From assembly GCA_965218435.1 (NCBI GenBank), contig CBDCKW010000009.1, positions 2,944,001 through 3,008,000 of the forward strand: 64,000 bases of DNA. The letters run 5' to 3'. The DNA is from Truepera sp. (GTDB taxonomy: Bacteria; Deinococcota; Deinococci; Deinococcales; Trueperaceae). Each line of letters begins with the position of its first letter. The first letter of the stretch is position 1. Made by a program: the position numbers and the translations under genes. The notes under the pieces were generated by a model. The model was not told the origin of the DNA, did no database searches, and was given only the letters and a program-made list of their open reading frames with translations. Below, one piece after another: positions 1 through 64,000 of the stretch.

Positions 1-434
1 TAAAAGGGTACGAAAAAGCCGCTCGGTTTTGAGATACCGGCGAGCCCCAAGTACGGCGTATCGGTCTCGCGGTCGAAGGTGCCGTTGCCGTTCTCGTCGA
101 GATATACGTCAAGCTGGGCGCGGGTAAAGTTGACGCTCGAGCCTAAACTATAGTTGTTTTGCAGTCCGGGCAGCACCACGTCGCTACTACGAAACGGGGT
201 CAGGGCGTCGGTCGAACCGGTCAGCTCGACCTCGAACTTACCGTTTTTAGGCGTTGTCGTCCCGATTTCGCGGCCCCAAACGCCACGCGTATCAACGATA
301 TGGACCCCGATGCGGGCGTTCGCGGGTAGTCCGTCGGGGGCTGAAACCGTACCGGAAACTGTGGCGCGCTGCTGCGCGGCGGCGCTCCCCCATAAACTCA
401 GACCAACTAGACCAATTAGTATCGTTCGTTTCAT
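1..434 (-). CDS. Secreted hypothetical protein, 3' end runs off the window
   Basis: Manual translation from ATG at 434 after AGGAG: MKRTILIGLVGLSLWGSAAAQQRATVSG..., signal-peptide-like N-terminus, open to the window edge. Confidence 0.7.
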   Translation of the reverse strand, partial: MKRTILIGLVGLSLWGSAAAQQRATVSGTVSAPDGLPANARIGVHIVDTRGVWGREIGTTTPKNGKFEVELTGSTDALTPFRSSDVVLPGLQNNYSLGSSVNFTRAQLDVYLDENGNGTFDRETDTPYLGLAGISKPSGFFVPF

Positions 435-780
435 GTCACTCCTAAGCCTGTGCAGCTTATCACAGCCTCTTCGCCAGACTTTGAGGGCTAGATGAGCGGT
501 GAGCCGTGAAGACGTTTAGACTTTAGCCCTCGGTTCTTTGCAAACATAACCTGTACCCGGTTGTAAGGGAGCTCGAGTCGGGCTGAGTGCGCCGCTAAAG
601 CTGCTCGCACACGTCTCTCAGCCCGAGTGAAGATTTTACTAAGAGGCTCGAGCCAGTCACCTGAGCACTATGAGCATACGCGGCCAAACGTTTCAGATTT
701 ACCCCAGCAGTCCGGCTAGCTGGCTGAGCTTTTCCTTATCTTAGTCGCAGCGGTATAGTGGGGTGCATAAGGAGACCTCA

Positions 781-1737
781 ATGACTGTTCCTTTAACGCA
801 GCAAAACCCCGTCGGCAACACTGAAACAGACGCCGGAGTGATCTGGTTCGACGGCGAACTCGTTCCGGCAGCCGAAGCCAAAATCTCGGTGCTGACGCAC
901 GCGCTGCACTACGGCACGAGCGTGTTTGAAGGGATTCGCGCCTATAAGACGGTGCGTGGTCCGGCGGTTTTCAGGCTGCCTGAACACGCCCAACGGCTCC
1001 TCGACTCGGCCAAGATTTTGGGGATGCCGACCTCTTACAGCGCGGCTGAGGTAAGTGAGGCGGTGCTCGAGACCGTCCGTCAAAGTGGGTATGAGTCTTG
1101 CTATATCCGGCCGCTCATGTGGTACGGCGCGGAAAGTTTGGGCGTCAATCCGGGCAACAATACGGTGCATTTTATGGTCGCAACGATGCCTTGGGGCTCA
1201 TACTTAGGCGACGACGCGGTGCGTGAAGGCGCAAAGCTGATGACCTCATCGTGGCGCAGAAGCCCCGGCGACGTCTTGCCGACCAAGGCTAAGGCGGGCG
1301 GTAACTACGTCAACTCGGTGCTAGCGAACCAAGAGGCCAAACGGGGCGGGTTTGACGAGGCGCTCCTCTTAGACAAAGAGGGGTTTGTCGCCGAAGGTTC
1401 GGGCGAAAATATCTTTTTTCTCAAAGGTGGGACGCTCTATCCGATTGCGCACTCGGTCAACTTGCTCGGCATTACCCGCGATTCGGTCGTTAAACTCGCC
1501 GAGTCGCTCGGCGTAAAGGTTGTGCCGACGATGGCCACCCGCGACGAGCTGTACATCGCCGACGAGGTATTTATGGTCGGGACTGCCGCCGAGGTGTCGC
1601 CGGTGTCGTCCATTGACCGCCGCCCAATTGGAAACGGCAAAGCGGGCGAGTTTACGCTTAAACTCCGTGAGCTTTACCTCAAGGCGGCAGCGGGCGAAGT
1701 CCCGGAGTTTGAAGGCTGGCTGAGCTACGTTCGTTAA
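781..1737 (+). CDS. ilvE: Branched-chain amino acid aminotransferase (class IV PLP)
   Basis: THALHYGTSVFEGIRAY, AKAGGNY, EGSGENIF, GITRDSV and DEVFMVGTAAEV motifs; AAGGAG before ATG 781. Confidence 0.95.
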   Translation: MTVPLTQQNPVGNTETDAGVIWFDGELVPAAEAKISVLTHALHYGTSVFEGIRAYKTVRGPAVFRLPEHAQRLLDSAKILGMPTSYSAAEVSEAVLETVRQSGYESCYIRPLMWYGAESLGVNPGNNTVHFMVATMPWGSYLGDDAVREGAKLMTSSWRRSPGDVLPTKAKAGGNYVNSVLANQEAKRGGFDEALLLDKEGFVAEGSGENIFFLKGGTLYPIAHSVNLLGITRDSVVKLAESLGVKVVPTMATRDELYIADEVFMVGTAAEVSPVSSIDRRPIGNGKAGEFTLKLRELYLKAAAGEVPEFEGWLSYVR

Positions 1738-1767
1738 AGCTCCTGTAGCCTCGCGCCTCGACCAAGT

Positions 1768-1799
1768 AAACGGGTTCTGCAAGAGCAGAACCCGTTTTT
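1768..1799 (+). terminator. Intrinsic terminator after ilvE
   Basis: AAACGGGTTCTGC-AAGA-GCAGAACCCGTTTTT. Confidence 0.85.
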
Positions 1800-2283
1800 A
1801 GCTGCGCCACAAAGGGACGACTGACGTATCATTCAAACCAGCAAGACGAGAACCGACCTATCTAGGGTTACGCCGGTCTGTGTAACGAAAAGCTCGGCTG
1901 TTTCGTTTGACCTCGAGAAGGTTTGCACAGTACGCTTTTTTCAGTACCCTGAAGCTCTTAAGCCGCTAGTTACCGCTGTGTCAAAAAGCATAAAATGCCG
2001 AAAATTACACCGCTTCTCTGCAGATCAGGTGTTTATCCTAGCTTTACTTGTTTAACTTTCTCACCCCTGTAAGCGTCGGTAGCGTTGCCGAGCGGCAGAG
2101 ACTGGAGGCGACTGGTGATGGAGACGGATGGGCTCGAGCTTTATACACATTATGTGGGTGGTCTGTAGTGAGATTGCCAAGGACAGTGCATATGCTGAGA
2201 GTACTCAGCCGTGCATGACTTTTGGACGTACGCGACACTACTGACCTACAGCACTGACGATAAGGAAGGTTGGAGGTAGCTTC

Positions 2284-4596
2284 ATAACTATCTATTACGG
2301 TCATACTTACCCTGGCGACAAGACTAAGCAACGTTGGCAGTATATGAAAGATCATGCTTTAGAAGTGGCACAACAGGCACAAGACAACGCTGAACCCTTT
2401 GGTGAGGGCAATCGCGCTTACCTCGCGGGACTACTACACGACCTTGGCAAGTATGGCGAGCTGTTTCAACGGCGTCTGCTAGGACTGGAAAGTGGCCTTG
2501 ACCACTGGTCTGTTGGGGCCTGTTGCGCCAAACAAGCGTTCAAGGACGCTACCTCGACTTTGGTGATTCAGGGGCATCACATCGGCTTACAAGCTGGCGA
2601 CGCCGACACGTTACGCGCATTGACGTTAGACACCTTGAAGCAAAAGCACCCACTTGGATTGCGCCTGACCGAACCAGAACCCGACCAGACTAACATCAAA
2701 AAGTTGATAGGACGATTTCACGCCGACGGTTTGAAATTGCCGAACCCTACGAAAGGCGAGCTGAAACAGGGCCAATCCGCCGCAGACATGTTGGATACAC
2801 GAATGCTGTTTTCGGCACTGGTGGACGCGGACTATCTGGACACCGAGGAAGCCATGCGCCCTGCCAACGTAGACCCGCGCCCAGATGGGGAAAGGCTAGA
2901 CGCTGCCCACGCTTTGGTAGCTTTGGAAAACTACTTGGCAGAACTTGGGGAGAACACGGACATTCCTACTGAGACACGTTTTTTGCGTGCCGACTTGATG
3001 AACGCCTGCCGCACGGCAGGCGAGACACTCGAGCGACTGTGGACACTCACAGCACCCACAGGAAGCGGTAAAACGCTTGCTATGCTGCTTTTTGCCTTGA
3101 CCCGCGCAGCTCAGTTGCAAAACACCAGGCATCCTATCCGGCGCATCGTGGTCGTACTGCCTTTTCTTAGCATCCTTGACCAGACGGCGGACGAGTACCG
3201 CAAATTGTTCGGAAAGGCGGGCTATGGTGTCAATTTCGTGTTGGAGCATCACAGCCTCTCAGGAATTCGTACTGATGAATCTAAAGCAGGCCAGGATGAC
3301 GGCGAGGTCAACCATTCGGGGGCAGAGGCGCGACAGTTCGTGCAGAACTGGGACGCACCCATCATCATCACGACCAGCGTGCAACTACTGGAAAGTCTGC
3401 ACGCTAATAAACCTGGAGCCTGCCGAAAATTGCATCAACTTGCACACAGCATCATTTTGCTGGACGAAGTACAGACGCTTCCTACTTCGCTTGCTATACC
3501 GACACTAAAAACCCTATCACGCCTGACTCACGAAAAGTACGGCGCAGTAGTAGTCATGGCAACCGCGACCCAGCCCGCTTTTGACACCCTCAGCGAAAAA
3601 GTGAAGGAAGCAGGCAACGACGGTTGGCAACCCCGCGAAATGGCCCCGCGTGAACTAAAACTTTTCGAGCGTTCCAAGCGCGTTGAGCCTGTGTGGAAGC
3701 TGGAAACACCCGTGTCTTTTGACACGGTATCGGACTGGATTCGAGACGATGAAGAAGGGCAGGTGCTATGCATCGTAAATATGCGAAAGCACGCGCTCGA
3801 GCTAGCTGAAAAGCTGAAGGGTTCGGAAGGCTTAAAACACGTTTCAACCTATCTTTGCCCTGCTCACCGCCGAAAAATTATGGATGAGGTACGCGCTGCG
3901 CTGAAGGATGGGCAACCTATGCGCGTGGTCGCTACGCAATGCGTAGAAGCGGGTGTGGACTTGGACTTTCCCAAAGTATTCCGGGCACTCGGCCCTCTCG
4001 ATTCCATCGCACAGGCCGCAGGTCGCTGCAACAGGCACAAAAAGCGTCCTAGTGGGGAATTGCGGGTATTTTTGCCGGAAGAGGAGAAATACCCTACGCC
4101 TGCCTACCGCAAAGCCGCACAAATCGCTCTGACCATGTTTCGTGAAGGCAGACTAAATATAGACGAACCAGATACCTATCGCCGTTTCTACGAGCGGCTT
4201 TGGCATTTCGAAACTACCGATTTAGACGAACTCCGCGAAGCTGTGGTACGACAGGATTACCCGGAGGTTGCCCGCTTATACCGCTTAATTCCCAACGACA
4301 GCGTGAACGTGGTTGTTCCTTACAGTAAAGGTAAGGAGCTTATCCACGAGGCGCAGCAGTCGGGCATCACACGGTACTGGATGAAACAGGCTCAGCTTTA
4401 TACCGTATCGGTCTTCCGGCGACGTGACGGCACGTTGCCCCCGCACCTCGAGCCCGTAAATTACCGCTCGAGAGGAGGTGCAATGTCTCAGCAAGCACCC
4501 GACTGGTACGTTTGCCCGCACACCGAGGCTTACGACGAAAACCTATTTGGCTATCTGCCCGACGGAGGCGAAGCCGACCCGTTCACCAAATGGTAA
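2284..4596 (+). CDS. cas3: Cas3 HD nuclease-helicase, type I-C (probable ATA start at 2284; first ATG at 2344)
   Basis: LLHDLGK HD motif, SALVDADYLDT, APTGSGKT, DEVQ, ATQCVEAGVDLDF, QAAGRCNR; upstream in-frame YYGHT..W and GGAGGT SD. Confidence 0.95.
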   Translation: MTIYYGHTYPGDKTKQRWQYMKDHALEVAQQAQDNAEPFGEGNRAYLAGLLHDLGKYGELFQRRLLGLESGLDHWSVGACCAKQAFKDATSTLVIQGHHIGLQAGDADTLRALTLDTLKQKHPLGLRLTEPEPDQTNIKKLIGRFHADGLKLPNPTKGELKQGQSAADMLDTRMLFSALVDADYLDTEEAMRPANVDPRPDGERLDAAHALVALENYLAELGENTDIPTETRFLRADLMNACRTAGETLERLWTLTAPTGSGKTLAMLLFALTRAAQLQNTRHPIRRIVVVLPFLSILDQTADEYRKLFGKAGYGVNFVLEHHSLSGIRTDESKAGQDDGEVNHSGAEARQFVQNWDAPIIITTSVQLLESLHANKPGACRKLHQLAHSIILLDEVQTLPTSLAIPTLKTLSRLTHEKYGAVVVMATATQPAFDTLSEKVKEAGNDGWQPREMAPRELKLFERSKRVEPVWKLETPVSFDTVSDWIRDDEEGQVLCIVNMRKHALELAEKLKGSEGLKHVSTYLCPAHRRKIMDEVRAALKDGQPMRVVATQCVEAGVDLDFPKVFRALGPLDSIAQAAGRCNRHKKRPSGELRVFLPEEEKYPTPAYRKAAQIALTMFREGRLNIDEPDTYRRFYERLWHFETTDLDELREAVVRQDYPEVARLYRLIPNDSVNVVVPYSKGKELIHEAQQSGITRYWMKQAQLYTVSVFRRRDGTLPPHLEPVNYRSRGGAMSQQAPDWYVCPHTEAYDENLFGYLPDGGEADPFTKW

Positions 4597-4605
4597 GGAG
4601 ATTCA

Positions 4606-5358
4606 ATGACTCAGGAGCGAAGTCCCGCCAAAACTTTTGTACTCGAGGTTTGGGGTGATTATGGATGTTTTACCCGTCCGGAGCTAAAAGTAGAGAGGTT
4701 CAGTTATCCGGTCATTACCCCCAGCGCAGCCCGCAACATTTTTGATGCGATCTATTTGGAGTTCGATAAAGATACTAAAAAACCTGCCCACCGCTGGGAG
4801 ATAAGCCGCGTCGAGATTTTGGAACCTGTGCGCTATGTAGCACTGATGAGAAACGAGGTCAAGGAGAAAATCAGTGCTGCAAGTGTGAAAAAGTGGATGA
4901 AGAACCCGGCGGATTTGACTCCTATTTACGCCGACGCCACTAAGAGTGAGTCAGGAACCGACACCAAAGGCCGAACCCAGCGGCAAACGATGGCTCTGAA
5001 GAGTCCGTGTTACCGCATTCATGCCCACGCCGTGCTGTTTCAGGAAGACCACAAACTCAGGCAAAAGATAGAGCGAAGCTTTGAACGCCGCGCTAAAAGA
5101 GGACAGTGCATCTATCAGCCTTATCTTGGGTGTCGGGAATTTGCCGCCTCATTCGAACTGATGACAGAACCAGAAAAATCTCCTACAAACCATAACGAGG
5201 AAGTCGGTTGGATGCTCTACGACGTATTTGACCTTTCGCGCCCAGGCAGCAATAAGGACAAGCCACGCGTCAGTTTGTTTGAAGCAAAAATCGAAAACGG
5301 CGTGTTGAAAGTTCCGCGCTACGACAGTCCCGCAGTGCGTAAGCCGGGGAGGGTGTAA
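4606..5358 (+). CDS. cas5c: Cas5c (Cas5d), type I-C crRNA-processing subunit
   Basis: [44 protein letters not shown]. Confidence 0.95.
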
Positions 5359-7349
5359 TGCTCGGCGCACTCATCAAGCAAGCACAGCACGCTGGACTGA
5401 TCGTCGAACCCGGTTTTGCGCCTAAAGAAATTCGCTGGATGGCACAAATTTCAGACGATAAGTTGACAGGCGTCGTTCCGCTACTGAACGGGAAGAAAGG
5501 CATGACTTTCGCGCAGTGTCCAGATTTGAGTCATCCAAATATGAAAGCCCTTCCCAAAGCACTTGGCAAACCTCAGGCAGCACATTTCTTGGCGGACACC
5601 TGCAGCGTGGTAGCACTGCTCCAAGCCCTAGACAGGGAGGGCCGACCCAAAACCGACCCTGAAAGCATCGCTAAGCACATCCAGAATAAAGACAAACACT
5701 CTACATACCTCGAGTTGCTAACTCAAGCCGCTAAGAAGGTGCCGGAGCTTTCATCCGTCGTGACGGTGCTGAGAGATTCCGAGCAACTCCGCACCGAACT
5801 GATGCGACATGGGGCCAAGCCTACCGACAAGCTCAGCTTCATGGTAGGCGAACTCGACTTGCTCCAAAGCGATATTTGGCATGACTGGTGGCGCAGCTTC
5901 CGCCGGGAGACGTTTGGGCGCGAAGGCAGCAACACGGGCGGCGAAATGTTGGATTTTACCAGCGGAGAACCCGTCATACCTGCCAACACACATCCAAAAC
6001 TAACAAAACTTGGCGTAGGCGCAATTGCTATGGGCGCTCCCCTTGTCGGCTACGACAAGGACGCCTTCAGCTCGTATGCGCTTATAGCAGGCGAGAACGG
6101 CGCAGTCTCCGAAGAGAATGCCACTGCTTACCGCGCTGCACTGGATAACCTGCTGAGCAAGGCTCCAGTTCTCGGTCAGATGAAAATTGCCGCATGGTTT
6201 GACCACCGTCAGGCCGAAGGGCAAGCTCTGATTGATGCGATTGAAAATCCAGCAACCCTTGCTGAAGCTGCCGAGGATTTCAGTTGGGATGATTGGGATG
6301 ACACCGAGGAAGTTCAAATCATCTCGACTTTAGAACAGCAGGAAGCCGCCGCCAAGGAACGCGCCCACAAACTACTGACAGCTATACGAAAGGGTGAGGA
6401 ACCCGATAACATGACCGCGCACTATTTCGCCCTCGCTATAAGCGGCGCGAGTGGACGAGCAATGGTACGCGACTGGAAAACCGGAAGCCTGGAAAGTCTT
6501 GCCGAGGCTGTCACAACTTGGTTCGAAGACCTTGCTATCACTAATCTGAGCCGGAAACGAGCGAACCGCCCTAAATTTTTTAGCCTGCTGATGAATGTCC
6601 AGCGACCCAAACGACCAGAAACTGGTATGGACGACTATCTCAAACCCATTCGCAATCTTCAGCTTCCGCTTTGGCGGGCTGCAATCGATCCAAACACACC
6701 CATCCCTTTTGCTGCTGTTGCCAAGCTCATGGAAGCACACAAAGCGCACGTTATGACAGGAAAATTTACTGAAGCCCTAAGCCGTGAGGGGGTCAGCGAG
6801 GAAAAAGGTCGCGTATACACGCGTATGGCTCTGCTACGGGCCTACCAAAATCGCAAAGCACGTATTCAAATTGCTCGAGGGCAAGGAGGCTATCCCATGC
6901 AAAGTTCCGTTGACCCTAACCATCCCAGTTCCGCTTACCACTGCGGACGACTGATGTACTTGCTTGCCAACTTGCAGGAAGCTCAGGGAGATAACATCAA
7001 TGCTGGCGTGGTGCAGCGCTATTACGGCGCAGCAAGCAGCACACCGGCACTGGTACTCGGGCGTCTGACACGCCTGAGTCAGCACCACATCGCCAAGATT
7101 TCACGGGACAGGCCGGGGTTAGCTTTCTCATTGGAGAAGGAAATTGCCTCGGTGTGGGCTGTCCTTGGCAAATCACTACCCAAAACGCTTTCGCTCGAGG
7201 AACAAAGTTTGTTTGCACTCGGCTATTACCAGCAGCTTGCAGATAGCGTCGCCACCCGCCGGGAAATCTCTGCCCAGCGCAAGGCCGAAGCTGCCGCGAA
7301 AGCCAATACTGACACAAGCACTGTGTCCCATACCGAAAAAGGAGAATAA
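5358..7349 (+). CDS. cas8c: Cas8c/Csd1 large subunit
   Basis: Position between cas5 and cas7; AFSSY and [35 protein letters not shown] motifs. Confidence 0.92.
6897..7349 (+). CDS. cas11: Cas11c small subunit translated internally within cas8c (150 aa)
   Basis: AAGGAGG at 6883-6889 followed by an in-frame ATG at 6897, at the start of the C-terminal helical domain. Confidence 0.75.
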
Positions 7350-7351
7350 CC

Positions 7352-8353
7352 ATGACCCAGCCCTCTGCGCCTATCCGCAACCGTTACGAGTTCTTACTGC
7401 TGTTAGATGTAGAAAACGGTAATCCCAACGGCGACCCCGACAGCGGTAATGCCCCTCGTATTGACCCGGAAGATGGGCATGGTCTGATTTCAGATGTTGC
7501 CATCAAACGCCGCCTTCGCAACTATGTACAGGCTGCAGGAGAACAGATTTTTATTCAGCACGGCACGAACCTAAACCGTGAGATTTTCCGCAGCCGTACT
7601 GAAACAGGCGGCACGAGCAAGAGTAAAAATGATGTGGACAAAGCCAAAGCGTGGATGTGCAGCAACTTTTACGACGTTCGCACGTTTGGTGCAGTAATGA
7701 GTACCGGCGCAAATGCAGGGCAGGTGCGCGGCCCCGTGCAAATCACTTTTGCCCGCAGTATCAACCCGGTGTTCAGCATTGAGGCCAGCATTACTCGAGG
7801 TGCAGTGGCCGAAGACGTAAAAACCGCGAAAACCGTCCAAGATTTTCTGGACTGGGAGGCCAAACAAGACGAAGATAAGCTCCGCACAATGGGGCGCAAG
7901 AGCCTGATTCCTTATGGCTTGTTTGCGGCAAAAGGCTTTATCAGCGCCCATCTTGCTGGCGGTACAGGCTTTAGCGAAACTGACCTGAAACTGCTGATGG
8001 AAGCCCTGATGAGCATGTATGAGCATGACCGTAGCGCCAGCAAGGGTCAAATGAGTAGCCGTCGCCTTTTCGTGTTCAAGCATGTTGGGACAGACAGCGA
8101 CGAGCAGCAACGTCAACGTCAAGCTGTGCTCGGTTGCGCTCCGGCGCACAAGTTGCTGGACTTGGGGCAAGTTGTCAGTGTGAAACTCGAGGACGATAGT
8201 AAACCCGCCCGCCGCTTTAGTGACTACCGAGTGACCGTAAACACCACTGCCTTGCCTGCAGGTGTAGAAATGCTTGACTTGGACGTATGGGATTTAGGCA
8301 AGTATCAAGGCGAGTGGGAAAAGCAAGCGTCTTCGTCAGAAAACCCGAAATAG
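7352..8353 (+). CDS. cas7c: Cas7c/Csd2 backbone subunit
   Basis: [50 protein letters not shown]. Confidence 0.95.
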
Positions 8354-8440
8354 CGCGGCCTATGAAGGGAATTGTGTATACCTCTCCTGATACTATTTGT
8401 CACTTTGGTTTGGAGCTGGTACTTAAGCAGGAACACACCC

Positions 8441-9061
8441 ATGCTTGATCCCATCCCCATCTCCGCCCTGCAACACTTCCGCTACTGCCCCCGCCAATGT
8501 GCGCTTATTCACATCGAGCAAACCTACGACGAAAACCTCTATACCCTGCGCGGCAACCACGTGCATGAAAAGGCGCACGAACCTGAACGGGACATGATTG
8601 CGGGGGTAAGGCTCGAGCGCGCCCTCCCCCTTTATTCCGAAACGTTGGGACTTATCGGCAAGGCGGACATCGTGGAATTTTTGCCGGACGGGACGCCTTA
8701 CCCGGTCGAATACAAGGCGGGCGCACGGAAAAAGCGTGAAGCGGACGACGTGCAGCTCTGCGCCCAGGCGCTCTGTTTAGAAGAGATGCTGGGCGTGACC
8801 GTACCCGAAGGCAGCATCTACTACGACCGTTCACGCCGCAGGCGGGTTGTACCCTTTACCGAAACGCTGCGGCGCACCGTGCGAGAGACCGCCGAGGCAG
8901 TGCGCGCCCTCTACGACCGGGAGACACTCCCCGAACCCGCCGCCGACGAGCGCTGCCGCGCCTGCTCTTTAATTGACGCGTGTATGCCCTTTGAACTGCA
9001 CACGCCGACCCTACCCGATCCTTTTCAGCTTCAGGACGCCGAAGCCCGGAGCAACCCGTGA
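8441..9061 (+). CDS. cas4: Cas4 nuclease
   Basis: ISALQHFRYCPRQ, GKADIVE..PVEYK, QLCAQALCLEEM and C-terminal CxxCxxxxxC Fe-S cysteines. Confidence 0.95.
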   Translation: MLDPIPISALQHFRYCPRQCALIHIEQTYDENLYTLRGNHVHEKAHEPERDMIAGVRLERALPLYSETLGLIGKADIVEFLPDGTPYPVEYKAGARKKREADDVQLCAQALCLEEMLGVTVPEGSIYYDRSRRRRVVPFTETLRRTVRETAEAVRALYDRETLPEPAADERCRACSLIDACMPFELHTPTLPDPFQLQDAEARSNP

Positions 9062-10089
9062 AAGAACTGCTCAACACGCTCTATATCCAGACGCAGGGCA
9101 GCTATCTGCGGCTCGACCACGACACGCTCAAGATCGACGTAGAAGGTAAAACGGCGGCGCAGATTCCGCTGCATCATCTGGGCGGACTGGTCGTTTTCGG
9201 TAACGTCTTGCTAAGTCCCTTTTTAATTCACCGCTGCGCCGAGGACGGGCGCAGTATCGTCTGGTTGACGCAAAACGGACGTTTTAAGGCGCGGCTCTTT
9301 GCGCCGACAAGTGGCAATGTCCTTTTGCGCCGCGCGCAACACTCGGCCCTCGACAATGCAGACAGGACGCTTTCTGTCGCCCGCCTGATGGTCGCAGGCA
9401 AACTGCAAAACGCCCGCACGGTACTCCTGCGGGTCGCGCGTGAGGCGAGCAGCCTCGAGGCTGAGCAGGGTCTCCGCGACGCCGCCACCTTGCACGCTAG
9501 GGCCATCACCACGCTGCCGCGCCTGCGCTACTTAGACGAAGTGCGCGGCGCAGAAGGCGACGCCGCCCGGAGCTACTTTGCCGTCTTTAACGAAATGATT
9601 CGCAGCGATAAAGACGCCTTTACCTTCAGCGGGCGCAACCGCCGCCCACCCCGTGACCGCGTAAATGCACTGTTGTCATTTGTCTACGGGATGCTCCGCA
9701 ACGAATGCACCTCGGCCTTGGAGGGCGTCGGCCTCGACCCCCAGGTAGGTTTTTTACACGCCCTGCGCCCCGGTCGTCCCGCCTTGGCGCTCGACCTGAT
9801 GGAAGAGCTGCGCGCGCCCTTAGCCGACCGCTTCGTGCTGACCCTTATCAATCTGGGACAGGTCAAACCGGGCGGATTTGTTCTTCGGCCCGGCGGCGCA
9901 GTCGAGCTCACCGAAGACACCCGTAAAGCCGTCGTCGTCGCTTATCAGAAACGCAAACAAGACGAAGTGACGCACCCGGTGCTTAAAAAGCCCGTCCCGC
10001 TCGGTTTGGTACCGCACCTGCAGGCGCGGCTTTTAGCTCGGCATCTGCGCGGCGACCTGCTCGAGTATCCACCCTTTTTGTACCGTTAG
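9058..10089 (+). CDS. cas1: Cas1, type I-C
   Basis: LLNTLYIQTQG, RGAEGDAARSYF, RPPRDRVNALLSFVY, GLDPQVGFLH, LALDLMEELR. Confidence 0.97.
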   Translation: MKELLNTLYIQTQGSYLRLDHDTLKIDVEGKTAAQIPLHHLGGLVVFGNVLLSPFLIHRCAEDGRSIVWLTQNGRFKARLFAPTSGNVLLRRAQHSALDNADRTLSVARLMVAGKLQNARTVLLRVAREASSLEAEQGLRDAATLHARAITTLPRLRYLDEVRGAEGDAARSYFAVFNEMIRSDKDAFTFSGRNRRPPRDRVNALLSFVYGMLRNECTSALEGVGLDPQVGFLHALRPGRPALALDLMEELRAPLADRFVLTLINLGQVKPGGFVLRPGGAVELTEDTRKAVVVAYQKRKQDEVTHPVLKKPVPLGLVPHLQARLLARHLRGDLLEYPPFLYR

Positions 10090-10097
10090 GGGAACCT

Positions 10098-10388
10098 GTG
10101 AACGTCCTGGTAACTTACGACGTCAACACCGAAACCAAAGCCGGACGCCGCCGCCTCTTCAAAGTCGCGCAAACCTGCAAGAGCTTCGGTCAGCGGGTAC
10201 AGTATTCGGTATTCGAGTGCCGGGTCGATGCCGCGCAGTACGAAGACCTCACGGTCAAACTCAAAAAGATCATCAACCCGGCGAGCGACAGCCTCCGCAT
10301 CTATAAATTGCGCGGTGAGCGCGACGAGTTTTTGTCATGCTTCGGCCTCGACCGGCACATCGACTTCGATGAACCTTTAGTCCTTTAG
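10098..10388 (+). CDS. cas2: Cas2
   Basis: VLVTYDV, GQRVQYSVFEC, DSLRIY. Confidence 0.97.
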   Translation: MNVLVTYDVNTETKAGRRRLFKVAQTCKSFGQRVQYSVFECRVDAAQYEDLTVKLKKIINPASDSLRIYKLRGERDEFLSCFGLDRHIDFDEPLVL

Positions 10389-10575
10389 AGACACCTGCGC
10401 GAATCCCTAGTGACGGCTAAAATCCCGAGAGGTTCGCGCAAGCCGCTTTTTGCGTGAGCGGCGCGTTCTATGACAGTACAACTTCAAACGGTGCAGTTCT
10501 AAAACGCTGTTTACACGCCGCTTCGCGCAATATGCTCTATAAAGGCCGTCCTAAACATGGTTTATAATGACTACC
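10389..10575 (+). promoter_or_regulatory. CRISPR leader
   Basis: Non-coding gap between cas2 and repeat 1; TGCGCGAA/TTCGCGCA motifs; TATAAT at 10563-10568. Confidence 0.8.
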
Positions 10576-11905
10576 GTTACAGCCGCTCTTCGGGGCGGCT
10601 GAGGATTGAAACTTTGGTGAGCAGCCACTATGGACGGCAGGGGATGAGAGTTACAGCCGCTCTTCGGGGCGGCTGAGGATTGAAACAAACAGATGGAGAC
10701 CAGATTACAAGCTTTGGAAAACGTTACAGCCGCTCTTCGGGGCGGCTGAGGATTGAAACTTTGTCAAGCATGGTCAGGTACTTGTTTTTCGTGTTGTTAC
10801 AGCCGCTCTTCGGGGCGGCTGAGGATTGAAACCGTAATCGACCGAGATGGTGTAGTAGTCAGCTTTGTTACAGCCGCTCTTCGGGGCGGCTGAGGATTGA
10901 AACATCCCAGACATATGCGCCATAGTCCTTAATGGCCTGTTACAGCCGCTCTTCGGGGCGGCTGAGGATTGAAACGTTGATGTTGCGCTCTACGAAGCGG
11001 GCGGTATCAGGTTACAGCCGCTCTTCGGGGCGGCTGAGGATTGAAACATCTCGGCTTACGTCGCTACCGAGCGGCGCGACCGTTACAGCCGCTCTTCGGG
11101 GCGGCTGAGGATTGAAACTGTGACAAGCGTAAAGTCACCGTCTTTCGCCAGTTGTTACAGCCGCTCTTCGGGGCGGCTGAGGATTGAAACCGGCTGACGG
11201 TTCGGTTGTGTTGTCGAAAGAGGATGTTACAGCCGCTCTTCGGGGCGGCTGAGGATTGAAACGAGTTTGCTGTGCAACTCTAAAAGCGTGTCGCATGTTA
11301 CAGCCGCTCTTCGGGGCGGCTGAGGATTGAAACGCCACTGTACCCATCGTCCTCTTTAATCATCTGCTCGTTACAGCCGCTCTTCGGGGCGGCTGAGGAT
11401 TGAAACTCTGACAAGTTCATCACGCTCCGGTTTCGTCATCTGTTACAGCCGCTCTTCGGGGCGGCTGAGGATTGAAACGCGTGCATCCGGTGCCATCGGA
11501 TGATGGTGGTCAGTGTTACAGCCGCTCTTCGGGGCGGCTGAGGATTGAAACGGGCATAAGCGCACTTACCTTGGGGCCATCCTCGAGTTACAGCCGCTCT
11601 TCGGGGCGGCTGAGGATTGAAACCCAAGTAACTCGAAGATCGTCATATATATTCACCTGTTACAGCCGCTCTTCGGGGCGGCTGAGGATTGAAACTGCCA
11701 CTTGACTGTCAGGGTCGCGTACCAAAATCTGTTACAGCCGCTCTTCGGGGCGGCTGAGGATTGAAACTTGTCTCGAGAGACGTGCTAGCCTGCCGTTGCG
11801 ACGTTACAGCCGCTCTTCGGGGCGGCTGAGGATTGAAACTACGGAGCCCGTGATAAGGCGACCTACATCTACCGTGTTACAGCCGCTCTTCGGGGCGGCT
11901 GTAAC
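10576..11905 (+). CRISPR. Type I-C CRISPR array: 18 identical repeats GTTACAGCCGCTCTTCGGGGCGGCTGAGGATTGAAAC (37 bp), one altered terminal repeat and 18 spacers of 34-37 bp
   Basis: Repeats start at 10576, 10650, 10723, 10796, 10867, 10939, 11011, 11082, 11154, 11226, 11297, 11370, 11442, 11515, 11587, 11659, 11731, 11803 and 11876 (partial); palindromic core and ATTGAAAC 3' end. Confidence 0.99.
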
Positions 11906-12027
11906 CTATCAAAAATGTTGCTAAAATGCCCTTCCTTAGTTCTGTTTACGACTATACAGACTTTTGTCCGGTCAACAGTGCATAATCTTGACAAATAACG
12001 CATACGGGTGTAGACTTGTTTCTATCA

Positions 12028-12050
12028 GCGCCTGAGAGGGCGCATTTTTT
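12028..12050 (+). terminator. Intrinsic terminator downstream of the array
   Basis: GCGCCT-GAGA-GGGCGC followed by ATTTTTT. Confidence 0.65.
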
Positions 12051-12089
12051 ATGCTCTAGCTATGCTTTGTCGTTGTTAAAGCTCGAGCC

Positions 12090-12869
12090 CTAATACTGCC
12101 CCAATAAACCCCGGTTGAGGGCGCGGCGTTCGGCACGTTTGTAGAGAAATACGCCCAGCAAAAAGTAAACTGCGGCGTTGACGCCTAAAGAAAGCCAGTC
12201 GAGCCCTGAAAACCCGGTTAAGGGCGTGCCTTCAACCATGACCCCGCGCACCATGTCAGCCCCTTTAACGACGGGTGCAAGCTCTAAGAGTGGCAGCGCC
12301 GAGAGCGGCACCGCCACGAGCGCCAAAAAGACGAACTGGGCAATCTGTAACAGTGAATCAACCTGCTTATAGATAAGCGAGAGCCCCGCGACCATAAAGC
12401 CGACGCCGAGCATGCCGACAATTGTCAGAAGCAAAATCGGTAGCAGCGTCACGAGGTCGAGGTTGAGCCACTGCCGCGCCGTAAGCATACTCAAAAAAAC
12501 CATCAGCACGATCATAATGAGGTTGACCACAATACGCCCAACCATCCGCGCCAGCAAGATACGCCACGCACCAACCGGCGACATATAGAGCTGCTCCAGA
12601 GTTCCACGCATCGCCTCTTGGGTAATCTCCCAACCAATACTTTGCATCGCCATGAGCGCCAAAAACCACAAGGCTGTACCGACAATCGCGTACTGAATGT
12701 TGGTGTCGGCGCTGCCGGGTGCGCCCAGAACCCGGATTCCCAAAAAGACCATCAAAAAGAGGGCATAAAAGGTTACGATGGTGCTGACCGTGTTGGGCAA
12801 ATAGCGCCGCATCTCGGTCGCCACTTTGCGCAGATTTGCCAGTAAAACGTTAAGGTAGGCGTTAAACAC
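12090..12869 (-). CDS. ABC-2 type exporter permease
   Basis: About six hydrophobic segments, EAMRGTLEQLYMSP motif, adjacent ATPase. Confidence 0.88.
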   Translation of the reverse strand: MFNAYLNVLLANLRKVATEMRRYLPNTVSTIVTFYALFLMVFLGIRVLGAPGSADTNIQYAIVGTALWFLALMAMQSIGWEITQEAMRGTLEQLYMSPVGAWRILLARMVGRIVVNLIMIVLMVFLSMLTARQWLNLDLVTLLPILLLTIVGMLGVGFMVAGLSLIYKQVDSLLQIAQFVFLALVAVPLSALPLLELAPVVKGADMVRGVMVEGTPLTGFSGLDWLSLGVNAAVYFLLGVFLYKRAERRALNRGLLGQY

Positions 12870-13818
12870 GTTCGGCCTCCCGGGTCAGCTCTATAAAAAC
12901 CTGTTCAAAGTTTGTTTGGGTACGGCCCAAATCCTCGACAGGGGTACGCTCCAACCGTAAAACTTCCATCAGATCGTAGATGTCTTCGGGGTGCTCTAAA
13001 GTGACGCTCAAAGTCAGGTCCAAATCCTCGTAGCTAAATACCGCAAAACGCTGCACGATACGCCGCTGCTGCTCGGTACTGAGGGGTGCGCCCAGCGTCA
13101 CACGGTAGCTGCGGGTGTCAAAGAGTTGCAACAGGTCAGCGACCCGTTCGTCGGCGACCACACGGCCCGCGCTGACGATCACCGTACGCCCGCAAAGCTC
13201 TTGCACCACGTCCATATCGTGCGTTGAGATGATGATGGTGCGCCCTTCAGCGGCCACTTCACGTAAGAGTGCGCGAACCTCGAGCCCCGTCCCGATATCA
13301 AGGCCGAGCGTCGGTTCGTCGAGCAAGATAACTTCAGTTCCGGCAAGTAGCGCCACCGCAATAGCGAGTTTTTGCTGCATCCCCCGCGAGAGGTTATTGA
13401 CGAGTTCGTCAGCCTTGTCAGCTAAACGAAAACGTTCTAAGAGCGCGTCAATTTTAGGCTTGGCTGCCCGCGCCGATACGCCCCGGTTTCCCGCAAAATA
13501 GAGCATATTTTCGCGGACGCTCAAGCGCCAGTAGAGGTTACGGTTGCCCTCTAACACGGCGCTGAGGTGCCGGAGCGCCTGTAACCGGCGCTGCTGATTG
13601 TCAAGCCCTTTGACAAGCACGCGCCCTGCGTCGGGTTTTAAGAGGCCACAGATCATCTTGATGGTCGTCGTCTTCCCTGCCCCGTTCGGCCCTAAAAGCC
13701 CCAAAATCTCGCCTTCTTCGACCCTGAACGAGATGTCGTGCGCCGCCGTAACCTGCTCTTTCGACGCCCGTTTATGGTAGGTCTTTGTTAAGTTTTCGAC
13801 TTCGATAAGTGCAACCAT
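12862..13818 (-). CDS. ABC exporter ATP-binding protein
   Basis: GPNGAGKTT, LSRGMQQK, LLDEPT, STHDM. Confidence 0.93.
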   Translation of the reverse strand: MVALIEVENLTKTYHKRASKEQVTAAHDISFRVEEGEILGLLGPNGAGKTTTIKMICGLLKPDAGRVLVKGLDNQQRRLQALRHLSAVLEGNRNLYWRLSVRENMLYFAGNRGVSARAAKPKIDALLERFRLADKADELVNNLSRGMQQKLAIAVALLAGTEVILLDEPTLGLDIGTGLEVRALLREVAAEGRTIIISTHDMDVVQELCGRTVIVSAGRVVADERVADLLQLFDTRSYRVTLGAPLSTEQQRRIVQRFAVFSYEDLDLTLSVTLEHPEDIYDLMEVLRLERTPVEDLGRTQTNFEQVFIELTREAERV

Positions 13819-13889
13819 TTAAGCTCCTTTGGGTCGGCCCGAAAAGCTCAGCATAGCTGAACGTGAAGAAACTACGCACCTGCCAGAAG

Positions 13890-14051
13890 TCATAATGTAG
13901 CTGCTTTGGGGGCAGCCTCGAGCCGTTCCGCCCCCTTTCTAAGTACCTGCGCCAGTTCAGTACACCATACACTCTTAGGGAGTTGCCGCTGCACTTCTGT
14001 CTCTAAACGGTACGTTGCCAGCTTATCTTTTGCCTGTTCGTAGGTATTCAT
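13890..14051 (-). CDS. 53-aa small protein, first gene of the ABC exporter operon
   Basis: AAGGAGG then ATG: MNTYEQAKDKLATYRLETEVQRQLPKSVWCTELAQVLRKGAERLEAAPKAATL; not listed in the ORF track. Confidence 0.65.
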   Translation of the reverse strand: MNTYEQAKDKLATYRLETEVQRQLPKSVWCTELAQVLRKGAERLEAAPKAATL

Positions 14052-14093
14052 AACCGCCTCCTTAAGGTCTATAGTGGGGCTAAGCTACTTCAA

Positions 14094-14762
14094 GTGAAAG
14101 GCACTTCTTTGAAACAGCTTATCGTCACGACACAGCGGGCGGCACACGCCTCGAGCGACCTCGAGACCGTCAAAAAGCTCGAGCCATTTATGAAACGCGA
14201 ACAGACCCTCAGTGAAGCAGGCCAAGAGCTTGGTCTCAAACTGCCGCAACTTGCTTATCATGTGGACAAATTCATCAAGTTGGGACTACTCGAAGTCGTC
14301 CGCGAAGTACCGCGAAAAGGACGCGCCGTCAAGGTCTACCGGAGTACCGCAGCAGAGTTTTTTGTTCCGTTTCACCTGACGCCGAGCGAGACCCTGGGGC
14401 AATTGCTTTTTGACCTTTCGGCGGCGGGAGAAGCTCGGTTTCACCGGGAAGCGGCGCGCGCTTTGCAGACGAATTCGCCTGTCTGGGGTCTTTACCTGAC
14501 TTGCGGTCACAATGAGCATTTGGAAATCGTCGTGGCACCTTCAGATCGTGGTTACAGAGATAGTGACGACCTTTTCGGCCCTGAGATGCCTGCTGTTTTT
14601 ACCGGCGACGGCGAGATAAGGTTGGACTTTGCCACGGCAAAAGCTTTTCAACAAGATTTGCTCGAGCTGTTTAAGCGGTACCGTCAGCAAGACACTGAAA
14701 AAGGTCAGCGTTACGCCTACCGTCTTGGTCTTACACCCTTAGTTGACGAAACGCTGAGCTAA
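14094..14762 (+). CDS. Winged-HTH (ArsR-like) transcriptional regulator
   Basis: TLSEAGQELG..LAYHVDKFIKLGLLEVVRE..GRAVKVYR; divergent from the ABC operon; TAAGCT 7 nt before GTG. Confidence 0.8.
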   Translation: MKGTSLKQLIVTTQRAAHASSDLETVKKLEPFMKREQTLSEAGQELGLKLPQLAYHVDKFIKLGLLEVVREVPRKGRAVKVYRSTAAEFFVPFHLTPSETLGQLLFDLSAAGEARFHREAARALQTNSPVWGLYLTCGHNEHLEIVVAPSDRGYRDSDDLFGPEMPAVFTGDGEIRLDFATAKAFQQDLLELFKRYRQQDTEKGQRYAYRLGLTPLVDETLS

Positions 14763-14815
14763 AAAACCAAGCTGAGGGCGGGTCAAACCGTAAAAGTCAG
14801 CAAGGGCTCGGCCAT

Positions 14816-14840
14816 AAAAAAAGCTCAGCCAAAGCTGAGC
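14816..14840 (-). terminator. Intrinsic terminator of the small-ORF pair
   Basis: GCTCAGC-TTTG-GCTGAGC followed by a T run on the minus strand. Confidence 0.7.
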
Positions 14841-14862
14841 GGCGCGAAAGTGTATAGGGCGG

Positions 14863-15051
14863 TTACTGGGTGCTGCGTTTGGAAAAGGTGGTGGTGCTGG
14901 CTAAGTCGGGTTGAAGACGCGCCGCTAGGGTGTAAAAGTGCCCTGCTAGACGTTCACGGCGGCTTGGGCGGAGGCTTTCGGCCCAGGCCCGGTGCTGCGC
15001 CTCGGTCATTCGCTCAGCTGCGTAAACGGTTAAAAAGTCGGTGCTGTACAT
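14863..15051 (-). CDS. 62-aa small protein
   Basis: ORF MYSTDFLTVYAAERMTEAQHRAW...RERLAGHFYTLAARLQP, followed by a terminator. Confidence 0.6.
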   Translation of the reverse strand: MYSTDFLTVYAAERMTEAQHRAWAESLRPSRRERLAGHFYTLAARLQPDLASTTTFSKRSTQ

Positions 15052-15091
15052 GCTGCTCGTTTCTGCCAGCTTAGAACCGGCGGTTTGGTGC

Positions 15092-15238
15092 TTAAAAGTT
15101 GGTCCAGTGTCTTAAGACGCGCGGGGTGCGTTCGCGGTCGGGGTAGCTGCTCCGGGCGAGGCGGGCACTTTTGGTGTGACGCTCGAGTTCGGCGCGGTGA
15201 TTGCTGGCGAGTAGAGTTAGGTTCAGAAATGGGTGCAT
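15092..15238 (-). CDS. 48-aa small protein
   Basis: GAAAGG SD then ATG: MHPFLNLTLLASNHRAELERHTKSARLARSSYPDRERTPRVLRHWTNF. Confidence 0.55.
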   Translation of the reverse strand: MHPFLNLTLLASNHRAELERHTKSARLARSSYPDRERTPRVLRHWTNF

Positions 15239-15336
15239 GGTTGACCTTTCAGCAGCAAAAATACGCTGCAAGCTAGAAGTTTAGGTTGTTGTAAGGGAGG
15301 TTTGGAAGCCTCAGCTGTCCCTCAGGGACACTATGA

Positions 15337-15375
15337 AGCATACCAGGTAATCACAGTATATGCAAGCGTATATAC
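15337..15375 (-). promoter_or_regulatory. Sigma70-type promoter with an overlapping palindrome
   Basis: Minus strand TTGCAT-17 nt-TATGCT; imperfect palindrome GTATATGCAAGCGTATATAC over the -35. Confidence 0.55.
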
Positions 15376-15546
15376 AACAACGAGGATTGGCCCCAACCGT
15401 CTTTGAAAAACTTCATAAAGCTTACATCAAAGAGCAAAAAACCTCCTTTAGAACGCGATTTACAAAGCTGCACCGCGTCCTCATTTTGCTGGACGCGGCG
15501 TAGCTAAAAGCTATCTATTCAGTTCGTTTTATACATTTTTGCGTTG

Positions 15547-17118
<1,572 letters not shown>

Positions 17119-17169
17119 TCAGTCGTTGCCGTTAAACATCTAACTAGTCATTCTTGCTAAGCTGTGACA

Positions 17170-18372
17170 ATGGCTGTCGGGCAACAGGTCAAAGGAATTA
17201 ACCCAACCGTTTTGCGATGGGCTCGCGAGCGGTCAGGTATGTCTGTACAGGATGTCGCAGGCAAGTTCAAAAAGCAGGTGGACAACATTGAGCGATGGGA
17301 AAGTGGTGATGCTTCACCTACATATATACAGCTTGAGAGATTAGCTTACGAACTCTACAAACGTCCATTAGCAATCTTCTTTTTCCCCGAACCCCCGGAT
17401 GAACCATTACCTCAGCAAGCGTTCAGAACGTTACCAGAAGCTGAGGCAGATTCTCTATGGCCTGATACTCGTTACGCTATCAGGGAAGGTCAATCTATGC
17501 AGCTTTCGTTGCATGAAATTAATAGTGGTCGCAATCCTAGCGAACGCCTTATCTTTAGAGACATACGGGCTCATTTGACTGATAATCCAATTTTCTTAGC
17601 AAGGCAAGTACGAGAGTATCTTGGGTTCACCCTACAGATGCAAATTGCCTCTTCTAACGAAAAAGAAGGATTAGAACGTTGGCGCAATGCCATACAGGAT
17701 GTAGGCGTGTTTGTATTTAAGCGCTCGTTTAGACAGAAAGAAGTTTCGGGATTTTGTCTTCTTGACCACGAATTTCCTATTATTTATATCAATAACAGTA
17801 CACCAGCTTCACGGCAAATTTTTACTCTACTGCATGAGCTTGCCCATATTCTGTTAGGCATCAGCGACCTGACAACAGAGATTTTTGAGAACGATCAAAT
17901 AGCTGATGACGAAGCTAGAACCGTAGAAAAGTTCTGTAATCAGTTTGCTGCCTCTCTTCTGATACCTAATCATGATTTTGACCAAGACTTGCTTAAGCTA
18001 GCAGAAGAAAACCAACACTTTACAAGTGATGAGTCAATTTCCGCGTTAGCCAAGAAGTATAAAGTAAGCAGAGAAGTTATAGTCAGGAAGCTTCTAAACA
18101 AAGGTTTAGTAAGTGGAGAATTCTACTCTGATAAGGCAAAACAATATGCTGAAGAATATCAGCAGTTTAGAGAGATGCGACGAGAGAAAGGGGGTGGTGG
18201 CGACTACTACGCGACCAAAGCAGCTTATTTAGGCAGTCACTTTATAACCCTCGTCTTTTCGGCCTATTATCAAGGCCGCGTTGACTTAAACCAAGCCGCT
18301 GAGTATTTGAATGTAAAACCTCAGAATGTAGGCAAGTTAGAAGAAACGTGGTCAAGAAAGGCCACGCCTTAA
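17170..18372 (+). CDS. XRE-HTH + ImmA/IrrE-family metallopeptidase fusion
   Basis: LRWARERSG..ERWESG..PT HTH; RQIFTLLHELAH and EKFCNQFAA zincin motifs; AT-rich. Confidence 0.88.
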   Translation: MAVGQQVKGINPTVLRWARERSGMSVQDVAGKFKKQVDNIERWESGDASPTYIQLERLAYELYKRPLAIFFFPEPPDEPLPQQAFRTLPEAEADSLWPDTRYAIREGQSMQLSLHEINSGRNPSERLIFRDIRAHLTDNPIFLARQVREYLGFTLQMQIASSNEKEGLERWRNAIQDVGVFVFKRSFRQKEVSGFCLLDHEFPIIYINNSTPASRQIFTLLHELAHILLGISDLTTEIFENDQIADDEARTVEKFCNQFAASLLIPNHDFDQDLLKLAEENQHFTSDESISALAKKYKVSREVIVRKLLNKGLVSGEFYSDKAKQYAEEYQQFREMRREKGGGGDYYATKAAYLGSHFITLVFSAYYQGRVDLNQAAEYLNVKPQNVGKLEETWSRKATP

Positions 18373-18845
18373 TGATTTACGTTGTTGACACCAACAGTTT
18401 CAACGTTCTCGAAAATTACTACCCAGCAAGGTTTCCATCATTCTGGAAAAACGCAGACCTACTGGTAAGGGAGGGACGCCTACTCTCTGTTCGAGAAGTG
18501 TTCAATGAGCTTGATGGAACATTACCAGAAGAGCATTTTATGCAGCAATGGATTAAAAACAACTCGGGGATTTTTCGTTCTGCAAGTGGGGATGAGGGGC
18601 AGTTTGTCGCAGATATATTTTCTGTGAACCACTTTCGCATGTTGATAGGCCAAAAGCAGCAGCTGAGAGGAATCCCTGTGGCTGATCCCTTTGTAATAGC
18701 CGCAGCACGTGCGTGTGAGGGTTGCGTCGTTACAGAGGAGCGAATGAAGCCCAATGCAGCAAAAATTCCTAATGTATGTGAGCACTTTGGGATTGATTGG
18801 ACCAACGTTGAAGGTTTATTGGAACGTGAAAACTGGAGTTTTTAA
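18372..18845 (+). CDS. DUF4411-family PIN-like protein
   Basis: YVVDTNSF..YY...FPSFW, ADPFVIAAA, VVTEE, KIPNVCEHFGI; TAATG coupling to the upstream gene. Confidence 0.82.
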   Translation: MIYVVDTNSFNVLENYYPARFPSFWKNADLLVREGRLLSVREVFNELDGTLPEEHFMQQWIKNNSGIFRSASGDEGQFVADIFSVNHFRMLIGQKQQLRGIPVADPFVIAAARACEGCVVTEERMKPNAAKIPNVCEHFGIDWTNVEGLLERENWSF

Positions 18846-19062
18846 GATTAGCATTACACGTTCCCACAACTTAATTTAAGGTTCCAGAAAATAACGGATG
18901 GAAACGGAAATGACTTGTATCTGCTCTGTCCTACTCTGTTATACTTGGGACTATGAACGGGCGAATGATGCAACCTAGACCTGGCCCCGGCTAAGTTTAC
19001 GCTTAACCGTTTCCAGGCGCTTGCATAAAAGCGCCTCTTTTTTTGGCCTCGAGGAGAACAAA

Positions 19063-20985
19063 ATGACGCAGACTGAACAACCCACCCAGACCAAGAACAT
19101 CTACTACGCCACGACCCCAATTTATTATGTCAACGCCGAACCGCATATCGGCCACGCCTACACCACCACACTCGTGGACGTTGCGGCCCGCTTTCACCGG
19201 CTTATCGGCGATGACACTTACTTTTTAACCGGTACCGATGAACACGGCGAGAAGATTCAAAAAGCTGCCAACGCCGCCGGTCTGACCCCGCAAGCCTACA
19301 CCGACCGCATCTCGGGTAAGTACCAAACAACGTGGAACTCGCTCGACATCTCTTACGACGAGTTTATTCGCACCACCGAAGCGCGGCACAAACGGGTTGT
19401 TGATGAAATCTTGCAGCGCGTTTATGACAACGGCGACATTATCTTCGGCGAATACGGCGGGCTTTACTGCGTCGGCTGTGAACGCTACTACACCGAAAAA
19501 GAACTCGTAGACGGCAAGTGTCCACAGCACGACATCGTATTAGAGTACCGCAGCGAGGAAAACTACTTCTTCCGGATGGAAAAGTACCGTCCGTGGCTCC
19601 GTGAATACATCGAAGACAACCCCAACTTTATCCGGCCTGAACGTTACCGCAACGAGGTTTTGGGGATTTTACGGGAGCCTATCGGCGACTTGTCTATCAG
19701 TCGCCCAAGGTCACGGGTTCCGTGGGGCATCCCGCTCCCGTGGGATGAGAATCACGTCACGTATGTCTGGTTCGACGCGCTGATTAACTACTATTCGGCG
19801 CTTAAAAGCCACGGCACCGAAGACCACTACTGGCCGCATGTGGAACACTTTATCGCTAAAGACATCTTAAAACCGCACGGCGTCTTTTGGCCGACGATGC
19901 TCAAATCGGCGGGGCTACCGATCTATCAGCATCTCAACGTTCACGGTTACTGGCTCGTAGACGGCGGCAAGATGAGCAAATCGAAAGGGAATGTGGTGCG
20001 GCCCTTAGACCTTAAGGATAAATACGGGAATGACGCCTTCCGCTACTACTTACTCAGAGATATGACCTTCGGCCTCGACGCGAGTTTTAGTGAAGTGGGA
20101 CTGGCTGAACGTATCAATTCCGACCTCGCCAACGACCTTGGGAACTTGCTCAACCGGACGCTTGGAATGCTCAGCAAATATCGTCAGGGTGTGGTGCCTG
20201 AAATGGGAACCTTAGAACCAATTGACGAAGCCCTCAGAGACGCGTTTACGGCGCTACCCGAACGCTTGACCAAGATGGTGGATAACCTGCAGTTCGACCG
20301 GGCCATCGAGAGCGTGTTAGAAGCGGTGCGTAAGGCCAACAAATACATCGCCGAAACGCAACCGTGGGCACTCGCCAAAGACGAGGCGAACGCAAAACGT
20401 CTGGATACGGTGCTCTACACCTGTTTAGAGGCGCTGCGGTGCTCGAGCATCCTCCTCTCCCCCGTCATCCCCAACAAGGCCGAAGAGTTGCGGGCACAAC
20501 TTGGGCTCAGCGGGTCGTTTACGCTGGGCGACGCGGCGCAGTGGGGTTTGACGCCTGCCGGAACGCAGACCAAGCTCGGCAGTCCGCTCTTCCCACGAGT
20601 AGATTTAGCCGCGCTGAATAAAAGTTTAGAAATGAAAGAGGAACCCTTGGAACACAAACCTGAAGTAACGATTGATGAGTTTGCGAAGCTCGAGTTTCGC
20701 GTCGCCGAAGTCGTCAAAGCTGAAGCGCACCCTAAAGCTGACAAGCTCCTGGTCTTGTCCGTTAAACTAGGCGGCGAAGAACGTACTATCGTTTCGGGCA
20801 TCAAAAAGTGGTATGACCCCAGTGAACTAGCCGGGAAAAAGGTCATCATCGTGGCAAACTTAAAGCCCGTAAAACTGCGCGGAATCGAGTCGCAGGGGAT
20901 GATCTTAGCAGCGGAAGATGCCGAAGGGAATCTGAGTATTTCGGCGCTCGATAGGGATATCTCGAGTGGGAGTGAGGTCAGGTAA
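19063..20985 (+). CDS. metG: Methionine-tRNA ligase with C-terminal tRNA-binding domain
   Basis: TTPIYYVN.EPHIGHAY, YVWFDAL, KMSKSKGN, C-terminal HPKADKL...SQGMIL. Confidence 0.97.
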   Translation: MTQTEQPTQTKNIYYATTPIYYVNAEPHIGHAYTTTLVDVAARFHRLIGDDTYFLTGTDEHGEKIQKAANAAGLTPQAYTDRISGKYQTTWNSLDISYDEFIRTTEARHKRVVDEILQRVYDNGDIIFGEYGGLYCVGCERYYTEKELVDGKCPQHDIVLEYRSEENYFFRMEKYRPWLREYIEDNPNFIRPERYRNEVLGILREPIGDLSISRPRSRVPWGIPLPWDENHVTYVWFDALINYYSALKSHGTEDHYWPHVEHFIAKDILKPHGVFWPTMLKSAGLPIYQHLNVHGYWLVDGGKMSKSKGNVVRPLDLKDKYGNDAFRYYLLRDMTFGLDASFSEVGLAERINSDLANDLGNLLNRTLGMLSKYRQGVVPEMGTLEPIDEALRDAFTALPERLTKMVDNLQFDRAIESVLEAVRKANKYIAETQPWALAKDEANAKRLDTVLYTCLEALRCSSILLSPVIPNKAEELRAQLGLSGSFTLGDAAQWGLTPAGTQTKLGSPLFPRVDLAALNKSLEMKEEPLEHKPEVTIDEFAKLEFRVAEVVKAEAHPKADKLLVLSVKLGGEERTIVSGIKKWYDPSELAGKKVIIVANLKPVKLRGIESQGMILAAEDAEGNLSISALDRDISSGSEVR

Positions 20986-21000
20986 AACACAGAGAATGGC

Positions 21001-21042
21001 AAATAAGTCCTGAACCAACCTGACGGGATTTAGGACTTATTT
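21001..21042. terminator. Bidirectional terminator-like hairpin
   Basis: AAATAAGTCCTGAA...TTTAGGACTTATTT between convergent genes. Confidence 0.65.
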
Positions 21043-21079
21043 CTGATTGCATTCGCGTAATCTTTTAGTTTGAAGTTAT

Positions 21080-21775
21080 CTATGCTCTTCCTAAAAATTT
21101 TGCCGGTTTCTTGCCACCAAACCAAAAGGGTGTGATGTCCTCGATTTTAGACGGAAATCTTTCGTGTCCAATAGGTGTGGCAAAAAGTTTTGTTTCAACC
21201 ATGCCGAAGTATCTAATCTGTGACTCCTCAATGTTTTGTCCTACATAATGCACGTTGTGAACTGCATCAAGTAAACCGTGCCGCCACAACGCACGCGTAA
21301 ATGTGGGCAAGCTCGAGATAACCTGCTGTAGGGCACACACAATCAACGCAGCTTCATCCAGTGTTGCCAAACTGTATTTCTTGATTCGGTTGTGCTTAAT
21401 GTGGTTGTAGTTTGTCCACCATTTTCTTTCCACATAGTTTCCGGTTTTAGCACTTGTCCAGCCTTCAAATGGCGTGAGGTACCGAGGTGGGTGTTGAAAT
21501 AATAGAGATTTGACTTGGGAGAGATTACACCGTTCCTCGAAATGACAAGCGAAATTCTCAATATTGAGTTTGTTCTTACCCGTAGACGAAGCTAAAAATT
21601 CCTCCCGGAAGATAGTGTCAATTAGGCTTCCAGCCTCTACTATAAGAGGCGCAAGTAAGGGCAGATGGATGTTCTGATTTGCGTAAGAAAGCGGGATTGT
21701 TTTCAAAAATGTTTCTAGTTGAGCCTCTAAGCTTTGATACCAGACGATAATCTGCTCCGCCTCTAAGTCAGTCAT
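21080..21775 (-). CDS. AT-rich hypothetical protein with a WWxxYNxxKHxR motif
   Basis: 231-aa ORF; KWWTNYNHIKHNR; TAGTGT 7 nt before ATG. Confidence 0.7.
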   Translation of the reverse strand: MTDLEAEQIIVWYQSLEAQLETFLKTIPLSYANQNIHLPLLAPLIVEAGSLIDTIFREEFLASSTGKNKLNIENFACHFEERCNLSQVKSLLFQHPPRYLTPFEGWTSAKTGNYVERKWWTNYNHIKHNRIKKYSLATLDEAALIVCALQQVISSLPTFTRALWRHGLLDAVHNVHYVGQNIEESQIRYFGMVETKLFATPIGHERFPSKIEDITPFWFGGKKPAKFLGRA

Positions 21776-21879
21776 AGTGGCAACACTAGCAGCTTTTTTC
21801 TGCTATCCGCTCGCTATTATTGAGTCACAAAAAAGGCTCGAGTGTTTGGCTCGAGCCTCTCTTCTACTTAAAACTTAAA

Positions 21880-22161
21880 TTATTCTTTAGCTCTGTCTTT
21901 CGCCCGCTCTTCGTGAAACTCCGCTTTGCTGTCGTGCCCTTCAGCTTCAGCACGGTCAACCCCGCCGGAGATTTTGTGTCCGGCTTTTTCAAATACGTTG
22001 TCCGAGTTTTCCGCTTTGGCGTCTTGGACGTTCGCATCGGTGCGGTTACCCGCTTCTTTACGCTTTTCGTCCGCGCTGGAAAACGCGTCCTGGGCAACAT
22101 CTTTGGCTTTGTCTACAGCTCCGCCGACACGCTCACCAAAGCTTTTATCGTTATCACTCAT
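21880..22161 (-). CDS. Small hydrophilic stress/LEA-like protein
   Basis: D/E/K/A-rich MSDNDKSFGERVGGAVDKAKD...; GGAGG SD; hairpin plus T run at 21829-21858. Confidence 0.7.
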   Translation of the reverse strand: MSDNDKSFGERVGGAVDKAKDVAQDAFSSADEKRKEAGNRTDANVQDAKAENSDNVFEKAGHKISGGVDRAEAEGHDSKAEFHEERAKDRAKE

Positions 22162-22247
22162 GATTGTGACCTCCGACACTAGAGTAAGCCCGCAAGAGGC
22201 TCGAGATTGTGGGTCAGCAGCTGTTTACAGCCAAAAGCAAACCGGGC

Positions 22248-24416
22248 TCAGGTTGGAGACTCGAGCCTTTGCCCCTCCAAAACACAGCGCAAAATACCGT
22301 AATCGTAGCGGCCTTCAAACCGTTCAAACAGAGGTTTAAGTCTGCTCTGCTCTTCTTCGCTCAAGGTCTGGTGCATAGCCACAATCTCGTCAATCTCCCT
22401 ATCAGACAAACCGGTGGCTTGGGTAACGCTTACGCTGCCCGCTGCCACCAACGCGGCGCAGTGTTGCAAAATGGTTGATACGGCTAATTCACGCGTTTTA
22501 GCCACCGCTTCCGGCGTCAGACCTTGGTGGATGAGTTTATGGGTCTCGAGATACGTCGCGCTCAAGTGTGAGACGGGTTGCTCGGTAAGCACCGCTAAAA
22601 ATTGCTGACCGTACCGCTCGAGTTTTACTTCGCCCACCCCCGGCACCCGCCGCAGCTCAGCGAGTGAACGCGGCCTCAGCTCAGCCATTTTGACCAGCGT
22701 CTTGTTGTCGAAAACGACGTAGGCCGGAACCTCTTGCTCTTTGGCGATGGTCGCCCGGAGCGTCCTTAACGCCTCAAAAAGTGACGCCTCTCCCCCATTT
22801 AGAATTGAACCGGGAGCTGCAACCCTACCTTTCGGCGCATTCTTGACAGCCTTTTGCGGCGTCGGGTCGTGCCGGAATTGCACTGTTTCCTGACCTTTTA
22901 AGACGGGCGTGCTGCGCGGTGAAAGTTTGAGCGTGCCGTAACCGTCGGGGTCGGTCATCAGGTAACCGCCCGCGACGAGCTGCCGCAGCACGCCGCGCCA
23001 CGCACGTTCGGTGTGTTCCGTGCCGATGCCGTAAGTGCTCAAACTCTGATGCCCCAGAGACTTGACTCTGGGCGTCTCTTTGCCCAGCAGTACGTCAATC
23101 ACATGTCCTGCGCCAAACCGTTGCCCGGTACGCACCACTGTCGAGAGGGCCTTTTGCGCCGCAACCGTGCCGTCCCAGGTATCCACAGGAGTGAGGCAGG
23201 TGTCGCAGTTGCCGCACGGCTCGGCTAGAGTTTCGCCGAAATAGGCGAGCAAGACTTGACGGCGGCATCCCGCCGATTCGCAGTAACCGAGGAGAGCTTC
23301 CAACTTCCCCGCTTCAACCCGTTTGACCGCTTCGGGCGCGGCCCCACCCGCGAGCATCCGCCGGAGCGAGACGACATCTTCTAAACCGTAGGTCATAAAG
23401 GCGTCGGCAGCTTCCCCGTCGCGGCCCGCGCGTCCGGTCTCTTGGTAATAACTCTCGAGGCTTTTGGGCAGATCTAGATGTGCGACAAAGCGCACATCGG
23501 GTTTGTCAATCCCCATGCCAAAGGCAATCGTCGCAACCATGACTAGGCCGTCTTCACGCAAAAACCGCGCCTGATGCCGCTGTCTTATGGCGGCGGCAAG
23601 TCCCGCATGGTACGGCAGCGCGTTCACCCCTTGCTTCGTGAGCCAGCTCGCCGTCTCATCTACACTTTTACGCGACAAACAGTAAACGATCCCCGCGTCG
23701 CCTTCGTGACCATCACGGTAAAACGTCAACAGTTGCTGTTTGGCCCCCTGCTTTGGGACGACCGTATAACGGATGTTGGGCCGGTCAAACGAGGAGACGA
23801 ACTGTTGCGCCCTCCCTAAGCTGAGGCGTTCGACCATCTCGCGCCGGGTGGCGTCGTCGGCGGTCGCCGTAAGCGCAATTCTCGGCACCTCGGGAAAACG
23901 CTCGGCCAAGAGCGACAAGCCGATGTATTCAGGCCGAAAGTCGTGGCCCCACTGGGAGACGCAGTGCGCTTCATCAATGGCAAACAGGGCGACGCAGCTC
24001 CGAGTAAGCAGGTCTAAAAAACGCGGTGTGAGGAGGCGTTCGGGCGCGACATAGAGAAGGTCTAGGTCACCGGAAAGCAGGTCGCGCTCGACCTTAAAAG
24101 CATCTTGCGGGGTGAGGCTCGAGTTCAAAAAAGCAGCCTTGACGCCGAGTTGCAAGAGCGCGTCTACCTGGTCTTGCATCAGCGCAATTAAGGGCGACAC
24201 GACGATGCCGACGCCAGGACGGAGCATGGCCGGAAGCTGATAGCAGAGCGATTTGCCGCCGCCGGTCGGCATCAACACGAGCGCGTCACCGCCGCCCAGC
24301 ACCTGTTCAATGATGGCGGCCTGTGCGCCCCGAAACTCGCCGTAGCCGAAGGTTTTTTGGAGCACCGCTTGGGCGCGCGTCATCGTCGCAGAACCGCTTA
24401 TCATCTTGGTGTCCAA
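22248..24416 (-). CDS. recQ: DNA helicase RecQ with RQC, HRDC and C-terminal HTH domains
   Basis: [56 protein letters not shown]. Confidence 0.96.
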
Positions 24417-24500
24417 TTCGCTAGCATGGGCTCTACAGGTGTATTAGGCGGCGGTCTCAGCATCAGCCACTAAGTTTACCGCGTAGGTTGTGCTCAGGGC

Positions 24501-25523
24501 TTAACCGAGAACTTTTACGGACTGCCCGACCCAGGTTACCGACGACGACAAGACAAGCCGTTCGGCGGGCTTTTCGGCCCCCCTTATCCGGCTCAGCAGA
24601 AGCTCTGCGGCTTGCTGACCGATGTCATAGGCCGGTTGCGTCACGCTCAAGATTCGGGGCAAGTTGGGCAGCCACTCGAGCGCGTCAAACGCTGCGAGCG
24701 CCACGGTTTCGGGAATCGCAAGGTTATGCTCAAAGAGGTAACGCAGCGCCCCGAGCGTCAGCAGTTTCGAGCCGGTAAAGAGCGCCGTGGGCGGTTCGGG
24801 ACGCTCGAGCAAAGCTTGCGTCAGCCGGTACCCTTCAGCCTCAACGGGTTTGCCGAAGACGGCCAGCTCAGGCTGAAACATTATGTTTGCACCCTTTAGG
24901 GCTTGCCGGTAACCCGCAAAACGCTGTTGTCCGGTGGAGATAGACAAGTCGGATAAAATTGCGCCGATCCGCGTATGCCCCTCACCAAGAAGTTGAGACA
25001 CGGCGACTCTCGAGGCTTCTTGGTTATCTGAAACCACCGTGTCTACCCCCAGCCCCTGAACCTCACGGTCAATGACGACGAGCGGAATGCCAATCTGTAA
25101 GAACGTCCGGTACGCCTCAGCTTCGGCGTGCGCCGGGGTCAAGATCACGCCCGCTACTTGTTCGTCGAAAAGGAGCTCGAGGTAGAGCGCCTCACGCTCG
25201 CTATTTTCGTCGGTGTTACATAAAAAGACGGCGAACCCGTGCGGCAGCGCGGCGTCTTCAACCGCGCGGACGACCTGGTTAAAAAAAGGATTTTGAATGT
25301 CGGACACGACCAAACCGATAACCCGCGACCGCTGCACCCGCAAAGAACGGGCGATACGGTTGGGCCGGTAGTGAAGCGCCTGAGCCGCCCCCAGCACCCG
25401 CGCCCGCACCGCCGCGCTCACATAGGGTTTGCCCGCGAGCACTCTCGAGACCGTCGCCGCCGAGACGCCCGCCCGCTCCGCTACATCTTTGATGCGGCTG
25501 ACGCCCCCTCGTTTTTCGGCCAT
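24501..25523 (-). CDS. LacI-family regulator
   Basis: IKDVAERAGVSAATVSRVL. Confidence 0.93.
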   Translation of the reverse strand: MAEKRGGVSRIKDVAERAGVSAATVSRVLAGKPYVSAAVRARVLGAAQALHYRPNRIARSLRVQRSRVIGLVVSDIQNPFFNQVVRAVEDAALPHGFAVFLCNTDENSEREALYLELLFDEQVAGVILTPAHAEAEAYRTFLQIGIPLVVIDREVQGLGVDTVVSDNQEASRVAVSQLLGEGHTRIGAILSDLSISTGQQRFAGYRQALKGANIMFQPELAVFGKPVEAEGYRLTQALLERPEPPTALFTGSKLLTLGALRYLFEHNLAIPETVALAAFDALEWLPNLPRILSVTQPAYDIGQQAAELLLSRIRGAEKPAERLVLSSSVTWVGQSVKVLG

Positions 25524-25530
25524 GGGTGAC

Positions 25531-25631
25531 TGTAATCGATTTTAAGCGCCTATGCAAACACTGCCCCGCCGCAAACCTTGACAAACGCCACCTTTGGGAC
25601 TACGCTCAGCTGAGAACTGCAATCGATTACA
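25531..25631. promoter_or_regulatory. Divergent promoter region with two LacI-type operators
   Basis: TGTAATCGATTTTA (25531-25544) and TGCAATCGATTACA (25618-25631); TTGACA-17-TACGCT at 25578-25606. Confidence 0.75.
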
Positions 25632-25729
25632 AGGAGGTGACCTGCGACGCGTGACGTGCGCTGCACCCGACGAACCCTATGTTGGCACTTTGCCGACGCC
25701 CGTACTTAGCCAACTTTCAGGAGGCACCG

Positions 25730-26743
25730 ATGAACATCGCTAAAACCGCCCGCCGCTCCGCCGCTGCACTTTTGCTGGGCGCTTCGCTTTTTGCCGGTAC
25801 CGCGTTAGCCCAAGACAAGCCCATCGTTGGACTGATTACCAAGACCGAAACCAACCCGTTTTTTGTCAAGATGCGTGAGGGTGCGCAGGCCAAGGCCAAC
25901 GAGTTGGGCTTGCAACTGCTGACCGCAGCCGGCTCGTTTGACGGTGACAACGAGGCGCAAGTAACCGCGATTGAAAACATGGTCAACGCGGGCGCAAAGG
26001 GTATCTTGCTTGTCCCGAGCGACTCGAGCGCCATCGTTCCGTCGGTGCAGCGCGCCCGCGACCAGGGCGTCGTGGTGATCGCCCTCGACACGCCGCTTAA
26101 CCCCCAAGATGCCAGCGACGCCCTTTTTGCCACCGACAACTTTAAGGCCGGTCAGCTGATCGGCGAGTACGCCAAAGCCGTGATGGGTGACACCACGCCG
26201 GTCGTCGCCACGTTGGACCTCAACCCCGGTATTACCGTCGGAACCCTCCGGCACAACGGCTTTATGGCGGGTTACGGCCTCGCCGATGTGGGCGCTGACG
26301 CCCCCGATCAGGTCAACAGCCCCGAAGTCGTTTGTAGCCAAGATACGCAGGGCGACCAGACCAAAGGTCAAACGGCGATGGAAAACTGTCTAACCTCAAA
26401 CCCGGACATCAATTTGGTCTACACCATCAACGAACCCGCCGCGTTCGGCGCAGCGACTGCGATTCGTAACGCCGGACTCGCCGACCAGGTTACGGTCGTC
26501 TCGGTTGACGGCGGCTGCGCGGGTGTCCGCGGCGTCCAGGGCGGCCAGATTGCCGCGACCTCGCAGCAGTATCCGCTCAAAATGGCCTCTTTAGGGGTCG
26601 AAGCGATCGCCGAATTCGTCAAGTCAGGCACTAAACCTTCAGGCTACACCGATACCGGTGTCACGCTGATTACCGATAACGCCGTAGACGGCGTAGACAG
26701 CCAAGATACGGCGTACGGGCTCGAGAACTGCTGGGGCGAGTAG
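25730..26743 (+). CDS. Sugar (fructose/ribose-type, FrcB-like) ABC substrate-binding protein
   Basis: Signal peptide, LITKTETNPFFVKM, YTINEP, ATSQQYP, terminal CWG. Confidence 0.9.
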   Translation: MNIAKTARRSAAALLLGASLFAGTALAQDKPIVGLITKTETNPFFVKMREGAQAKANELGLQLLTAAGSFDGDNEAQVTAIENMVNAGAKGILLVPSDSSAIVPSVQRARDQGVVVIALDTPLNPQDASDALFATDNFKAGQLIGEYAKAVMGDTTPVVATLDLNPGITVGTLRHNGFMAGYGLADVGADAPDQVNSPEVVCSQDTQGDQTKGQTAMENCLTSNPDINLVYTINEPAAFGAATAIRNAGLADQVTVVSVDGGCAGVRGVQGGQIAATSQQYPLKMASLGVEAIAEFVKSGTKPSGYTDTGVTLITDNAVDGVDSQDTAYGLENCWGE

Positions 26744-26843
26744 CCTAAAACGTCCTCTAAGCTTTCGGTTTAGACGTAAATGTTTAGATAAACGTAGATG
26801 TTTAGATAGACGTGGGTATTTAGATATAGGTGTTTAGACGTGA

Positions 26844-26869
26844 GTGCAGCGGACTTTGCTCCGCTGCAC
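26844..26869 (+). other. Intergenic stem-loop between the binding-protein and permease genes
   Basis: GTGCAGCGGA-CTTTGC-TCCGCTGCAC. Confidence 0.6.
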
Positions 26870-26895
26870 AGCTTTAACACTATTTGAGGGGGACT

Positions 26896-27876
26896 ATGAC
26901 TGCTGCTTCCGGACAGAGTACGTCGCGCCGTGTGGTCGGCTTTTTAACCGCGCCCGCCGTCAGCCCGCTGATCGCGCTGATCATTGCCGTAATCATCTTT
27001 GCCACCCAATCCGACCGCTTTTTAACGGGTCGGAACTTTTCGCTGATCGTGCAGCAAGTCATGGTCGTCGGTACCCTCGCCATCGGGCAAACGCTGATTA
27101 TTTTAACGGCCGGGATTGACCTCTCGAACGGCCTGATCAGCGCCCTCGGCGGCGTCGTGATGACCAAAATTGCCGTAGCCAACGGTGTCAACCCTATTTT
27201 AGCGATTTTGGTAGGTATCCTCGTTTGTACGTTGTTCGGAGCCCTTAACGGTCTCTTAATTACCCGCCTCCGCCTGCCGCCCTTTATCGTGACGCTGGGA
27301 ACGCTTAATATCGCCTTTGCGCTGGTGCGTATCTACTCGACGCAGACGATTACCGGCCTCCCCAGAGTGCAGACTGCGCTCGGCAACACCTTTATCGTCG
27401 GCGGCACCGCGATCTCTTACGGCTCGATTTTAGTTTTTGCGCTCTACTTGGTGGTCTGGTACATGCTGCAAAATACCGCCTTCGGACGGCATATCTACGC
27501 AGTCGGTGACGACCCCGAGGCGGCGCGGCTGACCGGCATTCCGGTCAACCGGGTGCTGCTCGCAGTCTATACGCTGGCCGGAGTGACCTACGGGATTGCG
27601 GCGCTCATGCTGATTGCGCGTACCGGCGTCGGTGACCCGCAAGCCGGTCAAGACGCGAACTTAGAGAGCATCACGGCTGTCGTACTAGGCGGTACGAGTC
27701 TCTTCGGCGGACGCGGCAACATCATGGGGACGCTGCTCGGCGTTCTCATCGTCGGGGTCTTTCGGAACGGCTTGCAGCTGACCGGGGTACCGTCCATCTA
27801 TCAAGTTTTAATTACCGGGATTTTGGTGATCTTGGCGGTGGCGGTGGATCAGGTCTCGAGGAGGACGCGTTCATGA
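26896..27876 (+). CDS. Sugar ABC permease
   Basis: GQTLIILTAGIDLS, PPFIVTLG, FGRHIYAVG, VVLGGTSLFGGRG. Confidence 0.92.
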   Translation: MTAASGQSTSRRVVGFLTAPAVSPLIALIIAVIIFATQSDRFLTGRNFSLIVQQVMVVGTLAIGQTLIILTAGIDLSNGLISALGGVVMTKIAVANGVNPILAILVGILVCTLFGALNGLLITRLRLPPFIVTLGTLNIAFALVRIYSTQTITGLPRVQTALGNTFIVGGTAISYGSILVFALYLVVWYMLQNTAFGRHIYAVGDDPEAARLTGIPVNRVLLAVYTLAGVTYGIAALMLIARTGVGDPQAGQDANLESITAVVLGGTSLFGGRGNIMGTLLGVLIVGVFRNGLQLTGVPSIYQVLITGILVILAVAVDQVSRRTRS

Positions 27877-28691
27877 GCCGAGTCAGCGTGACAGAGACGC
27901 AGCAAAGCGTTCCGGGCAACAGCCAAACACCGGTCTTAGAAGCTAGGGGGCTCGTTAAACATTACGGTCAGGTCGTCGCCATGGACGGGGCCGACTTCGA
28001 CCTCTACCCCGGTGAGATTTTAGCCGTTATTGGGGATAACGGGGCGGGCAAATCCACGCTGATCAAGGCGCTTTCGGGGGCGGTCGTGCCCGACTCGGGC
28101 AAGATATTTTTGAACGGCAACGAGGTTAAGCTCCGCACACCCCTCGACGCGCGGGGGTATGGCATCGAAACGGTCCACCAGTCGCTCGCCGTCGCCCCGG
28201 CCTTAAATATCGTAGACAACATGTTTATGGGTCGTGAAATCCGCAAGGGCGGCTTTATGGGCAAGTATTTGCGGATGCTCGACAAAAAGAAGATGCTAGA
28301 GGACGCCACGGTCTACATGCAAGACCTCGAGTTCCGTATCCAGTCTATGAAGCAGCCTGTTGAAACGCTCTCAGGTGGACAACGCCAAGGGGTCGCTGTG
28401 GCACGGGCCGCCGCGTTTGCCCAAAACGTCATCATCTTAGACGAACCGACCGCAGCTTTGGGCGTAAAAGAATCGGGGATGGTCTTAGAGCTGATTCAAA
28501 AGGTACGAGAGCGCGGTTTACCGGTCATTCTAATCAGCCACAATATGCCGCACGTCTTTGAAATCGCCGACCGAATTCATGTGCACCGGATGGGCAAACG
28601 TACGGCGATTGTAAAGCCGAATGATTACAGCATGTCAGACGTCGTAGCGATTATGACGGGGGCGCTCGAGGTCAATCAAGAGAAGAATTAA
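27873..28691 (+). CDS. Sugar ABC ATPase
   Basis: GDNGAGKS, LSGGQRQ, LDEPTAALG. Confidence 0.93.
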   Translation: MSRVSVTETQQSVPGNSQTPVLEARGLVKHYGQVVAMDGADFDLYPGEILAVIGDNGAGKSTLIKALSGAVVPDSGKIFLNGNEVKLRTPLDARGYGIETVHQSLAVAPALNIVDNMFMGREIRKGGFMGKYLRMLDKKKMLEDATVYMQDLEFRIQSMKQPVETLSGGQRQGVAVARAAAFAQNVIILDEPTAALGVKESGMVLELIQKVRERGLPVILISHNMPHVFEIADRIHVHRMGKRTAIVKPNDYSMSDVVAIMTGALEVNQEKN

Positions 28692-29078
28692 ACCTTGGGT
28701 TCGGGGGTGCGTCGGCTACACACTATGGGTGGCTGGCGCACTTTTTTGGTCTCGAGTAGCTGGTGCAGCCTCGAGGCAGAGACCGCTGGCGTTAGGGCTG
28801 TTACAAGCCTCGAGACGCGTCATCGTTCCGCGGAGGATGCGCGGGTCGGTGGCAAACTCGACGGCGCAGACGTAACCAAAGGCTGCGTGCAGGTACCTAG
28901 CGATAGCAGACAGGCAGCTTAAACCGAAACACGGCATTCTCCAGAGCAGTCGTGATTAACTGTTAGCGCAGCCTCTATAAAGCTCTACCGACGCTTAACT
29001 TACAGAGCTAGAAACGCCTGAGCAAGCGGCGTACCTGCTCGGGCGTTTCCCCAAACCTAAAGTTATGATGGTGTCAGC

Positions 29079-30293
29079 TTAAGCAAACACATCCGCGACG
29101 TAGCGAGTGCTGGTGCGCTCGAGTTCATCCGCCCAACTATTCGCCGCTTCAAAACTCACCCCAGCCGCCTCCTGATAGATACGCACGAAGGTTTCGCGCA
29201 CCGCCGGGGCCATCCGTTTGCCGTCGCCGCAGACATAGATGTGCGCGTTTTGCCGAAAGAGCTGCTCCACCTCTTTGCGGTCTTGCCAGAGCCGGTCTTG
29301 CACGTATTTGGCCTCGGCTTCGGGCTGGTGCGAAAACGCTGGATACACGCGGACGACACCCTCAGCTTCCCAAGCCTTCAGCTCCTCTTGGTACAAGAAG
29401 TCCATGTCAGGGGCGTCACAGCCGAAAAAGAGGAGCGCAGGGCCGACCGCTTGCCCGTGTTCTTTTTGCAGGGCGCGTTCTTGTAAAAAGCCGTGAAACG
29501 GCGCGACGCCGGTACCGGCGCACGCCATAATGATAGGCGTTTCAGGTGAGGCGGGCGGGTGAAAGGCGACGTTCGGGGGCCTAACCGCGACAGGGATACG
29601 GGTACCGGGTTCGGCGTGCGCGAGAAAGCTCGAGGCGACCCCGACATAACGCCCTTGCCCCGACGCGGCGGGGGCGTCTAAGACTGAAAACGTCAGGGTG
29701 CAGTGGTCGGCTTTCCACAAGGGTGACGACGAGATGGAGTACTGCCGTGCGCGAAGGGGCGGGAGCATGGCGAGAAAGTCGGCGAAGGTCAGTTCACACG
29801 CTTGGAAACGCTCGAGCAACTCGAGCACACTCACCCGCTTAGCCAAAACCTCGGCGTCATAGTCTTTAGCGAGGGCTTCCAACTCATGTTTTTCCGGCGG
29901 GCAGCGCGTTGCGTCCGCCAGTGCCTCGACTTGCTTTTGGGTCGCGGGTTGCGCCAACTCGACGTAATTCGCCAACAGGTCACCGACGCTTACCTGGTAG
30001 CCGGTCGGCAATGAGGTCAGGCCGCTCGAGCGAATCACCATCCGGTCGTCTACTGCAAACGAGAAACGCCGCAACGCCCGCTCGACGTTTTGCGGCGGAT
30101 TGGTCGGCAACACCGCCAGGTAGTCGCCGGTGCGGTACGTCATGCCTTCAGGGAGTTTGATCTCCACGTGCCGCTTGGAACGACCCAAGGGTGAGGCCAT
30201 ATTGACCAACTCGCGGTTTTCGACGACTTCGCCGAGCTGCAACTCGTTTTGCCGTAAAACGCCCTGACGTGTGCCCCGGACGAGCTCGCCCAA
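29079..30293 (-). pseudogene. 5'-truncated FAD/NADPH reductase domain of a CYP102-like bifunctional P450 reductase
   Basis: YRTGDYLAVLP, RQYSISSSP, GTGVAPFHGFLQER, YVCGDG, RYVADVF; heme and FMN domains absent; no clear SD. Confidence 0.7.
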
Positions 30294-30581
30294 AAAACGC
30301 CTGAGACCTACCCAGTTTTGCTGAATTTGCCTGCGCCACCTGACTCGGAAGACGAAAACTTCGAGATAGCTTTGGGGCTGTTAGTCGCTGGGATTGAAGG
30401 TCTGACGCTACGCCCTAACTGAGTTTTGTTGACCTTCCGAGTCCAGCTAGAGGTGTTTGCAGTATTTCCTCTGAAAGAAATTAGCATCCAGAATTAAGAA
30501 ACGCTGGCTCCTTAGTCGAACCAGCGTTTCTTAAGCGTTTAAGGCATAAGGTCAATACGACCCAGCTTTACGCAAACCCGG

Positions 30582-31940
30582 CTACGCCAACCAACCGGCG
30601 AACGTCTGCACCAATAAGTAGCCGTTTAAGACGACGATGATTCCAGTGACGATCCAGGCCAGCGTTACGAGCCACGGTTTGTTGACAAACCGTCCCATCT
30701 TGGCTTTAGAGTTGGTAAACATCACGAGCGGAATCACGGCAAACGAGAGCTGCAGCGATAAGATCACCTGGCTGAGGATCAGCAGGTCGTTCGCGCCTCT
30801 AGCTCCGTAGAGTCCGGCAACAATGGCGGCCGGCACGATGGCAATGGCTCTTGTAATCAGCCGCCTGAGCCACGGAGCCAGCCGGATGTTCAAAAAACCT
30901 TCCATGACAATCTGTCCGGCCAACGTCCCGGTCAGGGTCGAGTTTTGCCCTGACGCGAGGAGCGCCACGGCAAAGAGCGTACTGGCGAGACCTGCGCCGA
31001 GCACCGGCGTCAAGAGTTTGTACGCATCTTCGATCTCAGCAACGTTCGCGTACTGGGTCCCGTGAAAGGTGGCAGCGGCGAGGATCAAAATTGCAGCGTT
31101 GATGAAAAAAGCGAACAGCAAAGAGACGGTTGAATCAATCGTCGCAAAACGGATTGCCGAACCTTTGTCTTCATGTTTTTTCCCGATTGCCCGCGTTTGC
31201 ACGATGCTCGAGTGCAGATACAGATTGTGCGGCATCACGGTTGCGCCTAAAATCCCGATGGCGATATAGAGCGCACTCGGGTTGACGACGATTTCAGGTC
31301 TAGGCAGGAGTCCCCCCAATATTCCCGGTATAGACGGATGCGAGACGATGAGTTCGTAGAGAAAAGAGAGTCCGATGACGCCGATGAGCGCCCCGACAAT
31401 GGCCTCGATGTAGCGAAAGCCTCGGTGTTGTAAAAATAAGATCAGCAGTACGTCAATCGCGGTGAGCAGCACCCCGATCACCAGCGGCAACCCAAAAAGC
31501 AGGTTGAGCGCAATCGCTGAACCGATAACCTCAGCGAGGTCGCACGCGGCAATGGCGATTTCACATAAAATCCAGAGGACAAAAGATACCGGGCGCGAAT
31601 AGTTGTCACGGCACGCCTGCGCCAGATCGCGGCCCGAGACGATACCGAGCTTGAGCGATAAGTGCTGCAATAAAATTGCCATAAAGTTTGAGATTAAGAC
31701 GACCGATAGGAGCAAATAACCGAACTGTGCGCCACCTGCTAGATCAGTAGCCCAGTTGCCGGGGTCCATATAACCGACGGCAACGAGTAACCCCGGTCCA
31801 GCAAAGGCGAGCAGTTTACGCCAGAAACCTGCCCCTTCAGGAACCCGGATGCTGCCGAAGACTTCGGGGAGAGAGGCCCGTTCGCTTTCTTTGCGCCAGC
31901 CGCCCTTAACCCTTGGCTCGGAAGACTTTACATTCGACAT
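30582..31940 (-). CDS. mntH: Nramp-family Mn2+ transporter
   Basis: [36 protein letters not shown]. Confidence 0.96.
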
Positions 31941-31979
31941 GTGGACTCACTCACTTACAACAGGTTGGATTGAGCAAGG

Positions 31980-31995
31980 TTTAGGCTTGCCTAAA
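31980..31995. promoter_or_regulatory. DtxR/MntR-type operator upstream of mntH
   Basis: Palindrome TTTAGGC-TT-GCCTAAA. Confidence 0.7.
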
Positions 31996-32257
31996 GACAA
32001 TCGTAAGCCTTACAGAAGTCTCTGTCAACCGCTATGCCGACTTTTACTCGCATCCGTGCGTATGTGTAATTTGCAACTGCTACAGACCTAGGACCTGACC
32101 GAAAAGCCCACAGGTTATCTTGCGGTGGCTACAGAAAAGCCCGGAACCGGAACGTAAAGCGTCCTCGAGCACCTTGACCTTATACTGTCTGGGAAAGTGT
32201 AAACCACATTTCTACGGTTCTTAACCAAGCATCCCTGCCTTAATGCTATAGTTAGGC

Positions 32258-32920
32258 ATGGTTAAACCTGTACTCTTATCTGATTCGGTAGGCAACTACC
32301 TCAAAGCGATCTGGGTGCTTGCCGAAGATAAGAGTATCAGCACGAAAGAACTCGCCGAGCACTTGGGCGTCACTGCACCGTCGGTTACAGGCATGTTGGG
32401 CAAGTTAGCAAAACTCGGCCTCGTGACTTATGAGCGGTATTACGGCGCGAAACTGACGCAAGCGGGGCGGTTAGAGGCGCTCCGTTTGTTGCGTCGTCAC
32501 CGGCTAATCGAGACGTTTTTGCTTGACTACCTCGACTACAGCTGGGACGAAGTACACGATGAAGCCGAACTGATGGAACACACCATGACGGAACGCTTTA
32601 CCGAGCGGCTCGCGGAAAAGTTGGCGCAGCCTGCCTTTGACCCGCACGGTGACCCGATTCCGGCGGCGGACGGGACGCTGCCGGAGCGTGTCGGCGAACC
32701 CTTAAGCAGCCTTAATGTTGGCGAAAAACTACGTGTCAACCGTATTTTAAGCCAGGAGAGCGAAGTGCTGAGCTACCTTTTTAACCTCGGCGTCAAACCC
32801 GGCGTGGTGCTTACTGTTAAAGGCGTCGAACCCTTTGGCAAGTTGTTTCATATCGCCGGTCAGAACGGCGAGTTCGCGCTCTCGGCGGACCTAGCCGGGC
32901 AGATCGAAGGCGAAAAGTGA
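32258..32920 (+). CDS. mntR: DtxR/MntR-family metal-dependent regulator with FeoA domain
   Basis: YLKAIW, RRHRLIETFL, VHDEAELMEH, DPHGDPIP; divergent from mntH. Confidence 0.88.
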   Translation: MVKPVLLSDSVGNYLKAIWVLAEDKSISTKELAEHLGVTAPSVTGMLGKLAKLGLVTYERYYGAKLTQAGRLEALRLLRRHRLIETFLLDYLDYSWDEVHDEAELMEHTMTERFTERLAEKLAQPAFDPHGDPIPAADGTLPERVGEPLSSLNVGEKLRVNRILSQESEVLSYLFNLGVKPGVVLTVKGVEPFGKLFHIAGQNGEFALSADLAGQIEGEK

Positions 32921-33121
32921 CGGGCAAAATACTTCGGCTGTGAACTTACAAGTTCCTCAACCGTTTGCCAGATAAGGTTGCGTACAATATTTTTAGGTAA
33001 AGCAAATATCGAACAACAGCCGAGTCAACCTCCGTGACTCGGCTTACAACAGCTACGTTCTCGGTTACACGAACACCTCTGTTTCCGGCTCAAGCCGACC
33101 CGCCCAACTCGGCAAAAGTCT

Positions 33122-34351
33122 CTAAAACGCCCACTCGCCCGCCCGCATCACCGGCTCTTCAGAATCGTCATCACAAACTCCGGCAATCTCCATCTCCGCG
33201 GAGCCGATCATAAAGTCTACGTGCGTCAGCGAATCGTTGAGGCCGACGGCTTCGGCTTCATCGTCGCTCATGGTCGTGCCGCCTTCAGCACAGAAACGGT
33301 AAGCGCGGCCCAGCGCGAGGTGTGAGGCAGCGTTTTCATCGAACAAGGTGTTGTAAAAGAGCAGGCCGCTCTGCGAGATGGGGCTCGAGTGCGGTACCAG
33401 CGCCACTTCACCCAGGCGGGTCGCGCCTTCGTCGGTGGCTAGCAGGCGCTCCAAAGCGTCCTGACCCTGCGCTGCCTTCACGTCGGTGACGCGCCCTTCT
33501 TTGAAGGTCAGAGAAAAATCGTCAATCAGTTGCCCACTGTATGAAAGCGGTTTGCTGCTGTGAACCGTACCCTCGACGCGGGCGCGGTGCGGCGCGGTAA
33601 AGACCTCTTCAGTCGGCAAGTTGGCGACAAAGGTCGTCCCGGCGTCATTTTCCGACCCGCCCCCGCGCCAGATATGACCGTCAGCCAGACCCAGCAAGAG
33701 GTCGGTACCGGGGGCGCGGTAGTGCAGCGCCCGGTAGCGGCGTTCGTTGAGGTGCGTGCGGCGGGACTCGAGTTCACCCAGATGCGCCTGCCAGTTGGCC
33801 ACCGCGTCGTCGCTGTCCGCTCGAACCGCCTTGAAGATTGCGTCCCAAAGTTTGCCGACGCGCTCATCCGCAGGCGCGTCGGGAAATACCTTCTCCGCCC
33901 ACGCCGGGGTTGCGACCGCGACCACACACCAGTTGATCTCGTCGTTCATGACCTTATTCATAAACGGTTTGAGCGCCGTTTGCGCCGCCTTTTGCACCGC
34001 GGCAATGGCGTCACCGGGTTGCCCTTTGAGCAGGTCGGGATCGCCGCCGGTCACCGACAACCTCGCGCCGTTGTCATTAACCATCTCGAGCATCCCCTCT
34101 GCGAGCCACGCCGGGTAAAAGTCGAACGAATCTTCCGGCGCGTACTGAAACCGTGCGAGCGTCAAAGCGTCGTCGTTATAAAACGGATGGACATAGCGCA
34201 CACCGCGTTTGTAGGCGGCTTCGCTTACCTTAGCGAGCAGCGGCGACGCTTCGATGGGCGCAGCGATCATGAGCTGTTGACCGGCTTGTACGTTGAGACC
34301 GACTTCAGCAATCAGGGCGGCGTAACTGATAAGTTTATCGTCAAAATTCAT
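33122..34351 (-). CDS. M29 aminopeptidase (AmpS/aminopeptidase T)
   Basis: ANLPTEEVFTAP, LGEVALV, YNTLFDENAASHLALG, THVDFMIG. Confidence 0.93.
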   Translation of the reverse strand: MNFDDKLISYAALIAEVGLNVQAGQQLMIAAPIEASPLLAKVSEAAYKRGVRYVHPFYNDDALTLARFQYAPEDSFDFYPAWLAEGMLEMVNDNGARLSVTGGDPDLLKGQPGDAIAAVQKAAQTALKPFMNKVMNDEINWCVVAVATPAWAEKVFPDAPADERVGKLWDAIFKAVRADSDDAVANWQAHLGELESRRTHLNERRYRALHYRAPGTDLLLGLADGHIWRGGGSENDAGTTFVANLPTEEVFTAPHRARVEGTVHSSKPLSYSGQLIDDFSLTFKEGRVTDVKAAQGQDALERLLATDEGATRLGEVALVPHSSPISQSGLLFYNTLFDENAASHLALGRAYRFCAEGGTTMSDDEAEAVGLNDSLTHVDFMIGSAEMEIAGVCDDDSEEPVMRAGEWAF

Positions 34352-34688
34352 AGGTTTAATCGTCAGTAGGTTTAGCTTAACGCCTGTGGCTTGGTAAACT
34401 TCGTGTGCTAATGCAGAGAATACAGCCTAGAGAAGCACCTATTCTCCCTGCTGTTTTCTGTATTCCGTCTCTACTCGAGCAGTAAAAATGTTGAGTGACC
34501 CTTGACTAAACGCTTAAACGTGAGAAACTTGATTACGTCAGCCGCCGCGCCGCGTTATAACAGGGAGTCTTGACCCGCTGCCTCTGCACCTCAGCCGCTC
34601 TCAGCACGCCGCCGCACAGCTGCGCACGGCTTAAACTGAGCTGTGGGTGGACACTGGCTGGCACGTCAGCGCCGCCCCAGGGAGGGAT

Positions 34689-35363
34689 ATGATCTTTCAA
34701 TTTTTGGGCCAATCGGGGTTTTTTGTCCAGACAGGTGAGCACGAACTGCTCATCGACCCTTTTCTAACGGGGAACGACAAAGCAGTTAGTAAACCCGAAG
34801 ACTTCTCACCGTCTTATATCATCTTGACGCACGCCCACGGCGACCACTACGGCGATACTGAAGCTATTGCCAAGCGGAGCGGCGCGACGGTCGTAAGCAG
34901 CTTTGAAGTCGTCACCTACTTGGGTAAAAAAGATATCAAAGGGCAACCGCTGAATATCGGCGGTCAGGTGACGCTGCCTTTTGGTTCGGTCAAGCAGACC
35001 CCGGCGTGGCACTCGAACTCACTGCCTGACGGCACCTATGCGGGGATGCCTGCGGGTATCATCTTGGGGTTAGAAGGTAAACGTATCTATCACGCCGGGG
35101 ATACCGGGTTATTTAGCGATATGAAGCTGATAGGGCAGGGCGGCCTAGACCTCGCCATCTTACCGATTGGCGACCTTTTAACGATGGGGCCGAGTGACGC
35201 TTTAGAGGCTGTGAAACTCTTAAACCCCAAACAGGTCATCCCTGTTCACTACGACACGTTCCCAATGATTGAGCAAGACGCGAACGCGTTTAAGTCGGTA
35301 GTCGAAAGCGAAACCGACGCCGAAGTCGTCGTCTTAAAACCAGGCGAAAGGCTGACCCTTTAA
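34689..35363 (+). CDS. Metallo-beta-lactamase-fold metal-dependent hydrolase
   Basis: LLIDPF, THAHGDHYGD, YHAGDT, IPVHY; GGAGG before ATG 34689. Confidence 0.9.
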   Translation: MIFQFLGQSGFFVQTGEHELLIDPFLTGNDKAVSKPEDFSPSYIILTHAHGDHYGDTEAIAKRSGATVVSSFEVVTYLGKKDIKGQPLNIGGQVTLPFGSVKQTPAWHSNSLPDGTYAGMPAGIILGLEGKRIYHAGDTGLFSDMKLIGQGGLDLAILPIGDLLTMGPSDALEAVKLLNPKQVIPVHYDTFPMIEQDANAFKSVVESETDAEVVVLKPGERLTL

Positions 35364-35366
35364 CCC

Positions 35367-36311
35367 TTGCGCCAGCCTGCTTTTGTCCCCGACGGGTATA
35401 CCCTCTTGCACCTGCTCGGTTCAGGTAACACCGCGCACGTGTACGAGGCGCGGCACGCCGAACACGGCACCGTGGCGCTGAAACTGCCTAAAAGCGAGCT
35501 GCAACACGACCCGGTGCTCCGGCGGATGTTTGAAAACGAGGTGCAGCTGACGACGCCGCTCAAACATCCGCGGGTGATCAACGCTTACGGCGGTTACCCG
35601 ACCGGCGAATGGGCGTTTTTGGCGTTGGAGTTTTGTGAAGGCACTCTAGACGCCGAATTGGGATTGCGTTTGCCGCTGGCTTTGGCGTACCGGCTGGTGC
35701 TCGAGGTCGCCCAAGGGCTCTCACACAGCCATCAGCGGCAAATCCTGCACCGTGACGTCAAACCCGCCAACGTCTTCCTGCAGGGCGGTCACGCCAAACT
35801 CGGCGACTTTGGCACGGGCGCGTATATCAGTGACGTGTTCGGCGCACCCCCGAATACCGAAAAGGTCGGGACGGCCTTTTACATGGCCCCGGAAATTTTT
35901 CAGGGCAAAAGCGCCACGGTGCGGAGCGACGTGTACAGCTTAGGCATCTTGGCCTATGAGGTCATTTCAGGTGTGCGCCCCTTTACCGGCGAACACGAAG
36001 GCGAACTGATGCTCGCGCATTCGTCGGGCGTCCCGGTCTCTTTACGGCAACTGCGGGCCGAGGTAAGCCCTGAAGTCAACCGGGTTATCGTCAGTGCGAT
36101 GTCTCGTACCCCGGAAAAACGCTTTGACAGCGCCGAAGCGTTTGTCACCGCGTTCGCTGAGGTGACCGGTCAACCGGCCAGCGACGCCATCACCGAACTA
36201 CAACTCGGGCGGGCGGGCCGTACCAACGGCACCGCACTTAAAAGCAAACGTGAACCGCAACCAAGCGAAAAGTCCGGGCGGTTCGGTTGGTTTGGGCGGA
36301 GGCGCAGTTGA
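35367..36311 (+). CDS. Ser/Thr protein kinase (Hanks type, soluble)
   Basis: LGSG, VALK, HRDVKPAN, DFG, YMAPE, DVYSLG. Confidence 0.92.
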   Translation: MRQPAFVPDGYTLLHLLGSGNTAHVYEARHAEHGTVALKLPKSELQHDPVLRRMFENEVQLTTPLKHPRVINAYGGYPTGEWAFLALEFCEGTLDAELGLRLPLALAYRLVLEVAQGLSHSHQRQILHRDVKPANVFLQGGHAKLGDFGTGAYISDVFGAPPNTEKVGTAFYMAPEIFQGKSATVRSDVYSLGILAYEVISGVRPFTGEHEGELMLAHSSGVPVSLRQLRAEVSPEVNRVIVSAMSRTPEKRFDSAEAFVTAFAEVTGQPASDAITELQLGRAGRTNGTALKSKREPQPSEKSGRFGWFGRRRS

Positions 36312-36556
36312 GCGGCGTCCGGGGGTAGGGCCTCGAACAAAGCGCGTAGCGCCCTATTGACCGGTCCATACGAGTCTAGAACGGGCTGTTGAGCCCTCTG
36401 GAAAGTAGCGGTCATGTCCCCCTAGATTACTGTCTAGGACGATCTTTAAGGCGATCTACCGGGTCATGCTCAGGCAGACAAACATCTTCTTGTCTAGCTT
36501 ATACAACAAAGCACGTTCCAGATAAGGTTACTAAAAAATTGCCGTGTACTTAGCTC

Positions 36557-36847
36557 TTTGCCACCAACTATCCCGACAAAAAAGCCTGTCTCAAAGCTCA
36601 TCGTTACCGCAGGTAGACCGAAGAAATGTTCGGCGACTTTAGGGGTCACGGCGCTGACTTAGCGCAAACCCGCCTTCGTTCTACCGACAAGCTTCACCGG
36701 CTCACGCTGGCGGTTTGTTTGCTCTATCTCTGGTTCGTTGCCTTTGGCTCCCGGGTTATCAAGTGGGGGCTGCGCAAGCTGGTCGACTGTAGGTCCAGAA
36801 GAGACCTCAGTAGCTTTCGCATCGGCTTCGACTTCTTATCAAAATAA
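36557..36847 (+). mobile_element. Degenerate IS4-family transposase remnant
   Basis: FATNYPDKKACLKAHRYRR*TEEMFGDFRGHG..TRLR..RL.LA, a decayed YREK region with an in-frame stop at 36614. Confidence 0.7.
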
Positions 36848-36917
36848 CAGTCGGAGTTGCTTAGAGAGATACCAATACAAGACACTCCTGTCCGTCAGTT
36901 CGGGCTAAAATAACCCT

Positions 36918-37661
36918 GTGGGACAGCGTTACGCCGTGCAAGAAGGGATTATCTTGCGCCGCTCGGAGTTGCCGAGTGGCGATATTATCGTGACACTCTT
37001 AAGCGAAGAGAGCAAGTGGCGCGCGGTAGCCCGTAAAGGCAAGCTCGTCGGCGGCAACTTGGGCAAACTGAGCCTCTTTCATGACGTGACGGTGCAGCAC
37101 TACACCCGCCCCGGTGACCAAAGCGACTTGGCGCTTATTACGCAAGTCCAGCTTAACGGCGCACTGCCTCGGCTCAGCGACCCCGATATCTACCCGTACG
37201 CACATGTCCTCGCTGAACTGACCAACAAACTTGCAGTAGACGTGCATCTCGACGGCGGCTTTTACCGCTATTTTACCGGAGCCTTGCGCGGCGTGTCGCA
37301 ACAAACCGATCCCGAACGCGTCGCGCTGGTCATGAGCTGGCGGCTGTTGGCGCAAGGGGGACTTTCGCCGAGAGTGACGCGCTGCGCTCGTTGCGGCGAG
37401 CGCGACTTAGAGGGAGCAACCACCTTTGACGTGGCCGCCGGTGGTCTCAGCTGCGCGGCCTGTAACAGCGGCTTTCGGCTTTTGTCCTCAGTCCAAGGCG
37501 AGTTGACGGCGCTGCACCGTCTCAGCGTAGCCGAAGCCCTTACCTTACCCTTTTCTGAGCGCCGCGCACACTGGACGCTGTTGTCACGGTACTTGGGCTA
37601 CCACGTCGGTGAGGTGCAGAGTTTGCTCTATCTGCCCAGAACAGCGGAAGCCGCCGTCTAA
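36918..37661 (+). CDS. recO: DNA repair protein RecO
   Basis: EGIILRR..GDIIVTL, AVARKG OB-fold start; CARCG and CAAC zinc motif. Confidence 0.85.
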   Translation: MGQRYAVQEGIILRRSELPSGDIIVTLLSEESKWRAVARKGKLVGGNLGKLSLFHDVTVQHYTRPGDQSDLALITQVQLNGALPRLSDPDIYPYAHVLAELTNKLAVDVHLDGGFYRYFTGALRGVSQQTDPERVALVMSWRLLAQGGLSPRVTRCARCGERDLEGATTFDVAAGGLSCAACNSGFRLLSSVQGELTALHRLSVAEALTLPFSERRAHWTLLSRYLGYHVGEVQSLLYLPRTAEAAV

Positions 37662-37714
37662 GCGAGCTACTGTTTGGACAAGATGTATAAACTGAGCTTT
37701 ATGGACGAAACCGT

Positions 37715-38326
37715 GTGAATGGGTTTTGGGTTTTAAGTCTTCTGGCAGGATATTTACTCGGTAGTCTGCCGAGCGCGGCGCTGGTGGCGCGGCTTAAACG
37801 GCAAAATATCTTCGAGGTGGGCTCGAGCAGTATGGGCGCGATGAATACCGCCCGAAACCTCGGGTGGGCGCTCGGGGCACTTGTTTTGCTCCTCGACTTA
37901 GGAAAAGGCGCGTTGGCAAGTTTTATCGGCCTTTGGCTCGGTGCGCTCGGCGGTGACCCGCTCGTGACGCCGCTCGCCGCCGGAGTCGGCGCGATTGTCG
38001 GACACCTCTGGTCGGTCTGGGTCGGGTTTCGTGGAGGTAAAGGACTCGCCACGACGCTTGGTGTCGCGCTGCCGGTCTATCCACTCGGCGGACTTTACGG
38101 TCTTGCCGCGCTACTTTTATTGATCGTCATCTTCCGCCGCGTGACCTTGGCAACATTTTTAACGGCGCTCGTCTACCCGGTCGGAGTTTACCTCTCGCTG
38201 GCTGCGTCTGCGCCGCCGACACGGGTCATGGCGACGACGTTAGCGGCGTGTCTGATCGCGTTCCTCGTCGCGCTTAAACATGTGTTGCCCAGCCGCCCAG
38301 TCACGGGGCCGCTCCGCCAGCCCTAA
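37715..38326 (+). CDS. plsY: Glycerol-3-phosphate acyltransferase
   Basis: [37 protein letters not shown]. Confidence 0.88.
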
Positions 38327-39415
38327 ACGCCACGCCACCGCCTGCGCGACGCGCACCCCGGCTAAACCGTCCCCGTACGGGTTCGGACCGCCTTTCATCG
38401 CAGCTCTCGCAGCCGGGTCAGCCAGCAGCGGGCGTAAAACAGCCGCGACACGTTCAGGCGTATTGCCGGCCAACTTGAGCACCCCCGCCGCCACCCCTTC
38501 GGGCCGCTCGGTGACGTTTCTTAAGACGACGACCGGCACACTGAGCGCCGCGCCTTCTTCTTGTAAGCCGCCCGAATCGGTGACGATCAGTTCAGAGGCG
38601 CTCATCAGGGCGATCATCTGGGCGTACTCGAGCGGCTCAGTCAACCTCACATTGGGTACGCGGGCCAGCGGTTCCCAAACGGCCTCTCGGACTGCCGGAT
38701 TGAGGTGAACCGGATAGACGAAGGTGTAGGTGGGAAACTCGGCGGCCAGCTCTGCGAACAGCTCGGCAAGCGGGCGGAGAAAGGGCAAGTTCTCGCGGCG
38801 GTGCATAGTCAGAGTGACAATAGGGCCACGCGGCGAACCGGACCAGTGAGCGTTTTTTGCCACCAACTGCACGGCGTCTACCGCCGTATTACCGGTCACA
38901 ACCACCGTCTCCGCACGTTTACCTTCGCGGAGCAAGTTGGCTTTAGCAAGAGGCGTAGGGGGTAGCTCGAGGTCGGTCAGGACGTCCGTCAAGCGGCGGT
39001 TGGCCTCTTCGGGAAAAGGTTCTTTGAGGTTGTGTGACCGGAGGCCCGCTTCGACGTGCGCAACTGGAATCCCTTCAAAATAGGCAGCCAAAGCCACCGC
39101 AAAAGTTGACAAGGTGTCGCCGTGAACCAACACATAGTCAGCCTGCAGGGTTTTGAGGGCCGCCGCTGCCGCCGGCACAGTGCGAGCGAGCAGGTCGGGG
39201 AGCGTCTGCCGCACCTGCATCACGCCCAGGTCGAAGTCGGGGACAAGCTTAAAGAGCTCTAAAACACTGTCGAGCTGTTCGCGGTGTTGGCCGGTAACGA
39301 GTAACAGGGGCTCGAGGCCCGCTTGCTTACGCAGCGCATAGATGACCGGGGCCATTTTGGTCGCTTCGGGGCGGGTGCCGAAGGCGGCACAGACCCTTGC
39401 AGGTACTCTACTCAC
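38240..39415 (-). CDS. wecB: UDP-GlcNAc 2-epimerase (non-hydrolysing)
   Basis: [38 protein letters not shown]. Confidence 0.94.
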
Positions 39416-39418
39416 GCG

Positions 39419-40507
39419 TCACGTGCGGCGCGCCGCCTGACGCGTCACCTCACGCACCCGCAAAAAGCTCACACCACCGACCAAGACGACGGTCGCCGTT
39501 ACGGTCAGGTAGATGAGTTCGGGCGGCGTTTGCGAGAGCGTCAGGCCGCACGCGCTAAAGATCAGCGCCGCGCCCCACAACACGAGCACCGTCAGCGGTT
39601 TCGACCCGCTCCGCACCCGGATCAGGTCGTGCAGGTGGTCGTTGGCCGCCGCCGCCGGGTTTTGACGGCGCGACAACCGGCGGAGCGTCACCTGCGTCAG
39701 GTTTACAACCGGTACTGCCAAAATCAGAATCGGCGCGGCGACCGTGACCGCTGCCGTCACTTTCAGCGCCCCCAACACGCTGACCGCAGCCAGCACGTAC
39801 CCGAGCAGATACGCGCCCGAGTCGCCCATGATGACCTTGGCGGGGTTGTAGTTATGCCGTAAGAACCCCAGCGCGGCCCCGGCTAGCGCGGCGAGCAGCA
39901 GCACCGCTGCGCCGCGTTCAGGTAGCTGCACTGCGGCGGCTAAGAGGGCGAGGCTCGAGATCGCCGCCAGACCCGACGACAAGCCGTCGAGCCCGTCAAT
40001 AAAGTTAAACGCGTTGGTAAACCCGACGATCCACAGCAGCGTCAAGCCAGCGGCGAGCACCGGGCCAAAAAATTGATACGGTGACGCGCCGAAATAGTTG
40101 GTGATAAAGTCTACCCGAACCCCGTTTACGACCACGATACCGGCGGCCACGAACTGACACGCGAGCCGCGTCAGCGCCGGAACTTCCCAGAGGTCGTCGA
40201 AAAGTCCGACGAGCGTCATCAGCGCGCCGCCGAGCACAATCGCCAAGAGTTCTTCGCGGTACGCCGCCAGCAGGTCGGGGCGGAGTAACCCGCCAATCAG
40301 TAGCGCACCCATAAACCCGCCGAAAATAGCAACGCCGCCGATGTTGGGGACCGCGCCCTCGTGAACCCGTCGCCCGCCGCCCTGCTGCAACGCGCCGATA
40401 CGCCGCGCAAATCCCTCGACACGCGGCGTTAAGGCGGCGACCAACACGAGCGCCACGGTAAAGGTCGGCAGGGCGAGCGGCAGGTAAAAAAGCAGTTGGT
40501 CGCGCAC
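39419..40507 (-). CDS. MraY/WecA-family polyprenyl-phosphate GlcNAc-1-P transferase
   Basis: GLFDD, NAFNFIDGLDGL, PAKVIMGDSG, DHLH. Confidence 0.9.
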   Translation of the reverse strand: MRDQLLFYLPLALPTFTVALVLVAALTPRVEGFARRIGALQQGGGRRVHEGAVPNIGGVAIFGGFMGALLIGGLLRPDLLAAYREELLAIVLGGALMTLVGLFDDLWEVPALTRLACQFVAAGIVVVNGVRVDFITNYFGASPYQFFGPVLAAGLTLLWIVGFTNAFNFIDGLDGLSSGLAAISSLALLAAAVQLPERGAAVLLLAALAGAALGFLRHNYNPAKVIMGDSGAYLLGYVLAAVSVLGALKVTAAVTVAAPILILAVPVVNLTQVTLRRLSRRQNPAAAANDHLHDLIRVRSGSKPLTVLVLWGAALIFSACGLTLSQTPPELIYLTVTATVVLVGGVSFLRVREVTRQAARRT

Positions 40508-40583
40508 CCGTCTAGTTTACTCGGTTAGTAGTGTGTGTAAAGTAGGGACGCACGTCATTATCACGATTATCGTTGTGACTAGC

Positions 40584-41234
40584 TTAGCGCGTCCCGTAAA
40601 TACGATCGCCCGCATCACCGAGACCCGGCACGATGTAGCCGTGGTCGTTGAGGCGTTCGTCTTGTGCTGCCAAGATAATTTCAACGTCCGGGTGCGCACC
40701 CTGAATTGCCGCAACGCCTTCAGGCGCACCCAAGATGCACAAAAGCCGAATCCGCGCCGCACCTAAGTTTTTAAGAATGGTGATCGCAGCAGCGGCGCTC
40801 CCGCCGGTCGCCAGCATCGGATCGAGCAAAAAGACGTCACGGTCGGCGATGTCTGAGGGGAGTTTGTTGTAGTACTCGACGGGTTCTAAGGTTTCCGGGT
40901 CGCGGTAGAGTCCGATATGGCCGACTCTCGCAGTCGGTACGAGCGTCAAAATCCCGTCTACCATCACCAGACCGGCCCGCAAAATCGCGACCAAGGCCAG
41001 CTTTTTACCACTTAAACGTTCCGTTTTTGCCTCTGCTACCGGGGTTTGAATCGTCACAGACTCCACGGTCAGGTCGCGCATCGCTTCAAAAGCCATCAGC
41101 ATACTGAGTTCTTGGCACAGCTCCCGAAAGTCGCGCACATCGGTCGTGCGGTCGCGTAACAGCGACAGTTTGTGCTGCACCAAGGGGTGGTCAATCACGG
41201 TTACAGACGTGCGAGGGGCGCTACGGGCAGACAT
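40584..41234 (-). CDS. upp: Uracil phosphoribosyltransferase
   Basis: [38 protein letters not shown]. Confidence 0.97.
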
Positions 41235-41472
41235 GCCTCAGGGTAGCACGTCTAACTTTTCCTTACAGGTTTAGAGTGCTGCACCGAGGAGAGACAGGGT
41301 AAATACAAATTGTTCAGGCGTCACAGACAACGCTCGGTCCGGCGGTACAACGTTGATGGAGAGCTCGAGCGGCTTTCGTGATAACGTCTAGTTTGCTGGC
41401 ATGTCTTTGTCCTAAAGCTGAGCCCATTTCCTGAGCTGTTCTAAGCTGACCGGTCCATACTTTGGGGGAACC

Positions 41473-43161
41473 ATCATCAACCATACGACGAAACGACTTC
41501 TGCTCGGTTTGCTCTTGTTTCTCAGTGCTTGCGGGACTCGGCAGGGTGAGCTGTCAGTAACACTAACCGCAGATAAGCTCAGCGGCCCCGCGCCGCTGGG
41601 GGTTACCTTTACTGCCACGCCTGCTGGGGTCACCCAAAGCAATATCACCTACAGCTGGGATTTTGGTACGGGTGAAACGGTGGAGGGCGGCTCGAGCCAA
41701 ACCCACATTTTTGAGCAGGCCGGGACTTTTTTGGTCAAGGTCACTGCAAGTCAGAACAAGCAAACGGCGCAGGCGAGCGTCCGTATGGACGTCTCCGCGC
41801 CCCCGGTCACCCCCGACCCTACCAACGTGCCTCCGACCGTAACGCTAAGTGCGCCCAAAACGACCGGTAAAGCTCCGCTCGAGGTCGCCTTTAGCGCCGC
41901 TGCAACCGACCCGAACGGGGACACGCTCGCCTACAGTTGGGACTTTGGTGACGGCAAAACCGTTACGGGCGGCGCGGCGCAGACTCACACCTTTGCCGGA
42001 GCCGGTACCTACACCGCCGTGGTCACCGTGGCTGACGGGCGTGGCGGCGTCGCGCAGGCTAAAACGCAGATAACCGTCACCGAGCCTGACCCGCAACTTC
42101 CGCCGACCGACCCGACCGACCCTCCAAAACCGCCCCGGCCGCCCGAGAACAAAGTGCCCGAAGTGTCGCTCAGCGCAAAACCGGCTGAGGGCAGCGCGCC
42201 ACTTACCGTTTCGCTTAGGGCCGACGCCCGCGATCCCGAAGGGGAGCCGCTCACGTACACGTGGGACTTCGGCAACGGCGAAAAGGCGAAAGGGAACTCG
42301 AGCCGTACGCTCAGCTATACGAAGCCGGGCAGCTACACCGCTTTAGTAACCGTCAGCGACGGCCTCGCTGAAATCTCGGCCAAAACGCAAATCCGGGTTG
42401 ACGCGCCCGCGCCGACACCGCCCGGTAACCGCCCGCCCGAAAACGTCAGCGTGGCCGCCGACCCTCCCACCGGGACAACGCCCCTAGACGTCGAGTTCAG
42501 CGCCTCGGCCGACGACCCTGATGACGACACCCTCGTCTATCTGTGGGACTTCGGCGACGGCGTAATCTCGAACGAGAATCCGGCGCGGCACCTCTATCAA
42601 AAGGCAGGGACGTACAGCGCGTCGGTGACCGTCGGCGACCGTAAAGGGGGTAAAGCTTACGAAGAGGTCACGGTAGTTGTCACCGGCGGCGGTGCCGACA
42701 CACCCGACGTGCCGTTTTACGGCGAGTGGGCGTGGACAGCCAAGTCGGACAAAAAAACCTTGACCGGTTACCTGAGCATCTCAAAAAGCGTGTCAAAAGC
42801 GGATTCCGGCCTCGAGGAGTTTTTTGTTCGTGGCGGGCAGGGCGCGTGGACCTACTGTCAGGGCGGCCTGGACGCGTGTGGCGCACCGACCGGCGTGGGC
42901 CGCATCGATGTCCTTAACTACGGCGACGGTGACACGTTTGACATCGTGTTTACCGACGCCGAAACCGGCACTGACACACTGGTCGCCTTTGATACCGACG
43001 ACCGCATCGGTAGCCGAGACGGGGCACCGCTCTTTGAGGGTGAGGCGACGTGGTATGAGGACGACGGCAGCAGCGACGACCTGAGTTTTACGATGGTCAA
43101 GGTCGCTGACGAGCCGCAGACGGCGCTAGACGCGGCGCTGGCGACCCTTACTATACCGTAA
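41473..43161 (+). CDS. Lipoprotein with four PKD domains and Pro-rich linkers (start uncertain: ATC 41473/41476 or TTG 41509)
   Basis: Four YxWDFG repeats; lipobox LSAC preceded by KRLLLGLLLF. Confidence 0.85.
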   Translation: MINHTTKRLLLGLLLFLSACGTRQGELSVTLTADKLSGPAPLGVTFTATPAGVTQSNITYSWDFGTGETVEGGSSQTHIFEQAGTFLVKVTASQNKQTAQASVRMDVSAPPVTPDPTNVPPTVTLSAPKTTGKAPLEVAFSAAATDPNGDTLAYSWDFGDGKTVTGGAAQTHTFAGAGTYTAVVTVADGRGGVAQAKTQITVTEPDPQLPPTDPTDPPKPPRPPENKVPEVSLSAKPAEGSAPLTVSLRADARDPEGEPLTYTWDFGNGEKAKGNSSRTLSYTKPGSYTALVTVSDGLAEISAKTQIRVDAPAPTPPGNRPPENVSVAADPPTGTTPLDVEFSASADDPDDDTLVYLWDFGDGVISNENPARHLYQKAGTYSASVTVGDRKGGKAYEEVTVVVTGGGADTPDVPFYGEWAWTAKSDKKTLTGYLSISKSVSKADSGLEEFFVRGGQGAWTYCQGGLDACGAPTGVGRIDVLNYGDGDTFDIVFTDAETGTDTLVAFDTDDRIGSRDGAPLFEGEATWYEDDGSSDDLSFTMVKVADEPQTALDAALATLTIP

Positions 43162-43634
43162 GAAAGGAGTCAGAACACAGTATTCATATTCAGTACGGTA
43201 TTCAGACTCAATACTTTGGACACTATAGAAAGCGCGTCAGAGACGGCATTTCTCAATACGACTTCTACTTAGAGGATTCGCGTCACAGACGGGCAAAGCG
43301 GATTTTGCGTCAAAACCTGTCCGGAGTATTACAGACTGAGAACCGAACAAAAGTCTGTATAGCCAACGCCGAGGTGCTAAAAGCCAAGAAGCCACGTTCT
43401 AAAAATGCCTTTATTACAGCTTTGCTAAGCGTTCGTCAACTCAAACGAGGTTTTCACAAGCTCGAGCTGTCTCACGTCAGGCACGGGCTTATTCAGCGCA
43501 GGTGAAGCTCGTCCGGATTTCAGGTTCAGAAAGTGCTGAGTCAGTGGAGGCAAACGCGTCTTTCAGACACTCAAAACGTGATTATCAAAGCTGCGATCAA
43601 CCCAGTTTAGCTGCTCGCCGGAAAAGCTTCGAGC

Positions 43635-44786
43635 TTACGACCCACCCGCAACCAGCTTGTGCGGCAGTTTGGTCAGCACCTCAGCGCCCGTTTCGGTTAC
43701 AACGACCACGTCCTCGAGCCTGACCCCGCCCACACCCGGCAGGTACACCCCCGGCTCGATGGTCATCACCATACCGGGCTCGAGCGTCTCGGTGACTCCT
43801 TCAGCCAGCTGGGGGATACTCTCGTGAACCTCTAAACCCAGCCCATGACCGGTTCGGTGAACAAACCACTCACCGTACCCGGCCGCTTCAATCACCCGTC
43901 GCGCCGCCCGGTCAACCTCTTGCATTGCTGCACCCGGTCCCACTGCAGCAATCGCCGCCCGGTTCGCCTCGGACACAACCTCGAACACACGGCCCAGCTC
44001 AGGATTTGGTTCTCCCAAAAAGAGCGTCCGGGTGATGTCGGCGGGGTAACCGTCTTTCCGGCCCCCGTAATCAATCAGCAGCGGTTCGCCGCTTTGGAGC
44101 GTCCGGGACGAGGGGTCGCCATGCGGCAACGCACTGTTCGGCCCGGACTGAACCAAAGGTCCAAACGCGTGACCTTCGCTGCCTTCTTCCCCCAGCAGTG
44201 CCGTCAGCCGACCTGCAATCTCTTGCTCGCTCTGTCCGGCGCTGAGTTCAGGTAAAAGCCGCCCTAGCGCCCGCTCACTCAGCGCGGTCGCCGCCCGAAT
44301 CGCGGCTAATTCACCGGGTTCTTTATGTGCCCGAAGCCTGGTTAGTTCCTTTTCAGCGCGGCGTACCTGCAATTCCGGGGCCTCAGCCAAAAGTGCCAGA
44401 TATTCGCCCGCCCGCATCGTCAGCGCGTCAATCCCGAGGACTTGCTCACGCAGCCCTAATTCGTCCAGCACGGCCCGAAACGCCCCTTCAAACCCGGCTT
44501 CATCGCTCCAGGGAAAAAGCTGAGGTGACAGCTCGGGGTGCGCCGAGAGTTGGGGGACCTCGAGTTCAGGCAACACCAGCGCCAGTCCTGTAGACGTGAT
44601 AAACGCCAGAAGAGGCCGTTCCGAAAGCCCAAACGTCAGACCGGTAAAGTAGCCCAGGTTGGCCCCCGGTACGAGCACAACCGCATCAAATCCGTCCAGC
44701 TCACGCACTTTGGCCTGCCGCGCCGCGTAATCTACCAGCTGCTTTGCCCCTCGGTTATCCTGTTGACTTAGCCCTTGTTCGGTCAT
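43635..44786 (-). CDS. Xaa-Pro peptidase (M24)
   Basis: SALPH, DITRT, HRTGHGLGLEVHE, TIEPGVY, VRLED. Confidence 0.92.
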   Translation of the reverse strand: MTEQGLSQQDNRGAKQLVDYAARQAKVRELDGFDAVVLVPGANLGYFTGLTFGLSERPLLAFITSTGLALVLPELEVPQLSAHPELSPQLFPWSDEAGFEGAFRAVLDELGLREQVLGIDALTMRAGEYLALLAEAPELQVRRAEKELTRLRAHKEPGELAAIRAATALSERALGRLLPELSAGQSEQEIAGRLTALLGEEGSEGHAFGPLVQSGPNSALPHGDPSSRTLQSGEPLLIDYGGRKDGYPADITRTLFLGEPNPELGRVFEVVSEANRAAIAAVGPGAAMQEVDRAARRVIEAAGYGEWFVHRTGHGLGLEVHESIPQLAEGVTETLEPGMVMTIEPGVYLPGVGGVRLEDVVVVTETGAEVLTKLPHKLVAGGS

Positions 44787-44898
44787 GCTCTGAAGCATAC
44801 GCCGCACCACCCGAAAAGGCTATGTGGACCTATTTAAGCTTATGCTATAAAGCTGATTTACGCCGTTTGACACACGCCTTCTAGCACCTTGAGTGCCC

Positions 44899-44927
44899 TT
44901 GACTAACCTTAAAAAATGAGGTAGAAT
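44899..44927 (+). promoter_or_regulatory. Sigma70-type promoter of the Crp/Fnr gene
   Basis: TTGACT-17-TAGAAT. Confidence 0.65.
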
Positions 44928-45009
44928 GCCTTTATTGATGAGGTGACCTAAACCAAGCTCTACAGCCACCCGCAACACACTACCCCCCAGCCACCTAAAG
45001 AGGTTTCAA

Positions 45010-45678
45010 ATGACCCAGCAAGTACCCCAAATGTTTAGCGATTCTCACCCCTTTGTTCCTGCAACTCTTGCACTCCCGACCCGCGTTTTAGAGGCCGACG
45101 ACGTGCTATACGAAGAAGGCCGCGACGCCTCATCTTTGTACCTTGTGAGCAGCGGCGTGCTTAAAGCCGTCGTCCCGACGTCGATGGGCAAAGAACGTAT
45201 CGCCGACCTTTACGGCCCCGGTGATGTGCTCGGTACCGCCGCCTTGGACGGCGGTCAACACGCCGAAACCGTGATTGCCGTTCACGACGCGCAGCTCGTC
45301 CCACTCGACCCCGCGCAAGCGATGAACGACCGCGTGCTCCGCGACCACATCTTGCGTAGCCTCGCGCGCCAACTCCGGCACGCTCGCCAAGGCATTGACG
45401 ACGCCGAGCTCCCGGTCGGTGCCCGCGTGACCAAAGCGTTTTTACGGCTCGTCGAGCGGTTCGGGCAAGCGTCTGATACCGGCGAAGGCGTCAAGCTGCC
45501 GCTCGCCCTCACGCACGAAGACCTGGCGTCACTGACGGGTTCGTCCCGCGTGACGATCACCCGGATTTTGGGTGAACTCCGGCACGAAGGCGCGTTGTCC
45601 GGGACGCGCGGCGTCTACTACGCCAACCCGCAGGGCCTCGAGGCCGCCACCGACGACTACGTGATGCAAGTCCTGTAA
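45010..45678 (+). CDS. Crp/Fnr-family regulator
   Basis: cNMP-like N-terminal domain; LTHEDLASLTGSSRVTITRIL HTH. Confidence 0.9.
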   Translation: MTQQVPQMFSDSHPFVPATLALPTRVLEADDVLYEEGRDASSLYLVSSGVLKAVVPTSMGKERIADLYGPGDVLGTAALDGGQHAETVIAVHDAQLVPLDPAQAMNDRVLRDHILRSLARQLRHARQGIDDAELPVGARVTKAFLRLVERFGQASDTGEGVKLPLALTHEDLASLTGSSRVTITRILGELRHEGALSGTRGVYYANPQGLEAATDDYVMQVL

Positions 45679-45750
45679 AGCGTCGAATTTGAGCTGCGAG
45701 CGTTGCTGTACAGCAACGCTCGCAGCTTTTTTGCTTGCTATAGTCACCCT

Positions 45751-46698
45751 ATGAAACTGCTCTATCCGACCTCGCTCGAGTTAGCTACTGGGAGGCTCGA
45801 GGGTTTTGGTGTCAACTTGTGCCCTTACGATGTCAAGCAGGTCCTCCCTACAGAGCACCACGACGCCGAAGTGCTCGTCACTTGGGGCAACAGCGCCGCG
45901 ATGCTCGAGGGCGCAGCCAAGAAGCTCTCCAACCTCCGCTGGGTTCAGTCGCTGGCCGCCGGCCCTAACGACATTTTAAGAGCTGGATTTGCCGAGGACA
46001 TTACAGTGACCACCGGCAGCGGTCTTCATGACCACACCGTCGCGGAGCACACCCTCGGCCTCCTCTTAAACGCCGCGCGGCGTTTTTACGAGATGCGCGA
46101 CTTTCAAGCCCAGCGCCGCTGGCCGGGGCACTTGGGTGGCCCGCAACCTGACCGACCCAAAGACGCCTTTCGAACGCTGCAAGACGCTAGCGTGCTCGTG
46201 TGGGGTTACGGCAACATTGCCCAAACCCTCGCGCCACACTTGAAACTGTTGGGCGCACACGTCCGGGGCGTCGCCCGCACCGCCGGAGTCAGAGACGGCA
46301 CCGAGGTTTTAACTGAGGCTGACCTGCCGGAGCTGCTCCCACAAACCGACGCACTGGTGATGATCTTGCCCGGTTCGGAAGCGACGCGTCACGCCCTTTC
46401 AAAAGAACGTTTGGCCCTTTTGCCCCGTCACGCCTGGGTGGTCAATGTTGGGCGCGGCACCGCAGTAGATGAAGCGGCGCTCGTCCACGCCCTGCAGACA
46501 GGCAAACTCGGCGGCGCGGCGCTCGATGTGTTTGACACCGAGCCGCTCCCGGAAAGCTCACCGCTCTGGGACGCGCCTAACCTAATCGTATCGCCACACG
46601 CAGCCGGGGGGCGACCGCAGGGCGCAGAAGCCCTAATCGCTGAAAACTTGAGACGGTTTCTGGCAGGACAGCCGCTAAACAACGTGATTGGGCGTTAA
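45751..46698 (+). CDS. D-isomer-specific 2-hydroxyacid dehydrogenase
   Basis: VAEH, GYGNIA, NVGRG, LDVFDTEPLP, SPHAAG. Confidence 0.9.
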   Translation: MKLLYPTSLELATGRLEGFGVNLCPYDVKQVLPTEHHDAEVLVTWGNSAAMLEGAAKKLSNLRWVQSLAAGPNDILRAGFAEDITVTTGSGLHDHTVAEHTLGLLLNAARRFYEMRDFQAQRRWPGHLGGPQPDRPKDAFRTLQDASVLVWGYGNIAQTLAPHLKLLGAHVRGVARTAGVRDGTEVLTEADLPELLPQTDALVMILPGSEATRHALSKERLALLPRHAWVVNVGRGTAVDEAALVHALQTGKLGGAALDVFDTEPLPESSPLWDAPNLIVSPHAAGGRPQGAEALIAENLRRFLAGQPLNNVIGR

Positions 46699-46717
46699 CT
46701 GCAGCTATGCTTAACCG

Positions 46718-46987
46718 ATGAACGTACTTTACAACTCAGCCCAAAACCGCTTTGAAATCGCCCTAGGCGGCGGCGCAGTAGCTGAACTCGACTATATCCG
46801 CAAACCCGGTACCTTAACGATTACGCACACCTACGTTCCACCTAAATTTGAAGGCCGGGGAATTGCCAGCAAGCTGACCCAAGAAGCGTTAGCGTACGCG
46901 TCTCGAGAGGGCCTCGAGGTCATCCCCCTCTGCTCGTTTGCGGTGAGTTACCTGGCGCGTCAAAACCGCAGAACTCAGAACGCCTGA
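46718..46987 (+). CDS. Small GNAT (YjdJ-like) protein
   Basis: THTYVP..EGRGIASKL, IPLCSF. Confidence 0.85.
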   Translation: MNVLYNSAQNRFEIALGGGAVAELDYIRKPGTLTITHTYVPPKFEGRGIASKLTQEALAYASREGLEVIPLCSFAVSYLARQNRRTQNA

Positions 46988-46999
46988 GCCGAGTTAAGT

Positions 47000-48256
47000 T
47001 TAGGCACCCCTGGCACGGACACCGCGCCCCAAAATCAGCGCCGCCGCTCGCTCGCCGCTCTCCATTGCTCCCTGAACCGAACTCATGCTGGTCGCCTCTG
47101 AAGCGATGAGGACGTTGGGCATGGACGTCTCGTTGTCCGGTAGCGCCGCGCTGAAGCCGGCAGGTTGCGCAAATTGGGCAAAAGGGATACGGATGACCTT
47201 TAACAGGCGCAACTGCGACACCGCGCCACCGTACCAGGCACTGAGTTCATACCTCACTTCCCGGTCCAGTTCCTGATCATCCAGACCTTCTGCGCCGAGC
47301 GCCGTCACCGACAACAGGTGCTCACCCGGCGGGGCCAACAGCGGGTTGACGTTACTCAGCCAAAGCGCGTTGTTGACGTAGCCCTCAGCAGCGTTTAAGA
47401 GCAGGCGTAGTTCGGCGTCAAGGCGCACAGCTGAGGCGTAGTAGAGGTAGGTGCTGCCGACGCCCTCGGTAGGTACGCTGACGCCGGTCAACCGCTCGAG
47501 TTCAGGCGGGTCGGTCGCCAAGATAACGTGGGTGGCCCCAAACTTTTCCCCTTCAGTCTCTACGGTGACGCCGTTCGTGTGGGGCTCGAGCCCCGTCACT
47601 TTGGTACCAAACCTGATCTCTAACCCCTCAGCGAGCTGCTGCGTGATGCGGCCGACGCCACCCCTCGGCAAGGCAATCTGGCCGTCTAAGAGCATCCGAA
47701 AGTAATAACGAAAAAGCCGCGCACTCGTCCTCAGGTCACGCCGTAAAAAGATGCCGCCAAAAAAAGGGGCGAAAAACCGTTCGATAACCCGCTCTGAAAA
47801 CCCGTAACGCCGTAAAAAATCATGTGTCGGTTCGTCTTTACCTATAAGCAGGTGAGGGGTCGGCGCACTTTTAAGCGTCGCCGCGAGTGCCAGCACCCTG
47901 GCTCGGTCGGGCCAGCTGAGACTTTTGGCTTGCAACGTCCCGCTGAGACTGCCGGGGTCACGGCCAACGGTTTCACGTGAGCGCCCCTGACAGATGACCG
48001 CCGCCGGAGGAAGCAAAACGAGGTCCAGGCGTTTGAGGTCTAAGTTACGCGCTACAGCGGGGTAGGCGGTAAACAAAACCTGAAACCCGGCGTCAAGGGT
48101 AAAGCCGTCTTGCATCACCGAATAGACGCGGCCGCCGAGATGAGACCTAGCCTCGAGCACCCGCACACTAACACCCGCCAGCCGCAGCTGCCGCGCCGCC
48201 GTTAACCCGGCTAGCCCCGCGCCGACAACTACCACGTTTGTCTTACGCTGAGTCAC
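47000..48256 (-). CDS. FAD-dependent oxidoreductase (amine-oxidase family)
   Basis: VVVGAGLAGL, LEA..GGRV, LDAGFQV, GAMESG; GTG at 48256 after TAAGCT. Confidence 0.88.
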   Translation of the reverse strand: MTQRKTNVVVVGAGLAGLTAARQLRLAGVSVRVLEARSHLGGRVYSVMQDGFTLDAGFQVLFTAYPAVARNLDLKRLDLVLLPPAAVICQGRSRETVGRDPGSLSGTLQAKSLSWPDRARVLALAATLKSAPTPHLLIGKDEPTHDFLRRYGFSERVIERFFAPFFGGIFLRRDLRTSARLFRYYFRMLLDGQIALPRGGVGRITQQLAEGLEIRFGTKVTGLEPHTNGVTVETEGEKFGATHVILATDPPELERLTGVSVPTEGVGSTYLYYASAVRLDAELRLLLNAAEGYVNNALWLSNVNPLLAPPGEHLLSVTALGAEGLDDQELDREVRYELSAWYGGAVSQLRLLKVIRIPFAQFAQPAGFSAALPDNETSMPNVLIASEATSMSSVQGAMESGERAAALILGRGVRARGA

Positions 48257-48458
48257 GCATCTTAGCTTAGCAGCCGACTGCTTAACTCTTTGGATGGTGT
48301 GACGCTTTGCCAACTGAAACATCGGCAAGAAGTTTAAGAAACCCAGTCGGGACAGCTCTAAAAAACCCGTCGCAAACGACGTGCCCGAACGTTTGGAGAC
48401 AGGGGCGCTAAGGTAGACTAAAGCTATGTTCGCCCGTCAGGGGCGCTGAGGAGGAAAG

Positions 48459-49844
48459 ATGGATTATCAAGTGCTGATTATCGGAGCGGGGCCGGGAGGC
48501 TACCACGCCGCTATTCGCGCCGCGCAGCTCGGTCAGAAAACCGCTTGTGTTGAAGACACCTATGTGGGCGGCGTCTGCCTTAATGTCGGCTGTATTCCAA
48601 CAAAGGCCCTGTTACACGTGGCTGAAGATTTGCGCGAAGCGCAGCACGCTAAGGATTACGGGATTGACTTCGGCAAGCCCAAGGTTGACCTCGAACAAGT
48701 TGACAAATGGAAAACGGGCGTCGTCAACAAGTTGACCGGCGGCGTGCGGAGCCTGTTAAAAAGCAACAAAGTTGACCTGCTCGAGGGTCACGCTGTCTTA
48801 AAAGACAAAAACACCGTCCAGGTTGGCGACAAAACTGTTACGGCTGAAAAGATCATCGTCGCCACCGGTTCCGAGCCCATCGAGATTCCAGGGTTTGAAA
48901 CAAACGGCGAGACGATTGTCAATTCGACCGGTGCGCTCTTAGTCTCCGAGATTCCCAAACGGTTTTTGGCGATCGGTGGGAGCGCCATCGGTTTAGAGTT
49001 CTCCGACATCTATCACGCACTCGGTTCTGAGGTTACCGTCGTCGAACTGATGGACGAGATCGTCCCGACCGCTGACCGCGACGCGGCCAAAGAGTTACGC
49101 AAATCGTTCGATAAACGCGGCGTTAAGATTTTGACCAATACCAAAGCAGTGAGCCAGAAGAAAACAAAGGACGGGCTCGAGGTTACTTTAGAGCGTGACG
49201 GTCAAGAAGAAAAGCTCGTCGTGGATAAAATTTTGGTCGCCGTCGGGCGCAAACCACGGGGCAAAGGCATCGGTTTGGAAGAGGTGGGGGTTAAGCTCGA
49301 GCGCGGCTTTGTCCCAACCAACGCCCAGATGCAGACGAATATCCCCACCATCTACGCTATCGGCGACGTGAGCAAGCCGCCCCTATTGGCACACAAAGCC
49401 ATGAAAGAAGGTCTCGTCGCCGCCGAACACGCCGCCGGTCAACCGGCCGCTTATGACACCATCGTCCCGGCGGTTGTCTATACGAGCCCTGAACTCGCGT
49501 CGGTCGGGATGACTGAACAAGAGGCGAAAGACGCCGGACACAAGGTACGGGTCGGGACATTCCCATTAACCGCGTCGAGCCGCGCCATGACGTTAGGCGT
49601 CTCTGAGGGAATCGTCAAAGTCATCGGTGACGAAGAGACCGATTTGCTTTTAGGGTTTCACATGGTCGGCCCGAGTGCAGGCGATATGGTCTCCGAAGCG
49701 GCGCTCGCCATCGAGATGGGCGCAACCTTAGAGGACATTTCGCTCACCCAACACGCCCACCCGACCATCGCCGAGAGCTTGATGGAGGCTGCAGAAGCGG
49801 CACACGGTGTAGCGATTCATATTATAAATAGACGCCGCAAATAG
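48459..49844 (+). CDS. lpdA: Dihydrolipoyl dehydrogenase
   Basis: GGVCLNVGCIPTK, LAHKA, HAHPTIAE. Confidence 0.96.
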   Translation: MDYQVLIIGAGPGGYHAAIRAAQLGQKTACVEDTYVGGVCLNVGCIPTKALLHVAEDLREAQHAKDYGIDFGKPKVDLEQVDKWKTGVVNKLTGGVRSLLKSNKVDLLEGHAVLKDKNTVQVGDKTVTAEKIIVATGSEPIEIPGFETNGETIVNSTGALLVSEIPKRFLAIGGSAIGLEFSDIYHALGSEVTVVELMDEIVPTADRDAAKELRKSFDKRGVKILTNTKAVSQKKTKDGLEVTLERDGQEEKLVVDKILVAVGRKPRGKGIGLEEVGVKLERGFVPTNAQMQTNIPTIYAIGDVSKPPLLAHKAMKEGLVAAEHAAGQPAAYDTIVPAVVYTSPELASVGMTEQEAKDAGHKVRVGTFPLTASSRAMTLGVSEGIVKVIGDEETDLLLGFHMVGPSAGDMVSEAALAIEMGATLEDISLTQHAHPTIAESLMEAAEAAHGVAIHIINRRRK

Positions 49845-49915
49845 GCTTCTACCTCAAAAAACGAAGAGCTGCCGTCAGTTAGCGGGCAGCTCTCGAACAT
49901 TTCTGCACGTTTAAC

Positions 49916-50566
49916 TCAGGCAGGACGCAGCAACACCCGAATAGGCGACGCGTCACCCCCAACGATTTTAAGCGGTAGCGCAGCCAGCTCAAACTGTCCC
50001 TCGCGGACGTTTCTTAGATCAAGACCTTCGATCACCCAAATACCCGCACCTAAAAGTATTCTATGCGTGTGGTACGTAGCGGCGAAGGGCGCAACGGACA
50101 GGTAATCCACGCCGACAAGAGCAGTTTCGCGCTCAGCTAGATAACTCGCAGCTTCGGCAGAGACGGCAATATAGTTTTCGTCAAAGGGCTCGGTAAGCCA
50201 GTCCCTAGCTGAATTTTTGGTCTTAAAAAATAAGCGTTCGCCTGGTTTTAGCTCACCGGCCCTCGCTTCGTACGCTCTGATTTGGGCGCTCGAGATCACT
50301 TCTCCTATTATCTCAGCGACCCTGACCGGGCCAAACATCGCTTCAAACGGTGCGGCGGTAATATCGGCCCCGTCTTGGTAAAAATGCAGCGGCGCGTCCA
50401 TATGGGTGCCGGTATGGACACTCATCGTCAACGTGCTGACGTTCGAGCTTTTGCCCTCCTCCATACTGCTGGTACGGCGACGTTCTGTTTGCGGCTGCCC
50501 CGGCCAGACGACCATCTCGGGGGTGATCGGCCAGGTGACGTCGAGCCACGCGCTGCTTTGCGGCAC
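49916..50566 (-). CDS. Cyclase/kynurenine formamidase family protein
   Basis: HTGTHMDAP, GVDYLS, IEGL, GGDASPIR; GTG just after the SDR stop. Confidence 0.85.
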   Translation of the reverse strand: MPQSSAWLDVTWPITPEMVVWPGQPQTERRRTSSMEEGKSSNVSTLTMSVHTGTHMDAPLHFYQDGADITAAPFEAMFGPVRVAEIIGEVISSAQIRAYEARAGELKPGERLFFKTKNSARDWLTEPFDENYIAVSAEAASYLAERETALVGVDYLSVAPFAATYHTHRILLGAGIWVIEGLDLRNVREGQFELAALPLKIVGGDASPIRVLLRPA

Positions 50567-50573
50567 TTGGCGT

Positions 50574-51383
50574 TTAACCGAACGCGGTCTGCACCGCGCC
50601 GCCGTCAACGCGGTAATTTGCACCATCGACGTACATCGCCAGGTCGGAACACAAAAAGGCGATGACGTTGGCGACCTCTTGAGGTTTACCACGCCGTTTA
50701 AGGGTAATGCCGGGGCGATCTTCAGCCAAAAAGCTCTCGACCGCTTCGTCAACACTTGTATCCATTTTTTTTGCCCGCTCTTCCATCATCGCGTCGGTCA
50801 TCGGCGTCTCAACGTAGGCGGGTGACACGACGTTGACGTGAACGCCGTCGGGACCATAGGCTTTGGAAAGTCCTTTAGCCAAGTTGATAATCCCCGCTTT
50901 AGCGGCGTTGTAGGGCGTTTCTTCGACGTAAGGTTGAACGGCATTTTCAGAAGCGATGAGCACAATACGCCCGTAGCCACGTTCACGCATCCCCGGAATA
51001 AACGCTCGGCAAACCCGTACCGCACCCAGCAGGTCAACGTTGAGCGTTTCGTGCCAACCCTCATCGGTCAGCTCGAGAAAATCACCGGCATCTCCCCTGG
51101 CCCCGGCGATATTTGCGAGTACAGCCGCGCCGCCTTGTTCGTCCGCGGCGCTGAGCAACTTGTTGACCGAATCAACATCAGTCAGGTCAGCAGGGCAAAT
51201 ATATACCTCTGCGCCCGGTGCATGTTCCTCAATCTGTGCTTTAGCTTTTTGTAGCGGCCCTTCTTCAAGGTCACTGAGAAGCACTTTAGCCCCTTCAGCG
51301 GCCAAGGTCATTGCCGTGCTAAGGCCAATTCCCGAATCTGCTCCTGTTATCACAGCAAGTTTTCCGTTGAAAGCTAGGTCCAT
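50574..51383 (-). CDS. SDR oxidoreductase
   Basis: TGADSGIG, YNAAK, VDGG. Confidence 0.92.
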   Translation of the reverse strand: MDLAFNGKLAVITGADSGIGLSTAMTLAAEGAKVLLSDLEEGPLQKAKAQIEEHAPGAEVYICPADLTDVDSVNKLLSAADEQGGAAVLANIAGARGDAGDFLELTDEGWHETLNVDLLGAVRVCRAFIPGMRERGYGRIVLIASENAVQPYVEETPYNAAKAGIINLAKGLSKAYGPDGVHVNVVSPAYVETPMTDAMMEERAKKMDTSVDEAVESFLAEDRPGITLKRRGKPQEVANVIAFLCSDLAMYVDGANYRVDGGAVQTAFG

Positions 51384-51532
51384 ATAGAGGAGGTTACTGA
51401 AATAGCACTCAAAAGATTACGTGCTGAACTATAATTTTTGCAGTGAGGGCAGTGCCGAGAACTCTTTAGCTGTAGGGTGAGAAGCTCGAGCCCTATCCTA
51501 TCCTACAAATGGCGGTAGCAGTAAGCTGCATG

Positions 51533-51562
51533 AAAAAGGACACGGCTTGATTGCCGTGTCCT
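51533..51562 (-). terminator. Intrinsic terminator after the lipoprotein gene
   Basis: AGGACACGGC-AATCAA-GCCGTGTCCT followed by a T run on the minus strand. Confidence 0.75.
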
Positions 51563-51589
51563 CGTATCCTCTGTGAGTTTGAGGTTAGT

Positions 51590-52582
51590 CTACCGGTATT
51601 TAGAAAACTGCGAGTGACTTCTGAACCAGGCGTCCCGAGCTTTGGTCCAAACGGACTTGTCGGTAGTTACAGTGAAGCAGGTAGGGCTGTCTTTTTTAAG
51701 TGACTCGAGATAACGCTTGTCGCCACCGGTATAGACGACGGTATTTTTGTTGCCCCGGCAGGCACTTTCATTAAGCGGGTTGCTGTCAATCCCCGGATTC
51801 TTACCAGGGTCCATATGGCGAACATTTTTAGGCAGTAAGAAGACGTTGTTTTTAAGTGTAAGCTTGCAACCGGGCTCTCTAGTTCTCACAGTCCATTTCC
51901 ATACGGCGACGCTGCGTTTGGCGTCCATTGCAATCAGACTATTTTCGATGGTAAGCGACTGACCTTTAATGGTCTTGGTTTCTTTGCGGCAAGAAACCCC
52001 CATAAAAGCACTGTCAATTAAGACGTTGCTGACCCGGCCACTGTTGTTCCGGTCGTTTTCGATCCCGTCGTCACCGGCGTGCTTGACATAAGAATCGCGG
52101 AAGGTCCAGTTGGGGTTGTTATCTTTCCAAGTGATACCATCGCCCGTATTAAGAACTGCCACATTTTCAACAATGGCGTTTGGGGTGTTATATAGGCGAA
52201 AAACTGGGGATCCATGATAAACGTTCCACGAAGCACTAAGGCTAAGACCAATGTCATAGACACCACCCGAGAGGCAAAAAGAACCTTTGTTATCGTTGCT
52301 GAGAAAAGCGGGTGGACCGCCCACCATCTTCGCGTTCCGCGCGTCAACACGGGCGTTGCTCTGGCGGCTTACCACCACAGTCTTACCGTAAGTGCCGCTT
52401 AATTTAATAAGTTTGCCGCTGCTGTTCAAGCACGAGCTTGCTTGAGTTGCTAAAGACGTTTCGGGAACCTGGGGCTCGAGGCCGCTGTTACAAGCTGCTA
52501 AAAATACCAGAACGCTTACAAGTGCAAGATACGAGGCCCGGGTCCACACTTTTGTCCCCTTGGCGTTGACGGTGTTTTTCAA
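51590..52582 (-). CDS. Lipoprotein, probable right-handed beta-helix (pectate-lyase-like fold)
   Basis: Lipobox LAAC; N/D-rich repeats IVENV, FRDS, DDGIEND, IENS, LKNN; GAAAGGA SD. Confidence 0.7.
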   Translation of the reverse strand: MKNTVNAKGTKVWTRASYLALVSVLVFLAACNSGLEPQVPETSLATQASSCLNSSGKLIKLSGTYGKTVVVSRQSNARVDARNAKMVGGPPAFLSNDNKGSFCLSGGVYDIGLSLSASWNVYHGSPVFRLYNTPNAIVENVAVLNTGDGITWKDNNPNWTFRDSYVKHAGDDGIENDRNNSGRVSNVLIDSAFMGVSCRKETKTIKGQSLTIENSLIAMDAKRSVAVWKWTVRTREPGCKLTLKNNVFLLPKNVRHMDPGKNPGIDSNPLNESACRGNKNTVVYTGGDKRYLESLKKDSPTCFTVTTDKSVWTKARDAWFRSHSQFSKYR

Positions 52583-52597
52583 TGTGTTTTGTCCTTT

Positions 52598-52768
52598 CGA
52601 TCAGGCCACAATCGGCCCGCGCAACTCATTACCGAGTTGCGTTAGAGATGGGAAACACGCGTCCACTCGCAAGTGGCTACACGTAACCTTCTACTTGTTA
52701 CGCGCTGCGCGTTTCTTGACGTCAACAAATTGTAATTAATGTTTGAGGGGAGGCCATCCGCTCTAACG
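52598..52768 (-). ncRNA. Candidate structured cis-regulatory 5' leader RNA (unassigned family)
   Basis: Nested helices with G-U pairs valid only on the minus strand; begins just after a TACCTT -10-like box. Confidence 0.5.
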
Positions 52769-53176
52769 AAGCTAAAGGTATCCTAGGCAAATATTAAAAT
52801 TGTTAAGTGTTTATGAGCAAAAAATGAAAGATGCAATAACGAAAGTTCATGCGTAAGGGAAATTCGACGCTTTTCCTCCTCAAATTGGCTCTCATAGAAA
52901 GTCCGGGAAGTAGCGAATCACGCCGATTTTGCAGGTCTTTTTGGCAAATGTGCTTGGATAACCATGCCAATTTGTTGTGCAAAGCATTTGGTTAGTGTTT
53001 CCGGTCACCCTTGGCAGTTTAGAAATGGCGAATAAAACGCCCGACTACAGCGGTGAAGATTTGGCTGCTTATATATTCGGCGTGGTCTTATCGGGGTATC
53101 TGGAAAGGACCACCTAAAGCTGTGCCTACGCTACTGGAGCCTTGCTTTGAGTTAGCATAAACGTGAGGGGGTAACT

Positions 53177-54157
53177 ATGGCTGAACCTGTCCGCTGGGGC
53201 ATTTTAGGAACGGGTAACATCGCTCGGCAGTTTGCCGGAGGGCTCGCTGAGTTGCCGGACGCTCAGCTCGTTGGGATCGGCTCGAGAACTCTCGAGACGG
53301 CCCAAGCTTTCGCCACGACGTTTGGCGCTGCTCACGCTCACGGCAGCTACCACGCGTTAGCCGCAGACCTGGATATAGACGTGGTTTACATTGCGACGCC
53401 GCATACCCTGCACGCTGAAAATAGTCTGCTCTGTTTAGAAGCGGGCAAAGCGGTGCTTTGTGAAAAGCCCTTTACCCTTAACGCGGCTCAGGCACAGACT
53501 GTGGTAGACAGCGCCAGGGATAAAGCATTATTCCTGATGGAGGCGATGTGGACGCGCTTTTTTCCACTGTTTAAGACGCTTCGTGACCTTCGAAAGGGAC
53601 AGATCGGAGAACCCAGACTTTTACAGGCTGACTTTGGGATTGTAAGTCCGGTAGTCCAGAACCGCCTCTTTGACCCGGCTTTGGGAGGTGGGGCGCTGCT
53701 CGATGTGGGCGTCTATCCGGTCTCGCTCGCGTCGTACTTGTTAGGTACGCCGACGGCGGTCTCGAGCCGCGCCCACTTAGGCGCAACGGGCGTTGATGAA
53801 CAAAATGCCGTTATCCTAGAGCATCAGGGCGGCGCACTCGCGGTTCTCAGCTCGGCGATTCGCGCAGAAACGCCGCAAGAGGCGCTCATCGTGGGAACAG
53901 AAGGGAGCATCCGGGTGTGCGCTCCGTGGTGGCAACCCACGAGGATAATTTTAGCGAATAAAGACGGCGAAGAGACGTTTAGCTCGCCTCTCCCACACAA
54001 CGGGTACGCGTACGAGGCCGCCGAGGTCATGCGTTGTCTGAGAGAGGGGTTGCTCGAGAGTCCTCTCATGCCGTTAGCTGAAACGCTCAGTATCATGCAC
54101 ACACTCGATACCTGCCGCACTCAGTGGGGGCTGCGTTATCCAGGGGAATCCGAGTAA
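53177..54157 (+). CDS. Gfo/Idh/MocA oxidoreductase
   Basis: WGILGTGNIA, LCEKP, EAMWTRF, GGGALLDVGVY. Confidence 0.92.
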   Translation: MAEPVRWGILGTGNIARQFAGGLAELPDAQLVGIGSRTLETAQAFATTFGAAHAHGSYHALAADLDIDVVYIATPHTLHAENSLLCLEAGKAVLCEKPFTLNAAQAQTVVDSARDKALFLMEAMWTRFFPLFKTLRDLRKGQIGEPRLLQADFGIVSPVVQNRLFDPALGGGALLDVGVYPVSLASYLLGTPTAVSSRAHLGATGVDEQNAVILEHQGGALAVLSSAIRAETPQEALIVGTEGSIRVCAPWWQPTRIILANKDGEETFSSPLPHNGYAYEAAEVMRCLREGLLESPLMPLAETLSIMHTLDTCRTQWGLRYPGESE

Positions 54158-54163
54158 ACGTAG

Positions 54164-54463
54164 TTAGCGCCCTGTAGGAGTTGCCGCGGCGTCTCCGACG
54201 ACCGTTGTCCAAGGGCGTACACGCCACGCAGTTACGAGTCCGCCGCGGACATACGGGTCAGCTTCGGCGAACCGCTCGGCAACCTCGGGCTTGTCACCTT
54301 GAAAAAGTAACACGGCGCTGTCTACCGGGTCGGTCAGTGCGCCAGCTAAGATCAGCTTGCCCTCAGCTTGAGCGTCCCAAGCGAGGCGGAGGTGCTCGGC
54401 GCGAAACTCACTGCGGCGCTCGAGGTAATCCGGGGCCAGGTCGTAAAAAAGGAGATAGTGCAT
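54164..54463 (-). CDS. YciI-like protein
   Basis: RAEHL, LAGAL, FAEADPYV..GLV. Confidence 0.88.
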   Translation of the reverse strand: MHYLLFYDLAPDYLERRSEFRAEHLRLAWDAQAEGKLILAGALTDPVDSAVLLFQGDKPEVAERFAEADPYVRGGLVTAWRVRPWTTVVGDAAATPTGR

Positions 54464-54466
54464 TCC

Positions 54467-55483
54467 CTACCCTACCGCCGCCGGGACACGTCTGGGTTTG
54501 CGGAAAGTGATATTTTCCCACTCGCCGTGTTCAACAACCTCTAAAGCTCTGTTTTGCGCTTGAAAATAGCTGACCAGCTCTTGTACCAGGTTGTCCGGCG
54601 TTGAGGCCGCCGAGGTGACGCCGACCGCACGTACCCCGCGGAACCATTCAGGTTGCAGGTCGGCGGCGCTCTCGATCCGTTTGGCGTTGCCGGTCAGGTC
54701 TTGGGCCAACTCCAGCAGCCGCATCCCGTTTGACGAGTAGTCACTGGTCACGACCAAAAACATGTCTACGTTGGGGGCGATCTTGCGCACCGCGTCCTGC
54801 CGGTTTTTGGTCGCGTAACAGAGATCGTCCGAAGGCGGAATGACGAGGGCCGGAAACCGGGTTTGGAGGATCGCAACCGTTTTGGCCACGTCGTCTACCG
54901 AGAGCGTCGTCTGGGTCAAGACGACGACCTTTTCGGGATTTGCGACAGTGACGGTCTCCGGGTCGGCCAAATCGGGGTCGTGTTTGCGGTTGCCGACGAC
55001 GCTCACCACCGTGGTCGCGTCCGGCGCTTCACCCTTGGTTCCGACGACCTCTTGATGGCGGCTCGAGTCCCCGATCAGCAAGATATGAAACCCTTCACGC
55101 GCATACTTTTTAGCTTCAGAATGAACTTTAGTCACGAGCGGACAGGTCGCGTCAATGGTCGCTAAGCCCAGCACCCGCGCACCCTGCCGGACGGCCGGAC
55201 TCACGCCGTGAGCGGAAAAAACCACCGTGTCGGCGAGCGGTTCACCGGAGGCTAGAGCCTTTTCCCTCAGCGGCCCCAGCTCACTGAGTTCTTCGACAAA
55301 GTGAACGCCGTGCTCGGCACCCAAACGCCCGACCACCGTATCGTTATGAACGATGGCGTGATAGACCGCCAGGCTCTCGCCGTGTGTACCGAGGTCCGCT
55401 GCGGCCTCCTCTACAGCCTGAATCGCCATCACCACGCCCGCACAAAAGCCTCGAGGTTTCGCTAAATAGAGCGTCTCAACCAT
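54467..55483 (-). CDS. ispH: 4-hydroxy-3-methylbut-2-enyl diphosphate reductase
   Basis: [32 protein letters not shown]. Confidence 0.95.
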
Positions 55484-55501
55484 GCTTTACTATACCGGTC
55501 G

Positions 55502-56671
55502 CTAGCTTGCAGCCTCGTCAGGCGAGTTTTGAGCAGCTCGAGCGGCTTCTGCTTCATCTTTGCGTTCCGCCACCTCAGCAGCGGCGTCAGCGGTCGTCCA
55601 GCCCTGCGCTAGCGCGTGCTCGGCGGCGGCAGCGGTGTCTTGGGTCAACATCAGGGTGCTGCCGTCCGCCCCCAGCTTACGGGCAAGTTTTTGCACGCTC
55701 TCGCGCCGCTCGGCGTCCGCCACATCGCGGATATAGATGCCTAAAATACGCCCCGGAAAATCGTGTACGACTTCGTGATAGATTTCCGGGTCTTCTTGTC
55801 CGGAGTCGCCGATCAGGATAAAGGGCAGCTTTGGATACGTCTCTAAAATTTGGCGAATCGCCGCCTTTTTGTGCTCGCCGTGTGTGGTCGGTAACAGTTC
55901 GGTGGCGCTGACGCCCCAGTCGCGGAGCAAAATCGGGCCGAGCGGAATCCGGTTAAGTGCCAGAAACTCGGTCAGCACGTCGTAGAGGTTCCAGGGACTC
56001 GAGGACACGTAAAAAAGTGGGTTACGCGTCCCGGCACTGCCGCGTCCCAGCGCCTCGTAAAAGGCTGCGACACCCTCGAAGGGGAGCCGCGTATAGGCGT
56101 TGCCGAACAGCACCTGTTTAGCTAAACTGCGGAGGCTCGTCGCGCCGGTCTGCAGTACGGTGTCGTCAATGTCGCTGATGACGCCGAACTGCGCGTCCGC
56201 TGGGGGAATGAGGATAGACGCCTCGGCGCGGACCGGCGGGGTGCGTTTGGGATGGGTGAGCTCGAGCTCCAGCGTCAGCAGCTGATCGTCAGGTTCGACG
56301 TTAGAGACGGCTGACGTGGGCGGTTCTACCCCCGGAAGTTCAAGCCAGTGAGCGATATGCCCCTCTTCGTCGGTTTGTAACGGTGCCTGAAAATCCGGCG
56401 CAGCCGCCAACGTCACGAGCAGTTCAGCGTCCGCCACCTCACCGCTAAGGAAGCGTTTCCAAGTATTTTTGAGGTTGTCCCAAGCCGAGTCCTGCTCAGT
56501 TGCAGCGGCAATCCCCCTATCCGCTAACACGCGGCCCAAGACAAACGCCCGCCCCGGTACGCCGTAACCTAAGTAAGTTTGAATCAGCAAGCGGTCATCG
56601 TCGTCAACCCTTGAAAAAGCCCGGTCAACCTGCGTTTCGGCTTGGTAGATAAGTTTGTGCCAACGTGACAT
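55502..56671 (-). CDS. App1/DUF2183-family phosphatase, paralog 1
   Basis: ISDIDDT, YVSSSPWNLY, LIGDSGQEDPEIY. Confidence 0.88.
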   Translation of the reverse strand: MSRWHKLIYQAETQVDRAFSRVDDDDRLLIQTYLGYGVPGRAFVLGRVLADRGIAAATEQDSAWDNLKNTWKRFLSGEVADAELLVTLAAAPDFQAPLQTDEEGHIAHWLELPGVEPPTSAVSNVEPDDQLLTLELELTHPKRTPPVRAEASILIPPADAQFGVISDIDDTVLQTGATSLRSLAKQVLFGNAYTRLPFEGVAAFYEALGRGSAGTRNPLFYVSSSPWNLYDVLTEFLALNRIPLGPILLRDWGVSATELLPTTHGEHKKAAIRQILETYPKLPFILIGDSGQEDPEIYHEVVHDFPGRILGIYIRDVADAERRESVQKLARKLGADGSTLMLTQDTAAAAEHALAQGWTTADAAAEVAERKDEAEAARAAQNSPDEAAS

Positions 56672-56704
56672 CTCAGCTCCAGCTCTAAACGTTATGGGAT
56701 GGTG

Positions 56705-57955
56705 TTACTTCTTCTCGCGCGTGGTTACTACGGTTACCGAGGCGCGCACCGTTTCAGAATCCGCTACAACTTGGGTCGGCTCGTTGGACGGCCCGAAGGC
56801 GGCGTCCAAAAAGGTTGTGTCGCGCTCTTTTTGGACGCGCACCTCCTCGAGCGCAGCCTCACCTATCCAGCCCTGGGTAAAGGCGTGTTGCGCGGCGGCT
56901 AAGGTGTCGCCGACCAAAACGAGCTGACTACCCTGCTCTTTAACACGCTGCGCGAGCGCCTCGACCGCGCCCCGCCGCGCCTCACCGCTGACGTTACGAA
57001 TATAGATCGCTAAAATACGCCCCGGATAATGCTCGACGATCTCACCGTAGATTTCGGGGTCTTGCTCCCCGGAGTCGCCGATCAAAATAAAAGGCAAGTC
57101 GGGAAAGGTATCTAAAATACGTTTGATCTCGTGCTGCTTAAACGCGCCGTGTTCACCCGGAAACAGCTCACCGGTACCGCCGCGCCAAGCCCGCAGGTTA
57201 AGGGGTCCTAACGGAATCTGTCCGAGGGTAAGAAACTCTAAGAGCAGGTCGTAAAGGTTCCAGGGACTCGACGACACGTAAAAGAGTGGGTTATGGGCCG
57301 CGCCGCGCCCCTGCTCGAGCGCCCGGTAAAAGGCCGCCACGCCGCGAAACGGTAGCCGCGTATGGGCGTTACCGAAGAGCACCGCACCTGCAACGCGCAC
57401 CCAGCGCGTGACGTCGGTCTGCACGACGGTGTCGTCCATATCGCTGATCACGCCGAACTGCGCGTCGGCCTCCGGCACGAGCACCCGCCCGACCGCCTCG
57501 TCTGCCTCGACGCCCTTTCGCTGGGGTGACAGCAGTGTATAGCTGACCTCGGCCCACCCCGCCGGAACCGCCTCAGGGAGCGTGAGACGCCCCTTAAAGT
57601 AGCCCTGCGCGTCAGCCCCCAGTTCTCCCTCCCCGCCCGGATAGACGACCTTGAGGCGGGCATTGGGCACTTTATCGCTGACAAACCGTTTGTACGTATC
57701 TGAAAAGTTGCGCCAGCGGCTCGCGTCGGGGGTTGCTAACGTAAGGCCCTTGTCTTCGATCACCCGGCCCCGGATAAAGAGCTCGGTCGGGGTTCCGAAA
57801 CTTAGGTAAGGCACGATTTCAAAGGGGCGCTTCGAACGGAAGCGGCCAAGCTTGCGGAAGGTTCTGAAGTCGCGCTCGAGACCCAGCACAAACCCGGTGA
57901 GCATTCTTTTCGCCCGCCGCACCACGCTTTGTGCCACCATAGCCCTAGCCACCAC
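56705..57955 (-). CDS. App1/DUF2183-family phosphatase, paralog 2 (start uncertain)
   Basis: ISDMDDT, YVSSSPWNLY, LIGDSGEQDPEIY. Confidence 0.88.
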   Translation of the reverse strand: MVARAMVAQSVVRRAKRMLTGFVLGLERDFRTFRKLGRFRSKRPFEIVPYLSFGTPTELFIRGRVIEDKGLTLATPDASRWRNFSDTYKRFVSDKVPNARLKVVYPGGEGELGADAQGYFKGRLTLPEAVPAGWAEVSYTLLSPQRKGVEADEAVGRVLVPEADAQFGVISDMDDTVVQTDVTRWVRVAGAVLFGNAHTRLPFRGVAAFYRALEQGRGAAHNPLFYVSSSPWNLYDLLLEFLTLGQIPLGPLNLRAWRGGTGELFPGEHGAFKQHEIKRILDTFPDLPFILIGDSGEQDPEIYGEIVEHYPGRILAIYIRNVSGEARRGAVEALAQRVKEQGSQLVLVGDTLAAAQHAFTQGWIGEAALEEVRVQKERDTTFLDAAFGPSNEPTQVVADSETVRASVTVVTTREKK

Positions 57956-58207
57956 TCAAGGAGTCAGGGCGTTCCTGCTTACAAGCTCTCACGAACTCAA
58001 TATACTCGTTTCGGCGCAACGAAACGTTACTGAAATATGCAAATGGGGTCAGTCCCTATAACCCGAATAAGGTAGCGCGGAGGTTTGCCTTCGTACCTTG
58101 ACCATCACCGTCACCCCGTGATAGGCTTTTTTGCCTGGTGGTCAACGCCACGATAGGCCCAGGGCCGGTGCCCGTAGCCCAGACGTTCGGTTTAGAACCG
58201 TAACCGC

Positions 58208-58284
58208 GGGCGATTAGCTCAGTTGGTTAGAGCGCGTCGCTGATAACGACGAGGTCAGTGGTTCAAATCCACTATCGCCCACCA
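58208..58284 (+). tRNA. tRNA-Ile(GAT)
   Basis: GGGCGAT..ATCGCCC-ACCA acceptor stem, TAGCTCAGTTGG D arm, CGTCG-CTGATAA-CGACG anticodon arm, GTTCAAATC T arm. Confidence 0.97.
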
Positions 58285-58285
58285 T

Positions 58286-58311
58286 AGTCCCGCCGTAAAA
58301 AGCGGGATTTT
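58286..58311 (+). terminator. Terminator after the tRNA
   Basis: AGTCCCGC-CGTAAAAA-GCGGGATTTT. Confidence 0.7.
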
Positions 58312-58591
58312 TGCTCTGTGGTTCTGTGTTTTGTGGCGGGGAGAGCCCGGTAGATGTCCAGCAATTTTCAGTCAGGGATGCGTAGCACGCGCTTTCAAAC
58401 TATCAAGCCGACCCAAGCGACTGCCAAGGTCGCGTAAGCTATGTCGGTTCGTAGGACTCGAGTGTCCCTAATCTGAGAGTTTCAAGTAGGGTCTGTACTT
58501 TTTAAGGCTCACGGTAAATATCAAGCGCGGCAGTTAGTCAATTCTGACCTGTCTACCGCGCCAGGTTTCTTGTTAACTCTTAGGCCAAGCT

Positions 58592-59572
58592 TTAAGCCGT
58601 CATCATACGCCGTCTAAGGCGGGGCCGCCACACCTTGAGGTACTGCGCCGTCACGTATGAACCGGCGACGAGCAGCGCGGCGGCGGACTGCGCAACGAGC
58701 CCCTCGACATTGGGAAATACCGCAAACCACATCCCCCACCACGCCGGGAAGTGAACGTTTAGCTCAGTCGTCGGCAGCCAGTGCGCGAGTTGCAATTCTT
58801 GCACGCTTTCACCGACCATCACGATCAGCACGGCACCTAACATCACGCCGGTTAAAACCAGCATTTTTTTGTACGGCAGATGCTGATGCATGACAAAGGT
58901 CAGCACGGCGACGATAGCGGTTAAAAAGAGGCCGATGGCGACACCTTGTAAAATAGCGCTGCCCCCCGCTCTAAGCCGTAAATTTTGCAAAAACAACACG
59001 ACTTCAAAACCTTCACGGTACACCGCGGTAAACCCGAGCAGCAGCAACCCGCCGAAGACACCTCTCGAGGTTCCTGCGGTCGTCAATTCCTGTTTGCGGC
59101 GGTTGTGGTGCGAAATCCAGCCGGTCCAGTAGATTTTGTGAAAAAACCAGTTCATGATAATGAGCAAGACGACTATCGCCAAAAGTCCGGTGGCGGCCTG
59201 AATGTCGAGTTCAGACAAGGGGATAATAGAAATCAGCGCGACGACTAAAAACCAGGTGGCGAGCGTCGCTAACAGCGAAAGCCCGGAGCCCAGCGCCACC
59301 GGTTTCCAGTACGCTTGCTGTTTGCGCACCATACTTGCAGTGATGGCGGCTAACACCAAAATCGCCTCTAAACCTTCCCGAAAGACCAAAATTCCGGTGT
59401 TAACCACCGCAGTCGTGGCGCTCAGGTTGGCGGCGCTGGGGTCGGGGTTACCCTCGGCGGTCACACCCTGCCACACGAGCACACCGAAAACGAGCAGTGC
59501 GCCTAAAACGACGAACACGTTAAAGGCAGGGTTTTGCCGACTGCTGGGCTTGGCCAGGAGTTTAGTTCGCAT
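58592..59572 (-). CDS. FTR1-family iron permease
   Basis: Two RExxE motifs (REGLE, REGFE) and multiple TM segments. Confidence 0.88.
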   Translation of the reverse strand: MRTKLLAKPSSRQNPAFNVFVVLGALLVFGVLVWQGVTAEGNPDPSAANLSATTAVVNTGILVFREGLEAILVLAAITASMVRKQQAYWKPVALGSGLSLLATLATWFLVVALISIIPLSELDIQAATGLLAIVVLLIIMNWFFHKIYWTGWISHHNRRKQELTTAGTSRGVFGGLLLLGFTAVYREGFEVVLFLQNLRLRAGGSAILQGVAIGLFLTAIVAVLTFVMHQHLPYKKMLVLTGVMLGAVLIVMVGESVQELQLAHWLPTTELNVHFPAWWGMWFAVFPNVEGLVAQSAAALLVAGSYVTAQYLKVWRPRLRRRMMTA

Positions 59573-59820
59573 AACGAAGCGTCCAACCTAGAGAAACCAT
59601 GACTCTCCTAAAACCGTAGGGGTCGGTTGTCAGCGGCGCTAACAACCCTTGCTGAAGTATAGAAGCGTTAAACCCGAGTGTCAAGGTCGGAAATGGAAAT
59701 CGGGTCGGGATGGAGGGTTAGACACCCACAGATAGACACCTGTAGAGACGTACCGCCTCAGGTAGAGCAGCGCCGTCAAACTAACTCTGCGCATCTCTAC
59801 GTAACTTGCCCACCCACGGC

Positions 59821-61020
59821 TTAACTACCAAAAACAGCGCGTTTACCGCCCAGCTCGAGGTCAACGGTCACTACACTACCGCCTCGCTGAACTTCTACGG
59901 CGACCGTCTGCCCGACCTGCCTGCGGCGCAACACGCTGATGAGCGCCTCAGCAGTCGGCGTCCGCTCGCCGTCTACCGAGACGATGACGTCGGCGGCAAG
60001 CTGCATGTCATTAAACCCTTGGCTGAGCGCCGCGTCGTGCAAACCCGCCTTAGCCGCAGGACCGTTCGGCGCGACCTTGCCGACGATCACCCCCGGTAAG
60101 GGGCCAAGCTCGAGCCCATTCGAAACAGCCGGGTCGTAATCGGTCAGACCTTGCAAGCCGATCTCAAAACCGATCACCGGCACGTCGCGCTGCTCACCGG
60201 CGCGCAGCCCCGCCAAGACCGTACTGTCAGCAACAATAGGCACCGCGTAGGCGGCGTAACCGTCGTCCGGAAACAGCTGCCGCTCTAAAAGCGGCAACAG
60301 CCCCGGCCCCGACACCGTATGCGGCGGCGTAAAGGCGATATAACTGACGACGCCGACCGCGTTCCCGGACTCGTCTACAACCGGCCCCCCCGAATCGCCG
60401 GGGGCGAGCGCGGCGGTCAGCTCAAAGGTTCCGTCGGCAAAATTCGCCTGCACTGCCCGAACGTTTAAGCGGCGCACCTTCCCGGCGCGCCCCTGCAAAA
60501 AGTCGCCTCGGCTGTTGCCAATCGCCACCACGTCGCTGCCGACCACCGGCTCGAGTGGTGACACGTTTAGATAAGGCACATGTTTAGCGCCGACCGCCCG
60601 TAAGAGCGCGAGGTCGCGGTAAGCGTCAAAGCCGACGAGCTCGAGCCGGTAGCGTCGTCCGCCGGGGCTGAGCGCAGTCAACACTGCTTTACCGGGGAGG
60701 TTTGGGTCTACATCAACGACGTGATAAGCCGTCAGTACGAGACCGTCCGGCGAGATAAAAAAGCCGCTGCCAACGCCGAGCGGTGCGCCGGAAAAAGCCA
60801 GCAGGCTCGAGCCGACGTCAATTTGTAAGGTAGCCGGACGTTTTGTAACGAACGTTTTTAAGAGGCCCCCCCGAGGCGGCACTACGTCCGGCAGCTCCGG
60901 CACACTGTACTGCACCAAACTCGCTTCGCGGGGCGGCGCGGGGTAAAACTCATAAAAAGCGAAGGTGGCCGCGAGCAGCAGCAACAACAAAAGAAGTCGG
61001 AGCGGGTTCAAACGCCTCAT
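59821..61020 (-). CDS. S1C (HtrA-like) serine protease with PDZ domain
   Basis: GSGFFI..LTAYHVV, DLALL, PGDSGGP, C-terminal PAAKAGL. Confidence 0.9.
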   Translation of the reverse strand: MRRLNPLRLLLLLLLLAATFAFYEFYPAPPREASLVQYSVPELPDVVPPRGGLLKTFVTKRPATLQIDVGSSLLAFSGAPLGVGSGFFISPDGLVLTAYHVVDVDPNLPGKAVLTALSPGGRRYRLELVGFDAYRDLALLRAVGAKHVPYLNVSPLEPVVGSDVVAIGNSRGDFLQGRAGKVRRLNVRAVQANFADGTFELTAALAPGDSGGPVVDESGNAVGVVSYIAFTPPHTVSGPGLLPLLERQLFPDDGYAAYAVPIVADSTVLAGLRAGEQRDVPVIGFEIGLQGLTDYDPAVSNGLELGPLPGVIVGKVAPNGPAAKAGLHDAALSQGFNDMQLAADVIVSVDGERTPTAEALISVLRRRQVGQTVAVEVQRGGSVVTVDLELGGKRAVFGS

Positions 61021-61193
61021 AGGGAGTGTGGCACCTTTCGTGTACAGGCTCTGCCCAAACGCTTTTTGAAAAACCCCGAAAAGCGCACTGCTCGAGCACC
61101 TAAAGTAAGTGCAGCTTACCGCCCCGGAGGGCGCAGAACTGTCAGCTACCGGGCGAACGAAAGCTACCTATAACTTGACATCAGCTCGCGAGT

Positions 61194-61227
61194 ATGAAAA
61201 AGTAGTTACACGTAACGAGCGTTTCAT
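61194..61227. promoter_or_regulatory. Palindromic operator upstream of the TetR gene
   Basis: ATGAAA..GTTAC-AC-GTAAC..TTTCAT. Confidence 0.55.
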
Positions 61228-61229
61228 TT

Positions 61230-61778
61230 ATGGGTAGAGATTTGGACCCCACCATCAAAACGTCGCTGCTCGAGAAGATTCTCGAGTACCTACTAGCAAA
61301 CGGTGTTCATGGCCTAAGCCTGCGTCCTCTCGGGGACGCTATCGGAACGAATGCAAGAATGCTTATCTATCACTTTGGCTCTAAAGAGCAGCTCATCGTC
61401 GAGACACTGCGGCTTGCGCAACGAGAACAGCTCGCGGCTCTTAGCAGCAGCCCTAGACCTGAGCCAAGCCGCCAAGCTGAGCTAACGTCGCTTTGGCACC
61501 TGTTTACTTCAGACGACTTCTTGCCTTTTGTCAAGCTTTTGTTTGAGGTCGAGGTCGAGGCGATAAACGGCAATGCTCTTTACGTTTCGTTTGCACGCCA
61601 GATGCTGGGCGGCTGGGTCAGCTTCGTACAAAGCCGTTTAGACTGCGACGCTACGACCGCGAACTTTATCGTCAACGCTTTTTCGGGTTTACTTCTCGAC
61701 CGACTCGTTACGAACGACGCCCAACGCATAGACGCTTCATTCGAAGCTTTCGCAGCTCTACTAGACAAAGGAGATTGA
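61230..61778 (+). CDS. TetR-family regulator
   Basis: LSLRPLGDAIGTNARMLIYHFGSKEQL. Confidence 0.9.
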   Translation: MGRDLDPTIKTSLLEKILEYLLANGVHGLSLRPLGDAIGTNARMLIYHFGSKEQLIVETLRLAQREQLAALSSSPRPEPSRQAELTSLWHLFTSDDFLPFVKLLFEVEVEAINGNALYVSFARQMLGGWVSFVQSRLDCDATTANFIVNAFSGLLLDRLVTNDAQRIDASFEAFAALLDKGD

Positions 61779-61783
61779 GGAGT

Positions 61784-62179
61784 ATGACTACGTTAAGTAA
61801 CGCCCAAAAGCTAGGCTCGGTAGCGGTCGGGGTATCGCTATGGTTTATCTTTATCTTCGTCGTGCGGGCGATTCCTTGGGTTTTTGACGGTGGTATCAGA
61901 AGCGCGCTGTTATTTTTGCTGACCGTCCCGCTGACTTACGGTTTTGTGGTGTTCTTAAAAAAGGCTGTCTCGCTCACGCCACAAACCGTCTTTGCAGGTG
62001 CAGCGATAGCAACGACTGCCGCCCTACTGTTAGACGGCCTTGTGTTTACCTTTGTCAGCCACTGGTACGGCAATACTGAGGAGCATATCAGATACGGGGC
62101 AGGCTTTATTCTCTGGGGCGCAGGAATGGGTATGCTCATCGCCTGGTTTAGATACACGCCTAGCGCCGATAAAGCATAA
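61784..62179 (+). CDS. Small 4-TM membrane protein (DUF5367-like)
   Basis: Four hydrophobic segments, ALLLDG, ILWGAG; GAGGAG SD. Confidence 0.7.
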   Translation: MTTLSNAQKLGSVAVGVSLWFIFIFVVRAIPWVFDGGIRSALLFLLTVPLTYGFVVFLKKAVSLTPQTVFAGAAIATTAALLLDGLVFTFVSHWYGNTEEHIRYGAGFILWGAGMGMLIAWFRYTPSADKA

Positions 62180-62229
62180 ATTAAGCCGTTCGCTATTGTG
62201 AAGTCATCTAAGCTAGGTATAGTCGCGTT

Positions 62230-63342
62230 ATGACCTCGAGCCCCACCCCTCAGCAATCAAGTCAGAGCCCAAATAATCAGGGCGAAACTGATTATCCGGG
62301 CCGCATCGCCGACATCGCACAGGTGTTGCAACGTTGGGGCGGTCCTATCGTGCTAGCCACCCACGTAGACCCCGACGGCGACGCGCTCGGCAGTGCGCTC
62401 GCGCTTAAACGGGCGCTGGCCACGCTGGGCAAAGAGACGCTGCTCCCGTGCTCGCCGCCGCAGTACCTCACATTTTTAGCCCAGCCCGGCGAACTTTCAG
62501 CGCCGCTTGCGACCCTGCCGGATGGGGCGCTCGTCTTCGTGCTCGACGTCGAGGTCAGCGTGCGGCTCGCGGGCGTCCCGGTAGAAGACACAACTGTAAC
62601 GGGCGCAGCTTATACCGTCGTCTTAGACCATCACGGGACGAACAACCGCGCGGGTGACCTCGTGTGTGTGCAGCCGAGCGCCGCAGCGACCGCGCAGATG
62701 GCTAAAGACGTGATTGACGCGCTCCCGGTGACGTGGACGCCCGAGCTGGCGACGCCCTGTTTAACGGGTTTACTGACCGATACCGGCAACTTCCGCTACA
62801 CCAATACGACCCCCGAAGTGCTCCGCGCCGCCGCCGATTTGCTCATAGAAGGCGTAGATTATGCGGAGCTCAACGACCGTTTGGCGTGGCGGCACCCCGA
62901 CTATTTTCGGATGCTCGGCAAGGTGATGAGCACCGCGAGCTTTCCTTTGGGCGGACTCGTCGCCTACGCTGAGATCACCCAGGCGATGAGAGACGAAATC
63001 GGCCCGACCGATGACGACTCGAGCGACTACGTGGGGCTGATTCGTTACGCGGCGGGCAGCGTCGTGGCGCTCTTTTTACGTGAAGAAACCGAGGACGCCG
63101 CCGAGCCCAAGGTCAAAGTGTCGGTGCGGGCCAGAGATGACGTCTCGGCGCAAGCGATCTGTGTGGCGTTAGGCGGCGGCGGCCACGTCGCGGCGGCGGG
63201 CGCAACCCTGCGTGTGGGTTTGGCACAAGCCAGGACGCAGGTTTTAGACGCCGTACGCGCCGAACTCGGCCGCGCAGGGTACGACGTACCGACCCAAGGT
63301 ACTGCGGACCTAAGGTACCGCGACCCAAGGCTGAGCGGTTAA
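62230..63342 (+). CDS. nrnA: DHH-family oligoribonuclease/PAP phosphatase
   Basis: HVDPDGDALGS, LDHH, TDTGNF, GGGGHVAAAG. Confidence 0.88.
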   Translation: MTSSPTPQQSSQSPNNQGETDYPGRIADIAQVLQRWGGPIVLATHVDPDGDALGSALALKRALATLGKETLLPCSPPQYLTFLAQPGELSAPLATLPDGALVFVLDVEVSVRLAGVPVEDTTVTGAAYTVVLDHHGTNNRAGDLVCVQPSAAATAQMAKDVIDALPVTWTPELATPCLTGLLTDTGNFRYTNTTPEVLRAAADLLIEGVDYAELNDRLAWRHPDYFRMLGKVMSTASFPLGGLVAYAEITQAMRDEIGPTDDDSSDYVGLIRYAAGSVVALFLREETEDAAEPKVKVSVRARDDVSAQAICVALGGGGHVAAAGATLRVGLAQARTQVLDAVRAELGRAGYDVPTQGTADLRYRDPRLSG

Positions 63343-64000
63343 GACGGGCTGACCGGACTGCGGACGACGCGCGCCCTTTGTGCGCGGTGTCTGGGTAAAG
63401 AAAACCCAAAGCGGCTACCGAGGCCGGGGGTGCTTTCGGCCCAGACCCGCCCACCGTGCAGTTCACAAAGGCGCTTGGCCAGCGCCAAGCCCAGACCTGC
63501 ACCCCCTGCAGTCTGCCCCTCGAGAGCTTGCACGCGAAAAAAAGGCTGAAAGATATGCAGCAGGTCGTCCGGGCTGATACCCACGCCGTCATCTACGACT
63601 TCACAGCGAAGCTCGCCCGGGTTGGCTGTGAGCACGACCTCTAAACTCCCGCCCAGCGGCGTAAACTTGACCGCGTTTGACAAGTACGCACCCAAAATCT
63701 GCCCTACCCTTGGCGCGTCGGCGTAGAGCGTGACTGTCGGCTCACCTGAAACCTTGACGCTCAGCCCTTTGGTGTGCGCGTCTGTGCGCACAGTGCTGAG
63801 CACACGCGTTAAGACTGTTTCAAACGAGAACGGCTCACGGTAGAGCGTCAATTCACCGGACTCGAGCTGCGACAGGTCAATTAAGCCCTCGACGAGCGCG
63901 ACGAGTTGCGCACCCGAAGCCTGAATCAGCGCCAGATACTCGCGCTGTTCGGCGCTCAGCGCCGGATCGTCTTCTAAGAGCTGAGCGTACCCGATCACCG
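63339..64000 (-). CDS. Sensor histidine kinase, N-terminal part outside the window
   Basis: SNAVKFT, DDGVGI, IFQPF, GAGLGL. Confidence 0.9.
   Translation of the reverse strand, partial: VIGYAQLLEDDPALSAEQREYLALIQASGAQLVALVEGLIDLSQLESGELTLYREPFSFETVLTRVLSTVRTDAHTKGLSVKVSGEPTVTLYADAPRVGQILGAYLSNAVKFTPLGGSLEVVLTANPGELRCEVVDDGVGISPDDLLHIFQPFFRVQALEGQTAGGAGLGLALAKRLCELHGGRVWAESTPGLGSRFGFSLPRHRAQRARVVRSPVSPS

Follow-up and report, generated by a model that had tools for sequence, protein, structure and literature searches.

A conserved 5' hairpin in Trueperaceae lipoprotein leaders and two candidate small RNAs that could pair with it

Introduction

Bacterial small RNAs (sRNAs) that limit surface proteins include MicL (acting on Lpp), MicA and RybB, which need Hfq and block translation initiation. 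Regulation at the 5' end of the message is represented by the pairs RoxS-yflS in Bacillus subtilis and FasX-ska in Streptococcus pyogenes, in which the sRNA pairs at the mRNA 5' end and controls decay by RNase J, a nuclease that needs only 4–5 unpaired 5' nucleotides (PMC5419742). Staphylococcus aureus RNAIII forms loop-loop complexes with the rot and coa mRNAs that cover the ribosome site and recruit RNase III (PMC8383071), and PprS (Dsr2) of Deinococcus radiodurans stabilises pprM mRNA by binding in its coding region (PMC8217566). For the branch of the Deinococcota considered here, the literature searched, mainly open-access main texts, describes no sRNA or leader motif; the main text of PMC8632094 mentions no Truepera, Deinococcus or Thermus, and the supplements of motif-discovery papers could hold unnamed versions.

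Here, we analyze the leader of a lipoprotein gene within a 64,000-nucleotide stretch (the window) of the 4.8-Mb genome of a Truepera sp. (G000), identify a conserved hairpin at its predicted 5' end, and propose that this hairpin is addressed by two trans-encoded sRNAs. The proposed arrangement shares with RoxS and FasX a trans sRNA, pairing between a C run and a G run, a site far upstream of the ribosome site, and a host with RNase J. It differs in that the polarity is reversed (sRNA G-rich, target C-rich), the site lies at +13 to +23 of the predicted transcript inside a 5' hairpin rather than at the extreme 5' end, pairing would expose rather than shield that end, and two sibling sRNAs are predicted, in a different phylum and with no Rfam sequence match. 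Because the extreme-5'-end and polarity features fail, the leader-sRNA pair is not a member of the RoxS/FasX type.

GC-rich hairpin-loop kissing as the likely first step recalls RNAIII with rot and coa, in contrast to which the predicted seed site here precedes the start codon by ~170 nt and the sRNAs measure 80–95 nt. The proposed regulation of lipoprotein or surface-protein mRNAs by sRNAs that answer to an envelope-type regulator is a likeness to MicL, MicA and RybB, but Hfq was found in 0/5 genomes tested. With PprS the system would share its phylum and an action on mRNA stability, and would differ in having its site in the leader and not in the coding region. Also relevant within the genus is the c-di-GMP-II riboswitch (RF01786), under whose control stand longer paralogs from the window protein's family and which follows one copy of the hairpin.

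Results

Layout and fold of the window leader

The gene behind the leader encodes a 330-aa lipoprotein, and the leader carries the following features.

51590–52582 (−): lipoprotein gene, 330 aa, TTG start at 52582, LAAC lipobox
52592–52598 (−): Shine-Dalgarno (SD) sequence GAAAGGA, largely open
52604–52641 (−): SD-proximal hairpins P5 and P6 (GCAACTC hairpin 52640–52621, GGCC hairpin 52617–52604)
52640–52651 (−): CCATCTCTAACG, partner of a proposed outer helix, a minor alternative in this copy only
52652–52715 (−): three-way junction with closing stem P2 and hairpins P3 and P4
52715–52707 and 52660–52652 (−): P2 closing stem, GAAACGCGC/GCGTGTTTC
52705–52679 and 52676–52663 (−): inner hairpins of the junction
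52741–52767 (−): the defining element, 5'-terminal hairpin P1, 27 nt, which has a C.C mismatch and a loop containing GGCC
52746–52756 (−): predicted sRNA seed site UGGCCUCCCCU, +13 to +23
52775–52780 (−): −10 box TACCTT of the TANNNT type; TAnnnT stands here in 16 of 17 copies
52793–52827 (−): four phased T(C/A)AT/TTAA half-sites, ~47, 36, 26 and 17 nt before the −10 box

TANNNT is the −10 motif of Deinococcota (PMC12340547), and from its position leader transcription is predicted to start at ~52768. The lipoprotein is predicted to form a right-handed beta-helix (AlphaFold mean pLDDT 84.2); its match to Pfam Beta_helix (E 0.0033) falls below the cut-off, and the closest solved folds are PL3 pectate lyases, pectin methylesterase and RbmB, none at E ≤ 0.001. 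On this modeled fold the protein likely acts on or binds polysaccharide. Its family has six members in G000. Elsewhere in the window, a tRNA gene at 58208–58281 (+) is the sole Rfam match, and two similar ORFs of 389 and 416 aa, marked by a DIDDT/DMDDT motif, stand in tandem at positions 55502–57955, a pair that is kept in G004 and G005.

A sequence-only reading had described the leader as a highly structured RNA, a candidate new riboswitch or cis-RNA, and all of the helices that it named are present. The minus strand folds with a z-score of −3.11 (0/200 shuffles), against −1.22 for the plus strand (22/200 shuffles). This degree of structure is mostly private to the window copy: 10 of 11 other leaders tested have z-scores between −1.1 and +0.6, and in 4/11 the antisense strand is the lower in energy. 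The inner junction stem is real, with 8–9 of 9 pairs kept in four orthologs and two-sided changes in three columns. In a related contig all six changed pairs of the three junction stems remain paired and four other pairs are broken (two terminal, one loop-closing, one long-range); substitution density there is not clearly lower in stems (12/76) than outside them (13/64). The cores of P5 and P6 are unchanged or still paired in that contig, the changes falling in loops and terminal pairs, and homologs have one SD-proximal hairpin where the window copy has two. The junction keeps its structure among orthologs with its sequence free, and paralogs fold differently; the large fold, as a supposed aptamer, is not sequence-conserved beyond orthologs, which speaks against the riboswitch assignment.

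The outer helix of the same reading, in which the 5' segment pairs with CCATCTCTAACG, exists as a pairing of at most 12 bp with a 3-nt bulge, but it is not conserved and has P < 0.01 in transcripts starting at 52769–52767. It costs 7.3 kcal/mol, and the local hairpin P1, which the reading had missed, forms with a probability of ~0.99 when the RNA is folded from the predicted start. The outer helix prevails only when the folded RNA includes the −10 box or when the transcript ends at 52640, where it is favored by 3 kcal/mol. The best duplex of its arm is no better than shuffles in 12/12 leaders (p 0.18–0.88), CCATCTCTAACG is altered in related contigs (two at 52648, one at 52651), and forming the helix would destroy the invariant 5' hairpin.

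Translational control, the function first suggested for the leader, is not supported in the form of SD occlusion, as opening the window SD costs ~1 kcal/mol. In a thermodynamic model only, leaving the hairpin free, forcing it or forbidding it shifts the SD opening cost by at most 1.2 kcal/mol in 12/12 leaders and by 0.1 kcal/mol in the window. With the 3' arm of P1 held single-stranded the window cost is still ~1 kcal/mol (1.0 to 1.0), and across 16 leaders the drop never exceeds 1.5 kcal/mol. The window leader has no called terminator.

The 5' hairpin P1 is the conserved element

P1 is the sole consensus structure of the whole-leader alignment (RNAalifold). In the first 12 copies 92.9% of its cells are paired, versus at most 58.6% with slid partners, and its covariation score is equalled by 9 of 500 shuffles, a modest signal that related sequences can also yield. 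The run GGCCUCCC is unchanged in 17/17 leaders and the stems vary: the 3' arm is invariant, and the 5' arm and lower stem differ in sequence and length. The upper stem reads GCGGG/CCCGC in G002 and G003, the 5' arm is shorter in G054–G056, and the lower stems of five diverged copies differ in sequence yet pair. Folding returns the hairpin with unpaired GGCC for 16 of the 17 copies, and in 16/17 it begins no more than 3 nt from the predicted 5' end. Compared with a related public contig, the window copy has 0 listed changes in 25 nt of the hairpin versus 25 in 157 nt. An invariant 3' arm opposite a variable 5' arm suggests a partner outside the hairpin.

Rfam at both gathering and E-value thresholds matches nothing in the leader, which bears out the earlier statement that no riboswitch consensus is recognizable; scans that took in 11 homologous loci and 8 further loci likewise gave the leader no catalogued family. 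Also supported is the view of the leader as a selected sense-strand cis-RNA, placed after a conserved −10 box and in front of a beta-helix lipoprotein gene. The leader hairpin is a real, uncatalogued, lineage-restricted cis element.

Two other roles were considered and rejected. For a leader-peptide attenuator, ORFs from the hairpin AUG or GUG range from 4 to 269 aa in three frames, with no start codon in G002 and G054–G056. For a leader acting in trans as an anti-SD RNA there is no enrichment, CC following GGAGG in 37 of 549 G000 starts.

Distribution and cargo

Nine Trueperaceae genomes and two metagenome contigs together supply 17 leaders with the P1 element, in every case before a lipoprotein gene; the nine genomes represent two related genera and are not independent. 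Protein and DNA searches of 41 genomes located orthologs and paralogs within the genus, with DNA similarity confined to the first ~60 nt of the query and a core of 19 nt right after the TAnnnT box. Pattern scans yielded 10 copies in four genomes (6/128 genomes matched, two of them in coding sequence), and a metagenome scan gave 2 true copies among 24 loci. The remaining exact-pattern matches (10/12 in genome contigs, 22/24 in metagenomes) were rejected as chance occurrences that have no promoter, hairpin base or lipoprotein, and viral contigs gave 0 exact matches. The hairpin model R1 returned 10 strong matches, followed after a gap by a next score of 19.6 bits; 11 weak matches outside the family were rejected, every one being inside a long open frame. 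A promoter pattern led to the diverged leader copies in G002, G003, G055 and G056, the 17th copy was found in G054, and of six promoter matches with 2–3 mismatches inspected outside the genus, one was real (G056) and five were not. As both R1 and the exact pattern miss five diverged copies, their results do not imply a wider absence of the element.

The genes behind the leader vary, comprising beta-helix proteins, an unrelated Pfam-less domain in G001–G003, and, at a G005 polysaccharide locus, a protein with a GH115_C-like domain. The copies have leader ends and signal peptides in common through duplication. By sequence, the portable module consists of a promoter array, −10 box, hairpin, variable folded spacer, SD and lipoprotein signal peptide. 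The G005 copy keeps the hairpin without the promoter array, upstream of a c-di-GMP-II riboswitch.

Several further observations concern these leaders. The Pfam-less lipoprotein family stands behind the leader at L132:6787–7935, L133:6780–8537, L152 and L153 (two scanned). A second conserved hairpin with a CGGCU-type loop precedes the SD-proximal stem in the leaders of G001–G003 and G054–G056 and is absent from the window type. One G000 paralog (C9:3458083–3459012, −) has a window-like −10 box and start region but lacks the hairpin, and GTTAC repeats replace its TCAT array; from its sequence, this promoter has apparently been swapped.

Two sRNA-like units contain the complement of the invariant run

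The sequence GGGGAGGCCA, complementary to the invariant leader run, is present in two uncatalogued sRNA-like units unlinked to the leader. G000 holds 23 GGGGAGGCC sites; two are the opposite strands of leaders, and two fall in these units.

G000 C9:1376816–1376907 (+): predicted sRNA-1, with −10 box, 5' hairpin and terminator-like hairpin
G000 C9:148533–148452 (−): predicted sRNA-2, with −10 box, 5' hairpin and terminator-like hairpin

Both units are 80–95 nt long and present AGGCCA in a short G-C hairpin; judged by sequence, each is an unlinked noncoding unit with a promoter and a terminator. Their strand was set by G-U pairs, the −10 box and the U tract, the last of which is short or interrupted for sRNA-1 in G003, G004 and G054–G056. 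Stems covary in both units, and neither has an Rfam match.

Each of the nine genomes has sRNA-1, in one case with a substitution in the seed, and in G000–G005 the unit is divergent from a ThuA-family gene. Its seed is located in the large loop of the terminator-like hairpin. The longest invariant run of sRNA-1 in five genomes, GGGGAGGCCACC, is the complement of the leader's own invariant run. In G003 the sequence is GGAGAGGCCACUCC, with a compensated hairpin (GGAG/CUCC) that keeps the loop. Homologs in G055 and G056 were chosen from 29 loci examined of 32 pattern matches; the scan that found the G054 homolog gave 28 matches, of which those in G001–G003 and G054–G056 were judged. An sRNA-1 model matched 0 of 113 genomes from the other families of the order, and this model is insensitive, missing the diverged G055 and G056 copies too. 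sRNA-2, built of GGGG-AGGCCA-CCCC and a covarying terminator, occurs only in G000, G004 and G005 (3/128 genomes).

Other sequences were noted alongside. The 5' hairpin of sRNA-1 has a CGCUGCCCAG-like loop common to G001–G003 and G054–G056 that may be a second seed. The noncoding sequence GGGGAGGCCG lies in the loop of a strong hairpin at G055:C1:4216082 and G056:C4:1270693 and exactly matches the CGGCCU leader loop of those genomes; from its sequence it is likely an other-strand terminator and could be a third sRNA or chance. G056:C4:3050255, considered as a compensated seed, was rejected as it continues a coding region. There is also a 15-nt antisense match at G000 C9:1764855.

Leader-sRNA complementarity

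In G000 the UGGCCUCCCCU site forms 10 consecutive Watson-Crick pairs with sRNA-1 and 11 with sRNA-2. Across genomes, 7 of the 8 tabulated have 9–11 consecutive pairs and G003 has 7, both partners there being changed without compensation. The pairing table shows an invariant core and a few edge changes, none compensated; the seed's terminal A faces A or C in G002, G055 and G056, and G054 has the same letters. Leader and sRNA-1 co-occur in 9/9 genomes holding either one, and the G054 leader was predicted from its sRNA-1 and then found as one of four pattern matches.

The seed 10-mer occurs in 2 of 141 noncoding terminator-proximal units of G000, a count reached by 2 of 1260 permutations (the real sequence included); the 10-mer length was picked after the matches had been seen. 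A 7-mer match is present in 167 of 4675 genes, and within this set the two leaders of G000 come 4th and 5th for sRNA-1 and 5th and 6th for sRNA-2. Duplex energies are −27.2 and −27.9 kcal/mol; opening costs 6.7 plus either 5.4 or 7.1 kcal/mol, for a net of about −15 and −14 kcal/mol. A dimer fold returned the seed duplex for sRNA-2 and not for sRNA-1, whose seed sits in a closed loop that the program cannot pair.

GGCC is self-complementary, such that the core cannot separate an antisense from a mimic, and the main rival to pairing is a CsrB-like titration in which an RNA-binding protein recognizes GGCC hexaloop hairpins and is sequestered by sRNAs that imitate the leader hairpin. Both RNAs indeed carry NGGCCN on a short G-C stem, the stem of the G003 sRNA has changed compensatorily with its loop kept, and leader and sRNA do not covary with each other. 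Their flanks, however, are complementary and not alike: U follows GGCC in 17/17 leaders and A precedes it in 12/12 sRNAs, and it is the leader that carries the C run and the sRNA that carries the G run. With a single site per sRNA and CsrA in 0/5 genomes tested, we regard titration as unlikely.

An alternative that we rate as improbable takes the hairpin for a mere 5' stabilizer inherited with a duplicated promoter-leader-signal peptide module, the sRNAs acting elsewhere and their match being incidental. The nearness of the hairpin to the predicted 5' end, the sharing of leader ends and signal peptides by duplication, and the existence of other 7-mer matches all suit this view. A stabilizer would not need an invariant loop and C run, and both the permutation test and the G054 prediction oppose chance.

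c-di-GMP-II riboswitches in the genus

All five genomes tested carry the c-di-GMP-II riboswitch, 15 in total, mostly before lipoprotein genes that include longer paralogs of the window gene; G000 has copies at C9:1747912 and C9:1812391. In G005 one (C8:3330735–3330816) begins 66 nt past the hairpin copy in the polysaccharide-synthesis locus, a tandem that could possibly give two-input control. Several c-di-GMP-II leaders have a 5' strand that, by eye, is able to compete with the riboswitch P1 and a downstream anti-SD; this suggests that several of the genus riboswitches are translational OFF switches. A decayed c-di-GMP-II-like leader with internal deletions lies upstream of the paralog at 2668168 (G000:C9 ~2667400–2667550), missed by Rfam and scored at 66 bits by a local profile.

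The window leader itself does not match RF01786, and a genus profile recovered none of the 11 leaders scored, the twelfth holding the true riboswitch. A common origin with the c-di-GMP-II leaders, plausible by eye, gained no support, and the hairpin model misses the 5' hairpins of those leaders.

A small-molecule riboswitch, for example one for a cyclic dinucleotide, would accommodate the missing Rfam match, the junction covariation among orthologs, the c-di-GMP-II riboswitches of the longer paralogs and the one tandem copy. Against it, conserved sequence covers only ~20 nt and offers no aptamer-sized core, no leader terminator was called, the SD is not coupled to the conserved hairpin, the outer helix is not conserved, and the genus c-di-GMP-II leaders show no similarity; we place this explanation slightly behind the stabilizer. 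The leader element is best read, on present sequence comparisons, as the putative target half of a new sRNA circuit rather than as a riboswitch.

A proposed mechanism at the mRNA 5' end

We consider it fairly probable that the leader 5' hairpin, complementary to the sRNA seeds, is opened by loop-loop pairing and that this changes mRNA decay, probably via RNase J. The hairpin would be a docking site for two trans-encoded sRNAs that control mRNA stability and not the ribosome site. The sRNA loop AGGCCA would kiss the leader loop UGGCCU, and pairing would extend into the G run and C run (9–11 bp), unzipping a weak hairpin (−7.7 kcal/mol). About 12 nt at the mRNA 5' end would then turn single-stranded and be open to RNase J. 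The TIGR00649 family, which we take to be RNase J, scores over its cut-off in 5/5 genomes tested. Decay as the output is reached by exclusion, because the opening cost of the ribosome site changes little or not at all.

The direction of the effect is the weakest step. Within this model, repression by faster decay has slightly better than even chances in our estimate, since pairing would leave ~12 unpaired 5' nt and RNase J needs 4–5. Stabilization is a lesser but substantial possibility, because Deinococcus sRNAs are described as stabilizing their targets (PMC8217566).

Roles could also be reversed or mutual, with real pairing through which the abundant lipoprotein leader acts as a sponge and keeps the sRNAs from other targets. 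In favor of this, the site lies well away from the SD, on which no effect is predicted, and an SD-like seed could have other partners; no conserved alternative target was identified, however, and CC after GGAGG is not enriched among G000 starts (37/549), leaving the sponge a notch less probable than a riboswitch.

Promoter array and candidate regulator

The half-site array upstream of the −10 box is conserved in 11 of the first 12 copies, and an array-based pattern found four more. Its 11-bp half-site spacing makes it a likely binding array for a regulator of the OmpR/PhoB type. A promoter matrix found no other such site in G000. Half-sites stand at about −48 and −37 before sRNA-1 in nine genomes by eye, both flagged by script in eight; in G056 the script flagged the second half-site pair of sRNA-1 at −49 and −37 and also at −44. 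Judged from the phased half-sites only, one OmpR-type regulator would probably drive both the lipoprotein and the sRNA-1 promoters, forming a feed-forward loop. Least probable of all, in our view, is that P1 is a palindromic DNA operator just past the transcription start: an imperfect 25-bp palindrome does span +1 to +27 and adjoins the clear regulator array, but its arms vary around an invariant asymmetric center, arm length differs in G054–G056, and one-sided changes in the first 12 copies give sense-strand G-U pairs.

The sRNA-2 promoter has half-sites at −26 and −15 and a direct-repeat box.

sRNA-2 promoter: box CTTAAGCT-N3-CTTAAGCTT, a direct repeat
Other examples of the CTTAAGCT box: G000:C9:457894, G000:C9:794450 and G001:C1:2589260

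This box occurs 2–6 times per genome in six genomes of the genus, against 0 in the control. Behind it stand lipoprotein genes, a glmM-like gene and a HIT-like one, all named by reading the sequences, which suggests a candidate envelope regulon of a response regulator.

Discussion

Docking of two sRNAs on the 5' hairpin may be part of a broader design, which we put forward tentatively: a portable, sRNA-addressable 5' cap in Trueperaceae, in which a palindromic GGCC-loop hairpin with its promoter and signal peptide has been shuffled onto unrelated glycan-active lipoproteins. Two sibling sRNAs that need no Hfq would recognize the cap by loop-loop kissing, one of them with its seed inside a terminator loop, and stacking the module on a c-di-GMP-II riboswitch could create a two-input gate for matrix-remodeling surface enzymes.

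For RNA discovery the case carries a caution, in that a short invariant orphan hairpin may be one half of an intermolecular helix. If the proposed mechanism is true, these genomes would hold a complete sRNA circuit with two sRNAs, defined targets, a seed, a candidate nuclease and regulator boxes. It would represent Hfq-free regulation by the opening of a 5'-terminal hairpin, and not by the covering of a ribosome site or a 5' end, and one family of surface enzymes would be divided between control by a c-di-GMP riboswitch and control by sRNAs.
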